Both the position numbers and the translations under genes were made by a program. This document shows, one piece after another, positions 1 to 64,000 of a stretch of DNA of 64,000 nt. The DNA lies in the NCBI GenBank assembly GCA_036847185.1, contig DAIUAM010000001.1, forward strand, positions 2,331 to 66,330, written 5' to 3'. The first letter of the stretch is position 1. Each line of letters opens with the position of its first letter. A model generated the notes under the pieces. It saw nothing but the letters and a program-made list of their open reading frames with translations. It was not told the DNA's origin and made no database searches. The stretch comes from Actinomycetota bacterium. Lineage in GTDB: Bacteria; Actinomycetota; UBA4738.

Positions 1-1332
1 CGACGACGGGTCGATGCGGGTGACGGAGTCGTCCTCGGTGTCCGTGACCCACACGTGGCCCTCGCCGAACGCCACCTGTTCCGGGTTCCCGCGGAGCAGA
101 GGCACCGTCGCGGTCACCTGCAGCGTCCGAAGGTCGATCCGGGCAACCCGGCCCTTCAGGCCTTCTGCCACCCACACGGCGCCGCCCCCCACCGCGATGC
201 CCTTCGGGCCGCTGCCGCGTTCGAGCTGGATCACCTTGGAGGGCGCGGTCAGGTCCTGCGGGTTGTACTGGAGAACGGAGTCCTCGTAGTTGTTCGTGAT
301 CCAGATCGCGCCGTTCCCGTACGTGACGTCCCAGATGCCCACCCCGGGCGTGGCCTTTCTGATGTCGTGGGACTGCCTTGGGTCGATGCGATAGAGGACG
401 CCGGTCGTCGAACTGATCACCCAGACGAACCCGTCGCCGACCGTCACCGCGTTCGGCGCTGCGTCACTGGCGAGGGCGATGGCAGGGGAGGCGACGTTCG
501 TGGATGCATCGACCGACTGGACGGTGCCGTCGGCGAAGTTGGCCACCCAGACCCGGCCCGAATCGGCGGCCGCGGCCCCCGGCTGGTGGCCGACGGGGAC
601 GGCGCCCTCCACCTTGCCCGCCGCGGCGTCGATGCGCACCACGGTGTCCACCGAGGGCGCTGGGAGGCCGGGGGCATGCCGGCGAAGCGTCAGGACCGTC
701 GGGACGGTCACTGCGGCCACCACCAGAAGGACGAGCACCGCGATGGCCGAAGCGGACAGCACACGCTTCGGCCTGGCCGGCTCCTCGCCCGCCAGCGGCG
801 GCCCTTCCTCGACGCGGTCCTCCCGAGGCTGCTCCACCGCGTACAGGTGCCACTGGGCGGGAACGCCCTTCAACTCCTGTTCGCCCAGGTCCCGGAAGGC
901 CAGCTCCGAGCCCGACATCAGGTCTCGCACGGTGCTGGACACGAGGACCTGGCCCGGCCCCGCCTTCGACATCACCCGCGCGCCGATGTGGACCGCGATC
1001 CCGCCGACCTTCGGGCCGATGACCTCGACCTCACCCATGTGGACGCCGGCCCGGATCTCGATACCGAGCCGCCTCACGCTGGCGATGGCGGCCTCGGCGC
1101 ACCGGATCGCCTGGGCGGGTTGATCGAAGGTCGCGAAGAACCCGTCCCCCGCCGTGTCCACCTCTCGGCCGTCGAAGCGTTTGAGCTCCCGACGGATCAG
1201 CGCGTGATGAGCGCTGATGAGCCGTCTCCACTCCTTGTCACCAACCTGGGCGGCCCGCTCGGTCGAGCCCACGATGTCGGTGAACAGGACGGTGGTGAGG
1301 AGACGTTGCGGGGTCGGCGCCTTGCGAGGCAT
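1..1332 (-). CDS. Class III adenylate/guanylate cyclase + TM helix + beta-propeller (YVTN/Vgb-like repeats); 3' end runs off the window
   Basis: Manual translation (not in the ORF track): MPRKAPTPQRLLTTVLFTDIVGST...EVDTAGDGFFATF...GGIAVHIGARV...ELKGVP. A hydrophobic stretch (AIAVLVLLVVAAVTVPTVL) follows, then repeats such as GRVWVANF, GFVWVISS, GAVWVAEG, GHVWVTDT. Alternative GTG start at 1350. Confidence 0.85.
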   Translation of the reverse strand, partial: MPRKAPTPQRLLTTVLFTDIVGSTERAAQVGDKEWRRLISAHHALIRRELKRFDGREVDTAGDGFFATFDQPAQAIRCAEAAIASVRRLGIEIRAGVHMGEVEVIGPKVGGIAVHIGARVMSKAGPGQVLVSSTVRDLMSGSELAFRDLGEQELKGVPAQWHLYAVEQPREDRVEEGPPLAGEEPARPKRVLSASAIAVLVLLVVAAVTVPTVLTLRRHAPGLPAPSVDTVVRIDAAAGKVEGAVPVGHQPGAAAADSGRVWVANFADGTVQSVDASTNVASPAIALASDAAPNAVTVGDGFVWVISSTTGVLYRIDPRQSHDIRKATPGVGIWDVTYGNGAIWITNNYEDSVLQYNPQDLTAPSKVIQLERGSGPKGIAVGGGAVWVAEGLKGRVARIDLRTLQVTATVPLLRGNPEQVAFGEGHVWVTDTEDDSVTRIDPSS

Positions 1333-1414
1333 GGGGGAAGTCTGGGGCACCGGAACCCGCTCGACAAGGGCTTCGCCACAAGCGATCGCACGGCCTGGGT
1401 GCGGCGACCGTGGT

Positions 1415-1960
1415 TCAGCGAGCGGTGCGCTTCGGCTTGAACGCTTCGAAGGGGTTGCGGCAGGACCGGCAGAAGTGGGTAGCGCGGCACAGGGTCGGGC
1501 CGAACGCGCTCTCCCGCACCGTGTCCCGGCTGCTGCAGAAGGGGCACGTGACACCGTCGCCCCGGGCAGTGATCGGTGGGGACAGGGGGACGAAGACCGG
1601 CCCAGGAGCCCGTTCGCCCGGGGGCGTGACGCCGTACTCCCGAAGCGCCTCGCGACCGGCCGGCGTGATGCGGTCGCTGGTCCAGGGTCTGGTGAGGACG
1701 AAGCGGATCCGGACCGCCCGCCCGCCGGCCACGGTTCGGACCGCCGCTTCGGCATCCTCTCGGATGACGTCCAACGCCGGACAGCCGGCGAACGTCGGGA
1801 GCAGGTCGACCTCGACCGCCTCCTCGTTCGCTTCGATCCGTTCCACGATGCCCAAGTCGGTGATCGAACACGGCGGGATCTCCGGGTCGTGGACGGTGGA
1901 CAGCGCGGCCCGCACGGCGTCCTCCAGCGAGGTCGCCACGACGGCAGGTCGCGTTACCAT
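1415..1960 (-). CDS. paaD: Phenylacetyl-CoA epoxidase subunit PaaD (FeS-assembly/DUF59 domain + CxxC zinc motifs)
   Basis: VHDPEIPPCSITDLGIV, PTFAGCPALDVIRE, WTSDRIT, CPFCSS...FGPTLCRATHFCRSCRNPFEAFK. The ATG at 1960 overlaps the paaC stop. Confidence 0.88.
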   Translation of the reverse strand: MVTRPAVVATSLEDAVRAALSTVHDPEIPPCSITDLGIVERIEANEEAVEVDLLPTFAGCPALDVIREDAEAAVRTVAGGRAVRIRFVLTRPWTSDRITPAGREALREYGVTPPGERAPGPVFVPLSPPITARGDGVTCPFCSSRDTVRESAFGPTLCRATHFCRSCRNPFEAFKPKRTAR

Positions 1961-2829
1961 CGCGCACCCGGGAACGAACGGTGGAGGTTCGTCATCTCCT
2001 CCCAGAGCGGCAGGAAGTCCTCCGAGTGGCGGCCCCGCCGGCCACCGGCCCCGGCGAACCCGCCTTCGTGCATCCACCGGCCGTCCCGCCGGACCAGGCC
2101 GGGCGCGGTCAGATCCTCGCCCGCCGTCTCGATCTCCCCGGACGACGTCGGGACCATCTCCCCCGTCCGGGGGCCGTGGTGTTCCAGCACGAAGTCCAGC
2201 GAGGCGGCCTCCAGGGCGTCACCGAGCCGTTCGAGCCATCGCCCCAGGAGCTCCTCGTTCGACGCGGGCAGCACGCCGTCGGCCACCAGCTGCTCCTCGT
2301 CCGGGAGCGGTTCGAACAGCGCCACCGCCTCCCCGATCGCCGCGATCAGGCCTTCCGCGAACCGCTGCCGGCCGGTCACCGGCCCGCGGGCCAGCCGTTC
2401 GAACCACGCCGTCGCGTGATCCACGTGGTACGTCTCTTCGAGCTGGAGGATCCGCACGATGCCGGCCAGTTCGGGCCACGCCGAATCCGCCAAACATTCC
2501 AGACGGACCGCATCGGCCGTGTCGTACAGGTACTGGCGGGCGACCGAGTATCCCCAGTCCGCGTTCGGGCGTTCGCACAGGACCGCGTTGCGGTACTCGC
2601 CGGGCTGCCGCCCGAGCGCCAGGGCATCCTCGTCGCGGCCGTCGAGCCCTGCCTGGGTGGCCAGCTGGTACAGGAGCCGAGCGTGGGCCATCTCGTCTTG
2701 GGCGATCGAAGAGAACGCGAGGTCCTCTTCGATGTGCGGGGCCCAGCCGGTCCACTCCGAGTGGCGGTGGCCGAGGATCAGCTCGTCGTCGGCCAGGGCG
2801 AACAGCAGCGTGAGGCGGGGATCCGGCAT
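1954..2829 (-). CDS. paaC: Phenylacetyl-CoA epoxidase subunit PaaC
   Basis: ADDELILGHRHSEWTGWAPHIEED...QDEMAHAR...EETYH; ferritin-like paralogue of PaaA within the paa gene order. Confidence 0.9.
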   Translation of the reverse strand: MPDPRLTLLFALADDELILGHRHSEWTGWAPHIEEDLAFSSIAQDEMAHARLLYQLATQAGLDGRDEDALALGRQPGEYRNAVLCERPNADWGYSVARQYLYDTADAVRLECLADSAWPELAGIVRILQLEETYHVDHATAWFERLARGPVTGRQRFAEGLIAAIGEAVALFEPLPDEEQLVADGVLPASNEELLGRWLERLGDALEAASLDFVLEHHGPRTGEMVPTSSGEIETAGEDLTAPGLVRRDGRWMHEGGFAGAGGRRGRHSEDFLPLWEEMTNLHRSFPGARW

Positions 2830-2880
2830 CTCGGGTTCGATGGTACTCGCGCGCGGCGAGCGAGCACGGCGATGGTGGGG

Positions 2881-3237
2881 CTAGGCGCCGTCCCGCGGTG
2901 AGCCCCGGCCGGTGGGAGGGCGGGGCGCTTCGATCCGCACGCCTTCCTTCGCGAACCGCTCGCTGAGCTTGCGGAGCTTGCCGCCGACCCCCGCGTAGGC
3001 TTCCTGCCGTCGGTACGAGTGGTCGGTCACCCCTCCCAGCACGTCGCCCTCGTATGGACCGACGTGGAGCTCGGACTCGCCACGCTTCCGAACGGCGTAC
3101 TCGACGCCCTCCTTGTGACGGAAGTGCGTCTCGCGGGCGAGCAGGAGGGCCATCTCGGCGTCGGGCGCCTTCACCCCGCCGACCAGCTCGAACCCGTCCG
3201 CGTTCGTTCGCTTGCCGAGGACGTCCCAGACGAACAT
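2881..3237 (-). CDS. paaB: PaaB-like small subunit (divergent)
   Basis: GGVKAPDAEMALLLARETHFRHKEG matches the PaaB 'APDAEMAL..AR..Y.RR.EG' pattern; lies between paaA and paaC. Confidence 0.75.
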   Translation of the reverse strand: MFVWDVLGKRTNADGFELVGGVKAPDAEMALLLARETHFRHKEGVEYAVRKRGESELHVGPYEGDVLGGVTDHSYRRQEAYAGVGGKLRKLSERFAKEGVRIEAPRPPTGRGSPRDGA

Positions 3238-3249
3238 GTCGGGCTCGCG

Positions 3250-4182
3250 CTAGGCGGCCGCGGCGGGGACGCCGTCGAACACCTCGCGGATCCACGCGTG
3301 CGTGTCCCACATGGCCTTCCGGTACAGGAGGCGGATCGAGGTCATGGGGCCGTTCCCCCTCACGGTCCGCCAGAACTCGTCCCAGTCGACCCAGTCGCCG
3401 TCGTTCCCCCAGATCCACCGCCCGTGTTCCTCGTCCCACCGCAGCTCCGGGTCCGGGACGGTGATCCCGACGTCCCAGAGCTTCGGGACGTAGGTCGAGA
3501 AGAACTCGCTCCGAAGGTCCTCATTCGACCGCGTCTTGATGCCCCAATACAGAAGCACGTCCTTGGCCGGGTCGGACGGCGGGCCGTAGAAATGCATGAT
3601 CGGGCGCCACCAGCGGTTCACCGCGTCCTGGAACATCGCGCGCTGCTCGGGGGTGCCGCTCACCAGTTCCAGGGCGAGCTCCTCGCCGTGCCGAAGGTGC
3701 AGGGACTCCTCGGCACAGATCCTCCGCATGGCCCGCACGTACGGCATGTACGAGCTGTCGAGCAGCGCCTTCTGGGTGACCAGGGCGGCCCCGTCGATCA
3801 GCCAGCCGATCACCGCCACGTCCCCCCACGTTTCCGTGGGGTAATGGAACACGTTGTGGAACTTCGTCCGGCCGTTCACCAGGTCGTCGAACATCTGCTC
3901 GCGGGACTTCCCGAGGTCCTCCGCCACCCGATAGAGGATCTGGCCGTGGCCGACCTCGTCTTGGACCTTCGCAGTCAGCGAGAGCTTGCGCCGCATGGTC
4001 GGCGCGCGGGGGATCCACTCGCGCTCCGGCAGCGCACCCATCACCTCGCTGTTGGCGTGCATCTCGATGAACTTCAGGGCGGCCTGGCGATATTCGTCGG
4101 GCATCCAGTCGCCGGCTTCGATCTTCTCGCCGGCGTCGATCCTGGCCTTGAACCCGACTGTCCGCTCCTCATAGGTGGTCAT
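3250..4182 (-). CDS. paaA: Phenylacetyl-CoA epoxidase catalytic subunit PaaA
   Basis: KIEAGDWMPDEYR, HANSEVMGALPE.EWIPRAP, KVQDEVGHG, GWLIDGAA, CAEESLH; GAGGAGG RBS upstream. Confidence 0.93.
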   Translation of the reverse strand: MTTYEERTVGFKARIDAGEKIEAGDWMPDEYRQAALKFIEMHANSEVMGALPEREWIPRAPTMRRKLSLTAKVQDEVGHGQILYRVAEDLGKSREQMFDDLVNGRTKFHNVFHYPTETWGDVAVIGWLIDGAALVTQKALLDSSYMPYVRAMRRICAEESLHLRHGEELALELVSGTPEQRAMFQDAVNRWWRPIMHFYGPPSDPAKDVLLYWGIKTRSNEDLRSEFFSTYVPKLWDVGITVPDPELRWDEEHGRWIWGNDGDWVDWDEFWRTVRGNGPMTSIRLLYRKAMWDTHAWIREVFDGVPAAAA

Positions 4183-4277
4183 GGCCTTCGCCTCCTCACC
4201 CCGAATGGTAGCCCAGCGCCTTGATCGCCGGACGCTGGGTCGGCGGCACCGCTCGTTTCTTGCGAGAATGCGTCGGC

Positions 4278-4694
4278 ATGATCGATCCGGCCTCGGAGAA
4301 GGGCCGCCACGTCCAGGAGCGGCTGCGAACCGACACCGTCGTGTGGCTGACCACCGTCCGCGCCGACGGGCAGCCCCAATCTTCTCCGGTGTGGTTCGTG
4401 TGGGACGGGGAGACGATCCTGCTGTACAGCAAGCCGTCGTCCGGGAAGATCCCGAACCTGCGGGCGAACCCCAAGGTCTCGCTGCACTTGGGCGACCGGG
4501 GCGGCTCAGATGTGATCAGCATGGAGGGCGTGGCCTCGATCGACGACCTCGCCCCGCCGGTCCACGAGCTCTCCCGGTACGTGGAAAAGTACCGGGGCCT
4601 GATCGCCGAGCTCGGCACCGAGCCCGAACCGTTCGCCCGGGACTATTCGGTCCCCATCCGCATCCGCATCACCCGGACCCGCCACCCCTACTAG
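4278..4694 (+). CDS. PPOX-class F420-dependent oxidoreductase (Rv3369-like)
   Basis: WLTTVRADGQPQSSPVWF...K..NLRANPKVSL split-barrel signature; GAGAAT -10-like hexamer 8 nt before the ATG. Confidence 0.85.
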   Translation: MIDPASEKGRHVQERLRTDTVVWLTTVRADGQPQSSPVWFVWDGETILLYSKPSSGKIPNLRANPKVSLHLGDRGGSDVISMEGVASIDDLAPPVHELSRYVEKYRGLIAELGTEPEPFARDYSVPIRIRITRTRHPY

Positions 4695-5148
4695 GGTCCC
4701 GCGGCTCGAGCTCGTACGCGATCCAGGTCGACCGCGATGCCCCGGTCGCGTCGTACACGCGCTGCGCGGCGAGGTTGTCGGGCGCGGTCAGCCATTCGAG
4801 GTGCGCGCCGCCGCGTTCGACCGTGGCCCGGAGCGCCGCGTCGATCAGTGCTCGTCCCGCCCCTCGACCGCGCTGGTCGGCCCGGACGAACAGGTCGTTC
4901 ATGACCGCGACCTCGGCCGCCCGGGTCGAGCTGAACGTCCAGTACAACAGCGCGAATCCGACCAGCTCGCCTTCGTCGTCCCACGCGCCCAGCACCACCC
5001 CGTCATCGCTGGGAGCGACGAACCGGGCCACGAACCGGCGGTTGCGTTCGTCGTCCGGCTCGGCCACGTAGAACCGCTGGTAGGCGGCGAAGAGCGGCAG
5101 CACGAGGTCCACTTCTTCGGCGCGGATCGGCCGAACGTCGATCGTCAT
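4669..5148 (-). CDS. GNAT N-acetyltransferase
   Basis: NDLFVRADQRGRGAGRAL acetyl-CoA motif A, W.TAPDNLAAQRVYD; ATGA overlap with the upstream GNAT. Confidence 0.85.
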   Translation of the reverse strand: MTIDVRPIRAEEVDLVLPLFAAYQRFYVAEPDDERNRRFVARFVAPSDDGVVLGAWDDEGELVGFALLYWTFSSTRAAEVAVMNDLFVRADQRGRGAGRALIDAALRATVERGGAHLEWLTAPDNLAAQRVYDATGASRSTWIAYELEPRDPSRGGGSG

Positions 5149-5651
5149 GTGGTCCCCGTCTCCTCGAACTCCGGAGGATAGATCGCGGTGCCGGAGACCG
5201 GACGATACGCCGGGAGCCGCACGGCCTGGAAGTCCGGCCGCCATCGCTCGAAGGGCGGGTCGACGCCGAACTCGCCCGCGGGCCGGAAGCCGAACCGCGC
5301 GTAGTACACCGGGTCTCCCAACACGATGACCAGCGGTTCCTGCCGGTTCCCCGCCCGGGCAAGCCCTTCGCGGACGAGCGCCGAACCGATCCCCTGCCGC
5401 TGCTGTGCCGGTGCCACCGCCACCGGCGCCAGAGCAAGCACGCTCTCGGCCCCCACCGCCGCGATGCTGAACAGCACGTGGCCGACGACCCCTCCGTCGC
5501 CTTCGGCGACCAGGGCGAGGGCCACGCGGCCGCCGGCCCGAAGCGCGTCCACCAGCGCGGCCTCGTTCGTCCGGCCATCGAACGCCGCGGTCACCACCAC
5601 GCGAACGGCATCCTCGTCTTCCGGCCCTTCGGCCCTGATCCGCACGACCAC
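5145..5651 (-). CDS. GNAT N-acetyltransferase (YhbS-like)
   Basis: LAPVAVAPAQQRQGIGSALV, VLGDPVYYARFGF. The start may be the GTG at 5645. Confidence 0.88.
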   Translation of the reverse strand: MVVRIRAEGPEDEDAVRVVVTAAFDGRTNEAALVDALRAGGRVALALVAEGDGGVVGHVLFSIAAVGAESVLALAPVAVAPAQQRQGIGSALVREGLARAGNRQEPLVIVLGDPVYYARFGFRPAGEFGVDPPFERWRPDFQAVRLPAYRPVSGTAIYPPEFEETGTT

Positions 5652-5717
5652 AGCCTACTCACGGGCCCGGGTACGATGGCAGGTGGCCGGGAACCACCCT
5701 CCAGGAGGCAGCCGAAG

Positions 5718-7241
5718 ATGACCGAGACCCACCAGATGCTGATCGCCGGCGAGCTGGTCGATGCCGCCGACGGCAGGACGTTCGACACGCTCGACCCCTC
5801 GACCGGCGAGGTGTACGCCAACGTGGCCCGGGGCGCCGCCGAGGACGCCCGGCGGGCGATCGCGGCCGCCCGGACCGCGTTCGACGAGGGACCATGGCCT
5901 CGCATGAAGGGCCGGGAGCGGGCGCAGTACCTGCTCAAGGTGGCCGAGCTGGCGAAGCAGAACTCCGGGGAGCTCACCGAGCTGGAGATCCACGACGCCG
6001 GCCACACCGTTCGCACGGCGAAGGGCGGTGACATCGGGATGGTCCTCTCCACGTTCCGGGTCTTCGCGGAGATCGCGGGGCGCGAAGAGGACGAATCTGC
6101 GCTTCCCCGGGTGCCGGGTTCGGCCAACTTCGTCCGGCGCGACCCGATCGGGGTCTGTGCCGGGATCACTCCGTGGAACTTCCCCATCCAGATGGCCGCG
6201 TGGAAGATCGCCCCGGCCATCGCCGCCGGCAACGCCGTGGTCATCAAACCCTCCCCGTTCGCCCCGCTGTCCACGCTGGCCCTGGGCAGGCTGTGCGCCG
6301 AAGCGGGCATCCCGGCGGGGGTGGTCAATGTGGTCCCGGGCACGGGCGTGGTGGCCGGCGAGGAGCTGGTGAGGTCACCGCTGGTGGACAAGGTGGCGTT
6401 CACCGGTTCGACCGCCGTGGGTAAGCGGATCATGCAGCTCGCGTCGGCCAACGTGAAGAAGGTGACGCTCGAACTGGGCGGGAAGTCGGCGGCCATCGTG
6501 CTGGACGACGCGAACCTCGACGTGGTGGCCGACGGCGTGCTGTGGGGCGTGTTCTTCCACAGCGGCCAGGTGTGCTCGGCCGGGACGCGCCTGCTCGTCC
6601 AGCGTTCGATATACGACGACCTCCTTGTCGAGCTGGCCAAGCGGACGCAGGCCCTCCGGGTGGGGCCGGCCGGCGACCCGGCCAGCGACCTCGGCCCGAT
6701 CATCTCGAGCACCCAGCTCGAGACGATCGAGCGCTACGTCGGGATCGGGGTGGACGAAGGCGCCGACCTGGTGGTGGGCGGCGAGCGCGCGGTGGTCGAG
6801 GGCCACGACGGCGGGTTCTACTTCCAGCCGACCATCTTCTCGGGCGTCCGCGGCGATATGACCATCGCCCGCGAGGAGATCTTCGGGCCGGTCCTCGCGG
6901 TCGCCGCCTTCGACGCGGTGGACGACGCGGTGCGCATGGCGAACGATTCGGACTACGGGCTGGCGGGCGGCGTGTGGTCGAACGACACCGGCCGGGCGGT
7001 GAAGGTCGCCGAGCGGCTTCGAACCGGTACCGTCTGGATCAACGACTGGCACATGATCAACCCGCGCTATCCGTTCGGCGGGTACCGGCAGTCGGGCCTG
7101 GGGCGGGAGCACGGGGAGTTCGGCTACGACGAGTATCGCGAGGTCAAGCACATCCACGTGGACCTGGGCGGGCCGACACGAGGGTCGCACCCGTGGTGGG
7201 ACATCACCGTCCCCAAGCGCCCGGCGCCCGAGGTGCCGTGA
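5718..7241 (+). CDS. NAD-dependent aldehyde dehydrogenase
   Basis: ITPWNFP, FTGSTAVG, LELGGKS, GQVCSAG (catalytic Cys), EEIFGPV, PFGGYRQSG; GGAGG RBS. Confidence 0.95.
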   Translation: MTETHQMLIAGELVDAADGRTFDTLDPSTGEVYANVARGAAEDARRAIAAARTAFDEGPWPRMKGRERAQYLLKVAELAKQNSGELTELEIHDAGHTVRTAKGGDIGMVLSTFRVFAEIAGREEDESALPRVPGSANFVRRDPIGVCAGITPWNFPIQMAAWKIAPAIAAGNAVVIKPSPFAPLSTLALGRLCAEAGIPAGVVNVVPGTGVVAGEELVRSPLVDKVAFTGSTAVGKRIMQLASANVKKVTLELGGKSAAIVLDDANLDVVADGVLWGVFFHSGQVCSAGTRLLVQRSIYDDLLVELAKRTQALRVGPAGDPASDLGPIISSTQLETIERYVGIGVDEGADLVVGGERAVVEGHDGGFYFQPTIFSGVRGDMTIAREEIFGPVLAVAAFDAVDDAVRMANDSDYGLAGGVWSNDTGRAVKVAERLRTGTVWINDWHMINPRYPFGGYRQSGLGREHGEFGYDEYREVKHIHVDLGGPTRGSHPWWDITVPKRPAPEVP

Positions 7242-7243
7242 GC

Positions 7244-7780
7244 ATGGAAGAGCCGACCCGGGCCGAAGCGATCGCCACGCTCCAGGAGGGCGACGCGAAG
7301 CTTCGCGGGCTGCTGGACGGGGTGGGCGAGGGGGCGCTCGAGCGGGCCGCCACGATCGGCGGGGGCGACTGGTCGGCGAAGGACCTGGTCGGGCACATCC
7401 AGTCGTGGGAGGGCTTCGCGGTGCGGACCGTGGAGGAGTGGCAACGGCGCGAAGAGCCGTGGATCCTCCAGGCCGCGTTCTCCGGTGCCGGCGGGGAGAA
7501 GGTCGACGCCCTGAACGCCTCCACGTATGAGCGGACCAAGGGCATGCGACCCGGCGAGGTGCTGCAGGAGTACGAACGCACCCACGCCGAGCTGATCGCC
7601 CTCCTGGGGGGGATGCCGGACGAACGGTGGAACGAAGGGCCGTTCTGGCCGGCGCCGGAGGAGCGCCGGGACCGGCTCGGGTCCCTACTCGGTTCGGTCC
7701 TGGGCGCGCCCCACCGCCCGTTCGGCCACGCCTTCGCCCACCTGCCGAACCTCTCGGACTACGTCGCGTCGCTCCGCTGA
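7244..7780 (+). CDS. DinB/YfiT-superfamily four-helix protein (ClbS/DfsB/MDMPI-like)
   Basis: DWSAKDLVGHIQSWE and C-terminal GHAFAH; a GTG at 7238 overlaps the ALDH stop. Confidence 0.7.
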   Translation: MEEPTRAEAIATLQEGDAKLRGLLDGVGEGALERAATIGGGDWSAKDLVGHIQSWEGFAVRTVEEWQRREEPWILQAAFSGAGGEKVDALNASTYERTKGMRPGEVLQEYERTHAELIALLGGMPDERWNEGPFWPAPEERRDRLGSLLGSVLGAPHRPFGHAFAHLPNLSDYVASLR

Positions 7781-8220
7781 GCACCCTCCACCAGCCGGCC
7801 GAGGTTGCGGATCGAACGCCGAAGCATCGCCCGCTGCCAGGGCGCATACGCGCGAAGGGCCAGAGAGCCAAGCACGGGCGGAGGCATCCGGAGATCTTCG
7901 ATCCAGGTGAACCTCGTGTACGAACCACCCGGGCCGGTCGCCTCGAGGCGCCACTCGCCGGTGCCGACCACCATTCCCAGATGGGCGATGCGCAAGCGAT
8001 GCGGCGGCTCCCAGGTCGTCACCTGGACGAGATCGGTGGCCGCCGGGAAACCGAAGACCCGCGTCCGGACCTGCAGCCGGGCGCCCTGTTCGCGCTCCGA
8101 ACCCAACAGCCGCATCCACGCCACGTCGGGCATCCACAAGGCCTGGCCCTCCCAGTCGGCCAGGACCGTCCACACCCGGCTCGGAACCGCGGCGAACGAC
8201 GCGGTCTCGTGGAATCTCAC
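7759..8220 (-). CDS. SRPBCC/polyketide cyclase-dehydrase family protein
   Basis: PSRVWTVLADWEGQALWMPDV...VTTWEPPHRLRIAH...RFTWIED START-like pattern. Confidence 0.8.
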   Translation of the reverse strand: MRFHETASFAAVPSRVWTVLADWEGQALWMPDVAWMRLLGSEREQGARLQVRTRVFGFPAATDLVQVTTWEPPHRLRIAHLGMVVGTGEWRLEATGPGGSYTRFTWIEDLRMPPPVLGSLALRAYAPWQRAMLRRSIRNLGRLVEGAQRSDAT

Positions 8221-8315
8221 GGCCGGGACCTTGACCCCAGGGACCGGCGGTTGCAGAGTACGGTCGGCCACGGGGCACGGATGTCCCCGGACCGGCGCGA
8301 CCAAGGGGAGGACTG

Positions 8316-8855
8316 ATGGACTGGTTCCACTTCTGGCTGTTGCTGCACATCCTGTTCGCGATCGCGGTCTTCGGACCGACGTTCGCGTTCCCGTTGATCG
8401 CTTCGTTCGCGGCCAAGGAACCCCAGCACGCGCACGTGGTCGTCGAGATCGCCCACGCCATCGAGACGAAGATCGTGCTCCCGGGCGGGTTCGTCATGCC
8501 GTTCCTGGGGATGGCGTTGATCCTCCAAGGACACTTCTCGCTGGGCGGGAACCCGTGGCTGGTCGAGGGGATCATCCTCTACACCATCGCGTACCTGTTC
8601 TCGGTGACCGTGCAGCTCCGGAACTCGAACAAGATGCTCAAGCTGCTGGAAAGCATGCCGGCCCCCCCGCCGCCCGGAGCGCCGGGCGCGGAAGGCGGCG
8701 CGGCGCCCGCCGGGCCGCAGGGGCCGCCCCCCGCGATCGCCGCCCAGGCGAAGAAGCTCCGGCTGGGGGGCATGCTCCTGACCGTGCTGGTCGTCGCGAT
8801 CATCGTGCTGATGGTATGGCGGCCGGGGTGCGGACCCGGGTTCTGCGGGGGCTGA
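8316..8855 (+). CDS. DUF2269-like integral membrane protein
   Basis: Four hydrophobic helices; LLLHILFAIAVFGPTF start typical of this family; GGGGAGG RBS. Confidence 0.7.
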   Translation: MDWFHFWLLLHILFAIAVFGPTFAFPLIASFAAKEPQHAHVVVEIAHAIETKIVLPGGFVMPFLGMALILQGHFSLGGNPWLVEGIILYTIAYLFSVTVQLRNSNKMLKLLESMPAPPPPGAPGAEGGAAPAGPQGPPPAIAAQAKKLRLGGMLLTVLVVAIIVLMVWRPGCGPGFCGG

Positions 8856-8881
8856 CGGGAACACCCTCCGGCCGAGGCAAC

Positions 8882-10180
8882 TCACACGGGCTCCGTCGTC
8901 GAGCCGGGGCGGCGTTCGACCTTCTGCTTCAGCCGCGGCTTCAGCGTCTCCGGCGTCCTGAGCACCAGCACCAGCGCGAGCACCAGCGGCGCCGCCATCA
9001 GGGCGAACGCGCCCCTGAAGCCGAACGCACTCGCGCTGACCCCGGCCACCAGCGGTCCGAACACGAACCCGAGATCGCCGAAGAACCGGAACACGCCGAC
9101 CGCCGCACCGGATCCGCCCTCGGGCACCACGTCCGAGAGCATGGCGGCCGGCGCAACCGCCACGGAGCCGGACCCCAGACCGAGCAGCGCCATCAGGATG
9201 CCGAACACGATCGGGCCGGTCGCCCACCCGGTCGCCGCGATCATGACCGCGAACCAGCAGAGGGCAGGGATGAGCAGCCGCTTTCGACCGAACCGGTCCG
9301 CCAGCGCGCCGGCCGGGTACAGCGCGCAGAACTCCGTGGCGACGGCCACCGCGAGCACGGCGCCGATCCCGACCGTCGACATCCCGAGCCCGGACTGGCC
9401 GAACAGCGGGACGAGGGTGTCGTAGCCGCCGGCGATGACCCAGAAGAAGGCCATGTTCGCCACGACGGTGGTCACGAAGGTCCGCGACGAGAGCAGAACG
9501 CGGGCCTGGTGCCAAGCGCGTGAGACCGCGTTGCCCGGCGGGGAGGGCTCGGTCACGTCGGCCGGGCTGGGGGTGGCGACGGTCCGGGAGGGGTCGGGGA
9601 CGATCCGCCAGTAGAGGACGGCCGACAGCAGGCAGAGCCCCGCGTAGACGAACAGCGGGCTGCGAAGCCCAAGGAACTTCGCGACCAGGCCGCCGATCGG
9701 CCCACCGGCGATGAACCCGACGTTGAACGAGCCGTAGAAGACGCCGAGCGTGCGGGCCATGCGATGCTTCGGCACCACCTTCAGCATGTAGCTGTACAGG
9801 GCGGCGAACAGGACCGACGATCCGGCCCCGCCCAGGCCACGGAACACGACGGCCAGGAGGAAGTTCGGCGCGAGCCCCGTCGCCACCGATGTGACCCCGA
9901 CCACCAGCAGACCGACGGTGGCCGCCGCCCGCTCGCCCCACCGGTCGACAATGGGACCGGCCACCGGGTCGAACAGCAACCGGGTGAACGCGTATGAGGA
10001 GATCAGCAGCCCGGCCGCTTCGTAGCCGACACCGAAGGAACGCGCGTACAGGGGCAGGATCGGGGCGATGATGCCGAACCCGAGCATGATGAAGAACGTG
10101 ATGATCATGACCAGCCGGACCGCGGGGTCGGCGAGGATGGAACGGACCCCGATCTTCTCGGCCGGGCCCGCCTCCTCCAT
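8882..10180 (-). CDS. MFS transporter (DHA1-like)
   Basis: About 12 TM segments; motif A GPIVDRWGER and GALADRFGRKR. Confidence 0.92.
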   Translation of the reverse strand: MEEAGPAEKIGVRSILADPAVRLVMIITFFIMLGFGIIAPILPLYARSFGVGYEAAGLLISSYAFTRLLFDPVAGPIVDRWGERAAATVGLLVVGVTSVATGLAPNFLLAVVFRGLGGAGSSVLFAALYSYMLKVVPKHRMARTLGVFYGSFNVGFIAGGPIGGLVAKFLGLRSPLFVYAGLCLLSAVLYWRIVPDPSRTVATPSPADVTEPSPPGNAVSRAWHQARVLLSSRTFVTTVVANMAFFWVIAGGYDTLVPLFGQSGLGMSTVGIGAVLAVAVATEFCALYPAGALADRFGRKRLLIPALCWFAVMIAATGWATGPIVFGILMALLGLGSGSVAVAPAAMLSDVVPEGGSGAAVGVFRFFGDLGFVFGPLVAGVSASAFGFRGAFALMAAPLVLALVLVLRTPETLKPRLKQKVERRPGSTTEPV

Positions 10181-10189
10181 CTCGAGCTG

Positions 10190-10354
10190 TCAGGCCTTCG
10201 CGATGCGGGTTTCGGGGGCGCCCCGAAGAGCGGCGACCGGATCGATCGCTGCGCCCCCGAACCACCTCCGCGGGCCGCACGGCCTTGCTACGGTTCGCGC
10301 GATGGAGTCCAGCTCTGGCGGCGAGGCGGCCTCTTCGTCCCTGCGAGGGGTCAC
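10190..10354 (-). CDS. Small leaderless ORF (54 aa) upstream of the MFS gene
   Basis: TAGACT hexamer (10362-10367, minus strand) 7 nt before a GTG; MTPRRDEEAASPPELDSIARTVARPCGPRRWFGGAAIDPVAALRGAPETRIAKA; stop 9 nt before the MFS ATG. Confidence 0.45.
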   Translation of the reverse strand: MTPRRDEEAASPPELDSIARTVARPCGPRRWFGGAAIDPVAALRGAPETRIAKA

Positions 10355-10523
10355 GCGGCTCAGTCTACCGGCGGCCGGGGAGAGGCCCTGGGGCGACGCG
10401 GGAGCCGCGGAAGGAGCCGGAAAGAGTGCCGGAGAGGGGACTGCCCGCATGCCCCCTCTCCGGCGAGGCGCAGCGCCCGAGCGCCCTCCCGTGCGCTGCA
10501 TGCCTGCCGGCGAGCCGGCAGGG

Positions 10524-10536
10524 TTGTCGTATACAG
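10524..10536. promoter_or_regulatory. Possible HutC/GntR-type operator upstream of hutI
   Basis: TTGTCGTATACAG, an imperfect TGT...ACA palindrome about 40 nt upstream of the hutI ATG; resembles the TGTA-N2-TACA HutC site. Confidence 0.35.
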
Positions 10537-10576
10537 CGGGCAGGCGTGTGAGTCATCGGCAGGATGGGAGTTCGGC

Positions 10577-11845
10577 ATGAGTCCGGAGAAGGACGAATCT
10601 GCGGGTCCAGGCCTGGTGCTCACACCCGCCCTCGTCACCGCGGCCGCATCTCCCGCACCGTTGCGCGGGGAGTCGCTGCGCTCGGTCGCGGTGATCCCCG
10701 ATGCGGCCCTAGCCTGGGACGAAGCCGGCACGGTGACGTTCGCGGGCCCCGCCTTCGACCTGCCGGGCCGCATGCGGGCGGAGCGTCCCGTCGTGGTCTC
10801 GGGGGCCGTACTGCCGGGGTTCGTGGACTGTCACACCCACGTGCCATTCTTCGGCTGGCGGGCCGACGAGTTCGAGGCCCGGCTGGCAGGTCGAACGTAC
10901 CGGGACCTCCACTCCGGGGAGGGCGGAGGGATCTTCCGGAGCGCCCGCCTGCTTGCGGGCGCGAGCGACGAGGAGGTGATCGAGTTCTGCCGGCCGCTGG
11001 CCCGGGAGATGGCGGCTCACGGGACGACGGCCATCGAATTGAAGACGGGATACGGGCTATCGGTGGAGGCCGAACTGCGCCAGGCCCGGCTGGCCCGGCT
11101 GCTGGCCTCGGAGATCCCGCAGACGGCGACCGTCACCCTGCTGGCGTGCCACGCGGTCCCGCACGACCGATCGCGTGCGGAGTGGGTCGACCAGGTCTGC
11201 AGCGAGCTGATCCCCGCGACCGCCTCGGAAGGCCTGGCCGACATGGTCGATGTCTACGTCGAGGACATCGCCTTCACCGTGGAGGACCTGCGGCGGATCT
11301 CCGAGGTTGCCCGGGAGCACGGGATGGTGACGCGATGCCATGCGGACCAGCTGGGCTGGTCGGGAGCTGCAGAGGAGGCGGTGCGGCTTGGGCTTCGAAG
11401 CGCCGACCACCTCAACCACGTGAGCCCGGAGGGCGTCGCGGCGCTGGGCGGCGCGGAGGCCACGGCCGCCGTGCTGCTGCCGGTGTCCACGCTGTTCCTC
11501 AGCGCCACGCCGCCAGAGGTCGGCGCGCTCCTGGAGGCGGGCGCTGCCGTCACGCTGGCCACCGATTTCAATCCGGGCACCTCCCCGTGCCTCTCCATGC
11601 CCGAGGTCCTGGCGGTCGCTTCGGCCCTCTACCGGCTCCCCACGCCGGCCGCGATCGGGGCAGCCACCCTGAACGGCGCGTGGGTGCTGGGGCTGCACGA
11701 CCGGCTGGGCTCGCTCGAGCCCGGGAAGCGGGCAGATTTCGTCGTGCTGGACACCGCGGACCCGGCGATGATCGCGTACCGGCCCGGCCACAACCCGGTG
11801 GCCCAGACGTGGATCGGTGGACGGGCCGTGTTCGGCACCGCCTGA
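10577..11845 (+). CDS. hutI: Imidazolonepropionase
   Basis: PGFVDCHTHVPF, GTTAIELKTGYGL, HADQL, SADHL, ATDFNPGTSP. Confidence 0.95.
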   Translation: MSPEKDESAGPGLVLTPALVTAAASPAPLRGESLRSVAVIPDAALAWDEAGTVTFAGPAFDLPGRMRAERPVVVSGAVLPGFVDCHTHVPFFGWRADEFEARLAGRTYRDLHSGEGGGIFRSARLLAGASDEEVIEFCRPLAREMAAHGTTAIELKTGYGLSVEAELRQARLARLLASEIPQTATVTLLACHAVPHDRSRAEWVDQVCSELIPATASEGLADMVDVYVEDIAFTVEDLRRISEVAREHGMVTRCHADQLGWSGAAEEAVRLGLRSADHLNHVSPEGVAALGGAEATAAVLLPVSTLFLSATPPEVGALLEAGAAVTLATDFNPGTSPCLSMPEVLAVASALYRLPTPAAIGAATLNGAWVLGLHDRLGSLEPGKRADFVVLDTADPAMIAYRPGHNPVAQTWIGGRAVFGTA

Positions 11846-11859
11846 GCGTCGCCTGCCCC

Positions 11860-13386
11860 TCAGCCCAGCGCGCCGGTCACCGCTTCCACGGCCGCCGTGA
11901 GCGCGCCCGACCTGACCAGCTCCACTGCGGCGTCCACGTCGGGCTTCAGCTCGCGGCTCTCGCGGAGGGCGGGGATGACTTCGCGGAACGCGGCCAGGGC
12001 AGCCGAGGCCGCCGCGCTGGGGCGGAGCGGCGCTCGAAGGTCCAGCGCCTGAGCGGCGGCGAGCGCCTCGAGGGCCACCACCACCTCGGCGTTCCCGGTG
12101 CACTCCCGGGCGTGGCGGGCCGCGGTCATCCCCATGCTCACGTGGTCCTCCTGCCCGGCAGAGGAGGTGATCGAATCGACCGACGCCGGGTGGGCGAGCG
12201 TCTTCGACTCCGAGACGATCGATGCCGCCGTGTACTGGACGATCATGAACCCGGACTGAACGCCCGAGTGCTCGACCAGGAAGGCGGGGAGACCGTTGTT
12301 CGTGCCGGCGTCGAGCAGGCGGTACAGCCGGCGCTCGGAGATCGACGCGAGCCCCACCGTCGCCAGAGCCAGCGCGTCCAGGGCCACGGCCACCGGCTGC
12401 CCGTGGAAGTTCCCTCCGGAGACCACCTCGCCCGTGTCCGCGAACACGATCGGGTTGTCGGAGATCGATCCCATCTCGATCTCCATGACGCGCTCGGCCT
12501 GCGCAAGAACGTCGCGGTAGGCCCCGTGGACCACCGGCGCGCACCGGAGCGAGTACGCGTCCTGCACCAGGTGCGGGCTCTCCCGGTGCGAGGCGACGAT
12601 CGGGCTGCCGGCCATCAGCCGGCGGAGGTTCGACGCCGAAACCTGCTGGCCGGGATGCGGACGGAGGCGATGGAGCCGCTCGTCGAACGGGCGATCGGTC
12701 GCGAGGATCGCTTCCATGGTCATCGCCGCCACGACGTCGCCCGCCTTCGCCAGCGCCCGCCCACGTGCCGACGCGAGCACCCCGACGCTCAGCATGGCCT
12801 GCGTGCCGTTGACCAGCGCCAGGCCTTCCTTCGGCTCGAGCTGGATGGGCTGCATGCCCGCCCGGCCGAGGGCCATCGCTCCGGGCATGGACTCACCCCG
12901 GTAGGAGACCTGGCCCTCCCCGATCAGCGGGAGCGCCAGGTGGGCGAGCGGCGCGAGGTCGCCCGAAGCCCCGAGCGAGCCCTGCTCGGGCACCACGGGC
13001 AGCAGGTCCTGGTTCAGGAAATCGATCAGTCGCTCGGCCACCAGCGGCCGGACGCCCGAGTACCCGAGGGCCAGGACGTGCGCCCGAAGCAGGAGCATCG
13101 CCCGAACCTCCCACTCGGCCAGCGCCGGGCCCACGCCGACCGCGTGCGAGCGGAGCAGGTCGTGTTGGAGCAGTCGGATCTGGTCGCGCTCGAGCCGGAC
13201 GGTGGCCAGGCTCCCCAGACCGGTGTTCACGCCGTACACCGTCTCGCCGGCTTCGGCCTTCCGTTCGACCACCCGGTGGGATGCTTCCATGCGCTCCCGG
13301 GCTCCCGCCGAGAGCTCCACGGGTTCGCCGCGAGCCACGGCCACGACGTCGGCGATCGTGAGCGGCTCCCCCACCAGGACTGGCAT
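11860..13386 (-). CDS. hutH: Histidine ammonia-lyase
   Basis: VYGVNTGLG, GSLGASGDLAPL (MIO-forming ASG), KEGLALVNGTQ, QDAYSLRC, GGNFHGQP, QEDHVSMG. Confidence 0.96.
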   Translation of the reverse strand: MPVLVGEPLTIADVVAVARGEPVELSAGARERMEASHRVVERKAEAGETVYGVNTGLGSLATVRLERDQIRLLQHDLLRSHAVGVGPALAEWEVRAMLLLRAHVLALGYSGVRPLVAERLIDFLNQDLLPVVPEQGSLGASGDLAPLAHLALPLIGEGQVSYRGESMPGAMALGRAGMQPIQLEPKEGLALVNGTQAMLSVGVLASARGRALAKAGDVVAAMTMEAILATDRPFDERLHRLRPHPGQQVSASNLRRLMAGSPIVASHRESPHLVQDAYSLRCAPVVHGAYRDVLAQAERVMEIEMGSISDNPIVFADTGEVVSGGNFHGQPVAVALDALALATVGLASISERRLYRLLDAGTNNGLPAFLVEHSGVQSGFMIVQYTAASIVSESKTLAHPASVDSITSSAGQEDHVSMGMTAARHARECTGNAEVVVALEALAAAQALDLRAPLRPSAAASAALAAFREVIPALRESRELKPDVDAAVELVRSGALTAAVEAVTGALG

Positions 13387-13491
13387 CGCGTGGAGGCTAG
13401 CCGCGCGGAGTGGCCACCCGCAACCGCATCGGGACGCGCCGGCACGAAGCCGGCCGGTCCTTCCGCCCGCCGGTGCGCGATGATGGTCCCC

Positions 13492-14478
13492 ATGCGGATC
13501 CTGTCTCGCCGGGAGGTCGAGTCGCTCCTCGATCTCGATCGCCTGATCGACGCTCTGGCCGAAGCCATGACCGACCTGTCCGCCGGGCGCGCTTCGATGC
13601 CTCCGCGAACGGCGGCCATGGTCCCCGAACGCGGATCCCTCCTCGGCGTGATGCCGGCCTACCTCCCCTCGAAGGGCGCCCTGGTGACGAAGCTGGTCAG
13701 CCTGTTCCCCGGCAACGCCGGCACCACGATCCCGACCCACCAGGCCGTGATCGCTGTGTTCGACCCGGAGACCGGCTCCCCGGTCGCGCTGATGGACGGC
13801 ACCGCCATCACCGCGATCCGGACGGCGGCGGGGTCGGCGCTCGCCACGCGGCTGCTGGCCCGGAGCGTGCCCACGGCGCTGGCCATCGTCGGCGCCGGCG
13901 TCCAGGCCGGAACGCACGCCAGACTGATCCCTCGGGTTCGGACCGTCACGGAGATCCGGGTGGCCGGCCGGTCCCCCGCGCGCGCCGAAGCCCTCGCCGC
14001 GCGGCTGGGCGACGAACTGCCGATCCCCGTTCGGATCTGCCCCTCCGGCGAAAAGGCCGTGGAGGGAGCCGGGATCGTGTGCCTCGCCACCCACGCCGAG
14101 GAACCGGTCATCCGCCGCGCCTGGCTGGCGCCCGGCGCGCACGTGAACTCGGTCGGCCTCAACCCGAACGGCCGGGAGATCGACGCCGACACGGTCCGCG
14201 ACTCGGCGGTGTTCGTCGAGTCCCGCGCCTCCGCGCTGGCTCCCTTCCCGGCCGGCGCGAACGACCTGACCTGGCCGATCCGCGACGGCGTCATCACCGA
14301 AGATCACATCCGCGCGGAGATCGGCGAGGTGGCCGGCGGCGAACGGCCGGGTCGAACCGGGGATGAGGAGCTCACGTTGTACAAATCGGTCGGCGTGGCG
14401 GTGCAGGATGCCGCGGCCGCCGCGCTGGTCCTGAAGGAAGCGACGGCTCGGGGCATCGGCGTGGAGGTCGAGCTATGA
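13492..14478 (+). CDS. Ornithine cyclodeaminase / mu-crystallin family imine reductase
   Basis: MPAYL...KLVSLFPGN, ITAIRTAAGSA, GAGVQA, LYKSVGVAVQD. Confidence 0.9.
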   Translation: MRILSRREVESLLDLDRLIDALAEAMTDLSAGRASMPPRTAAMVPERGSLLGVMPAYLPSKGALVTKLVSLFPGNAGTTIPTHQAVIAVFDPETGSPVALMDGTAITAIRTAAGSALATRLLARSVPTALAIVGAGVQAGTHARLIPRVRTVTEIRVAGRSPARAEALAARLGDELPIPVRICPSGEKAVEGAGIVCLATHAEEPVIRRAWLAPGAHVNSVGLNPNGREIDADTVRDSAVFVESRASALAPFPAGANDLTWPIRDGVITEDHIRAEIGEVAGGERPGRTGDEELTLYKSVGVAVQDAAAAALVLKEATARGIGVEVEL

Positions 14479-15815
14479 CCATGGTCAGCGCCGAGCTCGT
14501 CTTCGCGGGCGACCGCTGGCACCGCCGGCACGCCTTCGTCCTGCAGGGCGGGCGGATCCTTGCCGCCGGCGAGCCGCGGGAGATGGCCGAGACGTTCCCC
14601 GGCCACGAGCGTGAGGATTGGGGCGACGTGGCCGTCCTTCCCGGCACGGTCAACGGCCACGCTCACTCGTTCCAGACCCTGTTCCGCGGCCGGGGCGATG
14701 ACCTCTCCTTCAATGCGTGGCGCGACCGCGTCCTGTATCCACTGTCCGAGACGCTCGACCGGGACGCGATCCGGACGGGAGCGCTGTTCGACTTCGCTGA
14801 GATGGCGAAGGCCGGCATCACCACCGCCGTCGACTTCTTCTATCTGCACGACCATGGCATCGAGAACGACCTGGCGGTCGTGGAGGCCGCCCGGGAGGTG
14901 GGCATCCGACTGGTGCTGGCGCGTTCGATGTACGACTGGACCGGCGCGCCGAAGCGCTACCAGGAGTCGGTGGCCGAAGCGGCGTCGAACGTGCGCGTGC
15001 TGGCCGCCGAACTCCGCGGGGATCGGACCGCGTTCGTCCAGCCGGCGCCGCATTCGGTCCGAGCCGCCAGTCCCGACATGATCCGGGAGGGCGCCCGGCT
15101 GGCGGAGGAGCTCGGCGTGCCCTTCCACATCCACGTGGCGGAGCGGCGGGACGAGCTTGAGGGGTCGATCGAACGGACCGGCCTGACCCCGGTTGCCTTC
15201 CTCGACTCCCTGGGCGTGCTCTCCCCGCACACCGTGCTCGTCCACTGCGTGTGGGTGGACGAACGCGACCTGGGCCTGATCGCCGACCGCGGCGCGCGGA
15301 TCGTCCACAACCCGGGAGCGAATGCGTTCCTTGGCGACGGCATCGCCCCGCTCCGAGGGATGCTGGAGCGCGGCATCCCGGTCTGCCTGGGAACCGACGG
15401 CGGCTGCACGAACAATCGGCAGTCGATCTTCGAGGAGATGCGGATGGCCGCGCTTCTGGCCAAGGTTCGCGCCGGGGACGGTTCGGCACTCGGCGCGGAG
15501 ACGGCTCTGCTGCTCGGGACGGCGCGGGGCGGCGAGGTCCTCGGCCTTCCGGTCGGACGGATCGCCGCCGACCATGCAGCGGACTTCGTGGTGATCGACC
15601 TTGCCGCGCTCTCCGTTCAACCAAGCGCGACCGGCGAGAAGCAGATCATCTACGCGATGCAACCGGACGCGATCGCCCGGGTCATCGTCGGCGGCGAGAC
15701 GATCGTGGAGCGCGGCCGGCTCACGCGGGTGGACGAGCGCGAGATCGTCGGCAAGGTCCGAGCGGTGGCCGGGTCCTTCGGCACGAGCCTCGATCGGGTG
15801 GACGCCGGCGTCTGA
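14475..15815 (+). CDS. Metal-dependent amidohydrolase/deaminase (HutF or MTA/SAH-deaminase-like)
   Basis: PGTVNGHAHSFQ, APHSVR, FHIHVAE, LVHCVW, LGTDG; ATGA overlap with the OCD-like gene. Confidence 0.85.
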   Translation: MTMVSAELVFAGDRWHRRHAFVLQGGRILAAGEPREMAETFPGHEREDWGDVAVLPGTVNGHAHSFQTLFRGRGDDLSFNAWRDRVLYPLSETLDRDAIRTGALFDFAEMAKAGITTAVDFFYLHDHGIENDLAVVEAAREVGIRLVLARSMYDWTGAPKRYQESVAEAASNVRVLAAELRGDRTAFVQPAPHSVRAASPDMIREGARLAEELGVPFHIHVAERRDELEGSIERTGLTPVAFLDSLGVLSPHTVLVHCVWVDERDLGLIADRGARIVHNPGANAFLGDGIAPLRGMLERGIPVCLGTDGGCTNNRQSIFEEMRMAALLAKVRAGDGSALGAETALLLGTARGGEVLGLPVGRIAADHAADFVVIDLAALSVQPSATGEKQIIYAMQPDAIARVIVGGETIVERGRLTRVDEREIVGKVRAVAGSFGTSLDRVDAGV

Positions 15816-15890
15816 GCCGGTACTCCCCCTTTGGCGCCCGGCCACGCAGCCGAGTAGCATCACGAAGCCCCAAACAGGAGGAGGGAGCCA

Positions 15891-17672
15891 ATGAGAAGAT
15901 CCGTCGTGGCCATCGCCGTCGTCGGTGCGATGGTCGCTCTCGTTTCGAACGCCTTCGGTTCGACACCCGGGGCCGACGTGCGCCTGAGTCAAGACGCGTC
16001 GGCGGGTGGGTACGTGAGCGCGTACACGCTCGGAACCGGCAACGCCTATACGGACCCGACGCTCCAGGAATGCTCGATCTCCCGCGGCCGGCAGAACGAG
16101 CCTGCCGTGGGCGTTGATCCTCGGGACACCCGCGTCATCATCGGGAGCTCCAACGACTACTGCGGCGTGTATGCGCCGCCCGGCGACCCCACGACGGGCA
16201 ACCCGGCGGGGCCGGTCTGGCTCGGGTATTACCGGTCCGAGAACAGCGGATCGAGCTTCGTCAGCTCCCTGGTTCCGGGCTATCCCGGCGACGTCTCGCC
16301 CTTTGCGTCGCTCGCCCACATCGACACCGACAGCTCGGGCGACCCCGTCATCGCGTGGGACGCCCACGGCCGCGCGTTCATGGGCTCGGAGAGTGACACG
16401 GGCACGGACGACAGCAACGGCGACGTGTGGGTGGCCCGCTACGCGAATTCGGGCGGCGGCACGATCAACGACGGCAAGCTCTACCAGGGAACCGTGACGG
16501 TGGGCCAGGGGTCCCAATCCCCCTTCCTGCTCGGGAAGTTCAACGACAAGACGGCGATCGAGGCCGACCACTCGGGCGGTCCGTTCGACGGCAATGTCTA
16601 CTTCGCCTGGGCCCGTTTCACGGGCGGCAAGATCTCAAACATCTACTTCGTTCGCTCCACCGACCACGGCGTGACGTTCTCCAAGCCGATGAACCTCACC
16701 CCCCGGAACGGGAACCTCCAGGACCCGGAGATCTCGGTCACGGCAGGCGGCGACGTCTACGTGACGTTCGACACATTCGCCTCGAACAACGGCCAGCCGT
16801 TCGGACTCTGGATCACGAAGTCGACCGACGGCGGCCAGACATTCTCGCCGCCAACGCTCGTCACCACGTATCTGCCGGTCGACGCACAGGACACCGCCGT
16901 GAGCGGCGGGTCGGCCCGGGATTGCGGCTCTCTCAGCGCCGCGTGCCTCTCCGGCTACACGTTCTTCCGCCACACGACGTCACTGCGGTCGACGGCCGAC
17001 CAGTACGACACGGCGCACCAGTACATCTACCTGGTGTACGGCGCGGTGAAACCCGGGACGGACCTCAGCACCGGGACCACGTTCGGCATCGAGTCGGCCG
17101 GCGTGGGCGGCCAGGAGACCGCGTACTTCGTCCGGTACGACGGGGCCACGGGGACACACACCGCTCCCGTGCCGCTGCGGAACGAGGCGGTGGGCCACCA
17201 GATCTTCCCGGACATCTCCGCCGACGGCGGGGTGCTCCACGCGATGTGGTGGGACACCCGGAACGACCCGACGTACTCGCCCGCGCGGCCGCCGGGCAAC
17301 GACGCCTCCGGGCTCACCGTCCCCGCGCTCGACGTCTACGCCAGGTCGTCGACGAACCAAGGAGCCAGCTGGTCGACGCCTGCGAAGATCACCGACGTCC
17401 GATCCAACGGAAACTACGAGCAGTTCTCGAATCGTACGGTACCGTTCGGCGGCGACTACCTGTACGTGAGCTCGTTCGGCAGCTTCGCCTTCGGAACGTG
17501 GACCGACTGGCGGAACGTGGTCGCCGGCACCGACCCCCGCGAGAGCGGCGGCGACGACGCGGACGTGAAGCAATGCCGAGCCTTCGATCCCCCCACCGGG
17601 ACGTACGGGCCCGACACCTGTCCCCACGCCGGCGGGCTGGATCAGAACATCTACGGCGACCTGCTGCCATAA
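15891..17672 (+). CDS. Secreted BNR/Asp-box repeat (sialidase-fold-like) protein
   Basis: N-terminal signal peptide; Asp-boxes RSENSGSSF, RSTDHGVTFS, KSTDGGQTFS, SSTNQGASWS; AGGAGGAGG RBS. Confidence 0.75.
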   Translation: MRRSVVAIAVVGAMVALVSNAFGSTPGADVRLSQDASAGGYVSAYTLGTGNAYTDPTLQECSISRGRQNEPAVGVDPRDTRVIIGSSNDYCGVYAPPGDPTTGNPAGPVWLGYYRSENSGSSFVSSLVPGYPGDVSPFASLAHIDTDSSGDPVIAWDAHGRAFMGSESDTGTDDSNGDVWVARYANSGGGTINDGKLYQGTVTVGQGSQSPFLLGKFNDKTAIEADHSGGPFDGNVYFAWARFTGGKISNIYFVRSTDHGVTFSKPMNLTPRNGNLQDPEISVTAGGDVYVTFDTFASNNGQPFGLWITKSTDGGQTFSPPTLVTTYLPVDAQDTAVSGGSARDCGSLSAACLSGYTFFRHTTSLRSTADQYDTAHQYIYLVYGAVKPGTDLSTGTTFGIESAGVGGQETAYFVRYDGATGTHTAPVPLRNEAVGHQIFPDISADGGVLHAMWWDTRNDPTYSPARPPGNDASGLTVPALDVYARSSTNQGASWSTPAKITDVRSNGNYEQFSNRTVPFGGDYLYVSSFGSFAFGTWTDWRNVVAGTDPRESGGDDADVKQCRAFDPPTGTYGPDTCPHAGGLDQNIYGDLLP

Positions 17673-17695
17673 CGGTCGCCTTGCCGTGGCGCCAC

Positions 17696-17731
17696 GTCGG
17701 CGCCGGGGAGCTTCGGCTCCCCGGCGCCGAC
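17696..17731. terminator. Perfect 16-bp hairpin with TTCG tetraloop between convergent genes (bidirectional terminator-like)
   Basis: GTCGGCGCCGGGGAGC-TTCG-GCTCCCCGGCGCCGAC. Confidence 0.8.
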
Positions 17732-17735
17732 CGCG

Positions 17736-19055
17736 CTAGGGCTCCCCGCCCTCCACCCGGATCACCGACTCGACCGACCCAACCGAATCGATCGCGCGCA
17801 ACTCCCCCACGCAGGCCCGAAGGTCCCGTTCGGCCGCCCGGTGCGTGATCAGGACGAGCCGGGCCTGTTCGGCGTACCCCTCCTGCCACACGGACTTGAT
17901 CGACACCTCGTGCCGGGCGAACGCGGTGGCGATCGAGGCGAGCACGCCCGGCCGGTCGACCACGCGGAGCAGGATGTAGTACTGCCCCTGGAGCTCCTCG
18001 ATGGGCTTCAGCCGGCGGGTGCCGTGGACGCCGTGCGCCGCATGCCCCAGCGCCGTGAGCTGACCGAACACCCCGGCCCGCCGGTTCCGAGCCAGCTCGA
18101 TCAGGTCGCCAACCACCGACGTGGCCGTTGGGTCACCGCCGGCGCCGCGCCCGGACAGCATCACCGCCCCGACCTTCTCCCCTTCGATGAACACGGCATT
18201 GAAGCTCTCCCGGACCGACGCCAGCGGATGCTCGCGCGGGATCATCGCGGGGTGGACTCGAACGGCCACGTCACCATCGGCGACTTCAGCGATCGCCAGC
18301 AGCTTCACCACGTAGCCGAGCCTCGCGGCGAAGGCGATGTCGTCCGCCGTGACGCCGGCGATCCCTTCCCGGTACACGTCGGAGGCCACCACCGGCAGGT
18401 CGAACGCGATCGTCGCCAGGATCGCGGCCTTCGCCGCCGCGTCGAACCCCTCCACGTCCGCGGTCGGGTCGGCTTCCGCGTAGCCCAGCGACCGGGCTTC
18501 GTCCAGCGCCTCCTCTCGGGAGAGTCCCGACTCCGTCATCCGCGTCAGAATGAAGTTCGTGGTGCCGTTGACGATCCCCATGAACCGCAGGATGCGGTCC
18601 CCGGCCAGGCTCTCCCGGAGCGGCCGGATCAACGGGATGCCGCCACCCACCGCCGCCTCGTACAAGAGGTCGACCCCGGCTCGAGCGGCGGCGTCGAAGA
18701 TCTCCCCCCCGGCGGTGGACAGCAGCTCCTTGTTCGCCGTGACCACGGGTTTCCCGGCCTCCAGGGCCGCGAGGATCAACGATCGGGCGGGCTCGATCCC
18801 TCCCATCACCTCGACCACCACGTCCACCGACGGGTCTGCGACCACCGCGACCGCATCCGAGGTGAAGAGGCCGGGCGCCACCGGTGCGTCGCGGTCGATC
18901 TCCGGGTGCCGAACCGCCACCCGGGCCAGTTGGATCGGCGTCCCTGCCCGCCGGGCGATGTCCGGCGCGTGCTCGTGCAGGATCCGGGCCACCGCCGCGC
19001 CCACGTTCCCGCAGCCGAGCAGCCCGATCCGCATCGGATCGCCGCCGGAAGCCAT
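17736..19055 (-). CDS. hom: Homoserine dehydrogenase with C-terminal ACT domain
   Basis: IGLLGCGNVG, VVTANK, YEAAVGGGIP, GIVNGTTNFIL, GYAEADP..DVEGFDAAAK, DRPGVLASIA. Alternative start at 19034. Confidence 0.95.
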   Translation of the reverse strand: MASGGDPMRIGLLGCGNVGAAVARILHEHAPDIARRAGTPIQLARVAVRHPEIDRDAPVAPGLFTSDAVAVVADPSVDVVVEVMGGIEPARSLILAALEAGKPVVTANKELLSTAGGEIFDAAARAGVDLLYEAAVGGGIPLIRPLRESLAGDRILRFMGIVNGTTNFILTRMTESGLSREEALDEARSLGYAEADPTADVEGFDAAAKAAILATIAFDLPVVASDVYREGIAGVTADDIAFAARLGYVVKLLAIAEVADGDVAVRVHPAMIPREHPLASVRESFNAVFIEGEKVGAVMLSGRGAGGDPTATSVVGDLIELARNRRAGVFGQLTALGHAAHGVHGTRRLKPIEELQGQYYILLRVVDRPGVLASIATAFARHEVSIKSVWQEGYAEQARLVLITHRAAERDLRACVGELRAIDSVGSVESVIRVEGGEP

Positions 19056-19213
19056 GTCGCCGCACATCCTACGGCCCGCCCGGGCCGCTCAAGCTTGCAT
19101 GCCCGACTGGCGATTCCCTACGTATGACGGTGGGCGCCTCGCACCGACGGTCAAACGTGGGCGCGTTCGAGACCGGGCCCTCGCCCCCGCACGTCCCGGT
19201 GGGAGGATCGCCG

Positions 19214-21172
19214 GTGGCTGACCGGCCCCCCGACTCGTCGCCCGGCCGCAGCGCCGACGTGGGCGTCGCGCTTTTCCTTCGATTCGTCCGCACCAGCCCC
19301 GACGCCATCGCCGTCACCCGCCGGAGCGACGGACGGATCCTCCTGGCGAACGCGGCCTTCCTCCGCCTGATCGGCTTCAAGCGGGACGAGGTGATGGGGC
19401 GGACCACGCTCGACCTGGGCATCTGGGTCGACGAGGCCGAGCGGGAGCGCCTCCTCGAGGCGGTCAGGCAGGGGCCGACCGGTGGGGTGGAGTTCCGGCT
19501 CCGCCGCAAGTCCGGCGAGATCCGGCTGGTCGAGTCCTCGGTCCAGCCCATCGATCTGCGGGGCGAGGAGTGCATCCTCGCCATCGACCGGGACGTCACC
19601 CACCGGAAGCTGTTCGAAGCCGAACGCCGGCGGGCCCACGAGCTGCTGCGTGCCACCGTCGAGTCCACCACCGACGGCATCCTGGTGGTGGACAACACCG
19701 GCCGGGTAACCTTCGCCAACGAGCGGTTCGGGCAGATGTGGCGGATCCCCCCAGAGGTCCTCGAGACGGGGAGCGACCGCAACCTGCTCGAGTTCGTGCT
19801 CGACCAGCTGCGGGCGCCGGAGGCGTTCCTGTCCAAGGTCCGGCAGCTGTACGGATCGGACAGCGAATCGTTCGACACGCTCCTGTTCCGGGACGGCCGG
19901 ATCTTCGAGCGATACTCGCGGCCGCTGATCCACGGACGGGGGCGCGAGGGTCGCGTGTGGAGCTTCCGCGACGTCACCAACCAGCGACGCGCGGAGGAGG
20001 CCACCCGCGATGCCGAACTGAAGTACCGGAGCCTGGTGGAGAAGATCCCGGCCATCACCTACATCGACGCCGCGCGGCGATCCGGGCGGACCCTCTACAT
20101 CAGCCCACAGACCAAGGACATCCTCGGGTTCACGCAGCAGGAGTGGCTGGACGACCCCGCCCTGCTCGCCACGCACGTCCACCCCGACGACAGATTCGCC
20201 TGGGGGGAGATGAACCGCCGGTGCGACCAGACCGGCGATCCGTTCCGGCAGGAGTACCGCATCGTGCGAAAGGACGGCCGGGTCGTCTGGGTCCGCGACG
20301 AGGCCAGCCTGGTCCGGGACGAACAGGGCCGGCCGCAGTTCTGGCAAGGGGTCATGTTCGACATCACGGAGCGCAAGCGCACCGAGGAGCAGCTCGAACA
20401 GGCCTGGCAGAAGGAGATCGAGGCGGGGCGACAGCTCCGCGCGCTGGACGACATGAAGAACACGTTCCTGCAGGCTGTGTCCCACGAGCTGCGAACGCCG
20501 CTCACCGCCGTGCTCGGCTCGGCGCTCACGCTGGAGCGCGAGGACGTGGAGCTGGCGCCGGAGGACCAAAGGAGCCTTCTGAAAGGGATCGCCAACAACG
20601 CCCGGAAGCTCAACCAGCTCCTCACCGACCTGCTCGACATGGACCGGCTCGCTCGGGGCATCATCGAGCCGAAGCGGGTCCGCACCGATGTGGGCGAGCT
20701 GGTCAAGCTGGCCGTCGAAGCCTCCGGCCTGTTGGTCAATCACCCGGTCGACATGCAGATCGAACCCGTCATCCTGGCCGTGGACCCGCCGAAGATCGAA
20801 CGCATCGTCGAGAACCTGCTGGCGAACACCGCCCGCCACACCCCGCCGGGCACGCCGGTGTGGGTGAAGGTCCAGGCCAGCTCGGAGGGCGCGTTGATCT
20901 CGGTCGAGGACGGCGGCCCGGGTGTCCCGCCCGCGCTCCGGGAGTCGATCTTCCAGCCGTTCCAGCAGGGCAGGTCCCGCAATCCCCACTCGCCGGGCGT
21001 CGGCATCGGACTGACGCTCGTCGCCCGGTTCGCGGAGCTCCACGGAGGGCGGGCGTGGGTCGAAGGCCGCATCGGCGGGGGTTCGGCCTTCCGCGTCTTC
21101 CTGCCCCGCGCCCCGCTGGCTTCGGAGGCCGTGGCCGGGGAGCCGGAGAAGCCGCTGTTCCGCGGCGTCTGA
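19214..21172 (+). CDS. Cytoplasmic multi-PAS sensor histidine kinase
   Basis: Three PAS-like repeats, HisKA VSHELRTPL, HATPase NLLANTARH / EDGGPGV / GVGIGL; no TM segment seen. Confidence 0.92.
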   Translation: MADRPPDSSPGRSADVGVALFLRFVRTSPDAIAVTRRSDGRILLANAAFLRLIGFKRDEVMGRTTLDLGIWVDEAERERLLEAVRQGPTGGVEFRLRRKSGEIRLVESSVQPIDLRGEECILAIDRDVTHRKLFEAERRRAHELLRATVESTTDGILVVDNTGRVTFANERFGQMWRIPPEVLETGSDRNLLEFVLDQLRAPEAFLSKVRQLYGSDSESFDTLLFRDGRIFERYSRPLIHGRGREGRVWSFRDVTNQRRAEEATRDAELKYRSLVEKIPAITYIDAARRSGRTLYISPQTKDILGFTQQEWLDDPALLATHVHPDDRFAWGEMNRRCDQTGDPFRQEYRIVRKDGRVVWVRDEASLVRDEQGRPQFWQGVMFDITERKRTEEQLEQAWQKEIEAGRQLRALDDMKNTFLQAVSHELRTPLTAVLGSALTLEREDVELAPEDQRSLLKGIANNARKLNQLLTDLLDMDRLARGIIEPKRVRTDVGELVKLAVEASGLLVNHPVDMQIEPVILAVDPPKIERIVENLLANTARHTPPGTPVWVKVQASSEGALISVEDGGPGVPPALRESIFQPFQQGRSRNPHSPGVGIGLTLVARFAELHGGRAWVEGRIGGGSAFRVFLPRAPLASEAVAGEPEKPLFRGV

Positions 21173-21180
21173 CCCGGCCG

Positions 21181-22836
21181 CTACTCCCGCCAGGGAAGCC
21201 GGACGTTCCGATCGCGGGCGACGTCCAGCGCCTTCTCGTACCCCGCGTCGGCGTGGCGCACGACACCCATGCCGGGGTCGGTGGTCAGCACGCGCTCCAA
21301 CCGCCCGGACGCGTCGCCGGTCCCGTCGGCCACCACGACCATGCCCGCGTGGATCGAATACCCGATCCCCACGCCACCCCCGTGGTGCACGCTCACCCAG
21401 TGCGCGCCGGCGGCCGTGTTGAGCAGCGCGTTCAGGATGGGCCAGTCGGCGATGGCGTCCGAACCGTCGCGCATCCCCTCCGTCTCCCGGTAGGGCGAAG
21501 CCACCGAACCCGCGTCGAGGTGATCCCGCCCGATGACGATCGGGGCGCTGACGTCGCCGGCGGCCACGAGCTCGTTGAACCGCGCGCCTGCCTTCGCCCG
21601 GTCGCCGTACCCCAGCCAGCAGATCCTGGCCGGGAGTCCCTGGTGAGCCACGCGCTCCTCGGCCATCCGGAGCCAGCGTTGGAGCCGTTCGTCCTCCGGG
21701 AACAGCTCGGCGACCGCCCGGTCGGTCTTCAGGATGTCCTCAGGGTCGCCGGACAGCGCCGCCCACCGGAACGGGCCCTTGCCCTCGCAGAACATCGGCC
21801 GGATGAACGCCGGGACGAACCCCGGGTAGGCGTACGCCCGGTCGCGAGCGAGGCCCCCTTGTTCGGCGCCCGCCCGCAGGTTGTTGCCGTAGTCGAACAC
21901 CACGGCCCCGCGCTCGAGGAACCCGACCATCGCGTCGACATGCCGGGCCATCGACTCGTAGGAGCGCTTCGTGTACTCCTGGGCGCCGGTCGAACGCAGC
22001 TCCTCTGCTTCCTCCAGCGTCAGGCCGTCGGGCACGTACCCGCCCAGCGGGTCGTGGGCGCTCGTCTGGTCCGTGACGACGTCCGGGTCGAACCCCCGGG
22101 CCAGCAACTCGGGGAAGACCTCTGCGGCGTTCCCTAGCAGGCCGATCGACACCGCTTCGCCGGACTCCCGCGCCTCCGACGTCCACCGCACCGCCTCGTC
22201 GAGCGAGCTGGTCTCCCGGTCGAGGTAACGCGACTTGATCCGCCGTTCGATCCGCGCCGGGTCGACGTCGACGCACAACGCCACGCCCTCGTTCATGGTG
22301 ACCGCGAGCGGCTGCGCCCCGCCCATCCCGCCCAGCCCGGCGGTGAGCACCAGCCGGCGCCGGAGGCTGCCGCCGAACCGCTGAGCGGCGAGTTCGCCCA
22401 GCGTCTCGAACGTGCCCTGGAGGATGCCCTGGGAGCCGATGTAGATCCACGATCCCGCGGTCATCTGTCCGTACATGGTCAGCCCGGCGGCTTCCAGCTG
22501 CCAGAACGTCTCCCAGTCGGCCCACTTGGGGACCAGCATCGCGTTGGAGATCAGGATGCGCGGGGCATGTGTCCACGTCCGGAACACGGCGACCGGCTTG
22601 CCCGATTGGATGAGCAACGTCTCGTCGTCCTCCAGGCCACGGAGGGCCTGGACGATCTTGTCGAACATCTCCCACGAGCGCGCGGCCTTGCCGGTCCCGC
22701 CGTACACGATCAGCTCGGACGGCTTCTCGGCCACGTCCGGGTCCAGGTTGTTCATGAGCATCCGCAGCGCCGCTTCCTGCGGCCACCCTTTGCAGGAGAG
22801 CTCTGTGCCCCGGGGGGCACGGATCTCGCGCGGCAT
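21181..22836 (-). CDS. hutU: Urocanate hydratase
   Basis: [68 protein letters not shown]. Alternative start at 22857. Confidence 0.97.
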
Positions 22837-22981
22837 AGAAGAGCGCTGCCCGCTCATAGGGGCAGCATCTTGCCACGCCCGCTCCGACGCAACAAGCCAA
22901 CCGCCCGATCCTGGGAAACGGGGACCGATTGGCTCTACTGTGGTGCCCCACCGACCGACCAGGCCGCCGACGGGAGGGCCC

Positions 22982-24190
22982 GTGGATGACGCAGCCGCCC
23001 CGATGCCTCGCGTCAGGGTGTTGATCGCGGAAGACGAACCGGCCGTCCGAGCCATCCTGTCCGCCCTGATCGACGGCGAGCCCGACTTCGTCCTGGTCGC
23101 CGCGGCCGAGGACGCCGTCGAAGCGATCGAGCTGGCCGACCTCCACCGACCCGACGTCGCGCTCGTCGACGTGAAGATGCCGGGCGGAGGCGGGCCGCGA
23201 GCGACCCGGGAGATCCTGGCCCGGTCGCCCGAGACCCAGGTCATCGCGCTGAGCGCGTTCGACGACCGCGACAGCGTCCTGGACATGCTCCAGGCGGGCG
23301 CGATCGGCTATCTGGTCAAGGGCACGCCCTCGGGTGCCATCGTCCAGGCCGTCCACGGCGCCGCGCGCGGGCACGGTTCGCTATCCATGGAGGTCACGGC
23401 CGGCGTGATCACCGAGCTCACCGACCAGCTCCGGCGCCAGGAGGATCTCACCCGGGACCACCGGAGCCGTATGGAGCGGATCGAGCGTGTGCTGGAGAGC
23501 GGCGTGGTCACCATGGCCTTCCAGCCCATCGCCGAGCTCCAGAGCTCACGGATCGTGGGCGTCGAAGCACTGGCTCGGTTCGGCGTCGTGCCCGACCGCG
23601 GGCCCGACGCATGGTTCGCCGACGCCGAGATGCTCGGCATGCGGCTCGAGCTCGAACTCACCGCGATGCGTTCGGCCATCGCGCAGATGGACGGGATCCC
23701 CGATGACGCCTACCTGGCGGTGAACGTCTCGCCGGGGACCACCATGACTCCCCGCTTCCTGGACACGCTGGACGGCGTTCCGCTGCATCGGGTGGTCATG
23801 GAGATCACCGAGCACGCCGGGGTCGACGACTACGACGGACTGAACGCGGCGCTCACCGCATTGCGGGACCGAGGCATCCGTCTGGCCATCGACGACGCGG
23901 GGGCCGGCTTCTCGAGCCTCCGCCACATCGTCCGGCTCTCCCCCGACTTCATCAAGCTCGACATCACGCTGACCCGTGACATCGATGCCGACCCCGCCCG
24001 CCGCGCCCTGGCCACCGCGCTGATCTCGTTCGCGTCAGAGATCGGGGCCACGATCATCGCCGAGGGGATCGAGACCAGGAGCGAGTTCGAAACCCTCCGC
24101 GCGCTCGGCGTGGCGTTCGGCCAGGGGTTCTACCTGGCCCGCCCGGCGGCCCTGCCCGTCGAAGGCCTGTCCCTGAACCCGCCTGGGTGA
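22982..24190 (+). CDS. Response regulator (REC) + EAL c-di-GMP phosphodiesterase
   Basis: LIAEDE...DVKMPGGGG...YLVK receiver; EAL motifs [35 protein letters not shown]. Confidence 0.92.
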
Positions 24191-24411
24191 AGCCGACCGG
24201 CTCCATGGTCAGAGGGCCAGCGGACCAGCCTTCAATCGGGAGCGCATCTCCTCCACCGGCCGAACCCCGATGGCGAAGCGCACGGATCCCCAACCCTACC
24301 GGCGATGGGCATGTCGACCGGGTTCCGCCGACGAGGGGCTCCCGCGTCCGCTCTCCCATCGTGGACAATAGAAGGGCCGAAGGCCGGGCCGGGCGAAGGA
24401 GGGAGCCAGCC

Positions 24412-25797
24412 ATGCGCGTGATGGACACGTTCCTCGACGCGGTCGGGGACACACCGCTCGTTCGACTGCACGCGGTCACGCGCGGGGTCAAGCCCACCAT
24501 CCTGGCCAAGCTCGAGATGCTCAACCCCGGTGGCAGCGTGAAGGACCGCATCGGCCTCCGGATGATCGAAGCCGCAGAGCGCGAGGGGCGCCTGAAGCCG
24601 GGCGGGACGATCGTCGAGCCGACCTCCGGCAACACCGGGCACGGGCTGGCCATCGCCGCGGCGATCAAGGGCTACAAGTGCATCTTCGTCATGCCCGACA
24701 AGATGTCGCAGGAGAAGGTGGCGCTCCTTCGCGCGTACGGCGCCGAGGTGGTCATCACCCCCACCGCGGTCGCGCCGGAGAGCCCGGAGTCCTACTACCG
24801 TGTGGCGGACCGTCTCACCGAGGAGATCCCCGGGGCTTTCCAGCCGAACCAGTACTTCAACCAGGAGAACCCGAAAGCGCACTACGAGACCACCGGTCCC
24901 GAGATCTGGGAACAGACCGAGGGGAAGCTGGACGTGCTGGTGGTCGGCGTGGGGACGGGCGGGACGATCAGTGGCACCGCTCGATACCTCAAGGAGCGGA
25001 ATCCGTCGATCTCGGTGGTCGGTGCCGACCCGGAGGGCTCGCTGTTCAGCGCCCAGGCGGGCGAGCGGGCGCACCCCTACCTCACGGAAGGGATCGGTGA
25101 GGACTTCTGGCCGGAGACGTTCGATCCCTCTGTGGTCGACCGCTACGTGCGGGTCAGCGACCGGGATTCGTTCCTCACCGCCCGAGCCATCACCCGCCAG
25201 GAAGGGATCCTGGTCGGCGGCTCGAGCGGGACCGCGATGTTCGCCGCCCTCACCGTGGCCCGCGAACTCGACGCGGACGCGCTCATCGTCGTGCTGTTCC
25301 CAGACACCGGCCGCAACTACCTCTCGAAGCTGTACTCCGATTCGTGGCTGCTCCAGTACGGCTTCCTGGACCGTCCCGAGGTCGTCCGGGTCGAAGAGGT
25401 CCTGTCGGCGAAGCACGGCGAGACTCCCACGCTGGTCGGGGTCGGCGCGCACGACAAGGTGCGCCAAGCCATCGACCGGCTGCAGGAGTTCGGCATCTCG
25501 CAAGCGCCCGTTACCCGCGATGACTCGCACGAGGTAAGCGCGTTCGTCGGTTCGATCCGCGAACGGACGCTGCTCGATCGCATCTTCCGCGACCCCGACT
25601 CGCTGCAGGCCGACGTGGCCGAGGTCATGGCGCCGCCCTTCCCGATGGTCGAGTTCGACGATCCGCTGGAGACCGCGTTCGCCGAGCTGCAGCATTCGTC
25701 CGCGGTGATCGTGGCGAAACACGGCGAGGCGCTGGGCATCCTCACCCGGTCCGACCTCCTGGAGTTCCTGGCCCACGGCGAACGGTCGCGGGCGTAG
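24412..25797 (+). CDS. cbs: Cystathionine beta-synthase with C-terminal CBS domains
   Basis: GDTPLV, KLEMLNPGGSVKDRIG, EPTSGNTG, GVGTGGT, PDTGRNYLSK, plus a C-terminal CBS pair. Confidence 0.93.
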   Translation: MRVMDTFLDAVGDTPLVRLHAVTRGVKPTILAKLEMLNPGGSVKDRIGLRMIEAAEREGRLKPGGTIVEPTSGNTGHGLAIAAAIKGYKCIFVMPDKMSQEKVALLRAYGAEVVITPTAVAPESPESYYRVADRLTEEIPGAFQPNQYFNQENPKAHYETTGPEIWEQTEGKLDVLVVGVGTGGTISGTARYLKERNPSISVVGADPEGSLFSAQAGERAHPYLTEGIGEDFWPETFDPSVVDRYVRVSDRDSFLTARAITRQEGILVGGSSGTAMFAALTVARELDADALIVVLFPDTGRNYLSKLYSDSWLLQYGFLDRPEVVRVEEVLSAKHGETPTLVGVGAHDKVRQAIDRLQEFGISQAPVTRDDSHEVSAFVGSIRERTLLDRIFRDPDSLQADVAEVMAPPFPMVEFDDPLETAFAELQHSSAVIVAKHGEALGILTRSDLLEFLAHGERSRA

Positions 25798-25803
25798 CCT
25801 CCG

Positions 25804-26694
25804 GTGGCTTCGGTCCTCGGCGTCGACGTCTCGCTCGGACGCGGCCACGACGTGGTCTTGCTCGAAGACGCCACCGTCAAGGAGATGTGGAGCGGGGTCG
25901 GCAAGGACGGCCTGCGGAGGCTGCTCGAGGAACTTCAGCCCGCCGCGGTCGGGATCGACGCGCCCTCCCGGCCGGGCCTGGGCCTGCTGCGGGAGGAAGC
26001 CGAACGCGCGAAGCTGACCGTGCCTCCGGTCCCCGGCAAGCACCTGGCTCGTCGGGTCGCAGAGTATGAGCTCAGCCGCCGGGGGATCGGTTCGCACCAA
26101 ACGCACTACGACGAGACGCGGCTCTTCTCATGGATGACGGCCGGGTTCGAAGCATTCGACGCGGCGCGACAGGCGGGCTATCCGACGTATCCGATGGACG
26201 CGGTGGCCGCCCAGAACGCGGCGTTCGAGGTCTTCCCGTACGCGTCGTACGTGACGCTGGCCGGGTGCATCTCTCCGGGACGGAAGTTCCGTCTCGAATG
26301 GCGCCGCCAGGTGCTGGCCGAAGCGGGGGTGCGCGGCGTGCCGGAGGATGCCTCGATCGACACGGTGGATGCGACATGCGCAGCGCTGACGGCCGAGCGC
26401 TTCCTGCAAGGGCGGGGTTCAGCCCTCGGGGATCCTCGGGAGGGGGTCGTGGTGCTCCCCGTGGCGGCCGCCGCAGAGCACTACCGTCGGTGCGCCCCTC
26501 CCGGCGGCCGCCCCGTCCACCCCGCCGAGAAGCCCCTCCGGCTCTGCGAGTGCGGCTGCGGCACGACGGTTCGGAGCCGCTTCGTCCCCGGCCACGCCGC
26601 GCGGCTGAAGGCGCACCTGACCGAGCAGGTCCGGGTCGGGGAGCACGCCCGGACCGAACTGCTGCGGCTCGGCTGGACCCGACCGAAGGAGTAG
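25804..26694 (+). CDS. DUF429-like (RNase H-fold) protein with C-terminal CxCGCG...FxPGH module
   Basis: LGVD, VGIDAP, FEVFPY, DTVDA acidic motifs; tail CECGCGTTVRSRFVPGHAARLKAHL. Confidence 0.75.
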   Translation: MASVLGVDVSLGRGHDVVLLEDATVKEMWSGVGKDGLRRLLEELQPAAVGIDAPSRPGLGLLREEAERAKLTVPPVPGKHLARRVAEYELSRRGIGSHQTHYDETRLFSWMTAGFEAFDAARQAGYPTYPMDAVAAQNAAFEVFPYASYVTLAGCISPGRKFRLEWRRQVLAEAGVRGVPEDASIDTVDATCAALTAERFLQGRGSALGDPREGVVVLPVAAAAEHYRRCAPPGGRPVHPAEKPLRLCECGCGTTVRSRFVPGHAARLKAHLTEQVRVGEHARTELLRLGWTRPKE

Positions 26695-26700
26695 CCAAAC

Positions 26701-27828
26701 GTGGAGTTCGAAACGAAGGCCATCCACGCTGGGCAGGAGCCGGAGCCCGCGTATGGCTCGGTGAACGTGCCGATCTACCAGACCTCGACGTATGCCCAGG
26801 AGGCGGTCGGCAAGCACCGCGGCTACGACTACGCTCGGACCGGCAACCCCACGCGCACGGCGCTCCAAGCGGCGCTGGCGGCGCTAGAGGACGGCGAGGG
26901 CGCACTCTGCTTCTCCTCGGGCATGGCCGCCGAGTCCACGTTCTTCTACCTGCTGAAGCCCGGCGACCACATCGTGGTGGGCAACGACGTCTACGGCGGG
27001 ACGTACCGGCTGATCGCCCGGGTCCTGGAACCGGCCATGGGCCTGCGGTTCGACACCGTGGATCTCACGGATCTCGACGCGCTGCGGGCGGCCGTGCGCG
27101 ACGAGACCCGGGTGGTGTGGTGCGAGACCCCGACCAACCCCCTCCTCCAGGTGGTCGACATCCACGCGGTCGCCGACATCGCCCATCAGGCCGGCGCATG
27201 GTGCGTGGTCGACAACACGTTCGCTTCGCCCTACCTCCAGCGGCCGCTCGCGATGGGCGCGGACGCGGTGGTGCACTCTGCGACGAAATATCTCGGCGGG
27301 CACTCCGACGTGGTGGGTGGGGCGATCGTGGCGAACGACCCGGACATGCTCGAACGCCTGGCCTTCCTCCAGAACGCGGCCGGCGCGGTGCCCGGCCCGC
27401 TGGACTGCTTCCTGGTCCTGCGCGGGCTGAAGACGCTGGCCGTGCGCATGGACCGCCATTGCCGGAACGCCGAAGCGGTCGCCGGGTTCCTGGCCGGTCA
27501 TCCGAAGATTCAGCGGGTTCACTATCCGGGCCTCGCGCAGCACCCCGGCCACGCGCTGGCCGCGAGGCAGATGCGGGCGTTCGGCGGGATGGTGTCCTTC
27601 GAGACGGAGGACGAAGAGACCGCGCTGGAGGTGTGCCGCTCGACCCGCCTGTTCTTCCTTGCGGAGTCGCTCGGTGGCGTCGAATCGCTGATCGAGCATC
27701 CCGGACGGATGACCCACGCCAGCGTGGCCGGTTCGGACCTCGAGGTGCCCTCCAACCTGGTCAGGCTGAGCGTGGGCATCGAACACCATGACGACCTGCT
27801 GGAAGACCTTCGCCAGGCGCTGGGCTGA
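26701..27828 (+). CDS. metB: Cystathionine gamma-synthase/gamma-lyase (Cys/Met PLP enzyme)
   Basis: PIYQTSTY, YARTGNPTR, FSSGMAA, ETPTNP, DNTFASP, HSATKYLGGHSD, AESLGGVESL, RLSVGIE. Confidence 0.92.
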   Translation: MEFETKAIHAGQEPEPAYGSVNVPIYQTSTYAQEAVGKHRGYDYARTGNPTRTALQAALAALEDGEGALCFSSGMAAESTFFYLLKPGDHIVVGNDVYGGTYRLIARVLEPAMGLRFDTVDLTDLDALRAAVRDETRVVWCETPTNPLLQVVDIHAVADIAHQAGAWCVVDNTFASPYLQRPLAMGADAVVHSATKYLGGHSDVVGGAIVANDPDMLERLAFLQNAAGAVPGPLDCFLVLRGLKTLAVRMDRHCRNAEAVAGFLAGHPKIQRVHYPGLAQHPGHALAARQMRAFGGMVSFETEDEETALEVCRSTRLFFLAESLGGVESLIEHPGRMTHASVAGSDLEVPSNLVRLSVGIEHHDDLLEDLRQALG

Positions 27829-27883
27829 CCCTGAGAACAAACGGCCGGACCGACAGCCGCCTACCGGTCGGGATGGGCGATGC

Positions 27884-28048
27884 TCAAGCCTTCGGGCGCT
27901 TGAGGTAGGCCACCAGCGACACACCGCCTGCGGGCGTCGGCTGCGACACCACGTTCACCAGCTCCCATCCGTCTTCGCCGAAACTGTTCAGGATCTCCCC
28001 CGGGTTGTGGGGTAGGAGTGGCGCGACGAAGTACTCCCACTTCTGCAT
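27884..28048 (-). CDS. DUF4177-like small protein (54 aa)
   Basis: Manual translation MQKWEYFV...LNSFGEDGWELVNV...AYLKRPKA; GGAGG RBS; below the ORF-track size cutoff. Confidence 0.8.
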   Translation of the reverse strand: MQKWEYFVAPLLPHNPGEILNSFGEDGWELVNVVSQPTPAGGVSLVAYLKRPKA

Positions 28049-28071
28049 GGCTCACACCTCCAGTCGTTGGT

Positions 28072-28680
28072 TCACGAGGTCCGGCTCCGCGGTTCCAGAA
28101 GTTCGATCAGCGAGCGCAGGATCCGGCCAGTCGCCCCCCAGATCACGTACCCGTCCATGTCGTAGACGAACGTCCGGAACCGCTGCCCTTCGTGCTCGAA
28201 CTCCTCCTCGGTCCCCCTCGCGATCAGCTCGCGGAGCGGGAACTCCAGCACACGAGCGATCTCGGCGGCGTTCGGCGTGAAGCGCGGGTCCACCGTGACC
28301 CACCCAACGAACGGCAGGATCAGGATCCCGCTGACGTGGGTGTGGACCGGCGGGAGGGTGCCGAGCAGCTCCACGTCCTGGACGCGAAGGCCGAGCTCCT
28401 CCCGTGCCTCGCGGAGCGCCGCGGCCTCCGGCGGTTCGCCCTCGTCGACCAGGCCGCCGGGGAACGAGATCTCGCCGGCATGGCGGGACATGGTGTCGGT
28501 GCGCTCGGTGAACACCATCCGGGGCTCTCGGCCGGACGCCAGGATGGGGGCCAGCACCGCGGCCGGGACCGTGTCGGGCGGGTACCCGTCCAAGGCCGCG
28601 GGGCCGTGGCCGGCGGCCGGGCCGAGCACGCCGAGCAGGGTCGAACGCAGAACGTCGGAGGATCGGTCGTCCGGATACAT
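28072..28680 (-). CDS. CoA pyrophosphatase (NudL/PCD1-type Nudix hydrolase)
   Basis: FTERTDTMSRHAGEISFPGG...AALREAREELG Nudix box; IWGATGRIL. Confidence 0.9.
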   Translation of the reverse strand: MYPDDRSSDVLRSTLLGVLGPAAGHGPAALDGYPPDTVPAAVLAPILASGREPRMVFTERTDTMSRHAGEISFPGGLVDEGEPPEAAALREAREELGLRVQDVELLGTLPPVHTHVSGILILPFVGWVTVDPRFTPNAAEIARVLEFPLRELIARGTEEEFEHEGQRFRTFVYDMDGYVIWGATGRILRSLIELLEPRSRTS

Positions 28681-28761
28681 TGGTCGAAGCCATCGTACCG
28701 GGGCTCCGCGACGAGCCCCCAAGGAGTCGTGCGGCGCGGCTCTGAACGGGAGGTTGGGTCC

Positions 28762-29151
28762 ATGGAGCGGAGACGGATCAGCGCCAATAGGCCCTGGGAG
28801 CGCATCGTCGGGTACTCGCGCGCGGTTCGGGTCGGGAACGTGATCGAGGTCAGCGGGACCGCGCCCGCCGACGTCCAAGGACGGGTCCTCGCACCGGGCG
28901 ACGTCTACGGCCAGGCCCGGGAGGCCCTGCGGATCATAGGGGAGGCGCTCGGTGAGGCGGGCGCGTCGTTCGAGGATGTGGTTCGAACCCGCATCCTGCT
29001 GGCCGACGCCTCGCAGTGGGAGGCCGCCGGCCGGGCCCACGGCGAGGTGTTCGCCGATATCCGGCCCGCCAACACAACCATCGGCGTGAGCGGGTTCGTG
29101 GACCCCGAGATCCTCGTGGAGATCGAGGCCACGGCGATCGTCGACGGCTGA
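28762..29151 (+). CDS. RidA/YjgF-family protein
   Basis: WERIVGYSRAVRVG...VSGT...DVVRTR...IRPANT...LVEIEATA. Confidence 0.9.
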   Translation: MERRRISANRPWERIVGYSRAVRVGNVIEVSGTAPADVQGRVLAPGDVYGQAREALRIIGEALGEAGASFEDVVRTRILLADASQWEAAGRAHGEVFADIRPANTTIGVSGFVDPEILVEIEATAIVDG

Positions 29152-29186
29152 CGGCCTTCGGCCGAGCCCGCCGTAGAATGATTGAC

Positions 29187-29528
29187 GTGGAAACGAACAC
29201 GACCGTGGTGTCGGTGACGGAGCGTGCGGCCGAGAAGGCCATCTCGCTGGCGCACCGCGAGGGCTTCGCCGAGGCGTTCCTCCGGCTCCGCGTGCTGGCC
29301 GGCGGGTGTTCCGGCTTCTCCTACAAGCTCTCGTTCGAGCAGGGGGCGTCCGACGGCGACAACGTCGTCGAGTCCTTCGGCCTGCGCGTCCTGGTCGATC
29401 CGAAGAGCGCGCCCATCGTGTCCGGCTCGACGATCGAGTTCAGCGACGCCCTGCTCGGCGGCGGGTTCAAGGTGAACAACCCGCAGGCCGTGCAGGAGTG
29501 CTCCTGCGGTGAATCCTTCTCGATCTAG
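29187..29528 (+). CDS. A-type Fe-S carrier (HesB/IscA/ErpA)
   Basis: GGCSGFSY, NPQAVQECSCGESF; TAGAAT 7 nt before the GTG (leaderless); alternative ATG at 29178. Confidence 0.92.
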   Translation: METNTTVVSVTERAAEKAISLAHREGFAEAFLRLRVLAGGCSGFSYKLSFEQGASDGDNVVESFGLRVLVDPKSAPIVSGSTIEFSDALLGGGFKVNNPQAVQECSCGESFSI

Positions 29529-29549
29529 AGGACGTTCGGCGCGGCGGCT

Positions 29550-30227
29550 TCAGCCGCGGACGTCGACCGGCGAACCGAGTCCCTTGACCTCCAGAAGCTT
29601 GAGCTCCATCTCGGTCCAGGGCGAACGCGTTTCGACCGAACCCAGCGTGGACGTCCACAGGCGTTCCGGGACCTCCCGGTCCAGACCCGCGGCGAACAGC
29701 CCGTCGAAGGTCGAACCCGCCAGGAAGTCGGACTTCGCGCTGGCCGGGGTGTCGGCTTCGGGCGCCAGTAGGTCGTAGCCCAAGCGGTCCTCCGCGTAGC
29801 CGGGGAGCCACCGCCAGAACCGGGACGGGGCGGCGATCAGGACGGTCGCCTGCTCGACCGCATCCTTCGACTTCGCCACCGCCATCTTCACGATGTCCCC
29901 GATGACCCCGGTGGCGAATCCCGCGTGGTCCTCACCTCGTGGGTGGACCTGCACCTCGATGGCCAGCTGAGGGATCTTCGACTTCGCGGCCACCAACACG
30001 TCGGTGGGCCTGGCCAGCGAACCGGACTTGCCCAGCACCCCGCCGACGCTGACCAGCTCGGTCCGTCCGAACTGCAGTGCGCGCCGGAGCGACGCCGAGA
30101 GGTCCGCATCGAACACGAACTTCGCGGTTGGGGCCGAACGCGACGCCAGGCCGAGGTGGTTCATCAGGGCCTGGACCTCGCCGCCCGCCGCGTACAGGGC
30201 AGCCTGGACGGCCTCGGGTTCGAGCAT
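29550..30227 (-). CDS. Hypothetical protein, possibly PD-(D/E)XK-like fold
   Basis: 225-aa ORF filling the gap between real genes; PTDVLV...LAIEVQ...DIVKM pattern. Confidence 0.6.
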   Translation of the reverse strand: MLEPEAVQAALYAAGGEVQALMNHLGLASRSAPTAKFVFDADLSASLRRALQFGRTELVSVGGVLGKSGSLARPTDVLVAAKSKIPQLAIEVQVHPRGEDHAGFATGVIGDIVKMAVAKSKDAVEQATVLIAAPSRFWRWLPGYAEDRLGYDLLAPEADTPASAKSDFLAGSTFDGLFAAGLDREVPERLWTSTLGSVETRSPWTEMELKLLEVKGLGSPVDVRG

Positions 30228-30370
30228 CGCTAGGCCCCCACCTGGATCCGGCGGGCCATGTCAGGTTCGTGCACGCGCCGAGAGTAACAACCGGAAGGGT
30301 CAGGTGGAAGTATCGCCGCCGGTTGGTTTGGCGAGCCTGTTGCCGCGAGGGCGCCGCCTATACTGGCGCG

Positions 30371-31561
30371 ATGGCGCCTTCGTCGGCCGACAAGACGCAG
30401 TGGAAAGACCTCTATGACGAGGTTGTGACCACCGGACTGTGCACCGGATGTTCGGCCTGCGTGGTGGTCTGCCCCTTCCACGTCCTCGGCTACGAGGACG
30501 ATAAGCCCGTCCAGCTCCAGCCCGAAGGCCTCGACATCTGCGTGCACGGCGACAAGGGCTGCGACATCTGCACTCGGGCATGCCCGCGGTTCCGCGAATG
30601 GGAGCCCGAGCTCGACCGGATGCTGTTCGGCCGGACCCGCCTGCCCGAGGAGATCATCGGGGTCCACCAGGACGTGGTGCTGTCGCGTGCCGCCCAGCCC
30701 GAGGTGCTCATGACCGGGCAGGACGGGGGGACCGTTTCGGCGCTCCTGATCTGGGGCCTGAGAACCGGGCGGATCGACGGCGCGGTGACCTCGAAGCTTT
30801 CCGACGAGCGGGCGTGGGACGCCGTGCCGGCAGTGGTCACCGACGAACAGGGCGTCCTGGACACGGCAGGCTCGCGCTACACCTACTCGGCCAACCCCCT
30901 GGCCCTGGTCAAGGCCGCGGAGATGGGCCTGTCGAAGGTGGCGCTGGTCGGGATGTCCTGCCAGGCCAGCGTCACCGGGGCCCTGGAAGCCCGGCGGGTC
31001 AACAAGTGGCGCAAGCGGATCGCGTACACGTTCGGCCTGCTGTGCTCCAAGACCTTCACGTACGACGGCCTGATGGTCGAGATCGCCCAGAAGGAGCTGG
31101 GCCTGTCGCTCGACGACGTGATCCGGGTCAACGTGAAGGGCAAGCTCCTGTTCTATACGAAGGACGGCCAGGAGGTGACCTATCCCCTCAAGGCCTCGCA
31201 CCGGTTCACCCGGGAGGGGTGCCTGCATTGCCCAGACTTCGCCGCCGAGCACGCCGACATCTCGTTCGGCGGGCTCGGGCAGAGCGACGGCTGGACGCTC
31301 ACCATCATCCGAACCGACCGAGGGATGGAGCTCTGGCATGACGCCGTCGAGGCCGGCGTGGTCGAATGGCGCCCCGGTGCCGACGACCCCGCCGCCCTGG
31401 CCCTGATGGACAAGCTCGCTGCCCACTCGCGCAAGCGGTGGCCGGCCGACGGCGAGGTGCCGGCGGGATGGTCCGTGCCCGGCCTGCTTCCCACCGCACC
31501 CGGGCCCGTCGTGTCCCCGAGCCCTCGCGAGCAGCAGACGGTCGAACCGGTCGAACGCTGA
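30371..31561 (+). CDS. FrhB/FpoF-like coenzyme F420 oxidoreductase subunit with N-terminal 2x[4Fe-4S] domain
   Basis: CTGCSACVVVCP...CDICTRACP, GQDGGTVSALL, VGMSCQ, GLLCSKTF, CLHCPDF; TATACT 6 nt before the ATG. Confidence 0.88.
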   Translation: MAPSSADKTQWKDLYDEVVTTGLCTGCSACVVVCPFHVLGYEDDKPVQLQPEGLDICVHGDKGCDICTRACPRFREWEPELDRMLFGRTRLPEEIIGVHQDVVLSRAAQPEVLMTGQDGGTVSALLIWGLRTGRIDGAVTSKLSDERAWDAVPAVVTDEQGVLDTAGSRYTYSANPLALVKAAEMGLSKVALVGMSCQASVTGALEARRVNKWRKRIAYTFGLLCSKTFTYDGLMVEIAQKELGLSLDDVIRVNVKGKLLFYTKDGQEVTYPLKASHRFTREGCLHCPDFAAEHADISFGGLGQSDGWTLTIIRTDRGMELWHDAVEAGVVEWRPGADDPAALALMDKLAAHSRKRWPADGEVPAGWSVPGLLPTAPGPVVSPSPREQQTVEPVER

Positions 31562-31611
31562 CCGCCCGCCGTGGACCCCCCGGGCGCGTTCCCCCACCCA
31601 GCCAGGATCCG

Positions 31612-31779
31612 ATGGCCGACTTCGTCAAGGCGATCGGCGCGCTGGTCGTCGCCGTCGGCGGGCTGGTCCTGCTTGTGGCCGGGATCGTGAAGTCACAGAT
31701 GATCGCGGTGGTGCTGGGAGCGGTCGCGTTCGCCCTGGCAGTCGCGCTGGGCACCTCGCGGGCGATCCGGAAACGGTAG
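31612..31779 (+). CDS. Small two-TM membrane protein (55 aa)
   Basis: MADFVKAIGALVVAVGGLVLLVAGIV...AVALGTSRAIRKR; AGGA upstream. Confidence 0.6.
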   Translation: MADFVKAIGALVVAVGGLVLLVAGIVKSQMIAVVLGAVAFALAVALGTSRAIRKR

Positions 31780-31789
31780 GGGAGGGTCC

Positions 31790-32119
31790 CTAGTCGGGGG
31801 CGACGAAGGCGGTGACCACCGGGTGGTCCTTGTCGACCGCGCCGACCTGCGCGGCCCCTCCCGGTGAACCGATCCCGCTCACGGAATCGTTGAAGAACTC
31901 CGCGTTGATCGGTGTGTACTGTTTCCACTCCGCCGGGACATCGTCCTCGTAGAAGATGGCGGTCACCGGGCAAACCGGCTCGCAGGCCCCGCAGTCGACG
32001 CACTCGTCGGGCTGGATGTAGAGCATCCGGGCGCCCTCGTAGATGCAGTCCACGGGGCACTCGTCGACGCAGGCGCGGTCCTTCACATCGATGCAGGGTT
32101 CGGCGATCGTGTAGGTCAT
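31790..32119 (-). CDS. fdxA: 7Fe ([3Fe-4S]/[4Fe-4S]) ferredoxin
   Basis: MTYTIAEPCIDVKDRACVDECPVDCIY...CVDCGACEPVCPV; GAGGAG RBS and TAGAAT -10. Confidence 0.95.
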   Translation of the reverse strand: MTYTIAEPCIDVKDRACVDECPVDCIYEGARMLYIQPDECVDCGACEPVCPVTAIFYEDDVPAEWKQYTPINAEFFNDSVSGIGSPGGAAQVGAVDKDHPVVTAFVAPD

Positions 32120-32198
32120 CGGATTCTCCTCGTTTCCACGGTGTCGACCGTGTTTATTCTAGCCGCGCCGGGCGCGGACGCAACCCGGGACCGCCGTT

Positions 32199-33239
32199 TC
32201 ATCGCTCCACGGCCGTCTCCGGCGCCGCCGCCAGGACGGTTCCCAGCATGGACGAGAACGGATCGAGCGACGCGGTGACCGGGTAGCAGAGCACCAGGTC
32301 CGCACCGGCGCGGCGGTACTCCGCGAACCTGGCCACCGCCTCCTGCCGGCCTCCCGCCACCGTCACGGCCATGACGAGCTCCTCGGGAACGTCGGCGATC
32401 CGGCCTGCCTCGAACGCCGCGGCCGCTGCGCCCGCCGCCTCGCCGAGCTCCATGGCCTCGAACTGGGCGCGGTAGTGCGGGATGGTCGCGTAGCGTCCCG
32501 TCATCTCGCGAAGCGCAGCGAGGGCGACGGCACGTTCGACGTTCAGGCAGGCTCGGACGTAGACGGCCACCGTGATCGCGGCCGGGTCGCGCCCGGCGTT
32601 CGACGCCGCCTGAGCCAGCCTGGTGCGGGCCCGGGCCACGCGTTCGGGCGGGCACCAGTTCAACAGGACGCCGTCACCGACCTCGCCTGCCAAGGCGACC
32701 ATCCGGTCACCCAAGGCGGCCAGCCAGATGGGCGGCGGGCCCAGCTCCTCGGCGAGAGGCAGAGAGAGGGTGAACCCGTCGGTCCCGAAACCGCCGTCAC
32801 CGCGGGCGTGCTTCCCGGAGAGGGCTGCGCGCACCGCCCGCACGTAGTCGCGGAGGAGGTCGACCGGACCCCGGCCCCCCGCCAGGGCCACCTGGTGCGC
32901 CGAGGCCGGCAGGCCCGACCCGAGCCCGAGTACCATCCGCCCGCCGGAGAGCTCGTGCACGGTCGCCGCACCCATCGCGGTCACCGCCGGGCTCCGAGAC
33001 CACATCGGGACCACGCCGGTCCCCAGGCGCATCGACGGCGCGGCCAGTCCGAACCCGGCCAGCGTGGCGAACGCTTCGCGACCATCGATCTCCGGGACGA
33101 ACACCGCCCCGTAGCCCGTGTCCTGCGCCACACCCAGCACCTGCAGGCATCCCTGCCAGGGCAGCGCGTCGCGGATGACCAGCCCCGTCCCGGCGAGCGG
33201 CCGCACGCCCTCCGCGGAGTCGCCGGGTATCGTGCTCAC
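32199..33239 (-). CDS. LLM-class (probably F420-dependent) oxidoreductase
   Basis: RLGTGVVPMWSRSP, SGGRMVLGLGSG, PIWLAALGDRM..LAGEVGDG. Confidence 0.85.
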   Translation of the reverse strand: MSTIPGDSAEGVRPLAGTGLVIRDALPWQGCLQVLGVAQDTGYGAVFVPEIDGREAFATLAGFGLAAPSMRLGTGVVPMWSRSPAVTAMGAATVHELSGGRMVLGLGSGLPASAHQVALAGGRGPVDLLRDYVRAVRAALSGKHARGDGGFGTDGFTLSLPLAEELGPPPIWLAALGDRMVALAGEVGDGVLLNWCPPERVARARTRLAQAASNAGRDPAAITVAVYVRACLNVERAVALAALREMTGRYATIPHYRAQFEAMELGEAAGAAAAAFEAGRIADVPEELVMAVTVAGGRQEAVARFAEYRRAGADLVLCYPVTASLDPFSSMLGTVLAAAPETAVER

Positions 33240-33268
33240 AGTCCCGCCATGGTGGCACAGGGAGGACC

Positions 33269-33928
33269 GTGGACGCGCTGACCTTTCGGACCGAGGACGG
33301 CCTGAGACTGGAGGGCGAGCTTCGGGTCGACGGCGTGGCCAGGGGCTCGGCGGTGATCTGCCACCCACACCCGCTGCACGGGGGCAGCAAGGACCATCCG
33401 GTACTGTGGGCCGTCCGGATCGAGCTCGCCCGGCGCGGGTTCGCGGTGCTGACCTTCAACTTCCGCGGGGTGATGGGGTCGGAGGGCTCGCACGGCGGCG
33501 GGATCCCGGAGTGCAACGATGCGCGCGCGGCGATCGGCCGCGTTCGGGAGGAGTCGCAGGGGCCGACGCTCGTGTGCGGGTGGTCGTTCGGCGCGAGCGT
33601 GGCTCTCCGCGAGGCGGTGGACGACGAACGCGTCGGCGCTCTGGCGGTCCTCGGCTTCCCGCTGGTCTCGAGCCTGCCGCTCGGGATGGCGCCGCTTCCG
33701 GAGCCGGCCCAGCTCAGCCGGTTCGGCCGGCCGGTGCTGTTCGTGAGCGGGGACGCCGACCCGTACTCCCCGGTGTCGGAACTACGCGAGCTGGCCGCGC
33801 GGTTCGACGATGCGACGGTCGAGATCATGACCGGCACGGACCACTTCTTCCCGAAGCGAGAGCGGGAGGCTGCCGCACTCGTGGGATCGTTCGCCGAGCG
33901 ACGCCTGTTCGAACGGTTGGATCGGTGA
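33269..33928 (+). CDS. Alpha/beta hydrolase
   Basis: CHPHPLHGGSKD, FNFRGV, GWSFGA nucleophile motif, GTDHFF. Confidence 0.88.
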   Translation: MDALTFRTEDGLRLEGELRVDGVARGSAVICHPHPLHGGSKDHPVLWAVRIELARRGFAVLTFNFRGVMGSEGSHGGGIPECNDARAAIGRVREESQGPTLVCGWSFGASVALREAVDDERVGALAVLGFPLVSSLPLGMAPLPEPAQLSRFGRPVLFVSGDADPYSPVSELRELAARFDDATVEIMTGTDHFFPKREREAAALVGSFAERRLFERLDR

Positions 33929-33955
33929 GTCGCCCGCGAGCCTCGGTGGGTGCAG

Positions 33956-34198
33956 CTAGCGGTTGTCGCGACGGTCCAGGATCTCCACCCGGGAGCCGGA
34001 GATCTGTCGCCCCGGCGAGCGGGGCCTGCGGGGGGAGCCGTACAACGCCCGCCGGACCCTGCGCTTGACGTACCAGACGCCGAACGCCGCCGCGAAGATG
34101 AGCCCGAGCGTCAGGCCCAGCGCGACCTTGACGACGAATCCGAGCACGCCCGCGACCGCCAGGAGGAAGAGGAACAGCGCGAAGATCAGGAAGCCCAT
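33956..34198 (-). CDS. Small membrane protein (80 aa)
   Basis: Two hydrophobic helices followed by a basic tail; GAAAGGA RBS. Confidence 0.65.
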   Translation of the reverse strand: MGFLIFALFLFLLAVAGVLGFVVKVALGLTLGLIFAAAFGVWYVKRRVRRALYGSPRRPRSPGRQISGSRVEILDRRDNR

Positions 34199-34253
34199 GT
34201 CGGTCCTTTCGTCATGCCAAGTGTACGGCGGGTCCGGGGAGAAGTGAGCCGCG

Positions 34254-34480
34254 ATGCTGCACGTGGGGACCAGCGGATGGCAGCAGGCGTCCTGGAAGGG
34301 CCGCCTCTACCCGAAGGATGTCCCTCAGGGCCGGTGGCTCGAGAACTACGCGAAGCGGTTCACGGCGGTCGAGGTCAACAACTTGTTCCACATCACGCAC
34401 ATCCGGGGCTCATGGACGCGGCCACCTTCATCGACCTTTTGTCGAAACGGGGCCTGGAGGTCGCGACGCCCGGGCCTTGA
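34254..34480 (+). pseudogene. Truncated DUF72 N-terminus joined to an unrelated out-of-frame 3' gene remnant
   Basis: MLHVGTSGWQQASWKGRLYP...WLENYAKRFTAVEVNN is a DUF72 start; similarity stops near 34390; another frame reads HPGLMDAATFIDLLSKRGLEVATPGP* to 34480. Confidence 0.7.
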
Positions 34481-34512
34481 GGAAGATGGGCTCCGGCCGC
34501 GAGAATGCGGGC

Positions 34513-36624
34513 ATGGCCGATGCCTCCGCGATCGACGCGCTGCTCTCGCCATCGTCGATCGCCATCGTCGGTGCCTCGGCTCGGTCGTACGTCGGCCGGG
34601 TGCTCTGCGAGAACCTGCGGACGCTCGGGTTCGAAGGCCGCGTGTACCCGGTGAACCCTCGGTATGACGAGATCCTGGGGTGGCGTTCGTATCCCTCCAT
34701 CGACGCGCTGCCGGAGGCGCCGGACGCCGTCGCGGCGGCGGTGGCGCTCCCGCAGGTGCCCGAGGTGCTGCGGGCGGCGGGGAAGCGAGGGACGAGGGCC
34801 GCGGTCGTGCCGGGCGGGGGGTTCACGGAGACGGGGCCGGCCGCCCTGGAGACCCAAGGGGAGATCGCGGCCGTTGCGGCCGAGTTCGGCATGGCCGTCT
34901 GCGGGCCGAACTGCATGGGGGTCATCGCTCCGCGGCGCCGTTCGGCCATGTACATCGGCACCATCCCCCCCAGCCTGCTGCCGGGATCGGTGGCACTCAT
35001 CTCCCAAAGCGGGTCGGTGATCGAAGCGGCCGTGAACATGGGACCGCGGATCGGCTTCTCCGCCCTGGTCTCCTCTGGGAACGAGGCCGCCACCACGGTC
35101 GGGGACTATCTGCGCTGGTCAGCGCGTGACGATGTGACACGGGCTGTCACATTGTTCATCGAGGGCTTCCGGGATCCGGCGGGGTTCGTGGATGGAGCCA
35201 GGGCCCTTCGCGCTGCCGGGAAACCGCTGGCGGTCCTCCAGGCCGGCCGGTCCTCGGAATCGGCCGCCGCGGTCGCGGCGCACTCGGGCTCGTTGGCCGG
35301 GACGAACGAGGTCGTCACCGGTCTCCTCCACCAACTCGGCGCGATCGGGGTCGACGACCTGGACGAGCTGTTCGAGGTTGCGGAGCTTCTGGGCCACGGG
35401 CGGCTGCCGAAGGGGCGTCGGCTGTTCATCGTGACGGACTCCGGCGGGGAGGCCCAGCTCGTCGCCGACCACGCGCGTTCCGCGGGCCTCGAGCTGCCCG
35501 CACCGTCGCCCGAGCTCACCACGCGCCTTCGGGCGCGATGGCCGAACTTCTCCTACATCGGCAATCCGATGGACCCGTGGGGGGTCGACCCGGACTACTG
35601 GCCGCTGTACGCCGAGATCCTGAGCGCCGGGGCCGACGAGGACGTGGACGTCGTGGCCGTGGCCCTGGACAAGGTGACTCCATGGGCGGGCTCCAACGAG
35701 ACCGAGCTGGGCGAAGCCGCCGCGCGGGCCTTGATCGCCGCCGCACGGCAGGACACCTCGAAGCTCGCAGTCTACTTCACGGTGCACGCCACAGGACCGG
35801 CGGTCGATTCGGTCCGAGACCCGCTCCGCGAAGCCGGCATCCCCCTGTTGCACGGCCTCCGGCCGGCCATGGTGGCCATCCGTCGCGCGTGGTTCTGGCG
35901 ATGGTGGCCGGCCCGCACGCCGCTCGCGGACGACAATGGCGAACCGGTCGTGTTCGCGATCCTTGCGGACGAACGCGGCCCCGCGCTGTCCGAGCGGGCC
36001 AGCCGGGAGATCCTGGCCGCCTACGGCATCCCGCTCGTCGCCGGCGAGGCGGTCCCCGATGCGGACAGCGCCGTGGCCGCGGCGACCCGGCTCGGACACC
36101 CCGTGGTCGTGAAGGCTGACGTTTCGGGCGTGGCGCACAAGGCCGCCGCGGGACTCGTGACGACCGGCGTGGCCGGCGACGAAGCGGTTCGGCGGGCATT
36201 CGACGCGGTGACCGACGCGGCGGACAAGGCGGGCCTACGACCGCGGGGGGCACTCGTCGAAGCGACCGCCCGCGGGGTCGAGCTGATCTGCGGCATGCGG
36301 CGCGACCCCGTGTTCGGCCCGGTCATCCTGCTCGGGGTCGGCGGCAGCTTCACCGAGGTGTTCCGCGAGGTGGCGGTCCGGCTCTGCCCGCCCGCCCGGG
36401 AGGATCTCGAGGAGATGGCGAACGAGTGCCCGGCCGGGAAGCTCCTCGCCAGGGCCGGGGCGGAAACAGGACCGGTGCTCGACGTGCTGGCGAAGCTGGC
36501 CCGCATGGCCCGCGAGCATCCGGAGGTGGCCGAGGTGGACGTGAATCCGCTGTTCACCGGTCCGGACGGGGTGTTCGCGGCCGATGCGTTGGTGGTCCTC
36601 GACGAGAAAGGCGGCACAGGATGA
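34513..36624 (+). CDS. ADP-forming acyl-CoA synthetase (CoA-binding + ligase + ATP-grasp)
   Basis: PSSIAIVGAS, YPVNP, GPNCMG, SQSGS, SGNEA, AHSGSLAG (phospho-His motif), NPMDP, VAHKAAAGLV, FGPVILLGVGG, EVDVNPL; no GNAT domain. Confidence 0.9.
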   Translation: MADASAIDALLSPSSIAIVGASARSYVGRVLCENLRTLGFEGRVYPVNPRYDEILGWRSYPSIDALPEAPDAVAAAVALPQVPEVLRAAGKRGTRAAVVPGGGFTETGPAALETQGEIAAVAAEFGMAVCGPNCMGVIAPRRRSAMYIGTIPPSLLPGSVALISQSGSVIEAAVNMGPRIGFSALVSSGNEAATTVGDYLRWSARDDVTRAVTLFIEGFRDPAGFVDGARALRAAGKPLAVLQAGRSSESAAAVAAHSGSLAGTNEVVTGLLHQLGAIGVDDLDELFEVAELLGHGRLPKGRRLFIVTDSGGEAQLVADHARSAGLELPAPSPELTTRLRARWPNFSYIGNPMDPWGVDPDYWPLYAEILSAGADEDVDVVAVALDKVTPWAGSNETELGEAAARALIAAARQDTSKLAVYFTVHATGPAVDSVRDPLREAGIPLLHGLRPAMVAIRRAWFWRWWPARTPLADDNGEPVVFAILADERGPALSERASREILAAYGIPLVAGEAVPDADSAVAAATRLGHPVVVKADVSGVAHKAAAGLVTTGVAGDEAVRRAFDAVTDAADKAGLRPRGALVEATARGVELICGMRRDPVFGPVILLGVGGSFTEVFREVAVRLCPPAREDLEEMANECPAGKLLARAGAETGPVLDVLAKLARMAREHPEVAEVDVNPLFTGPDGVFAADALVVLDEKGGTG

Positions 36625-37028
36625 GCGGACAGGAAACGGCACCGATCGAGGCGTTCCTCCGCCTGCGGGTTGGCGAGGAAGACGCCCACTACGGGACGAT
36701 CGCCGCGGGAGCGTTCGTCATGCAGCTGTTCGGGGACTTGGCCACGGAGATCACCGTTCGCCGGGACGGGGACGAAGGGCTCCTCCGCGCCTACGAGCAG
36801 GTGGAGTTCCTCGCGCCGGTCAAGCCCGGGGACTTCCTGGAATGCCGGGCCAGGCTGATCCGGGAGGGGAAGACGTCGCGAACGTTCGAGGCCGAAGCGT
36901 GGAAGGTCATGACCACGCGGTACGACCTGACCGAATCGGCGGCCGACGTGCTCGACCCGCCGGTCCTGGTGGCGAAGGCGGTCGGGACCACGGTCGTCCA
37001 GTCCCACCTCCAGCGCAAGGACGGATGA
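36621..37028 (+). CDS. kal: 3-aminobutyryl-CoA ammonia-lyase (Kal)-like hotdog protein
   Basis: DAHYG...FGDLATE....DGDEGLLRAYEQVEFLAPVKPGD...SAADVLDPPVLV closely follows the Kal pattern; ATGA overlaps on both sides. Confidence 0.82.
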   Translation: MSGQETAPIEAFLRLRVGEEDAHYGTIAAGAFVMQLFGDLATEITVRRDGDEGLLRAYEQVEFLAPVKPGDFLECRARLIREGKTSRTFEAEAWKVMTTRYDLTESAADVLDPPVLVAKAVGTTVVQSHLQRKDG

Positions 37029-38050
37029 CTCCGGTGCCCGGCAGGCCCGTCAACCGGCCCGGTGAGCCCGGCTACGCCGGACCGGGAGCGACGTTCGCGA
37101 AGCTTCCTCTCGCGCTGAGCCCCGAGGAGCTCGCAGGCGCCGACGTGGCGATCGTCGGGGCGCCGGTTGACGAAGCGGTCACCTACCGTCCGGGGGCGCG
37201 GTTCGGTCCCCGGGCCATCCGCCTGGGCGACGTGGGAGGTGGCGCCTCGCGGCCGAATCTGGACATCGGGGTGAACCCATTCGAGGTGCTCTCCGTCGTC
37301 GACTACGGCGATGCCCCGGTCGTCCCCGCCGACCAGCAGCGCAGCCACGACGCCATCCGGCGCACGGTCGGCGAGATCTGCGAGGCCGGAGCCGTCCACA
37401 TCATCCTCGGCGGCGACCACTCCATCGCGCACCCCGACGCCGGCGCGGTGGCCGGCCACCTGAAGCGAACCGCCCCGGGGAGCTCGTTCGGACTGGTGCA
37501 CTTCGATGCGCACGCCGACAACGTGAAGGACCTTTACGGCGTGGTGCTCTCGCACGGGACGCCGATGCGTCGGCTGGTCGACGAGGGCTCGCTGCGGGGC
37601 GACCACATCGTCCAGGTGGGGCTGCGCGGCTACTGGCCCGATCCCGAGGACTTCGAATGGGCGCGGCAGCAGGGCTTCCGGTGGCATCTCATGGAAGAGA
37701 TCAGCGAGCGCGGGATGGACGCGGTCATGTCGGATGTGGTCGCCCTGGCGCGGACGTGGGACCACGTCTTCCTGTCCTTCGACATCGACGTGTGCGATCC
37801 GGGGTTCGCGCCGGGAACCGGCACGCCCGAGCCCGGCGGGATCACCGCGCGCGAGGGCCTGCGGGCCGTGCGGCTGCTGGCCCGGGAGACGAACCTCGCC
37901 GGGATGGAGGTGGTCGAAGTGTCACCCCCCTACGACCACTCGGAGATCACCGCCTTCCTGGCCAATCGCCTTGTGCTGGAAGCGCTTTCGGGCATGGCGC
38001 TCCGCAAGCTCGGCCGGGAGCCGAAGCCCGAGCGTTCGGGCGGGTCCTGA
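37025..38050 (+). CDS. Ureohydrolase (agmatinase/guanidinoacid amidinohydrolase family)
   Basis: PGARFGPRAIR, GGDHSI, FDAHAD, HGTP, SFDIDVCDP, GTGTPEPGG, EVSPPYD. Confidence 0.93.
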   Translation: MTPVPGRPVNRPGEPGYAGPGATFAKLPLALSPEELAGADVAIVGAPVDEAVTYRPGARFGPRAIRLGDVGGGASRPNLDIGVNPFEVLSVVDYGDAPVVPADQQRSHDAIRRTVGEICEAGAVHIILGGDHSIAHPDAGAVAGHLKRTAPGSSFGLVHFDAHADNVKDLYGVVLSHGTPMRRLVDEGSLRGDHIVQVGLRGYWPDPEDFEWARQQGFRWHLMEEISERGMDAVMSDVVALARTWDHVFLSFDIDVCDPGFAPGTGTPEPGGITAREGLRAVRLLARETNLAGMEVVEVSPPYDHSEITAFLANRLVLEALSGMALRKLGREPKPERSGGS

Positions 38051-38090
38051 CGGCCCTCGTGTCCCCGGGACACCCGTAGACTTCCGGGCC

Positions 38091-39656
38091 ATGGCGAGCA
38101 CCACACCCTCAGACATCCGCCTGGCCGAGCTGGTGGCCACGCTTTCGCTCGGCACCGACCTTGGCCTCGGACAGCCGATGGAGCACGTCATCCGTCAGAC
38201 CCTGATCGCTCTGCGGATGAGCGAGCTCATGGGCCTCGACGAATCCGAGCGCGCGGTCGTCTACTACTCCGGTCTGCTCGCCTGGGTGGGGTGCCACACC
38301 GACGCGTACGAGCAGGCCAAGTGGTTCGGCGACGACCTCACGATCAAGGCCGCCGGGTTCCTGGTGGCCGAACCCGGGCCGGGCTTCCTGCTGAGCCACC
38401 TGGGCGCCGGGCGGCCGGTGCTCGAGCGGGCCCGGCTCGGGGTGTCGCTCCTCGGAGAAGCCGCCCGCCGGCACACCGTCATCGACCTCTACGCCCACTG
38501 GCTCGCCGCCGACGGACTGGCCAGGGAGCTTGGGCTGGGTGACGACGTCTGCCAGAGCCTGCGGGAGAGCTACGAGCGCTGGGACGGCAAGGGCGCGGCC
38601 GGTGCGAAGGGCCAAGAGATCCGGTTGACCTCTCGACTGGTCTACCTCGCCGACGTGATCGCGGCCTTCCATCGCCACGGGGGCATCGACGCTGCGATCG
38701 CGGTGGCGAAGGAGCGCAGCGGTACGCATTTCGACCCGTCGCTGGTGGACCTGTTCTGCGCGCAGGCCCCGGTGTTGTTGAGCGATCTGGACGCCACCGG
38801 CAACTGGGACACGGTGATCGCCGCGGAACCACACCTCGAGATGCTCGTCTCGGAGGATCGGTTCGACCCCGTCCTGGAGGCGATCGGCGATTTCGTCGAC
38901 CTGAAGTCGCCGTTCACGATCGGGCACTCGCGCGCGGTGGCCGACCTCGCGGCGGAGGCGGGGCGGATCTTCGGACTCAGCGATGCCGAAGCGCTGACCG
39001 TTCGGCGCGCCGGGTTGCTGCACGACATCGGCCGGCTGGGCGTCTCCAATGCGGTATGGGACAAGCGAGGCGACCTGACGCCCTCGGAATCGGAACGGGT
39101 CCGCCTGCATCCCTATCTCACCGAGCGCATGCTCGCGTTCTCTCCGACACTCGCCGGTCTGGGAGCGGTCGCCGTGCAGCATCATGAGCGGCTGGACGGC
39201 TCCGGTTACCCGCGCGCGATCTCGGGTGAAGCGATCACGCCGGCGGGCAGGGTCCTCGGAACGGCCGACGCGTACCACGCGATGCTCGAGCTCCGGCCGC
39301 ATCGTCCGGCGCGCTCGCCCGATGAAGCGGCATCGGAGCTGCGAGCGGAGGTCGTCGAGGGCCGCTTCGACGGCGACGCGGTCGATGCGGTGCTGGGTGC
39401 GGCCGGCCATCGCATTCCGCGGCGACGAACCTGGCCCGCCGGCCTGACCACGCGCGAGGTGGAGGTGCTCCGGCTCGTGGCGTGCGGTTTCTCGACCAGG
39501 GAGATCGCCGACCGCTTGGTGATCGCGCGGAAGACCGCCGGCAACCACATCGAGCACATCTACACGAAGATCGGCGCCTCGAATCGCGCGCGAGCGGGCC
39601 TGTTCGCGATGCAGCACGGGCTGATGACCGGGATGGAGCGGCTCGACCTGAAGTAG
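38091..39656 (+). CDS. Tandem HD/HD-GYP domain + LuxR HTH regulator
   Basis: YERWDGKG, LHDIGRLG, HHERLDGSGYP, C-terminal LTTREVEVLRLVACG...HIYTKIG; TAGACT 8 nt before the ATG. Confidence 0.9.
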   Translation: MASTTPSDIRLAELVATLSLGTDLGLGQPMEHVIRQTLIALRMSELMGLDESERAVVYYSGLLAWVGCHTDAYEQAKWFGDDLTIKAAGFLVAEPGPGFLLSHLGAGRPVLERARLGVSLLGEAARRHTVIDLYAHWLAADGLARELGLGDDVCQSLRESYERWDGKGAAGAKGQEIRLTSRLVYLADVIAAFHRHGGIDAAIAVAKERSGTHFDPSLVDLFCAQAPVLLSDLDATGNWDTVIAAEPHLEMLVSEDRFDPVLEAIGDFVDLKSPFTIGHSRAVADLAAEAGRIFGLSDAEALTVRRAGLLHDIGRLGVSNAVWDKRGDLTPSESERVRLHPYLTERMLAFSPTLAGLGAVAVQHHERLDGSGYPRAISGEAITPAGRVLGTADAYHAMLELRPHRPARSPDEAASELRAEVVEGRFDGDAVDAVLGAAGHRIPRRRTWPAGLTTREVEVLRLVACGFSTREIADRLVIARKTAGNHIEHIYTKIGASNRARAGLFAMQHGLMTGMERLDLK

Positions 39657-39676
39657 CCTCCCCAACGCCTCGAAAG

Positions 39677-39694
39677 ATGAGGCGAACACCCCAT
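39677..39694. promoter_or_regulatory. Imperfect palindrome downstream of the LuxR regulator, candidate operator
   Basis: ATGAGG-CGAACA-CCCCAT, 59 nt before the GTG of the next gene. Confidence 0.45.
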
Positions 39695-39753
39695 GACGGC
39701 CGACGACGCCCCGCCTACCTTCTCGCTCAGGCGTTCGAGGGAGGAGGATCGTC

Positions 39754-40461
39754 GTGGTCACGGGTATCGGCACGGGCAGGCCGTCACATGCTGCAGCGCA
39801 GGTTCGGCCTCGCCGCCGAATGATCTGGCTCGCGTGGGGTGCCATCGGCGGGGTGGCGGTCTTCGATCTGGGGTGGCTCGTCGCGGGCGCACTGCAGGCC
39901 GGTGGCTATTCCGTCGCCAGAGACGACGTCAGCGACCTCGGAGCGCTGACGGCGCAGCATCCTTGGGTGATCCTGAGCGCGGGCGGTCTCGCGGGAGCGC
40001 TCACCATCCTGTTCGCGCTCTTCGCGCTCCGCCCAGCCATGGCCGTACACGAGCGCGGGGCTACGCTCGGTGCCTGGCTCCTGGCCGCGTCTCTCATGGG
40101 TCTCGACAACCTGTCCGACGCGTTCTTCCGACTCGACTGCCGGGCGGCCGACCAGGCGTGTACCACGTCGGCAGCCATGAGCTCGTGGCACGGCACGATC
40201 CATGTGGTCATAGGAGCGGCGACCGCCATCGCCACGATCGCGGCCCTGTTCGTCCTCGCGAAGCGCATGCGTCGGGCAGACGGATGGCGTGACCTCGCCC
40301 GGCCGGCGTTCCTCTTCGGTCTGCTGTTCCTCGCCGTCCTGGTCGCCTATGTGGCGCTCGAAAGAAAGACGGGCGGCGGATACCTGCAACGAGCGGCGAT
40401 CGTGCTCTTGTCCGTCTGGACGATCACACTCGCGCTCCGTGTCCGTGCCCTGGCACGCTAA
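39754..40461 (+). CDS. DUF998-like membrane protein
   Basis: VSDLGA, FRLDC...C, HGTIH, GYLQR with multiple TMs; GGAGGAGG RBS. Confidence 0.75.
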   Translation: MVTGIGTGRPSHAAAQVRPRRRMIWLAWGAIGGVAVFDLGWLVAGALQAGGYSVARDDVSDLGALTAQHPWVILSAGGLAGALTILFALFALRPAMAVHERGATLGAWLLAASLMGLDNLSDAFFRLDCRAADQACTTSAAMSSWHGTIHVVIGAATAIATIAALFVLAKRMRRADGWRDLARPAFLFGLLFLAVLVAYVALERKTGGGYLQRAAIVLLSVWTITLALRVRALAR

Positions 40462-40527
40462 CCGGACGAAAGGAGGAGGCGGGGCTGAGCCCTCGTTCTC
40501 TCGAACACGTCGAGGTAGCCTCGGTTC

Positions 40528-40944
40528 GTGCTTGCGCTCGCCAGCATCTGGAACGTACTCATCGCCATCGGATGTGGGCTGGTTGTCGCGTGGGTCGCTC
40601 TGGTTATCACGCTGATCGCCCTTCGGCCGGAAGGCTCGGTCCTGAAAGATGCGCTCCGCATCTTTCCCGACACCGTGCGGCTCCTGCGACGCATCGGAGC
40701 CGATCGCACGGTCCCGAGAGCAGTGCGGCTCCGCCTGTACCTGCTGTTCGTCTACCTGGCGTCCCCGATCGACCTCATCCCGGACTTCCTGCCGGTGATC
40801 GGCTACGCGGACGACGCCGTGATGGTCGCGGCGGTCCTGCGCTCGGTGGTTCGCCGGGCCGGCACTGACACCATCCGCCGCCACTGGCCGGGGACCGAAG
40901 AGGGCCTGGCGACGCTCAGCCGGATCGCGGGACTCCCCGAGTGA
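40528..40944 (+). CDS. DUF1232 (YkvA-like) membrane protein
   Basis: YLASPIDLIPDFLPVIGYADD signature. Confidence 0.88.
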   Translation: MLALASIWNVLIAIGCGLVVAWVALVITLIALRPEGSVLKDALRIFPDTVRLLRRIGADRTVPRAVRLRLYLLFVYLASPIDLIPDFLPVIGYADDAVMVAAVLRSVVRRAGTDTIRRHWPGTEEGLATLSRIAGLPE

Positions 40945-41065
40945 CCTGCTCGCCGCAACAGCCCCGTTCGGTTTGACGAGGAGGGGTGACCGGAAGCCTA
41001 ATCAGTCGTCGACCGAGAGCGAGGGGCAGTCGCGATGAGCACGCTAGACCTCTACCGTTGAACCC

Positions 41066-41911
41066 GTGTCGGCGATGAGCACCGAACACGAGGAACAGCA
41101 GGTCGAACGGGCGAACGCGACGAAGCAAACGCCGGTCGTGTTCATCCACGGGCTATGGCTGCTGCCCAGCAGCTGGGATCGCTGGGCCCGGGTCTTCGAG
41201 GAGGCCGGCTACACGACGCTGACGCCAGGCTGGCCTGACGATCCCGAAACCGTCGAGGAGGCGAACGCCAACCCTGGGGTCTTCGCGAACAAGTCGGTGG
41301 GCCAGGTGGCGGACCACCTCGACGGGATCATCCGCAGGCTGACGAAGAAGCCGGTCATCATCGGTCACTCGTTCGGCGGGCTCCTGACGCAGATCCTGGC
41401 TGGTCGGGGCCTGGCCGCGGTGTCGGTGGCGATCGACCCGGCGCCGTTCCGGGGTGTCCTCCCACTGCCGATCTCCGCGCTGAAGGCCGCGTGGCCGGTA
41501 CTTCGGAACCCGGCGAACCGCCGCCGTGCGGTCCCGCTCACTCATGACCAGTTCCGCTTCGCGTTCGCCAACGCCGTGAGCGAGATGGAAGCCAAGGAGC
41601 TCTACGAGACCTTCGCCGTGCCTGCCGCCGGCAAGCCGATCTTCCAGGCGGCGTCGGCGAACCTCAACCCGTGGACCGAGGCGAAGGTCGATACGAAGAA
41701 CCCGGCCCGCGGCCCGCTGCTCATCATGGACGGGGAGCAGGACCACACCGTCCCGTGGGCGATCGCTCACGCCTCCTACAAGCGCCAGAAGCGCAATCAG
41801 GGGGTGACCGAGATCGTCAAGATCGCGAACCGCGGGCACGCGCTCACGATCGACAGCGGCTGGCGCGAGGTCGCGCACACCGCGCTCACGTTCGTCAAAC
41901 GATTCGCGTAG
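41066..41911 (+). CDS. Alpha/beta hydrolase
   Basis: FIHGLWL, IGHSFGG, GEQDHTVP, RGHAL catalytic-triad motifs. Confidence 0.9.
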   Translation: MSAMSTEHEEQQVERANATKQTPVVFIHGLWLLPSSWDRWARVFEEAGYTTLTPGWPDDPETVEEANANPGVFANKSVGQVADHLDGIIRRLTKKPVIIGHSFGGLLTQILAGRGLAAVSVAIDPAPFRGVLPLPISALKAAWPVLRNPANRRRAVPLTHDQFRFAFANAVSEMEAKELYETFAVPAAGKPIFQAASANLNPWTEAKVDTKNPARGPLLIMDGEQDHTVPWAIAHASYKRQKRNQGVTEIVKIANRGHALTIDSGWREVAHTALTFVKRFA

Positions 41912-41942
41912 CCGCCAGCTTCGTTCCGCGGAGCGCGAGACC

Positions 41943-43349
41943 TCACGCCGCGAGCGCGGCGCAGAACTCCCCGAACGCGTCGATATAGCGCTGGACGTCC
42001 TCTTCGGAATGCTGGACGCTGATCGTCCACTGCTCCTCGTCGCCCGGGGTCATGAAGATGCCCCGGTTCACCATCCACGGCCAGGACGCAGCGAACAGGG
42101 CCGGGTTGCACTCCAGGAAGTCCCGGTAGTTGGTCAACCGTTCGGGCCGGTACGACACGCAGCCTTTCGCCCCCAGGTCCACGGTGTGGGCGGGGATGCC
42201 GCTCGAGGCGATCGCCGAATGGCACCCTTCGGCCAGCATGGTCCCCAGCTTGCCGAGGTGCTCGTAGGCGTCGCGGGTGAGCACCTGGGTCAGCGCGGCC
42301 AGCCCGGCGCTGCACGACAGCGGGTTCCCGTTGAAGGTCCCCTGCTGCGCCGCGCCATGCGACACCACGTCCATCACGTCCGCCCGCCCGCCGAACGCAC
42401 CGATCACGGTGCCGCCGCCCAGCGCCTTCGCGAAGCACGCCAGGTCCGGCTGGACGCCGAACCGCTCGATGGCCCCGCCGTAAGCGATCGTCCCCCCGGA
42501 CTTCACCTCGTCGAAGATCAGGACCACACCATGCGACGAACACAGCTCCCGAACCCGCTCCAGGTAGCCGTCGGCGGGGACGACGATGCCGATGTTCATC
42601 ATGACCGGCTCCATGATCAGCGCGGCGACCTCGTCGCCCAGCTCGTCTAGCGCACGCTCCAGCGCGGCGGCGTCGTTGAACGGCACGATCAGGGTGTTCC
42701 GGGCGATGGCCGCAGGGACGCCTTTCGACGTGGGGACCGTCCGGTACGCGCCGCCCTCGTGTCCCACCACCTCCCCGCCGGTACTGAACCGGATGCCCAG
42801 CACGTCCGCCTCCGGGACCACCGAGAACAGCACGCTGTCGTGGTGGCCGTGGTACGAGCCTTCGATCTTCAGGATCGTGTCCCGGCCGGTGGCGGCCCGC
42901 GCCACCCGGATCGCGTCCATCGTCGCTTCGGTGCCGCTGTTCACGAACCGCATCTGCTCCAGCCCGAACCGCTCGCAGATCGCCTCGGCCAGGGCGACCG
43001 TGGTCTCGGTGCTCACCGCGAAGTGCGTCCCCGAGGACGCCGCCTTCGTGATCGCCTCGACGATCTTCGGGTGGGCGTGCCCGACCACGTTGACGCCGAA
43101 CCCGCTGTGGAAGTCGCGGTACTCGTTCCCGTCGACGTCCCACACGCCCGAGCCCATCCCGCGCTCCAGGTAGATCGGGTACGGATCCGCCGCCTGGAAG
43201 CTCGAAGCGACCCCCATGGGCAGCGAACGCAGCGCGCGCTGGTACAGCCTCCCGGACGCCGGTGTGCGTTGCAGCAACCGTTCGGCTTCGGCCTCGGCGA
43301 TCTCTTTCGCCTTCATGCTGATGCGTTCGTCGGGCGACTGGACCTGCAC
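41943..43349 (-). CDS. Class III PLP aminotransferase, glutamate-1-semialdehyde aminomutase-like
   Basis: WDVDGNEYRD, FVNSGTEATM, GSYHG, EPVMMN, FDEVKSG, FAKALGGG, GTFNGNPL; GAGGAGG before the GTG at 43349. Confidence 0.9.
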   Translation of the reverse strand: MQVQSPDERISMKAKEIAEAEAERLLQRTPASGRLYQRALRSLPMGVASSFQAADPYPIYLERGMGSGVWDVDGNEYRDFHSGFGVNVVGHAHPKIVEAITKAASSGTHFAVSTETTVALAEAICERFGLEQMRFVNSGTEATMDAIRVARAATGRDTILKIEGSYHGHHDSVLFSVVPEADVLGIRFSTGGEVVGHEGGAYRTVPTSKGVPAAIARNTLIVPFNDAAALERALDELGDEVAALIMEPVMMNIGIVVPADGYLERVRELCSSHGVVLIFDEVKSGGTIAYGGAIERFGVQPDLACFAKALGGGTVIGAFGGRADVMDVVSHGAAQQGTFNGNPLSCSAGLAALTQVLTRDAYEHLGKLGTMLAEGCHSAIASSGIPAHTVDLGAKGCVSYRPERLTNYRDFLECNPALFAASWPWMVNRGIFMTPGDEEQWTISVQHSEEDVQRYIDAFGEFCAALAA

Positions 43350-43383
43350 GTGGAACCTCCTCGCATCTGGATGCGGACGGTGG

Positions 43384-44235
43384 CTACTTCTTGCGTCGGG
43401 CCGCGACCACATTGATGGCCGCGATGACGACTCCTCCCATGAAGATAAGTGTTCCCATCACGAACACCTGCGGAGGGATCCCGACCTTGACCGCTCCGTA
43501 CACCCACAACGGGAACGTCTGCGTGGTCCCGGCGTTGAAGTTGGTGATGATGAAGTCGTCGATGGACAGTGCGAAGGCGAGCAGGCCGCCCGCCAGGATG
43601 CCCGGCCAGATGATCGGCAGCGTCACCTTCACGAAGGTCTGCATCGGGCTCGCTCCGAGGTCGCCGGCGGCCTCCTCCAGGGAGCGGTCGAACCCCGCCA
43701 GCCGGGCTCGCACCGTCACCGCCACGTAGGCGATGTTGAACATCACGTGGGCGATGATGATCGTGGCGATCCCCCGCGGCACGCCGAACGAGATGAACAG
43801 GGACAACAGCGAGGCGCCGAGCACGATCTCCGGCGCCGAGATGTTCAGGAACAGGACGAAGTCGGTCGCCGAGCGGCCCCGGTACCGGTACCGGACCAAC
43901 GCCAGGGCGATCAGCGTCCCCAGGATCGTGGCGATGATCGTGCTCACCACCCCCACGAGCAGCGAGTTCTTCAGGGCCTGGGTGAGGTCCGGCTTCGCGA
44001 ACAGATGGATGTATCCGTACAGGCTCCACCCCAGCCAGCGGAAGCTCACCCGCTTCGGCCCGCTGTTGTTGAAGCCGTACAGGATCATGATCAGGATCGG
44101 GGTGACCAGGTAGAGCATCACCAGCCCCGCGTACGTCGGCAGGATGAACCGGGTCCACCGCTTCTTCGCGTGGAAGGGCTCGGCCGGCGCTACGCCGCCC
44201 GCATGCGTCGGCCCCTCGAAGACGATCGCGCTCAC
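43384..44235 (-). CDS. potC: Polyamine ABC permease (PotC-like)
   Basis: EAA loop SLEEAAGDLGASP, SIDDFIIT; GTGA overlap with the upstream permease. Confidence 0.88.
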   Translation of the reverse strand: MSAIVFEGPTHAGGVAPAEPFHAKKRWTRFILPTYAGLVMLYLVTPILIMILYGFNNSGPKRVSFRWLGWSLYGYIHLFAKPDLTQALKNSLLVGVVSTIIATILGTLIALALVRYRYRGRSATDFVLFLNISAPEIVLGASLLSLFISFGVPRGIATIIIAHVMFNIAYVAVTVRARLAGFDRSLEEAAGDLGASPMQTFVKVTLPIIWPGILAGGLLAFALSIDDFIITNFNAGTTQTFPLWVYGAVKVGIPPQVFVMGTLIFMGGVVIAAINVVAARRKK

Positions 44236-45122
44236 ACGTACTCCTGGATGCTCCGGGTTCCGAGCACCTTCGCGTACAGGAAGATCCCGATGAGCAGCAC
44301 GGCCATCAACAGGAAGGACAGCGCGGCCGCCACCGGGTAGTGGAAGTTCTGGAGGAATTCGAGCTGGACGATATTCCCGATCATCGTGGTCTTGGTTCCT
44401 CCGAGGATCGACGCGTTCACGTAGTCCCCGACCGCCGGCACGAAGGTCAGCAGGATGCCGGCGAATACCCCCGGCACCGACAGCGGGAAGATGACCCGAG
44501 TGAACACCTGGCTCCGCCCCGCGTAGAGGTCGTGGGCCGCTTCGACCACTCGCCGGTCGATCCGTTCGATCGCCACATACAGCGGCAGCGCCATGAACGG
44601 CAGGAAGTTGTACGCGATGCCGCTGATCACGGCCGCCGACGTGGCCAGCACGTGGAAGCTGTGCGGCAGCAGGTGCCATCGCTTCAGCGTTCCGAGCACC
44701 AGCCCGTCGTCGGCCAGGATGAACTGCCAGGCCAGGGTCCGGATGACGAACGAGACGAAGAACGGCAGGAGCAGCAGGAACAGGAACGTGGTCTTGTGCT
44801 TCCCTCCGTGGAAGGCGATCCAGTAGGCCACGGGGTACGCGACGAGCAGGGTGATGCCGGTGGCCACGGACCCGTAGATCAGGGACCGCACGAACTGGAC
44901 GTGGTATTGCCGGAGGACCTCCCAGTACCTGCCGACGTGCCACGTGAGCTGGAACCCCTGCTCCAGGCTTCCGGTCTGCAGCGATACGGACGCCATGAAC
45001 AGGATCGGGATCAGGAAGAACAGCAGCAGCCACAGACCACCGGGAAGGGTGAGCAGGTACGGCGCGAGCCGTTTGCCCAGCCGTGCTTTCGGTTTCCCTA
45101 CGAGCTGTACACCGGTTGCCAT
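44232..45122 (-). CDS. potB: Polyamine ABC permease (PotB-like)
   Basis: PFFVSFVIRTLAW, YNFLPFMALPLY, EAAHDLYA. Confidence 0.88.
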   Translation of the reverse strand: MATGVQLVGKPKARLGKRLAPYLLTLPGGLWLLLFFLIPILFMASVSLQTGSLEQGFQLTWHVGRYWEVLRQYHVQFVRSLIYGSVATGITLLVAYPVAYWIAFHGGKHKTTFLFLLLLPFFVSFVIRTLAWQFILADDGLVLGTLKRWHLLPHSFHVLATSAAVISGIAYNFLPFMALPLYVAIERIDRRVVEAAHDLYAGRSQVFTRVIFPLSVPGVFAGILLTFVPAVGDYVNASILGGTKTTMIGNIVQLEFLQNFHYPVAAALSFLLMAVLLIGIFLYAKVLGTRSIQEYV

Positions 45123-46396
45123 ACGCTGTCCCACTCGTCCTTCTCCGCCGAGTCCTTGAAGACCTTGTACTGCTTCGCCTGGAGGAGATCCTGGGCTGAT
45201 GGGAAGATGAGTGGGCTGTTCGCCACCGTCGGGTCCTTGAGGTCGTTGAGCACGACGCTCTGCGCCCCCGGCACGGGGGTGACGTACCAGATGAAGTCCG
45301 CCATCTCGGCGGCCACCTTGGGGTCGTAGACGTAGTTCATGTACGTGATGGCGTCCACCGGATGCTGCGCGTGCAGCGGGATGGCCATGTTGTCGTGCCA
45401 GTAGATGGGGCCCTCCTGCGGGAACACGAACTTCATCTCCGGGAACCCGTCGCCGCCGAAGGACTTCGGCGCGGACGCGATGAAGATGTCGCCCGACCAT
45501 GCCTGGGTGAGGACGATGTCGCCGTTCTCCAACGCGTCGATGTAGCTCTGGTCGTAGAACTTCCGGACGATGCCGTCGTCGCGCGCCTTCGAGACGGCAT
45601 CCGCCGCCGTCTTCCACTGGTCGGACGTCGACTTGTCGATGTCGAATCCCATCGCGTTCAGCGCCGGGCATGGGAGGTCCTGGTCGTTGGCGAACATGCC
45701 GACCTTGCCCTTGTACGTCGGGTCCAGCAGGTCCTTGAAGCTGGTCGGCGGGGTCTTGACCACCTTCGAGTTGTAGCCGATCCCGGTGAAACCCGACTGC
45801 CACGCCACCGTGTAGACGTTGCCGGGGTCGTAGTTCGGGTTCTTCGTCTTCGGGTCGGCGTTCGCCTCCCAGTTCGGCAGGAACTTGTGGTCCAGCGGGG
45901 TGAGGAAGCCGAGGGCGATCATCCGTTCGATCCCGCCGCCGTTGGTGATCACGATCAGGTCGTAGCCCGTGTCCTGACCCGCCTGGAGCACGGGGATGAT
46001 CTTGGCAAGGAACGGGTCGTTGTCGTTGATGACCGTCTTGTAGTTCACCTTGATGCCGGTCTGCTTCGTGAACGCCTGCAGCGAGGGGCTGTTCCCCTTG
46101 CTGTCGACGTCGATGTAGTCCTCCCAGTTCGCGAAGTTCAAGGTACCGGCCGGCTTCCCGTCCCCGTAGTACTTCGTGAAGTCGATCGCGGAGGGCGACG
46201 CGCCGGGCTTGGTCGGCGAGGCCTTCGGCGCGCTCCCCTTCACGCCACACGCTGCCAGGAACGCGGCCAGACCCGCGCTCCCCACGCCGTAGCCCGCGAA
46301 CCGAAGCATGTCGCGGCGGCTGTACCGGCGTTGGGTGAGCCCCCTGAGCAGGGCGGGGTCGATGGGCCTGCGGGCGGGGTCAGGCTGGTCGTTCAT
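45098..46396 (-). CDS. potD: Polyamine-binding lipoprotein (PotD/PotF-like) with Tat signal
   Basis: SRRDMLR...AFLAAC Tat plus lipobox; NFANWEDYID, WQSGFTGIGYN, QAWSGD, WHDNMAIP. Confidence 0.88.
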   Translation of the reverse strand: MNDQPDPARRPIDPALLRGLTQRRYSRRDMLRFAGYGVGSAGLAAFLAACGVKGSAPKASPTKPGASPSAIDFTKYYGDGKPAGTLNFANWEDYIDVDSKGNSPSLQAFTKQTGIKVNYKTVINDNDPFLAKIIPVLQAGQDTGYDLIVITNGGGIERMIALGFLTPLDHKFLPNWEANADPKTKNPNYDPGNVYTVAWQSGFTGIGYNSKVVKTPPTSFKDLLDPTYKGKVGMFANDQDLPCPALNAMGFDIDKSTSDQWKTAADAVSKARDDGIVRKFYDQSYIDALENGDIVLTQAWSGDIFIASAPKSFGGDGFPEMKFVFPQEGPIYWHDNMAIPLHAQHPVDAITYMNYVYDPKVAAEMADFIWYVTPVPGAQSVVLNDLKDPTVANSPLIFPSAQDLLQAKQYKVFKDSAEKDEWDSVWQPVYSS

Positions 46397-47526
46397 GCTT
46401 CCTCCTCCCAGTCGGCGAGGGGCGCCGATGGCTTGACGACGAATGTGTGTTCGACTCGCCACACGAGCCGAACGCGATCCCCTGGCTGGGGAACCGCCTC
46501 ACCCCCGAGGTTCTGCGAGTAGACGGTGAGCGTGGTCTCGTTCGGTCCATCGATGGTGTACTGGTGGCTCACCCCGACGAAGGTGGTCACCCGAAGCATC
46601 CCCTCCACGTTGTTCCACCCTTCCGGAACGGGCTGTTCGACCGATTGCAGCCGGATCTTCTCCGGACGGACGCCGACCTTCTGGTGCGGGTCGTCGCCCT
46701 CCAGTCGGTCGGCCAGGACGCGCACCGGCGCGCTTCCCCGGACTGCGAACGTCGCGGTGGCGCCGTCGCGCCCGGTGAGTGAGCCGTCCAGCAGGTTCGA
46801 TGCTCCCAGGAACCCCGCCACGAATTCGGTCCGGGGGTGCTCATAGACCTCCTCCGGCGCACCGATCTGTTCGATCTTCCCGTGCCGCATCACCGCCAGG
46901 CGGTTGGACATGGTCATCGCCTCCTCCTGGTCGTGCGTCACGTACAGGAAGGTGATCCCGACCTCCTCCTGGATGCGTTTCAGTTCGAGCTGCATCTGCT
47001 TGCGGAGCTTCAGATCGAGCGCGCCGAGCGGCTCGTCGAGCAGCAGCACCTTGGGCCGGTTGACGAGGGCGCGGGCCAGGGCCACCCGCTGTTGCTGCCC
47101 GCCCGACAGCTGCGATGGCTTGCGCTCCTCGAACCCCGGCAGGTCAACCAGGGCCAGCGACTCCTTCACCCGCCGTTCGATGTCCGGCTTCGGGACCTTC
47201 CGCCGGCGGAGGCCGAACGCCACGTTCTCGTGCACGGAGAGGTGCGGGAACAGCGCGTAGGACTGGAACACCGTGTTGACATCGCGCCGGAACGACGGGA
47301 GGTTCGTGACGTCGGAGCCACCGAGCTGGATCGAGCCCAGCGAGGGCTCCTCGAAGCCCCCGATCATCCGCAGCGTGGTGGTCTTTCCGCAGCCGGAGGG
47401 CCCGAGGAGGCTGAAGAACTCGCCCGCCCCGATCTCCAGGCTCAGGTCGTCGACGGCGGTGACGTCGCCGAACCGCTTCGTCACCCGGAGGAGCTGGACG
47501 TTGGTCGAAGGATCGGTGGGAGCCAC
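46393..47526 (-). CDS. potA: Polyamine ABC ATPase (PotA-like)
   Basis: GPSGCGKTT, VFQSYALFPH, LSGGQQQR, LLDEPL, TOBE-like C-terminus. Confidence 0.92.
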   Translation of the reverse strand: MAPTDPSTNVQLLRVTKRFGDVTAVDDLSLEIGAGEFFSLLGPSGCGKTTTLRMIGGFEEPSLGSIQLGGSDVTNLPSFRRDVNTVFQSYALFPHLSVHENVAFGLRRRKVPKPDIERRVKESLALVDLPGFEERKPSQLSGGQQQRVALARALVNRPKVLLLDEPLGALDLKLRKQMQLELKRIQEEVGITFLYVTHDQEEAMTMSNRLAVMRHGKIEQIGAPEEVYEHPRTEFVAGFLGASNLLDGSLTGRDGATATFAVRGSAPVRVLADRLEGDDPHQKVGVRPEKIRLQSVEQPVPEGWNNVEGMLRVTTFVGVSHQYTIDGPNETTLTVYSQNLGGEAVPQPGDRVRLVWRVEHTFVVKPSAPLADWEEEA

Positions 47527-47733
47527 GGATGCTCCTGGTCGTAGATCGCTGGTCGGAGCCGATTGTGCCACGCCGCCTCCCGCGAACGACAGGGTCCCGG
47601 GTTCCTGGTTCGGTTCACCGGACCGTAGCCTATCGCTCTTCCGGCGCGGGCTTCCCGCCGGGCGAAACGAGCCTGCCCGCTTTGTACAGGCGGGCGAGAC
47701 CGGTTGGACATCCCGGCGAACACACTGGCCGCG

Positions 47734-48888
47734 ATGCGGGCGATCGTGGTGGGCGGGGCCGGGGCGATGGGCCGGGTGGCAGCATGGGACCTCGCCCGTT
47801 CGCCCGGGGTCGAACAGGTCACGATCGCGGACCTGGACGGCGACCGGGCTGCGGCCGTGGCCGAGCGGATGGGCCGGGGCTCGGCGGCTAGCGTCCGGGG
47901 GGTCGCGGCCGACGTGGGCTCGGACGGACTCGCCGGCGTGCTCGGTGGCCACGACGTCTGCATAGCGTCCGTGGCCTACCGCCTGAACCCGCTGATCGCG
48001 TCGGCCTGCCTCGACGCAGGCTGCCACTACGTCGACCTCGGCGGGCTGTTCCACGTGGCGCTGCGGACGCTGGAGCTCGGGCCCCGGTTCGACCGCGCCG
48101 GGCTGACCGGCGTGACCTGCATGGGCGGCAGCCCGGGGATCACCAACCTCCTCGCGGTCGTGGGCGCCCGCGCGCTGGACCGGGTCCACGCGGTGCACGT
48201 CCGGCTGGGGAGTTCCGACCCCTCGATCGAAGGCGTCCCGCTCCCCATCCCGTACTCGCTCGAAACTCTGCTCGACGAGTTCAGCCTGCCGGCGCAGGCG
48301 TACCGGAACGGTGGATTCGCGGAGGTTCCCGCCCTCGGCGAACCGGAAGTGGTGCGGTTCCCGCCTCCGATCGGCAGGCGAACGGCCTACACGACCTTGC
48401 ACTCGGAGGTCGCCACGCTGCCCCATGCATTCCCCGACGCCCGCGAGGTCACCTTCAAGATCGCGTTCGAGCCCGGGTTCGTGGAGAAGTTCACGCTGCT
48501 CGCGGCGATCGGGCTGGCGTCCGGGGAGCCCATCGTGGCGGGTCGCCAGGTGGTGCGTCCCCGCGATGTCCTGATCGCCCTGGGGCGCGGGCTGCCACAG
48601 CCCGAGGGGGTCGAGGACATCGAATGCCTTCGTGTGGTGCTTGAGGGCGAACGGGCCGGGAAGTCCGCGACGGTCACCGCCGAGGCATTGGTCCGGCCGA
48701 ACCACGAGGCCGGGATCGGGGCGGGCGGATTGGACACCGGCGTGCCGCCGTCGATCGTCGCCCAGATGATCGTGGCGGGGGAGGTCCGGGGACCGGGGAT
48801 GTTCGCGCCCGAGGAAGCGGTCGATCCTGACCGGTTCTTCGCACGCCTGGCCGAACGAGGGATGACGTACCGGGTGCGAACCGCCTAA
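47734..48888 (+). CDS. Saccharopine dehydrogenase-like oxidoreductase
   Basis: VVGGAGAMG Rossmann motif, HYVDLGG, GGSPGITNLL, HSEVATLP, GMFAPEE. Confidence 0.85.
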   Translation: MRAIVVGGAGAMGRVAAWDLARSPGVEQVTIADLDGDRAAAVAERMGRGSAASVRGVAADVGSDGLAGVLGGHDVCIASVAYRLNPLIASACLDAGCHYVDLGGLFHVALRTLELGPRFDRAGLTGVTCMGGSPGITNLLAVVGARALDRVHAVHVRLGSSDPSIEGVPLPIPYSLETLLDEFSLPAQAYRNGGFAEVPALGEPEVVRFPPPIGRRTAYTTLHSEVATLPHAFPDAREVTFKIAFEPGFVEKFTLLAAIGLASGEPIVAGRQVVRPRDVLIALGRGLPQPEGVEDIECLRVVLEGERAGKSATVTAEALVRPNHEAGIGAGGLDTGVPPSIVAQMIVAGEVRGPGMFAPEEAVDPDRFFARLAERGMTYRVRTA

Positions 48889-48895
48889 GGGGCTC

Positions 48896-50320
48896 CTACA
48901 GCGGGACGTGGGAGAGGACCATGATCCGCGGTTCGGTCATCTCCTCCATCGCCCACCGCAGGCCCTCCCGCCCGTATCCCGACTCCTTCGCGCCTCCGTA
49001 CGGCATCTGGTCCGCCCGGAACGCGCTCACGTCGTTCACGATCAAGCCGCCCACCTGGATCTCCCGGTGGGCGAGCATGGCCCGCTCGATCGAGGATGTG
49101 AACAGGCCCGCCTGCAGTCCGTACGGCGAATCGTTCACCAGAGCCAGAGCCTGTTCGAACGTCTCGTATCGCTCCAGGGTGATGACGGGGCCGAAGATCT
49201 CCTGGCATCGCACGTTCATCTCGGGTTTGGTGTTCGTGAGGATCGTCGGCCAGTACAAGGGGTCCCGGCGCGTGCCGCCGGTGAGGATCTCGGCGCCCTG
49301 CGAGACGGCTTCTTTCACCCACGCGTCGATCCGTTCCAGCGAGCCGTGATCGATGACCGGCCCCACGTCCACCGTCGGGTCCATGGGGTCGCCGACCTTC
49401 AGGCCTTCGACCTGCTTGACGAGGCGCGGGACGAACTCGTCGTACACCTCCGACTGGACGAACACCCGCTGGACGCTGATGCACGACTGCCCGGCCTGGT
49501 AGTACCCGCCGACGGCGATCCGCTGCGCGGCGAAGTCGAGGTCCGCGTCGCCGTGGACGATCACCCCGGCGTTCCCCCCCAGCTCGAGCGTGGCATGCTT
49601 GTGCGGGTCGAGGCCCTTCAGCGTCCAGCCGATCCCGCTGCCGGTGAAACTCAGCTTCTTGAACCGGCTGTCCTCGACCAGCTTCTGGGCGCGCTCGCCG
49701 GACACGGGGAGGACCGAGAGCATCCCCTTCGGCAGGTCCGTCTCGTCGAACAGCTCGGCCAGGGCCAGCGCGCCGAGCGGGGTGACCCCCGCCGGCTTCA
49801 GCACGATCGGCGCTCCGACGGCCAGCGCGGGGGCGATCTTGTGCGCCACCAGGTTGACCGGGAAGTTGAACGGGCTGATCCCGAACACGGGCCCGTAGGG
49901 GAACCGGCGGATGATCCCGGCCCGCGACCCGAGTGATTCCTCGGTGTCCAGGGCCATGAACTCCCCGCCGAACCGCCGCGTCTCCTCCGACGCCCACCGG
50001 AACGTGGAGACCGCCCGGGTGACTTCGACCTTCGACCACTTGAGCGGCTTGCCGCCCTCGCGGGCGACGATCTCGGCCATCTCGTCCAGGCGCTCGGAGA
50101 TGCGCCGGGAGATGTGGAGCAGCGCTTCGGCGCGGACCCATGTCGGGAGCCTGCGGGACTCGTCGAAGGTCTCCACGGCCTTCACGACCGCTTCCTCGAC
50201 GTCGGCATCCGTGGGAACTCCGATCTCCGCGACCACCGTGTCGTCGAAGGGGCTCCGGACCTCGAGGGTCCCGGTGCCGGTTCGCCATCCGCCCGCCACG
50301 TAGAAGGGCTTCGTCGTCAT
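48896..50320 (-). CDS. Aldehyde dehydrogenase (GapN/lactaldehyde-DH-like)
   Basis: ISPFNFPVNLVAHK, FTGS, LELGGNA, GQSCISVQR, EIFGPV, MPYGGAKESG. Confidence 0.93.
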   Translation of the reverse strand: MTTKPFYVAGGWRTGTGTLEVRSPFDDTVVAEIGVPTDADVEEAVVKAVETFDESRRLPTWVRAEALLHISRRISERLDEMAEIVAREGGKPLKWSKVEVTRAVSTFRWASEETRRFGGEFMALDTEESLGSRAGIIRRFPYGPVFGISPFNFPVNLVAHKIAPALAVGAPIVLKPAGVTPLGALALAELFDETDLPKGMLSVLPVSGERAQKLVEDSRFKKLSFTGSGIGWTLKGLDPHKHATLELGGNAGVIVHGDADLDFAAQRIAVGGYYQAGQSCISVQRVFVQSEVYDEFVPRLVKQVEGLKVGDPMDPTVDVGPVIDHGSLERIDAWVKEAVSQGAEILTGGTRRDPLYWPTILTNTKPEMNVRCQEIFGPVITLERYETFEQALALVNDSPYGLQAGLFTSSIERAMLAHREIQVGGLIVNDVSAFRADQMPYGGAKESGYGREGLRWAMEEMTEPRIMVLSHVPL

Positions 50321-50354
50321 CTCTTCGTCACCTCATCGCATGGGATCGGTCGGA

Positions 50355-51800
50355 TCAGTCGAGCGACGCCATCACGTGCTTGATGTTCGTGTACTCCTCG
50401 ATGGAGTAGATGCTCATGTCCTTCCCGTGGCCGCTCTGCTTGTACCCGCCGTGTGGCATCTCCGGGGTGAGCGGGATGTGGGTGTTGATCCACACGGTGC
50501 CGAACTGGAGGCGGCGGGCCATCCGGAGGGCGCGACCGATGTCGCGGGTCCACACGCTCGCCGCCAGGCCGTAGTCGACGCCGTTCGCCCAGCGGACGGC
50601 CTCCTCCTCGTCGGAGAACCGCTGCACCGTGACCACCGGGCCGAACACCTCGCGCTGGATGATCTCGTCGTCTTGGCCGACGCCGGCGACGACCGTGGGC
50701 CGGTAGTAGAAGCCGGGCCGGTCCATCACCTCGCCCCCAGCCAGAATCTTCGCGCCCCCTTGGCGGGCCCGGTCCACGAAGCCGGTCACCCGTTCGAGCT
50801 GCTCCTTCGAGACGACCGACCCCATCTCGGCGTCCTCGTCGAAGGGCTGGCCGACCTTGATCGCTTCCACCTGCGGGACCAGCTCGGCGAGCAGGTCGTC
50901 GTGGATCTTCGGTCCCGCCATCACCCGAGTAGCGGCAGTGCAGTCCTGCCCCGAGTTGAAGTAGCCGGCGGTCTTGATCCACTCCACCGCGGACGCAAGA
51001 TCCGCGTCGTCGAACACCACGACAGGTGCCTTGCCGCCCAGCTCCAGGTGGACCCGCTTCAGCGAGTCGGCGGCGTTGCGCGAGATCAGCTTCCCCGTGT
51101 CCACGTCCCCGGTCAGCGAGACGATACCCACGTCGGGATTGCGGACGATCGCGTCGCCGGCCGGGACGCCGTCGCCGGTAACCACGTTGAACACGCCCGG
51201 CGGGAAGATGTCGGCGGCCAGTTCGGCGACCCGGAGCAGGGTGAGCGGGGTCCACTCGCTGGGCTTCACGACCACGCAGTTCCCGGCCGCCAGAGCCGGC
51301 CCGACCTTCCACACCGCCATGAACAGCGGATAGTTCCACGGGGCGATGAGGCCGGCCACGCCGATCGGCTCGCGCCGGATGAACGACGTGAAGCCCTTCA
51401 TGTACTCCCCGGCCGCCCGGCCCTCCAGGAAGCGCGCTCCGCCCGCGAAGAACCGCAGGTTGTCCGAGATGACGGGGAGCTCCTCGCTCATGGTGAGCGA
51501 GTACACCTTCCCGACGTTCTCGGACTCGATCCGGCCGAGCTCTTCGGCATGCTCGTCGATCCGGTCGGCGAGCTTCAGAAGCGCTTCCATCCGCTCTCTG
51601 GGCGTGGTGTCGAACCACGTCTCCTCGAACGCGGCCCGGGCCGCGGCCACCGCCCGGTCGATGTCCTCCCTGGTCGCCTTGGGGACCTCGGCGATCACCT
51701 CGCCGGTCGCGGGACTCACGATCGGCTGGGTCTCACCGCTCGACGAGGGCGACCATCCGCCCCCGATGAACATCTCTGCCCGCTTGATCGCGGTCGCCAT
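50355..51800 (-). CDS. patD: Gamma-aminobutyraldehyde dehydrogenase
   Basis: [69 protein letters not shown]. Confidence 0.88.
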
Positions 51801-51891
51801 CTCTCCCTCCTCCGGTCCGCGCCTGCCCTCCAGGCTACCCCTCCGGCTCGGGCAGGCAGGACCGCCGAAACGGGAACGAGGTCGCCCGCGG

Positions 51892-51908
51892 TTGTACGGT
51901 CGGTCCAA
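51892..51908. promoter_or_regulatory. Candidate PucR-family operator upstream of patD
   Basis: TTGTAC-GGTCG-GTCCAA; same layout as the site at 53539. Confidence 0.6.
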
Positions 51909-51936
51909 CGCTCGCCCGCCGGTCCGTGCCGTCGGG

Positions 51937-53529
51937 TCAGCGGGCGGCGCGCTCGCTCTCCGAACCGGCCCGGGCCCGGCGGCCGGCATCCGACTCCAGC
52001 AGGTCCCTGGCCCGCAGCGCCAGGAAGAACTCCATCCGGTCGCGGGCGCTCGACAACCTCCGGCCGCTGAGCTCCTCGACCTTGCGCATGCGGTACCGGA
52101 GCGTATGGCGGTGGACCAGGAGGTCGGCAGCTGCCGATTCCCACCTCGCGTTGCGTTCGAGGAAGGCGTGCAGGGAGGGCACCAGCTCGCCGCCGTGGGC
52201 CGAGTCGTATCGGTCCAGGGGAGCCAGCACGCTGTCGGCGAAGGTTCGCAGCGCTTCCGGGTCTTGCAGCGAGAGCAGCAGCTGATAGGTGCCGAGGTCT
52301 TCGAATTCGGCCTGCTGGCGCCCCTCGGTGCGGCACACCTGGAGCGCGTAGCGGGCCTCCCGCACGCTCTGGAGCAGACCCTCCACGGGCACGGTCGCGC
52401 CGCCGCCCGCCAGCACGGCTCCGCGGCTGCGGGTGGCCACCGCGTCCCGGATCCCGCGGAGGTACCCGAGCTCGTCCGGCTGGACCAGGGCGAGCACCAG
52501 GTCGTCGCGGATCGACAGCAGGAACGCCCCGCGCGGCGCATGGTGGCCGAGGCCCTCCTCGCACGCCGTGGCCAGCCGTTCCATCGGCTCGTCCCCGCCG
52601 AAGGCCACCGCGGCCACGGGGCGGTCCGGGTCGAACCCGACCCGCGCCAGGGCCTGCCGGGCCGAAGCCGCGTCGAACTCCCCCGCCACCAGCTTGTCGA
52701 GGACGTCGCCCTTCAGGCGGCGTTCGGTCTCCGAGACGGCGCGCGCCTTCGACAACTCGAGGGCGAGGAGGGCCAGCGCGTGACTCGACACGATCCGGTC
52801 GAACTGCGTCATGGCGTCCTTCTTCCCGACGGCCAGGTACGCCTCGACCCGGCCCTGTGCCACCACCGGCTGGATGGCGATGTGCTGCCCGCGGTCGACC
52901 ACCGACAGGCTGAACCGGACGTCTTCGGACCGCGACGTCTGGAGCTCCGACCAGACCCGGGGCAGGTACAGCTCGGCACTCGGCGGCTCGGCCACGGTGA
53001 GCGAGCCATGCAGGTCGAACACCACGACCCACCCGCTGACGGCCCGGCGGAGCGCCGCGACGATCCCGGGCACGCCGTGGCCGTCCAGGACCGCCCGGGT
53101 GAGGGAGTGTTCGGCGTCCAGCGAGCGCGACAGCAGCTCGTACTGTTCGGCGACCAGCCGGGTGAACACGACCTCGGTGATGGCGATGAACGGAACCGCG
53201 TAGGGGACCTCGAACACCGCGAAGCCCGCCCGGTCGGCCTCGTCGACGATGGCCTTCGGGACCGAACGGTACGAGAACCCTGTGCCGAACCCGAGCCCCG
53301 CCAGGCCCGTGCCGATCAGCCGCCGGACATACGCGCGCTGCCGGGCCGGGGTCTTCCCGACGCCGATGCCGAGGGTGAGCATGAGCTCGCCGCCCTTCAG
53401 CCAAGGTGTGGGGTCCTCCAGCTCGCTCTGATGCACCCAGCGGATCGGAGCCGTCGCGCCCCGGGAGCCGGCCACGACCCGGATGTCGAGACCCGGCGTT
53501 CGAAAGAGGTCACCCACGGTGAGGGGCAT
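51937..53529 (-). CDS. PucR-family transcriptional regulator
   Basis: N-terminal [24 protein letters not shown] PucR sensor; C-terminal [15 protein letters not shown]. Confidence 0.93.
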
Positions 53530-53538
53530 GGCTTCGGA

Positions 53539-53555
53539 TTGTACGGTTCGTACAA
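53539..53555. promoter_or_regulatory. Candidate PucR-family operator in the pucR/gabT divergent region
   Basis: Perfect TTGTAC-GGTTC-GTACAA inverted repeat; overlaps the TACAAT -10 box (minus strand) 8 nt before the regulator ATG. Confidence 0.65.
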
Positions 53556-53711
53556 ACGGAGAGCGAGCGGAGTGGGCCGACCGGCCCCGACCCGGGGACC
53601 GTCGCTGTCGCCCAAGCGTACAAACGACCGTCAGCCCTTTTCCCGGCCCGGACCCTGACGGCCCTCCCGCGGGCGGGCAGACTCGAAACCAACCCACGGA
53701 CCGGAGGCGAG

Positions 53712-55049
53712 ATGGAGATCCCCCAGGAGCGGCGGCTCATCACCGAGATCCCCGGACCGAGGTCGCGTGCCCTGCTCGAACGCCGGAAGGCCGCCGTCCC
53801 ACAGGGCATCTTCTTCACCACCCCGGTGTTCGTGGGGGCCGCGTCCGGGGCCATCCTGCGCGACGTGGACGGCAACAGCCTGATCGACCTCGGTGCCGGC
53901 CTCGCCGTCCTGAACACCGGGAACTCCTCGCCCGCCGTCCAGGACGCGGTACGCGAACAGCTCGAACGCTTCACGCACACCTGCATGCACGTGACGATGA
54001 ACGAGGCGTACGTGGCGCTCGCGGAGAAGCTCAACGCGCTGGTCCCAGGAGGCGGGGAACACCGAACGATGTTCACCAACTCCGGCGCCGAAGCGGTCGA
54101 GAACGCGGTCAAGATCTCCCGCTCCTTCACCAAGCGCCAGGGCGTGGTGGTCTTCGAGCACGCCTTCCACGGGAGAACGCTGCTGGCCATGACCATGACG
54201 GCGAAGGCCATGCCGTACAAGCGCGGCCTCGGCCCCTTCGCGCCGGAGGTCTACCGGCTGCCCTTCGCCTACCCGTACCGTTGCCCGTCCGGGGGCGAGA
54301 CGCCCGACGAGTGCGCCGCCCGCTGCACCGAGCGGGCCATCGAGATCATGGACAAGGAGATCGGGCCGGAGAGCATCGCGTGCCTGGTGGTCGAACCCGT
54401 CCAGGGCGAGGGCGGCTTCATCGTCCCGGCCCCCGGGTTCCTGCCCGCGCTCGCCGAGTACTGCCGCGAGCACGGCATCCTGTTCGTCGCGGACGAGGTC
54501 CAGACCGGGTTCGGCCGGACCGGCAAGTGGTTCGGCATCGAGCACGAGGGCGTCGTCCCCGACCTGGTCACCATGGCGAAGTCGCTGGCCGGCGGGCTGC
54601 CGCTGGGCGCGGTCACCGGACGGGCCGACGTGATGGAGAGCATCCACGTCGGTGGGATCGGCGGGACGTTCGGGGGGAACCCGCTGTCGTGCGCGGCCGG
54701 CCTTGCCGTGATCGACCAGATCGAACGGGAGGGCTTGCTGGAGCGGGCGATGAGGATCGGCCAGATCATGACGACTCGGCTGTCCGAGATGGCCGAACGG
54801 TTCGACGTCATCGGTGACGTGCGCGGACGGGGGGCCATGGTGGCCATGGAGCTCGTGGAGGACCGGACCTCGAAGCACCCCGCGAAGGCCACCGCCGGCC
54901 GGCTCGTCGAGGCGTGCTACCGGCAGGGCGTGGTGGTCCTGAAGGCCGGCACGTTCGACAACGTGATCCGGCTGCTCCCGCCCCTGACCATCGACGAGGA
55001 CCTGCTGCGCGAAGGCCTCGACGTGCTCGAGAAGTCGCTGGTCGGCTGA
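53712..55049 (+). CDS. gabT: 4-aminobutyrate aminotransferase
   Basis: DVDGNSLID, NSGAEAVENAVK, FHGRT, EPVQGEGGF, DEVQTGFGRTG, AKSLAGG, GGTFGGNP. Confidence 0.92.
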   Translation: MEIPQERRLITEIPGPRSRALLERRKAAVPQGIFFTTPVFVGAASGAILRDVDGNSLIDLGAGLAVLNTGNSSPAVQDAVREQLERFTHTCMHVTMNEAYVALAEKLNALVPGGGEHRTMFTNSGAEAVENAVKISRSFTKRQGVVVFEHAFHGRTLLAMTMTAKAMPYKRGLGPFAPEVYRLPFAYPYRCPSGGETPDECAARCTERAIEIMDKEIGPESIACLVVEPVQGEGGFIVPAPGFLPALAEYCREHGILFVADEVQTGFGRTGKWFGIEHEGVVPDLVTMAKSLAGGLPLGAVTGRADVMESIHVGGIGGTFGGNPLSCAAGLAVIDQIEREGLLERAMRIGQIMTTRLSEMAERFDVIGDVRGRGAMVAMELVEDRTSKHPAKATAGRLVEACYRQGVVVLKAGTFDNVIRLLPPLTIDEDLLREGLDVLEKSLVG

Positions 55050-55067
55050 GCCTTCGGGCACCGAGCC

Positions 55068-55895
55068 TCAGGTCCGGTTCCGCGCTCCTCCGGTCAGCGC
55101 TCCGCCCGTCTCCCGCGTCAGGCGCTGCGCGAGGTAGACGGGGATCAGCGACAGCAGGGTGACCACCATCGCCACCACGTTCACGATCGGTGCCGAATGG
55201 GGCAGCCGGAGGTTCCGGAAGATCCACTTCGGTAGCGTCTCGACTGTTCCCGACGTGAAGTTGGTGACGATGATCTCGTCGAAGGACAGCGCGAAGGCGA
55301 GCAGCCCCCCGGCAACGAGCGCAGTCGAGATCCCCGGCAGCGTCACGTACCGGAACGTCTGCCATCCGTCGGCGCCGAGGTCCATCGAGGCCTCGATCAA
55401 CGAGGTCGGCGTCCGGCGGAGCCGGGCCAGCACGTTGTTGTAGACCAGCACCACGCAGAACGTGGCGTGGCCGACGATGATCGTGAACAGACCGAAGGAC
55501 AATCCGAACAGGTCTCCGCCGAAGTTGATCGCGGAGTTGAGCGCCATGGCGGTCACGATGCCGGGCAACGCGATGGGCAGGACCAGGGCGAAGGAGAGCG
55601 TCTCCCGCCCGAAGAACCGGAACCGGTGCACGGCGAAGGCCCCCATGCTGCCGAGGACCAGGGCGATCGACGTGGCGCCGAGACCCGCCTCGACGGAGGC
55701 GACCAGCGCCGAACGCACCTCGCCGTTCTGCCACGCCACGCCGAACCAGTGCGTGGTGAGACCGGGGGGCGGCCACGTCTGCCCGCGGGCCGGATTGAAC
55801 GCGTACAGGAAGATCAGGGCGAGCGGGACGTAGAGGAACAGCAGCGTCAAGTACGCCCCGAGCCTGGCCACGATGCGGGTCCACTTCGTCTCCAC
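55068..55895 (-). CDS. ABC permease (PotC/YdcV-like)
   Basis: PIALPGIVTA, EASMDLGADG, SFDEIIVT. Confidence 0.88.
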   Translation of the reverse strand: METKWTRIVARLGAYLTLLFLYVPLALIFLYAFNPARGQTWPPPGLTTHWFGVAWQNGEVRSALVASVEAGLGATSIALVLGSMGAFAVHRFRFFGRETLSFALVLPIALPGIVTAMALNSAINFGGDLFGLSFGLFTIIVGHATFCVVLVYNNVLARLRRTPTSLIEASMDLGADGWQTFRYVTLPGISTALVAGGLLAFALSFDEIIVTNFTSGTVETLPKWIFRNLRLPHSAPIVNVVAMVVTLLSLIPVYLAQRLTRETGGALTGGARNRT

Positions 55896-55897
55896 GG

Positions 55898-56800
55898 CTA
55901 GAGCGCCTCCAAGGCACCCAGCCGCCGGGCCAGGTAGAGGTAGGCGGCCATGATCGCCACCGGCACCAGGGCGTACGCCGCCGCGAACGGGACGTTGTTC
56001 GCCACGCCGACGTCGCCGTACACCACGTTGCCGATGAAGATCGTCTTCCCGATCAGGGAGGGCGTGATGTAGTCCCCGAGCGTCAGCGAGAAGGCGAAGA
56101 TCGAACCCGCCACCGCGCCGGGGAACGCCAGCGGCCAGATCACCCGCCGGAAGGTCGTGAACCCACGAGCCCCGAGGTCGCTGGACGCCTCCAGGTACGA
56201 GGTCGGGATCCGTTCGAGTGCCGTGTAGATGGGCAGCGCGACGAACGGCAGCCACAGGTAGGTGAAGACCAGCCAGATCCCCCAGTACGAGGATCCGATG
56301 TTCAGCCCGCCCGTCCCCAGCCTCTGGAAGACCCAGTTCAGGAAACCGTTGCCCTGGAGGATCAGCTTCCACGCGAACACGCGGATCAGATAGCTGGACC
56401 ACAGCGGGAGCACCACCGCCACCAGGAGCACTGCCTTCTCCCGCGACGAGGCGATCCGCGCCGCGTAGTAGGCGAGCGGGAAGGCCAGGGCGATGTCGGC
56501 CAGGGTCACCGCGGCGGCGATGCCCATGGTCCGAAGGGCGATGGTCCGGTACACGGGGTCCCCGAACAGCGTGCGGAAGTTCTGGAGACCCCACTGTCGT
56601 TCGATCGCCGACGTGAACGCGTTCACCCGCCAGAAGGCCGAAAGGAACAGCAGCAGGAGGGCCCCGAGGTACACCACGAGCATCCAGGCGGTTGGCGGCC
56701 CGATGAGGAGTGCGAGCTTGGCGCGGGGCCGCCGGTACAGACCGGCCGACAGGCGGCGGCGAAGACCTTCCTCCGCCGCCGCCCGGTATCCGACCGTCAC
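55898..56800 (-). CDS. ABC permease (PotB/YdcU-like)
   Basis: PLWSSYLIRVFAW, YLWLPF, EASSDLGA, TLGDYITP. Confidence 0.88.
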   Translation of the reverse strand: MTVGYRAAAEEGLRRRLSAGLYRRPRAKLALLIGPPTAWMLVVYLGALLLLFLSAFWRVNAFTSAIERQWGLQNFRTLFGDPVYRTIALRTMGIAAAVTLADIALAFPLAYYAARIASSREKAVLLVAVVLPLWSSYLIRVFAWKLILQGNGFLNWVFQRLGTGGLNIGSSYWGIWLVFTYLWLPFVALPIYTALERIPTSYLEASSDLGARGFTTFRRVIWPLAFPGAVAGSIFAFSLTLGDYITPSLIGKTIFIGNVVYGDVGVANNVPFAAAYALVPVAIMAAYLYLARRLGALEAL

Positions 56801-56803
56801 CGG

Positions 56804-58021
56804 CTAGCCGCCCTTGATCTCATCCCATTTGCTCTGCCACACGGAGTAGTCCATGCAGTCGCTCTTGCCGTTCCCGCAGTTGACCTGGGGGGTCTTCCAC
56901 AGGTAGATGGACTTCAGGAAGTCCACGTTGCCGCACTCGCCGTACCGCACGGAATCGGCGACGCTCGGATCGCTTCCCGCGGACTGCAGGCTCTGCTTGA
57001 GGACGTCGCAGCTCTTCGGGTTGCTCCCCGCCGCGCCGTACCACGAGGCCACCTGGGCCTGGACGTCCGGCCGCAGCGTGTAGGCCATCCACTTGTACAT
57101 GCAGTTCGGATGCTGGGCGTGCGAGGACATCATCCACGTGTCGGCCCAGCCCGTGACGCCTTCCTTCGGCACCGCGAACGCGATCTGGATGTTCGCCTTA
57201 CTGGCCGCGATGTCGGCTTCGATCGTGCTCAGGTTGATCGGCCACGCCGTCCCCGCCACCATCGAGCCGTTCTCGAAGCCCGTGATCTCGTCGAGGTAGT
57301 TCGACCAGTAGTTGGACACCAGCGGGTTCTGGCCCTTGAGCAGGGCGGTCGCCGCGTCGAGCTGCTTCGACGTGAGCTCGTAGGGGTCGGTGATACCCAG
57401 TTCGGGCTGGTGGGACTTCAGGTACATGGCCGCGTCGGCGATGAAGATCGGGACGTCGTACGCGGTGATCTTCCCCTTGTACGGCGAGTTCGGGTCGAAC
57501 GTGATGTCCCAGCTGTCGACCGTCCCGGTCACGACCTGCGGGTTGTACATCAGGAAGTTCACGCCGTACATGTACGGCACCCCGTAGTGCACTCCGTTCA
57601 CGGTGTTGTGGGCCGGCGCTTGGAGCGGGGCGACGACGTCTTTGTAGTCGGGCATCAACGAGATGTTGACCGGCGCGACGTCGCCGTGGGCGATCAACCG
57701 GTTCGAAGCGTCTCCGGATGCGGACACGCCGTCGTAGACCTTGCCCCCGCCCTGCCGCATGAGGGTCACCATCTCGTCCGAGCTGTTCGCGATGGTGGAC
57801 TTCACCGCACAGCCGGTCTCCCTCTCGAACGGATGCACCCAGTCGACGGTCTTGTCGTTCGAGCCGTCTTCGACGTAGCCGCCCCACCCGATCAGGTTGA
57901 GGTGCCCCTCGCCCGTGCCGACGTTCTTCAGCAGGCCGACCGTCTTGGAGCCCGAACCGCACCCGGCCGCGAGCACCAGCACGGCCAGCAACGTCCCACC
58001 CAGCGACATGCGGAATCTCAT
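56804..58021 (-). CDS. ydcS: YdcS-like polyamine ABC binding lipoprotein
   Basis: LAAGC lipobox; DWVHPFERETGC, SDEMV, SGDASNRLI, FIADAAMYL...LGITDPYELT, KEGVTGWADTWM, WKTP, all as recalled for E. coli YdcS. Confidence 0.85.
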   Translation of the reverse strand: MRFRMSLGGTLLAVLVLAAGCGSGSKTVGLLKNVGTGEGHLNLIGWGGYVEDGSNDKTVDWVHPFERETGCAVKSTIANSSDEMVTLMRQGGGKVYDGVSASGDASNRLIAHGDVAPVNISLMPDYKDVVAPLQAPAHNTVNGVHYGVPYMYGVNFLMYNPQVVTGTVDSWDITFDPNSPYKGKITAYDVPIFIADAAMYLKSHQPELGITDPYELTSKQLDAATALLKGQNPLVSNYWSNYLDEITGFENGSMVAGTAWPINLSTIEADIAASKANIQIAFAVPKEGVTGWADTWMMSSHAQHPNCMYKWMAYTLRPDVQAQVASWYGAAGSNPKSCDVLKQSLQSAGSDPSVADSVRYGECGNVDFLKSIYLWKTPQVNCGNGKSDCMDYSVWQSKWDEIKGG

Positions 58022-59157
58022 CGATCCTCCCCTCCCTCGTCCGGCGCTGTGGCACCGGTCCCCCCATGGCCGACATCGATGGATCGCGAATGCTGGCGAT
58101 CCCACGCCAGACGGACGCGTTTGCCCTGCGCCTCGAGCACCTGCATCGAGGACGTGGTGAGGTTCTGCTGAAGCACGACCAGCTGCCCGCCCGGGTCCAG
58201 CTCGACGACGTACCGCGTGGTCGCGCCCACGTAGACCACGTCGCGGACCCGCCCGGTGACCGACACCTCGTCCGTGCCCGTCGGGTCGTCGACCTCGCGA
58301 AGATGGATCTTCTCGGGCCGGATCGTGATCGGCCGGTCCGACCCGGTGATCCCCTTGGCCACCTCACCCGAAAGCGTGTTCGAGACGCCGACGAATCCGG
58401 CCACGAACGCGGACGACGGGTTCTCATAGACCTCCGCCGGGGTTCCGACCTGCTCGATGCGCCCGGCGTTCATCACCGCGAGCCGGTCGCTCATGGTGAG
58501 CGCCTCCTCCTGGTCGTGGGTGACGTAGACGAACGTCAGCTCCACGCGCTGCTGGATCTCCTTGAGCTCGATCTGCATCTCCTGGCGGAGCTTCAGGTCG
58601 AGCGCGCCGAGCGGTTCGTCGAGCAGCAGGACCGAGGGCTCGTTGACCAGCGCGCGGGCCAGGGCGACCCGCTGGCGCTGCCCTCCCGAGAGCGCGGCGG
58701 GCTTGCGTGCGTCCATGCCTTCGAGCTGCACCATGCGGAGCGCCTGTCGCGCCTTGTCGCGGCGCTCCCTGGCCGGCACGCCCTTGACCCGGAGGCCGTA
58801 TTCGACGTTCTCCCCGACCGTCATGTGCGGGAAGAGCGCGTAGTCCTGGAAGACCGTGTTCACGTCGCGCTCGTACGGCGCCAGCGACGTCACGTCGCGC
58901 CCGTCGAGCAGGACCTTACCTTCGGTGGGCAGCTCGAAGCCGGCGATCATCCGCAGGCAGGTGGTCTTGCCGGAGCCCGACGGACCGAGCATCGAGAAGA
59001 ACTCGCCCTTGCGGACGTCCAGGGTCACCCCGTCGACCGCGGTGACGTCACCGAAGCGCTTCCGCACGTCCTCCAGCCGGACGGCAGTCCCCAGGCTGTC
59101 ACCGTCACTCACAGGCGACCCGGCCTGGGCGAGCGGACCTGCTGCGGTGTGCGACAT
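58018..59157 (-). CDS. ABC ATPase (PotA/YdcT-like)
   Basis: GPSGSGKTT, VFQDYALFPH, LSGGQRQR, LLDEPL. Confidence 0.92.
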   Translation of the reverse strand: MSHTAAGPLAQAGSPVSDGDSLGTAVRLEDVRKRFGDVTAVDGVTLDVRKGEFFSMLGPSGSGKTTCLRMIAGFELPTEGKVLLDGRDVTSLAPYERDVNTVFQDYALFPHMTVGENVEYGLRVKGVPARERRDKARQALRMVQLEGMDARKPAALSGGQRQRVALARALVNEPSVLLLDEPLGALDLKLRQEMQIELKEIQQRVELTFVYVTHDQEEALTMSDRLAVMNAGRIEQVGTPAEVYENPSSAFVAGFVGVSNTLSGEVAKGITGSDRPITIRPEKIHLREVDDPTGTDEVSVTGRVRDVVYVGATTRYVVELDPGGQLVVLQQNLTTSSMQVLEAQGKRVRLAWDRQHSRSIDVGHGGTGATAPDEGGEDR

Positions 59158-59301
59158 AGCTCCTTCGATCGGGACGCGGAACGGCCGTTCAAGGCGGGAC
59201 CGTAGCCTGCCGGTGGCGAGCGATGCAAGCGGCGATACGTCCAAACGAGATGCGGGAGGTTCGCCGAATCGAATCCGGCCGGCCGCAGGCCGGCGGTGCG
59301 G

Positions 59302-59583
59302 TCAGTGAGCGCCGCGATGGTTCGGGATCGAACCCGCCGGACGGAGCACCAGCCGGTCGTGCGGCTCCTCGATGTCGACCAGACCCTCCAGCCCGGCCTG
59401 GACGTAGAGGGTCACCCCCGCCACGTCCACCTGCTGGTCGTCGAGCTCAGGACGGTCGGTCAGTCGCGCTTCGACCCCGGCCGGCGTTCCGGCCAGGCGG
59501 ATCTTCGCTTCCGGGTTGAACCGCCGAGCCGCCTCCTGCGACCGCCCGAGGATGTCCCGCGCCCAGTCCGTGAACTCGATCAT
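59302..59583 (-). CDS. Cysteine-less HesB/IscA-like small protein
   Basis: MIEFTDWARDIL...KIRL...DDQQVDVAGVTLYV layout resembles HesB; contains no Cys. Confidence 0.5.
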   Translation of the reverse strand: MIEFTDWARDILGRSQEAARRFNPEAKIRLAGTPAGVEARLTDRPELDDQQVDVAGVTLYVQAGLEGLVDIEEPHDRLVLRPAGSIPNHRGAH

Positions 59584-59595
59584 CGAGATTCGATG

Positions 59596-60780
59596 CTACG
59601 AGCTCGGGACGGACCCGAACGCCCTCGACCAGGCGGCGTAGTCCGTGCAGTCGGTTCGTCCGTCTCCGCAGTCGGTCGAGGGGGTCTTCCACAGATGGAG
59701 AGAAAGGAGGAGGCCGTCATTGCCGCACTCAGCGCCCTCACCGCTGCCGACCCCAACCAAGCGCTGGAGGTCTGGACACGCCCGCCCGTTCGCGGGCCAG
59801 CCCAACTGGTATGCGGCGATCTGGGCTTCGACCTGCGGGGCGGTGCTCCACTGGATCCAGTGGTACATGCAGATGGGGTGTGCAGCGTGAGCGGCCAGCA
59901 TCCAGGAATCGACCCAGCCAGTCATGCCCTCGATCGGGGTGCCGATCTGCAGCTTCGCCGAGCCGGCGAGCGATGCCGTGAGCGCGCGCCCGACCCCGAT
60001 AACCGCGTCTCCGCTCGCGAACAGCCCGGCCTCGTCCGGGACCGTCTGCCACCGCTTGCCCAGGATCGAGGTCTGCTGTCGGAGTAGGCCGACCGCCGCG
60101 TCAAGCTGCCCGGAGGTCAGCTCGTAGGGATCGGTGATCCCCAGGGAGGGCCGATGCGCCATGAGATACAGCGCGGCGTCCGCGATGAACACCGGCTGGC
60201 CGAATGCCGTGACCTTTCCCTGATACGCGGAACCCGCCACCCAGGTCGGGGTCCAGCTCAGCGGCGACGCGACCCGAGCCGGGTTGAACAGGAGATAGTT
60301 GGGACCGTACAGGAACGGCACGCCGTACAGCCGGCCACCTTCGGAATCGAACGACGGGTCCTGGAACGGCTGGAGCAGGTCCCTCCGTCCGGCCAGGAGC
60401 GAACTGTTCAGCGGGGCGACCACGCCTCGGTCGATCAGCCGTCCCACCGCGTCGCCGGACACGCTGCCCCCGTCGAACACGCTCCCGTTCCCCTGCCGGA
60501 GCAGACCCACCACCTCGTCCGAGGTGTTCGCGTACTTCACGGTGACCTGACAGCCGGTGGCCTTCTCGAAGGGATGCACCCAGTCGAACCGGGCATCGTT
60601 CGTCCCGTCCTCGGCGTAGCCGGCGTAGGCCACCAGGTTCAGCAGGCCCTCCCCGCGTCCGAGCTTCGCCAGCGCCACGGTGACGGGTCCGTTGTGGCCG
60701 CACGCCGAACCCACCACGGCAACGGCCGACAGCCACGCCACGAGCATCCGGTGGGGGCGACGACTGATGGGGCTGCGCAT
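59596..60780 (-). CDS. Second YdcS-like binding lipoprotein (orphan paralogue)
   Basis: VGSAC lipobox; YAEDG...DWVHPFEKATGC, FIADAALYL, LGITDPYELT, EGMTGWVDSWM, WKTP. Confidence 0.85.
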   Translation of the reverse strand: MRSPISRRPHRMLVAWLSAVAVVGSACGHNGPVTVALAKLGRGEGLLNLVAYAGYAEDGTNDARFDWVHPFEKATGCQVTVKYANTSDEVVGLLRQGNGSVFDGGSVSGDAVGRLIDRGVVAPLNSSLLAGRRDLLQPFQDPSFDSEGGRLYGVPFLYGPNYLLFNPARVASPLSWTPTWVAGSAYQGKVTAFGQPVFIADAALYLMAHRPSLGITDPYELTSGQLDAAVGLLRQQTSILGKRWQTVPDEAGLFASGDAVIGVGRALTASLAGSAKLQIGTPIEGMTGWVDSWMLAAHAAHPICMYHWIQWSTAPQVEAQIAAYQLGWPANGRACPDLQRLVGVGSGEGAECGNDGLLLSLHLWKTPSTDCGDGRTDCTDYAAWSRAFGSVPSS

Positions 60781-60967
60781 GGCGCCATTGTGACGGGGCC
60801 TCGAAGGGTTCGCCCCGCGAAGGCGTGGGCCGATACAACCGTTCGGTGGTTGCCGCTCTCTGGGCTGCGGTTCATACTCGCTCCGGTGCACGGCGGCCCG
60901 AGTGGTTCGCCGGTCGCCACCGAGACCCTGACGTGAGAGGACGCGTGATCTTCATGGGCGTGCCGTT

Positions 60968-62230
60968 ATGGCCTCTCGTACCCGGCGCCGCGCCCGGCGA
61001 CTCTTCGCCTACTGGCGCTCGGAGAAGCGCACCCTCCGTCAGGGGTACGTCGCCCTTCTGATCTCATCGGGCGGGGACCTCCTGGCCGGCCTGGCACTGG
61101 CTTCGATGTCGCACCGCCTGGAACAGCTTCCGGGGCTCATCGTCCTGATCCCCGCGGCGATCGGGATGCGCGGCAACATCTTCGGCGCGCTCGGGTCCCG
61201 GCTGGGGACGGGCATCCACGCCGGTCTGTTCCGCGCCTCTCGGCGGCGACAGGACTTCTTGCCCCAAAACGTCTACGCGGCCGTGGTGCTGACGCTGGCC
61301 ACCTCGGTGTTCCTGGGACTGGTGGCGCGGGCCGCCGTGCTGGCGTTCCGGCCTCCGGGCGCGACGCTCCATCAGGTCCTCTCGGTGTGGGACTTCCTGG
61401 TCATCTCGATCCTGGGCGGGCTGATCGGGTCGCTGGTCGTCGGGACGGCCACCGTGGCCATCTCGATCGGCTCGCAGCGACGGGGCTGGGACCTGGACTC
61501 GGTCTCCGCCCCGCTGGTGACCGCCATCGGAGACACGTGCACGCTGCCGGCGCTGTGGGCGGCATCGTTCCTCGTCCAGATCCGCTATCTGACGGTCACG
61601 GTCGCCGCCCTGGCAGGGGTGCTGTGCCTGCTCATCGCCATCCGGGGCATGTTGTCCGACCTGCCGCTCTCCCGCCGAATCATCCGAGAGTCGATGGCCG
61701 TCCTGTTCGTCGCCGGCTCGATCGACATCCTCGCCGGCACCGCCATCGAGTCGAAGGCACAGGGGGTCTTCTTCCGGTTCCCGGCCCTGCTCGTCCTGCT
61801 CCCCGCCTTCCTGGAGGACACCGGTGCGCTGGGCGGGATCCTCTCTTCGCGCCTGGCGTCGAAGCTGCATCTCGGCGTCCTGGATCCGAAGGCGTGGCCC
61901 GAACCACTGGCCTTTCTCGATGCGTCGCTCAACTTCCTGTTCGCGTTCAGCGTGTTCTCCCTGGTGGCGCTGTCGGCACAGGTCATCAGCATGGCCACCG
62001 GCCAGAACAGCCCGGGGGTCCTGGACATGGTGTCGGTAAGCATGTTCGCAGGCTTCCTGGCCACGATCGTGTCCTCGGCCATCGCGTACTACGGGGCCGT
62101 GGCGACCTTCCGGTTCGGGTGGGATCCGGACAATTTCGGCATCCCCCTGGTCACCAGCCTCATGGATCTGGCCGGTACCCTGTGTCTCATCCTCGGCGCT
62201 GTGGTATTCGTTGGGGTACTGCATGCCTGA
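60968..62230 (+). CDS. Divalent-cation transporter with duplicated MgtE/SLC41 membrane domain
   Basis: Two repeats: GMRGNIFGALGSRL / DTGALGGILSSRL and DLDSVSAPLVTAIGD / DPDNFGIPLVTSLMD; no CBS domains. Confidence 0.85.
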   Translation: MASRTRRRARRLFAYWRSEKRTLRQGYVALLISSGGDLLAGLALASMSHRLEQLPGLIVLIPAAIGMRGNIFGALGSRLGTGIHAGLFRASRRRQDFLPQNVYAAVVLTLATSVFLGLVARAAVLAFRPPGATLHQVLSVWDFLVISILGGLIGSLVVGTATVAISIGSQRRGWDLDSVSAPLVTAIGDTCTLPALWAASFLVQIRYLTVTVAALAGVLCLLIAIRGMLSDLPLSRRIIRESMAVLFVAGSIDILAGTAIESKAQGVFFRFPALLVLLPAFLEDTGALGGILSSRLASKLHLGVLDPKAWPEPLAFLDASLNFLFAFSVFSLVALSAQVISMATGQNSPGVLDMVSVSMFAGFLATIVSSAIAYYGAVATFRFGWDPDNFGIPLVTSLMDLAGTLCLILGAVVFVGVLHA

Positions 62231-63422
62231 CGACGATCAACCGAGGAACGTCAAGGAACTGCTCATCGAGGCGAAGGACGCCTCGGAGCTGATGATCGAC
62301 CTCGCCTACGCGGCCGTCTTCTTCAAGGACGAGGACATGGCCGAGGAGGTCGAGGTCCTCGAGGAGCGACTCGACGGCTACCTCCGGCGGCTGCGGGAGA
62401 TCTCGATGCTCGCGGCCCGCTCCCCCGAGGATGCCGAGGCGATGGCGAACGTCCTGCACCTGGCGGGAGCCATCGAGCAGATCGGACAGGCGGCCTCCGA
62501 CATCGGGCGGGTGATCACGGCGAAGCTGGGGATCCCCGACGTCCTCCGCCCCGACCTGCGGCACGCCGACGAGATCGTCGGACGCGTGCGGGTGCGAGAG
62601 GGCGCGCCGTGCGTGGGGCGCTCGCTGAAGGAGCTGCTGCTGCCGTCGGAGACCGGCATGTGGCTGATCGCCGTGCGGCGGGGCGACCAATGGGAGTTCG
62701 ACCCCCAGGCCGAGACCGTGCTCAACGAGGGCGACGTGCTCCTGTTCCAGGGGCCGGAGGAGGGCGTGAACCTGATCCGGGCGATAGCCGGGGCGCCGCC
62801 GCTGCCCGAGCCGCCGGAGACCGACACTCCCCCGCTGACCGAGCTCGACCGGGCGGTCGACATCCTGGTCGAGATGAAGAACTCGGCCGAGGTCGCCGTG
62901 GGACTGGCGTATTCGGCGCTGTTGTTCAAGGACCGTGCCCTCGCGGCTGAGGTGGCCACGCTGGAGGCGCGTTCGGACATCCTGCACGACGAGCTCGAGT
63001 CCTGGGTGTTGAAGTCGGCTCCTGAGGCTCGCAACACCGACGAGCTCCGCGGGCTCCTTCGGCTGGGATACGCCAGCGAGACGATCTTCGACGCTGCGCG
63101 GGACATGACGTGGCTGGTCGAGAACGGCGAGGAGCTCCACCCGGTGATCCAGATGGCGCTCGAGGAGTCCGAAGAGGTGGCCAGCCAAACGGTCGTCGAG
63201 CGCGGCTCGCGCGCCGAAGGCCGTTCGCTCAAGGAGCTCCAGCTCGAGACGGAGACCGGGATGTTCGTCCTGGCCGTCCAGCGCGGGCGACGATGGATCT
63301 ACCGGCCCCGCCCGGGGGTCGGGCTCGAGGCGGGGGACCGGGTCATCTCGATCGGACCCGAGGAGGGTGTGGCGGAGCTCGAGTCATTGACCCGAGCGCC
63401 CGCCACCGTGATGAGCGGCTGA
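62223..63422 (+). CDS. Tandem (PhoU-like + TrkA-C/RCK_C)x2 protein
   Basis: EAKDASELMIDLAYAAV / EMKNSAEVAVGLAYSAL helical repeats, each followed by GRSLKEL.L..ETGM..AV.RG...GD RCK_C repeats; overlaps the transporter stop. Confidence 0.85.
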   Translation: MPDDDQPRNVKELLIEAKDASELMIDLAYAAVFFKDEDMAEEVEVLEERLDGYLRRLREISMLAARSPEDAEAMANVLHLAGAIEQIGQAASDIGRVITAKLGIPDVLRPDLRHADEIVGRVRVREGAPCVGRSLKELLLPSETGMWLIAVRRGDQWEFDPQAETVLNEGDVLLFQGPEEGVNLIRAIAGAPPLPEPPETDTPPLTELDRAVDILVEMKNSAEVAVGLAYSALLFKDRALAAEVATLEARSDILHDELESWVLKSAPEARNTDELRGLLRLGYASETIFDAARDMTWLVENGEELHPVIQMALEESEEVASQTVVERGSRAEGRSLKELQLETETGMFVLAVQRGRRWIYRPRPGVGLEAGDRVISIGPEEGVAELESLTRAPATVMSG

Positions 63423-63443
63423 GACGGCCGAACCATCCGGACC

Positions 63444-64000
63444 TCAGCCGACCGGCTGGCGGACCGACGACGGGAGCGAGAACACCATGTGCTCCTCGAC
63501 CGTCCGGAGCTGTTCGACCTCCGTGGTGCCCAGCTCCTTCAGGTGGTCGATGACGCGTTCGACCAGCCATTCGGGCGCGGAAGCTCCACTGGTCACCCCG
63601 ATCGTCTCGGCGCCTGCCAGCCACTCGGGCCGGATCTCGGATTCGTCGTCGACGAGGTGGGCGCGACACCCCAGCGCCCGGGCCACCTCGACCAGCCGGC
63701 GCGAGTTCGAGGAGTTGTCCGAACCGATCACCAGAATCACATCGGACCGCCCGGCAAGCTCCTTCACCGCCTCCTGCCGGTTCTGTGTCGCGTAGCAGAT
63801 GTCGTCCCGCGGGGGGGCTTCGAGCAACGGGAAGCGCCGGCGGAGGACGTCGATGACCTCGTTCGTCTCGTCGACGGAGAGCGTGGTCTGGGAGAGGTAC
63901 ACCACCCGGGCTGGATCGGGGATCTCGACGGTTTCGGCTTCCTCAGGCGAGCCGACCAGGATCACGTGTCCGGGCGCCTCGCCGCTGGTCCCGACGACCT
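63444..64000 (-). CDS. ispH: 4-hydroxy-3-methylbut-2-enyl diphosphate reductase (5' part outside the window)
   Basis: YLSQTTLSVDET, DDICYATQNRQ, GSDNSSNSRRL, GVTSGASAPE. Confidence 0.95.
   Translation of the reverse strand, partial: VVGTSGEAPGHVILVGSPEEAETVEIPDPARVVYLSQTTLSVDETNEVIDVLRRRFPLLEAPPRDDICYATQNRQEAVKELAGRSDVILVIGSDNSSNSRRLVEVARALGCRAHLVDDESEIRPEWLAGAETIGVTSGASAPEWLVERVIDHLKELGTTEVEQLRTVEEHMVFSLPSSVRQPVG

Follow-up and report, generated by a model that had tools for sequence, protein, structure and literature searches.

The window analysed here is a 64,000-nucleotide stretch of DNA from an uncultured soil actinobacterium, and it carries a free-standing gene for an FrhB-like protein of 396 aa, which raises the question of whether such a protein exchanges electrons between the cofactor F420 and Fe-S proteins in this host, and with which partner. 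The start at 30371 was preferred by the gene callers in four independent assemblies, and the open reading frame from 30077 represents an upstream extension. The features that bear on the question are as follows.

4221–4694, plus strand: predicted F420-dependent PPOX-class oxidoreductase (TIGR03667, 147.4 bits against a cut-off of 125.3; TIGR03618, 81.7 against 79.05)
29178–29528, plus strand: ErpA/IscA-type Fe-S cluster carrier, upstream of the FrhB-like gene and on the same strand (TIGR00049, 106.7 bits against 58.8)
29550–30227, minus strand: hypothetical 225-aa protein between the ErpA-like and FrhB-like genes, no Pfam or NCBIfam match
30371–31561, plus strand: stand-alone ferredoxin–FrhB-like protein, predicted F420:Fe-S oxidoreductase (Pfam, NCBIfam, PDB 8riu_B, four assemblies)
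30425–30595, plus strand: its N-terminal ferredoxin domain, aa 19–75, eight cysteines, 2x[4Fe-4S] (Pfam Fer4 family matches)
30677–30904, plus strand: its FrhB_FdhB_N domain, aa 103–178, containing Q117-D118-G119-G120 (PF04422, 66.2 bits against a gathering threshold of 22)
30932–31375, plus strand: its FrhB_FdhB_C domain, aa 188–335, containing C197, C225, C284 and C287 (PF04432, 120.3 bits against 23.3)
31612–31779, plus strand: hydrophobic 55-aa open reading frame between the FrhB-like gene and fdxA (called in L001–L004)
31790–32119, minus strand: 7Fe ferredoxin FdxA, candidate partner (NF045480 FdxA_Actino, 173.7 bits against a cut-off of 125)
32199–33206, minus strand, alternative start 33239: F420-type LLM oxidoreductase (PF00296, 160.9 bits)
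33269–33928, plus strand: alpha/beta hydrolase, divergent from the LLM gene (PF20408, 49.2 bits)

The initial annotation had described a 2x[4Fe-4S] and FrhB-domain protein with no hydrogenase, formate dehydrogenase or Fpo genes nearby, and the Pfam domains together with the annotation of the window and 10 kb past its end bear this out, as a Pfam search of the called genes over that range detected no hydrogenase, formate dehydrogenase, Fpo/Nuo, CODH or sulfite reductase. Its placement of fdxA and an LLM gene downstream on the opposite strand also holds, with the NF045480 and Bac_luciferase matches listed above and a convergent orientation, and so does its mention of ErpA-like and PPOX genes elsewhere in the window, both of which score above the cut-offs of TIGR00049 and TIGR03667.

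Both FrhB/FdhB/FpoF superfamily domains pass their Pfam thresholds, and membership of the protein at the superfamily level is clear. The ferredoxin domain contains a first cluster motif, C24-x2-C27-x2-C30-x3-C34-P, and a second, C57-x6-C64-x2-C67-x3-C71-P, which harbors a C-x6-C insert; these eight cysteines are invariant among 17 diverse homologues. C197, C225, C284 and C287 of the FrhB domain are likewise invariant in the 17 homologues and align with cysteines of FrhB (3zfs_C) and 8riu_B, so that all twelve cluster-ligand cysteines are present, and these four match the predicted ligands of a third [4Fe-4S] cluster. The Q117-D118-G119-G120 motif is also invariant in the homologue alignment. 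By its sequence, the protein has the full cofactor-binding architecture of the F420-reactive FrhB/FpoF module, and it is predicted to bind FAD.

A search of the PDB returned 8riu_B (4e-48), FrhB (4e-43), the sulfite reductase Fsr (7e-37) and the chlorophyll reductase HCAR (1.4e-5), with bit scores of 130–167 for the F420-reactive members against 27.5 for HCAR (5dqr_A, rank 13), and the FrhB-like protein is thus, as judged by these scores, far nearer to the F420-reactive members than to HCAR. The 8riu_B alignment is near full length (query 12–350 against chain 10–335; Foldseek 2e-21). The AlphaFold2 model, for which the mean pLDDT is 56.5, was used for the fold search alone, its alignment being shallow because the sequences were limited to at least 74% identity, and the top 21 Foldseek matches of this low-confidence model are all FrhB-family chains. 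The FrhB fold is not limited to F420 chemistry; HCAR and BciB share it as remote relatives, combine ferredoxin, FAD and Fe-S clusters, use no F420 and occur in phototrophs, and an F420-independent FAD/Fe-S reductase that passes ferredoxin electrons to a small molecule at the flavin site could be imagined for the window protein as well. Such a reductase is very improbable here, since the HCAR similarity is marginal, the nearest outgroup clades are linked to F420 biosynthesis (cof) genes, and F420-type PPOX and LLM enzymes are encoded in the same window, in which no photosynthesis genes were found.

The closest structures, 8RIU_B (the CODH zeta subunit) and 8RJA_E (Fwd) of Ca. Ethanoperedens thermophilum, exhibit the same layout as the FrhB-like protein, a ferredoxin domain, an F420-reductase domain and a C-terminal extension, as described for the zeta subunit of the F420-reducing CODH (PMC11493965). 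These subunits share about 28% identity with the window protein and belong to CODH or Fwd complexes; neither the window nor the related loci contain cdh or fwd genes. The N-terminal half of Fsr (7npa, 7e-37) displays a comparable ferredoxin and F420H2-oxidase arrangement (PMC10229431), whereas the 396-aa protein lacks the fused siroheme sulfite reductase domain and gives no NIR_SIR match in Pfam. A more distant actinobacterial paralogue, at locus L135, lies between an NIR_SIR reductase and siroheme genes and represents a split Fsr-like set. FrhB itself shares FrhB_N, FrhB_C, the four cluster cysteines and the motifs QDGG, SRYTYS and ADIS-GG with the window protein, but it has no fused ferredoxin domain and requires FrhA and FrhG, both of which are absent around the FrhB-like gene, and with the FrhB equivalog model TIGR03289, whose cut-off is 331.5 bits, the window protein reaches 181.7.

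FpoF and FqoF, like the FrhB-like protein, combine in one polypeptide an N-terminal 2x[4Fe-4S] ferredoxin domain with an FrhB domain that has a [4Fe-4S] cluster of its own; the gene likewise stands outside any partner operon, and the proposed reaction is the same. In contrast to them, the window protein occurs in a bacterial, apparently aerobic host, has no Fpo or Fqo genes nearby and possesses the C-x6-C insert in the second cluster motif. The window protein falls below the cut-offs of the FpoF/FqoF models of NCBIfam (NF040616, 147.4 bits against 475; NF006808, 141.4 against 444), and the methanogen relatives at about 30% identity themselves score about 140–170 bits against the FpoF cut-off of 475, so that the comparison set holds no true FpoF.

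The likeness to these subunits raises a second possibility: the protein may be a detachable module for F420 input or output whose ferredoxin domain docks on a larger Fe-S enzyme with genes at another site in the genome. Candidates for that enzyme are a Nuo-like complex of 11 subunits without NuoEFG, in which case the protein would act as an F420H2:quinone oxidoreductase of the FpoF/FqoF kind, as well as a 2-oxoacid:ferredoxin oxidoreductase, a sulfite reductase and a glutamate synthase. The fpoF gene of Methanosarcina is unlinked from its operon, which favours such an arrangement, and the two closest structures are docking subunits, while the paralogue at L135 points the same way, as does a truncated nuo cluster reported from Acidimicrobiia (Ca. 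Actinomarinales; PMC7771536), which lacks EFG and has been proposed to couple to F420. Against docking, no genes for these partner enzymes were found within 8 kb of the FrhB-like gene at the 196 distinct loci sampled from the stand-alone family (3496 representative clusters at E≤1e-3), a search for NuoB, NuoD and NuoH motifs gave no match, and the FpoF score of the protein is far under the model's cut-off. Streptomyces has a truncated nuo cluster too (PMC7771536), yet it is absent among the carriers found. Docking is therefore regarded as possible though unlikely, and the reading preferred here is a soluble enzyme acting with a diffusible partner. At none of the 196 loci is a hydrogenase, formate dehydrogenase or Nuo gene next to the FrhB-like gene, whereas the genes of archaeal paralogues with a docking role lie beside those of the enzymes concerned (PMC9012536).

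Differential linkage to the F420 biosynthesis genes was observed among the clades of the stand-alone family. A cof gene is present in 14 of the 17 loci at 40–45% identity, and in clade C, a sister clade within the Actinomycetota, cofC is divergent and adjacent in all 12 loci having upstream DNA. At L157, cofE, cofD, fbiC and cofC lie directly upstream of the FrhB-like gene, and cofE there encodes a short protein (251 aa) without the reductase domain. Nitrospinota-like MAGs exhibit an operon ordered cofG-cofH-X-fbiB(Cterm)-cofD-cofC-cofE, in which X is the FrhB-like gene, and at L119 and L120 a complete cof operon encloses this gene, with cofH on one side and a separate gene for the fbiB C-terminal domain on the other. 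Further cof neighbours were detected at L133, L114, L141 and L199, and family members of Hadarchaeota, Bathyarchaeia and Verrucomicrobiia have cof neighbours likewise; the sampled cof calls exceed the NCBIfam cut-offs. A rough NJ tree places the window clade (clade A) and the Acidimicrobiales clade (clade B) as sisters, with cof-linked clades as their nearest outgroups. In clades A and B, the two largest at about 160 loci, the FrhB-like gene is not beside cof genes, and neither the 64-kb window nor the 10 kb past it contains cof or fbi genes. When the actinobacterial FbiC of L157 was used as a query against the genome collection, no MAG with the FrhB-like gene was recognised among the matches listed, contig names being compared by eye. 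The F420 linkage of the family is supported by this repeated physical association in the sister clades. Within the window, two further F420-type enzymes are encoded, the above-threshold F420-dependent PPOX protein and the Mer-like LLM protein, and the former would point indirectly to the use of F420 by this organism.

The same linkage would be compatible with an accessory role in F420 biosynthesis rather than redox cycling, in which the protein donates electrons to the radical-SAM clusters of CofG/CofH/FbiC or to a reductase of the FbiB C-terminal type, which converts dehydro-F420-0 to F420-0. The position of the gene at L119 and L120, the divergent pairing with cofC in clade C and the short cofE of L157 agree with this role, but the two largest clades show no linkage of the gene to cof, the characterised relatives all take F420 as a substrate rather than as a compound still being made, and a reductase would be expected anyway in an operon importing a new cofactor. 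An accessory of biosynthesis is consequently quite unlikely, and an enzyme that uses finished F420 is the reading followed below.

The immediate neighbours of the FrhB-like gene differ in constancy. FdxA has a 7Fe ferredoxin, 2v2k_A (1e-45), as its best PDB match and contains the motifs C-x7-C-x3-CP and C-x2-C-x2-C-x3-CP. The LLM protein scores 151.4 bits with TIGR03841 (Rv3093c type), its best NCBIfam match, under the cut-off of 213.65, and the PDB entry closest to it is the F420-dependent Mer 1z69 (1.5e-29); as the top matches in NCBIfam and the PDB are without exception F420-dependent LLMs or Mer, it is predicted to be of the F420 type, outside any named subfamily. The LLM gene and fdxA share a strand and form a tight pair, LLM being immediately upstream with a gap of 79 bp, and both are convergent to the FrhB-like gene, fdxA being located 0.2 kb downstream of it, and are therefore not part of its transcription unit. 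A promoter and terminator scan of 29100–33400 detected no signal above shuffled expectation. Among the 44 clade A loci with full flanks, FdxA was observed in 41, NUDIX in 39, a cystathionine lyase in 36, the alpha/beta hydrolase in 33 and the 225-aa hypothetical protein in 5; the 55-aa open reading frame is restricted to near-identical assemblies and occurs in none of the 44. The ErpA-like gene is the most constant neighbour within the window clade, as it is present in 44/44 loci, is on the same strand in 82/82 and is separated by less than 200 bp in 35. LLM adjoins fdxA in 54 of 59 loci, and the arrangement is interrupted by variable inserts of up to 5.8 kb. In the Acidimicrobiales orthologues, which are about 50% identical, the FdxA neighbourhood was found in 2 of 68 loci.

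A functional unit of the FrhB-like gene with fdxA and LLM, as the initial annotation had suggested, was rejected, because the genes are convergent, the arrangement is broken by inserts and confined to one clade, its conservation (41/44) is close to that of unrelated neighbours (39/44 and 36/44), and it is nearly absent in the Acidimicrobiales; the clustering thus gives no evidence of coupling, and the nearby fdxA looks like a neighbour by descent, a candidate but not a demonstrated partner. The accompanying proposal of an F420H2:ferredoxin oxidoreductase keeps the support of the architecture, the similarity to F420-reactive members and the cof linkage of the sister clades, and loses the fdxA/LLM clustering as an argument.

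The FrhB-like protein is accordingly best read as a soluble, free-standing, FpoF-like F420:Fe-S-protein oxidoreductase, with a probability of roughly one in two. It would work like the soluble FpoF of Methanosarcina: F420 or F420H2 would exchange a hydride with FAD in the FrhB domain, and single electrons would travel through the [4Fe-4S] cluster of that domain and the ferredoxin domain's two clusters, with a diffusible ferredoxin or some other Fe-S protein as acceptor or donor, a role for which the 7Fe FdxA would be one candidate only. The potential of F420 is about −340 mV and that of the [3Fe-4S] cluster of 7Fe ferredoxins about −420 mV, so electron flow from reduced ferredoxin to F420 would be downhill. 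The soluble FpoF of Methanosarcina mazei acts as a ferredoxin:F420 oxidoreductase (PMC9012536, citing Welte and Deppenmeier 2011).

If this reading is correct, a compact single-subunit enzyme would serve F420 recycling, and a ferredoxin route would join the LLM, PPOX/FDOR, xenobiotic and antibiotic reductions of aerobic soil bacteria to the low-potential Fe-S pool. Known bacterial F420 reduction proceeds through Fgd with glucose-6-phosphate or Fno with NADPH. According to two recent reviews, F420 enzymes of the FrhB type occur in archaea only (PMC8498797; PMC8518648), the former naming the superfamily of PF04422 and PF04432 'FDRC', and the literature search returned no characterised bacterial FrhB-type enzyme and no FrhB–cof linkage; the window gene most likely adds a bacterial member to a family that the reviews list as archaeal. 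A bolder and rather unlikely extension is that it belongs to the first bacterial FrhB-type branch, co-inherited or transferred with cof genes, which would form a main ferredoxin–F420 route in uncultured aerobic Actinomycetota or else act as an electron-donating accessory of F420 biosynthesis. The window also contains paaABCD without paaE, and this PaaE-less epoxidase lies 26 kb from the FrhB-like gene; the suggestion of the initial annotation that the FrhB-like protein could supply it gained no support from the analysis. Among the carriers of the FrhB-like gene is a cultured organism, Aciditerrimonas ferrireducens JCM 15389, which makes the hypothesis directly testable.

Both a 153-kb contig from a permafrost metagenome and the MAG GCA_036783625.1 match the window, whose G+C content is 70%.

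Features of the window
4221-4694: PPOX gene, passing TIGR03667 and TIGR03618
29178-29528, upstream of the Fd-FrhB gene on the same strand: ErpA/IscA-type Fe-S carrier
Upstream side of the Fd-FrhB gene, opposite strand: 225-aa hypothetical gene
30371-31561, + strand: Fd-FrhB gene (ferredoxin domain plus FrhB), a 396-aa ORF with domain matches
Downstream side of the Fd-FrhB gene: 55-aa ORF
31790-32119, - strand: 7Fe ferredoxin gene fdxA, FdxA_Actino 173.7 bits against a cut-off of 125
32199-33206, - strand: luciferase-like oxidoreductase (LLM) gene, on the strand of fdxA and 79 bp upstream of it
Downstream side of the Fd-FrhB gene: alpha/beta hydrolase gene

The Fd-FrhB protein encompasses a Fer4 domain (aa 19-75), FrhB_FdhB_N (aa 103-178, 66.2 bits) and FrhB_FdhB_C (aa 188-335, 120.3 bits). 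No hydrogenase, formate dehydrogenase, Fpo/Nuo, CODH or sulfite reductase genes were detected in the window, and these domains and the gene content confirm the initial annotation of such a protein without hydrogenase, formate dehydrogenase or Fpo subunits nearby. Eight cysteines form two [4Fe-4S] motifs, and C197, C225, C284 and C287 do not vary across 17 diverse homologues and line up with the residues that ligate the cluster in solved structures of the FrhB type. From these cysteines, three [4Fe-4S] clusters and a flavin are the predicted cofactors, a set shared with FpoF, the F420-reducing CODH zeta subunit and Fsr in its N-terminal half. The protein falls below the NCBIfam equivalog cut-offs for both FrhB (181.7 vs 331.5) and FpoF (147.4 vs 475). 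Among solved structures, the CODH zeta subunit ranked first with a full-length match (8riu_B, 4e-48), followed by 3zfs_C and other FrhB chains (4e-43 to 9e-42); the F420-reducing Fwd subunit 8rja_E (6e-41); Fsr (7npa and 7np8, 7e-37); FdhB (8rvu_E, 1e-16); and HCAR (5dqr_A, 1.4e-5). The AlphaFold model, built from a shallow alignment, was poor (pLDDT 56.5), and all 21 significant Foldseek matches obtained with it were FrhB-family chains, again with 8riu_B first. According to PMC11493965, the zeta subunit has three parts (ferredoxin domain, F420-reductase domain, C-terminal extension), which is exactly the layout of the Fd-FrhB protein.

An exhaustive HMMER search with the protein returned 3496 representative clusters at E<=1e-3, of which only a handful were full-length with more than 45% identity. 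Three scans of one-genome-per-species contigs, together with contigs encoding close homologues, gave 196 distinct loci, which were binned by identity to the window protein, the bins only approximating tree clades. Clade A (at least 60%, 91 loci) includes the window and consists of MAGs from uncultured Actinomycetota; the 68 loci of clade B (46-59%) belong to Acidimicrobiales/Acidimicrobiia, among them Aciditerrimonas ferrireducens JCM 15389, which is cultured, and one MAG each of Ilumatobacter and Ca. Poriferisodalis; clade C (40-45%, 17 loci) is mostly a third Actinomycetota lineage; and the more distant group D (<40%, 19 loci) contains MAGs of Nitrospinota-like, delta-/myxobacterial and Chloroflexi affiliation along with methanogens, Bathyarchaeia and Hadarchaeota. 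A Verrucomicrobiia locus (L199, 43%) lands in the clade C bin, while L220 (45%) groups with clade B and L057 (about 59-60%) with clade A. In a rough neighbour-joining tree of the FrhB domain, drawn without bootstraps, clades A and B are sisters and clade C is the next outgroup, followed by the Verrucomicrobiia locus, the Nitrospinota-like and the Bathyarchaeia sequences, with the methanogen paralogues, the CODH zeta subunit and FrhB further out. The second ferredoxin-domain motif (window 30539-30583, aa 57-71) carries a six-residue insert, C57-x6-C64 (C-VHGDKG-C-x2-C-x3-CP), common to the bacterial clades A-C, whereas the Bathyarchaeia relatives have the canonical C-x2-C-x2-C-x3-CP. Comparison of contig names revealed no MAG with genes of two clades, and the clades therefore look like orthologues in different lineages. 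One MAG (CAWAPY01, MFD02840.bin.2.41) holds two copies, L013 and L057, with 73% and about 59-60% identity to the window protein, each with ErpA/FdxA/LLM synteny; a mixed bin of two related genomes is more likely than duplication.

Differential linkage to F420 biosynthesis genes was observed among the clades. In clade C, cofC/fbiD is divergent from the Fd-FrhB gene and about 50-200 bp away in 12/12 loci with upstream DNA (L110:821-2691 and L146-L158; members 41-45% identical), and three cofC genes checked scored 147-157 bits with TIGR03552 against a cut-off of 105. At L157:2796-9296, cofE, cofD, a fused 798-aa fbiC and cofC lie directly upstream of the Fd-FrhB gene, the cofE being short (251 aa) and without the FbiB C-terminal domain. 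Two Nitrospinota-like MAGs (L119:2502-9238 and L120:5739-12476) carry a 38%-identical Fd-FrhB gene within a complete F420 biosynthesis operon, cofG-cofH-[Fd-FrhB]-fbiB C-terminal-domain-like-cofD-cofC-cofE, in which the five cof genes exceed their NCBIfam equivalog cut-offs and the fbiB-like gene falls below (148.9 vs 249.55). This placement, with cofH on one side and the fbiB C-terminal-domain gene on the other, would suit an accessory of F420 biosynthesis, a reading we consider quite improbable. Further cases are cofE, cofD, cofH, cofG and cofC beside the gene in Hadarchaeota (L133), cofE nearby in Bathyarchaeia (L114, L141) and cofD nearby in the Verrucomicrobiia locus. Overall, a cof gene occurred within the fetched flank in 14/17 loci of the 40-45% bin, 4/19 of group D and 0 of about 160 clade A and B loci. 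Because several unrelated lineages have the gene linked to those that make the cofactor itself, there is strong contextual support that the stand-alone proteins deal with F420. An F420-independent flavin/Fe-S reductase appears the least probable of the readings.

The best supported reading, to which we assign a probability of roughly 0.5, is that the Fd-FrhB protein is a soluble F420:ferredoxin (Fe-S protein) oxidoreductase. It would act in the manner of soluble FpoF, for which Fd:F420 activity is on record (PMC9012536, citing Welte and Deppenmeier 2011), and its partner would be diffusible, which is favoured because the stand-alone context is consistent. That it is instead a detachable module of a complex encoded elsewhere seems unlikely: an EFG-less truncated nuo cluster, a proposed F420 user, was noted in Acidimicrobiia (PMC7771536), but the paralogues that in archaea dock on enzymes usually have their genes beside those of the enzymes (PMC9012536), and an actinobacterial paralogue (L135) likewise adjoins its likely partner genes, in contrast to the consistently stand-alone Fd-FrhB genes. 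Reviews confine FrhB-type F420 enzymes to archaea (PMC8498797; PMC8518648), and our literature searches found no characterised bacterial FrhB-type member and no mention of cof linkage. The homology of the bacterial genes to FrhB is not new, since pipelines already annotate them as 'coenzyme F420 hydrogenase subunit beta'; the significance rests in the family-wide pattern and not in the local fdxA/LLM neighbourhood.

That neighbourhood had been taken as a sign of coupling, and the pattern is real but represents background synteny of related genomes. In clade A, fdxA is downstream of and convergent to the Fd-FrhB gene in 71 loci, with a gap from the Fd-FrhB stop of 2.7 kb (median), 5.8 kb at most and <600 bp in 25, and at L065 a PAS histidine kinase and a PETase-like gene intervene. 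In clade A, 8-kb flanks are complete at 44 loci; of these, the ErpA-like gene was kept in 44, FdxA and LLM in 41 each, a NUDIX hydrolase in 39, cystathionine gamma-lyase in 36 and the alpha/beta hydrolase in 33, so that FdxA is hardly better conserved than genes without a conceivable link. Within 8 kb in clade B, fdxA was found in 2/68 loci and the LLM and ErpA-like genes in 1/68 each, the conserved neighbours, by sequence reading, being histidine phosphatase, DUF3090-like, SCO1664-like and uracil-DNA glycosylase-like genes. Given the variable gaps, the retention of unrelated genes and the near-absence from clade B, the Fd-FrhB/fdxA/LLM neighbourhood is no evidence of coupling. The truly tight pair is LLM-fdxA (window 31790-33206), adjoining in 54/59 loci; here an F420-type LLM would be co-transcribed with a 7Fe ferredoxin. 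On the strand of the Fd-FrhB gene, the ErpA-like gene lies upstream throughout clade A (44/44 loci with full flanks), <200 bp away in 35/82, and may be co-transcribed with the gene of a protein needing three clusters; in the window, the 225-aa orphan gene separates the two.

No cof/fbi genes were found in the window or the 10 kb past its end, and a scan of genome contigs with actinobacterial FbiC, inspected by eye, gave no MAG carrying the Fd-FrhB gene among the matches listed. The PPOX gene (TIGR03667, 147.4 vs 125.3; TIGR03618, 81.7 vs 79.05) and the LLM gene, whose closest structural relatives are F420-dependent Mer enzymes, are putative marks of F420 use. At 1954-4694, this F420-dependent PPOX is divergent from and adjoins paaA-paaB-paaC-paaD, where the paaE reductase gene is missing. 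Elsewhere, the window contains hut genes, cystathionine beta-synthase and gamma-lyase genes, polyamine transporters and aldehyde dehydrogenases, and its end cuts ispH/lytB (63444-63965; whole gene L145:11222-12193), the gene of an isoprenoid-synthesis Fe-S enzyme that depends on ferredoxin.

Paralogues were also observed beside other enzymes. In an Actinomycetes MAG (L135:5930-10569), a FrhB-like gene with 31% identity stands in a row between the gene of a 664-aa NIR_SIR sulfite/nitrite reductase and those of siroheme synthase and methylase; the set resembles a bacterial, Fsr-like, F420-dependent sulfite/nitrite reductase in split form. The methanogen paralogues (L130-L137, about 30% identity) are not FpoF by NCBIfam, and an ORF of about 500 aa with the GltB FMN-domain motif GGTGAAP (a motif match only) lies about 2.3 kb upstream of the FrhB-like match; judged from sequence, they would fit the 'F420-dependent glutamate synthase' group of PMC9012536.
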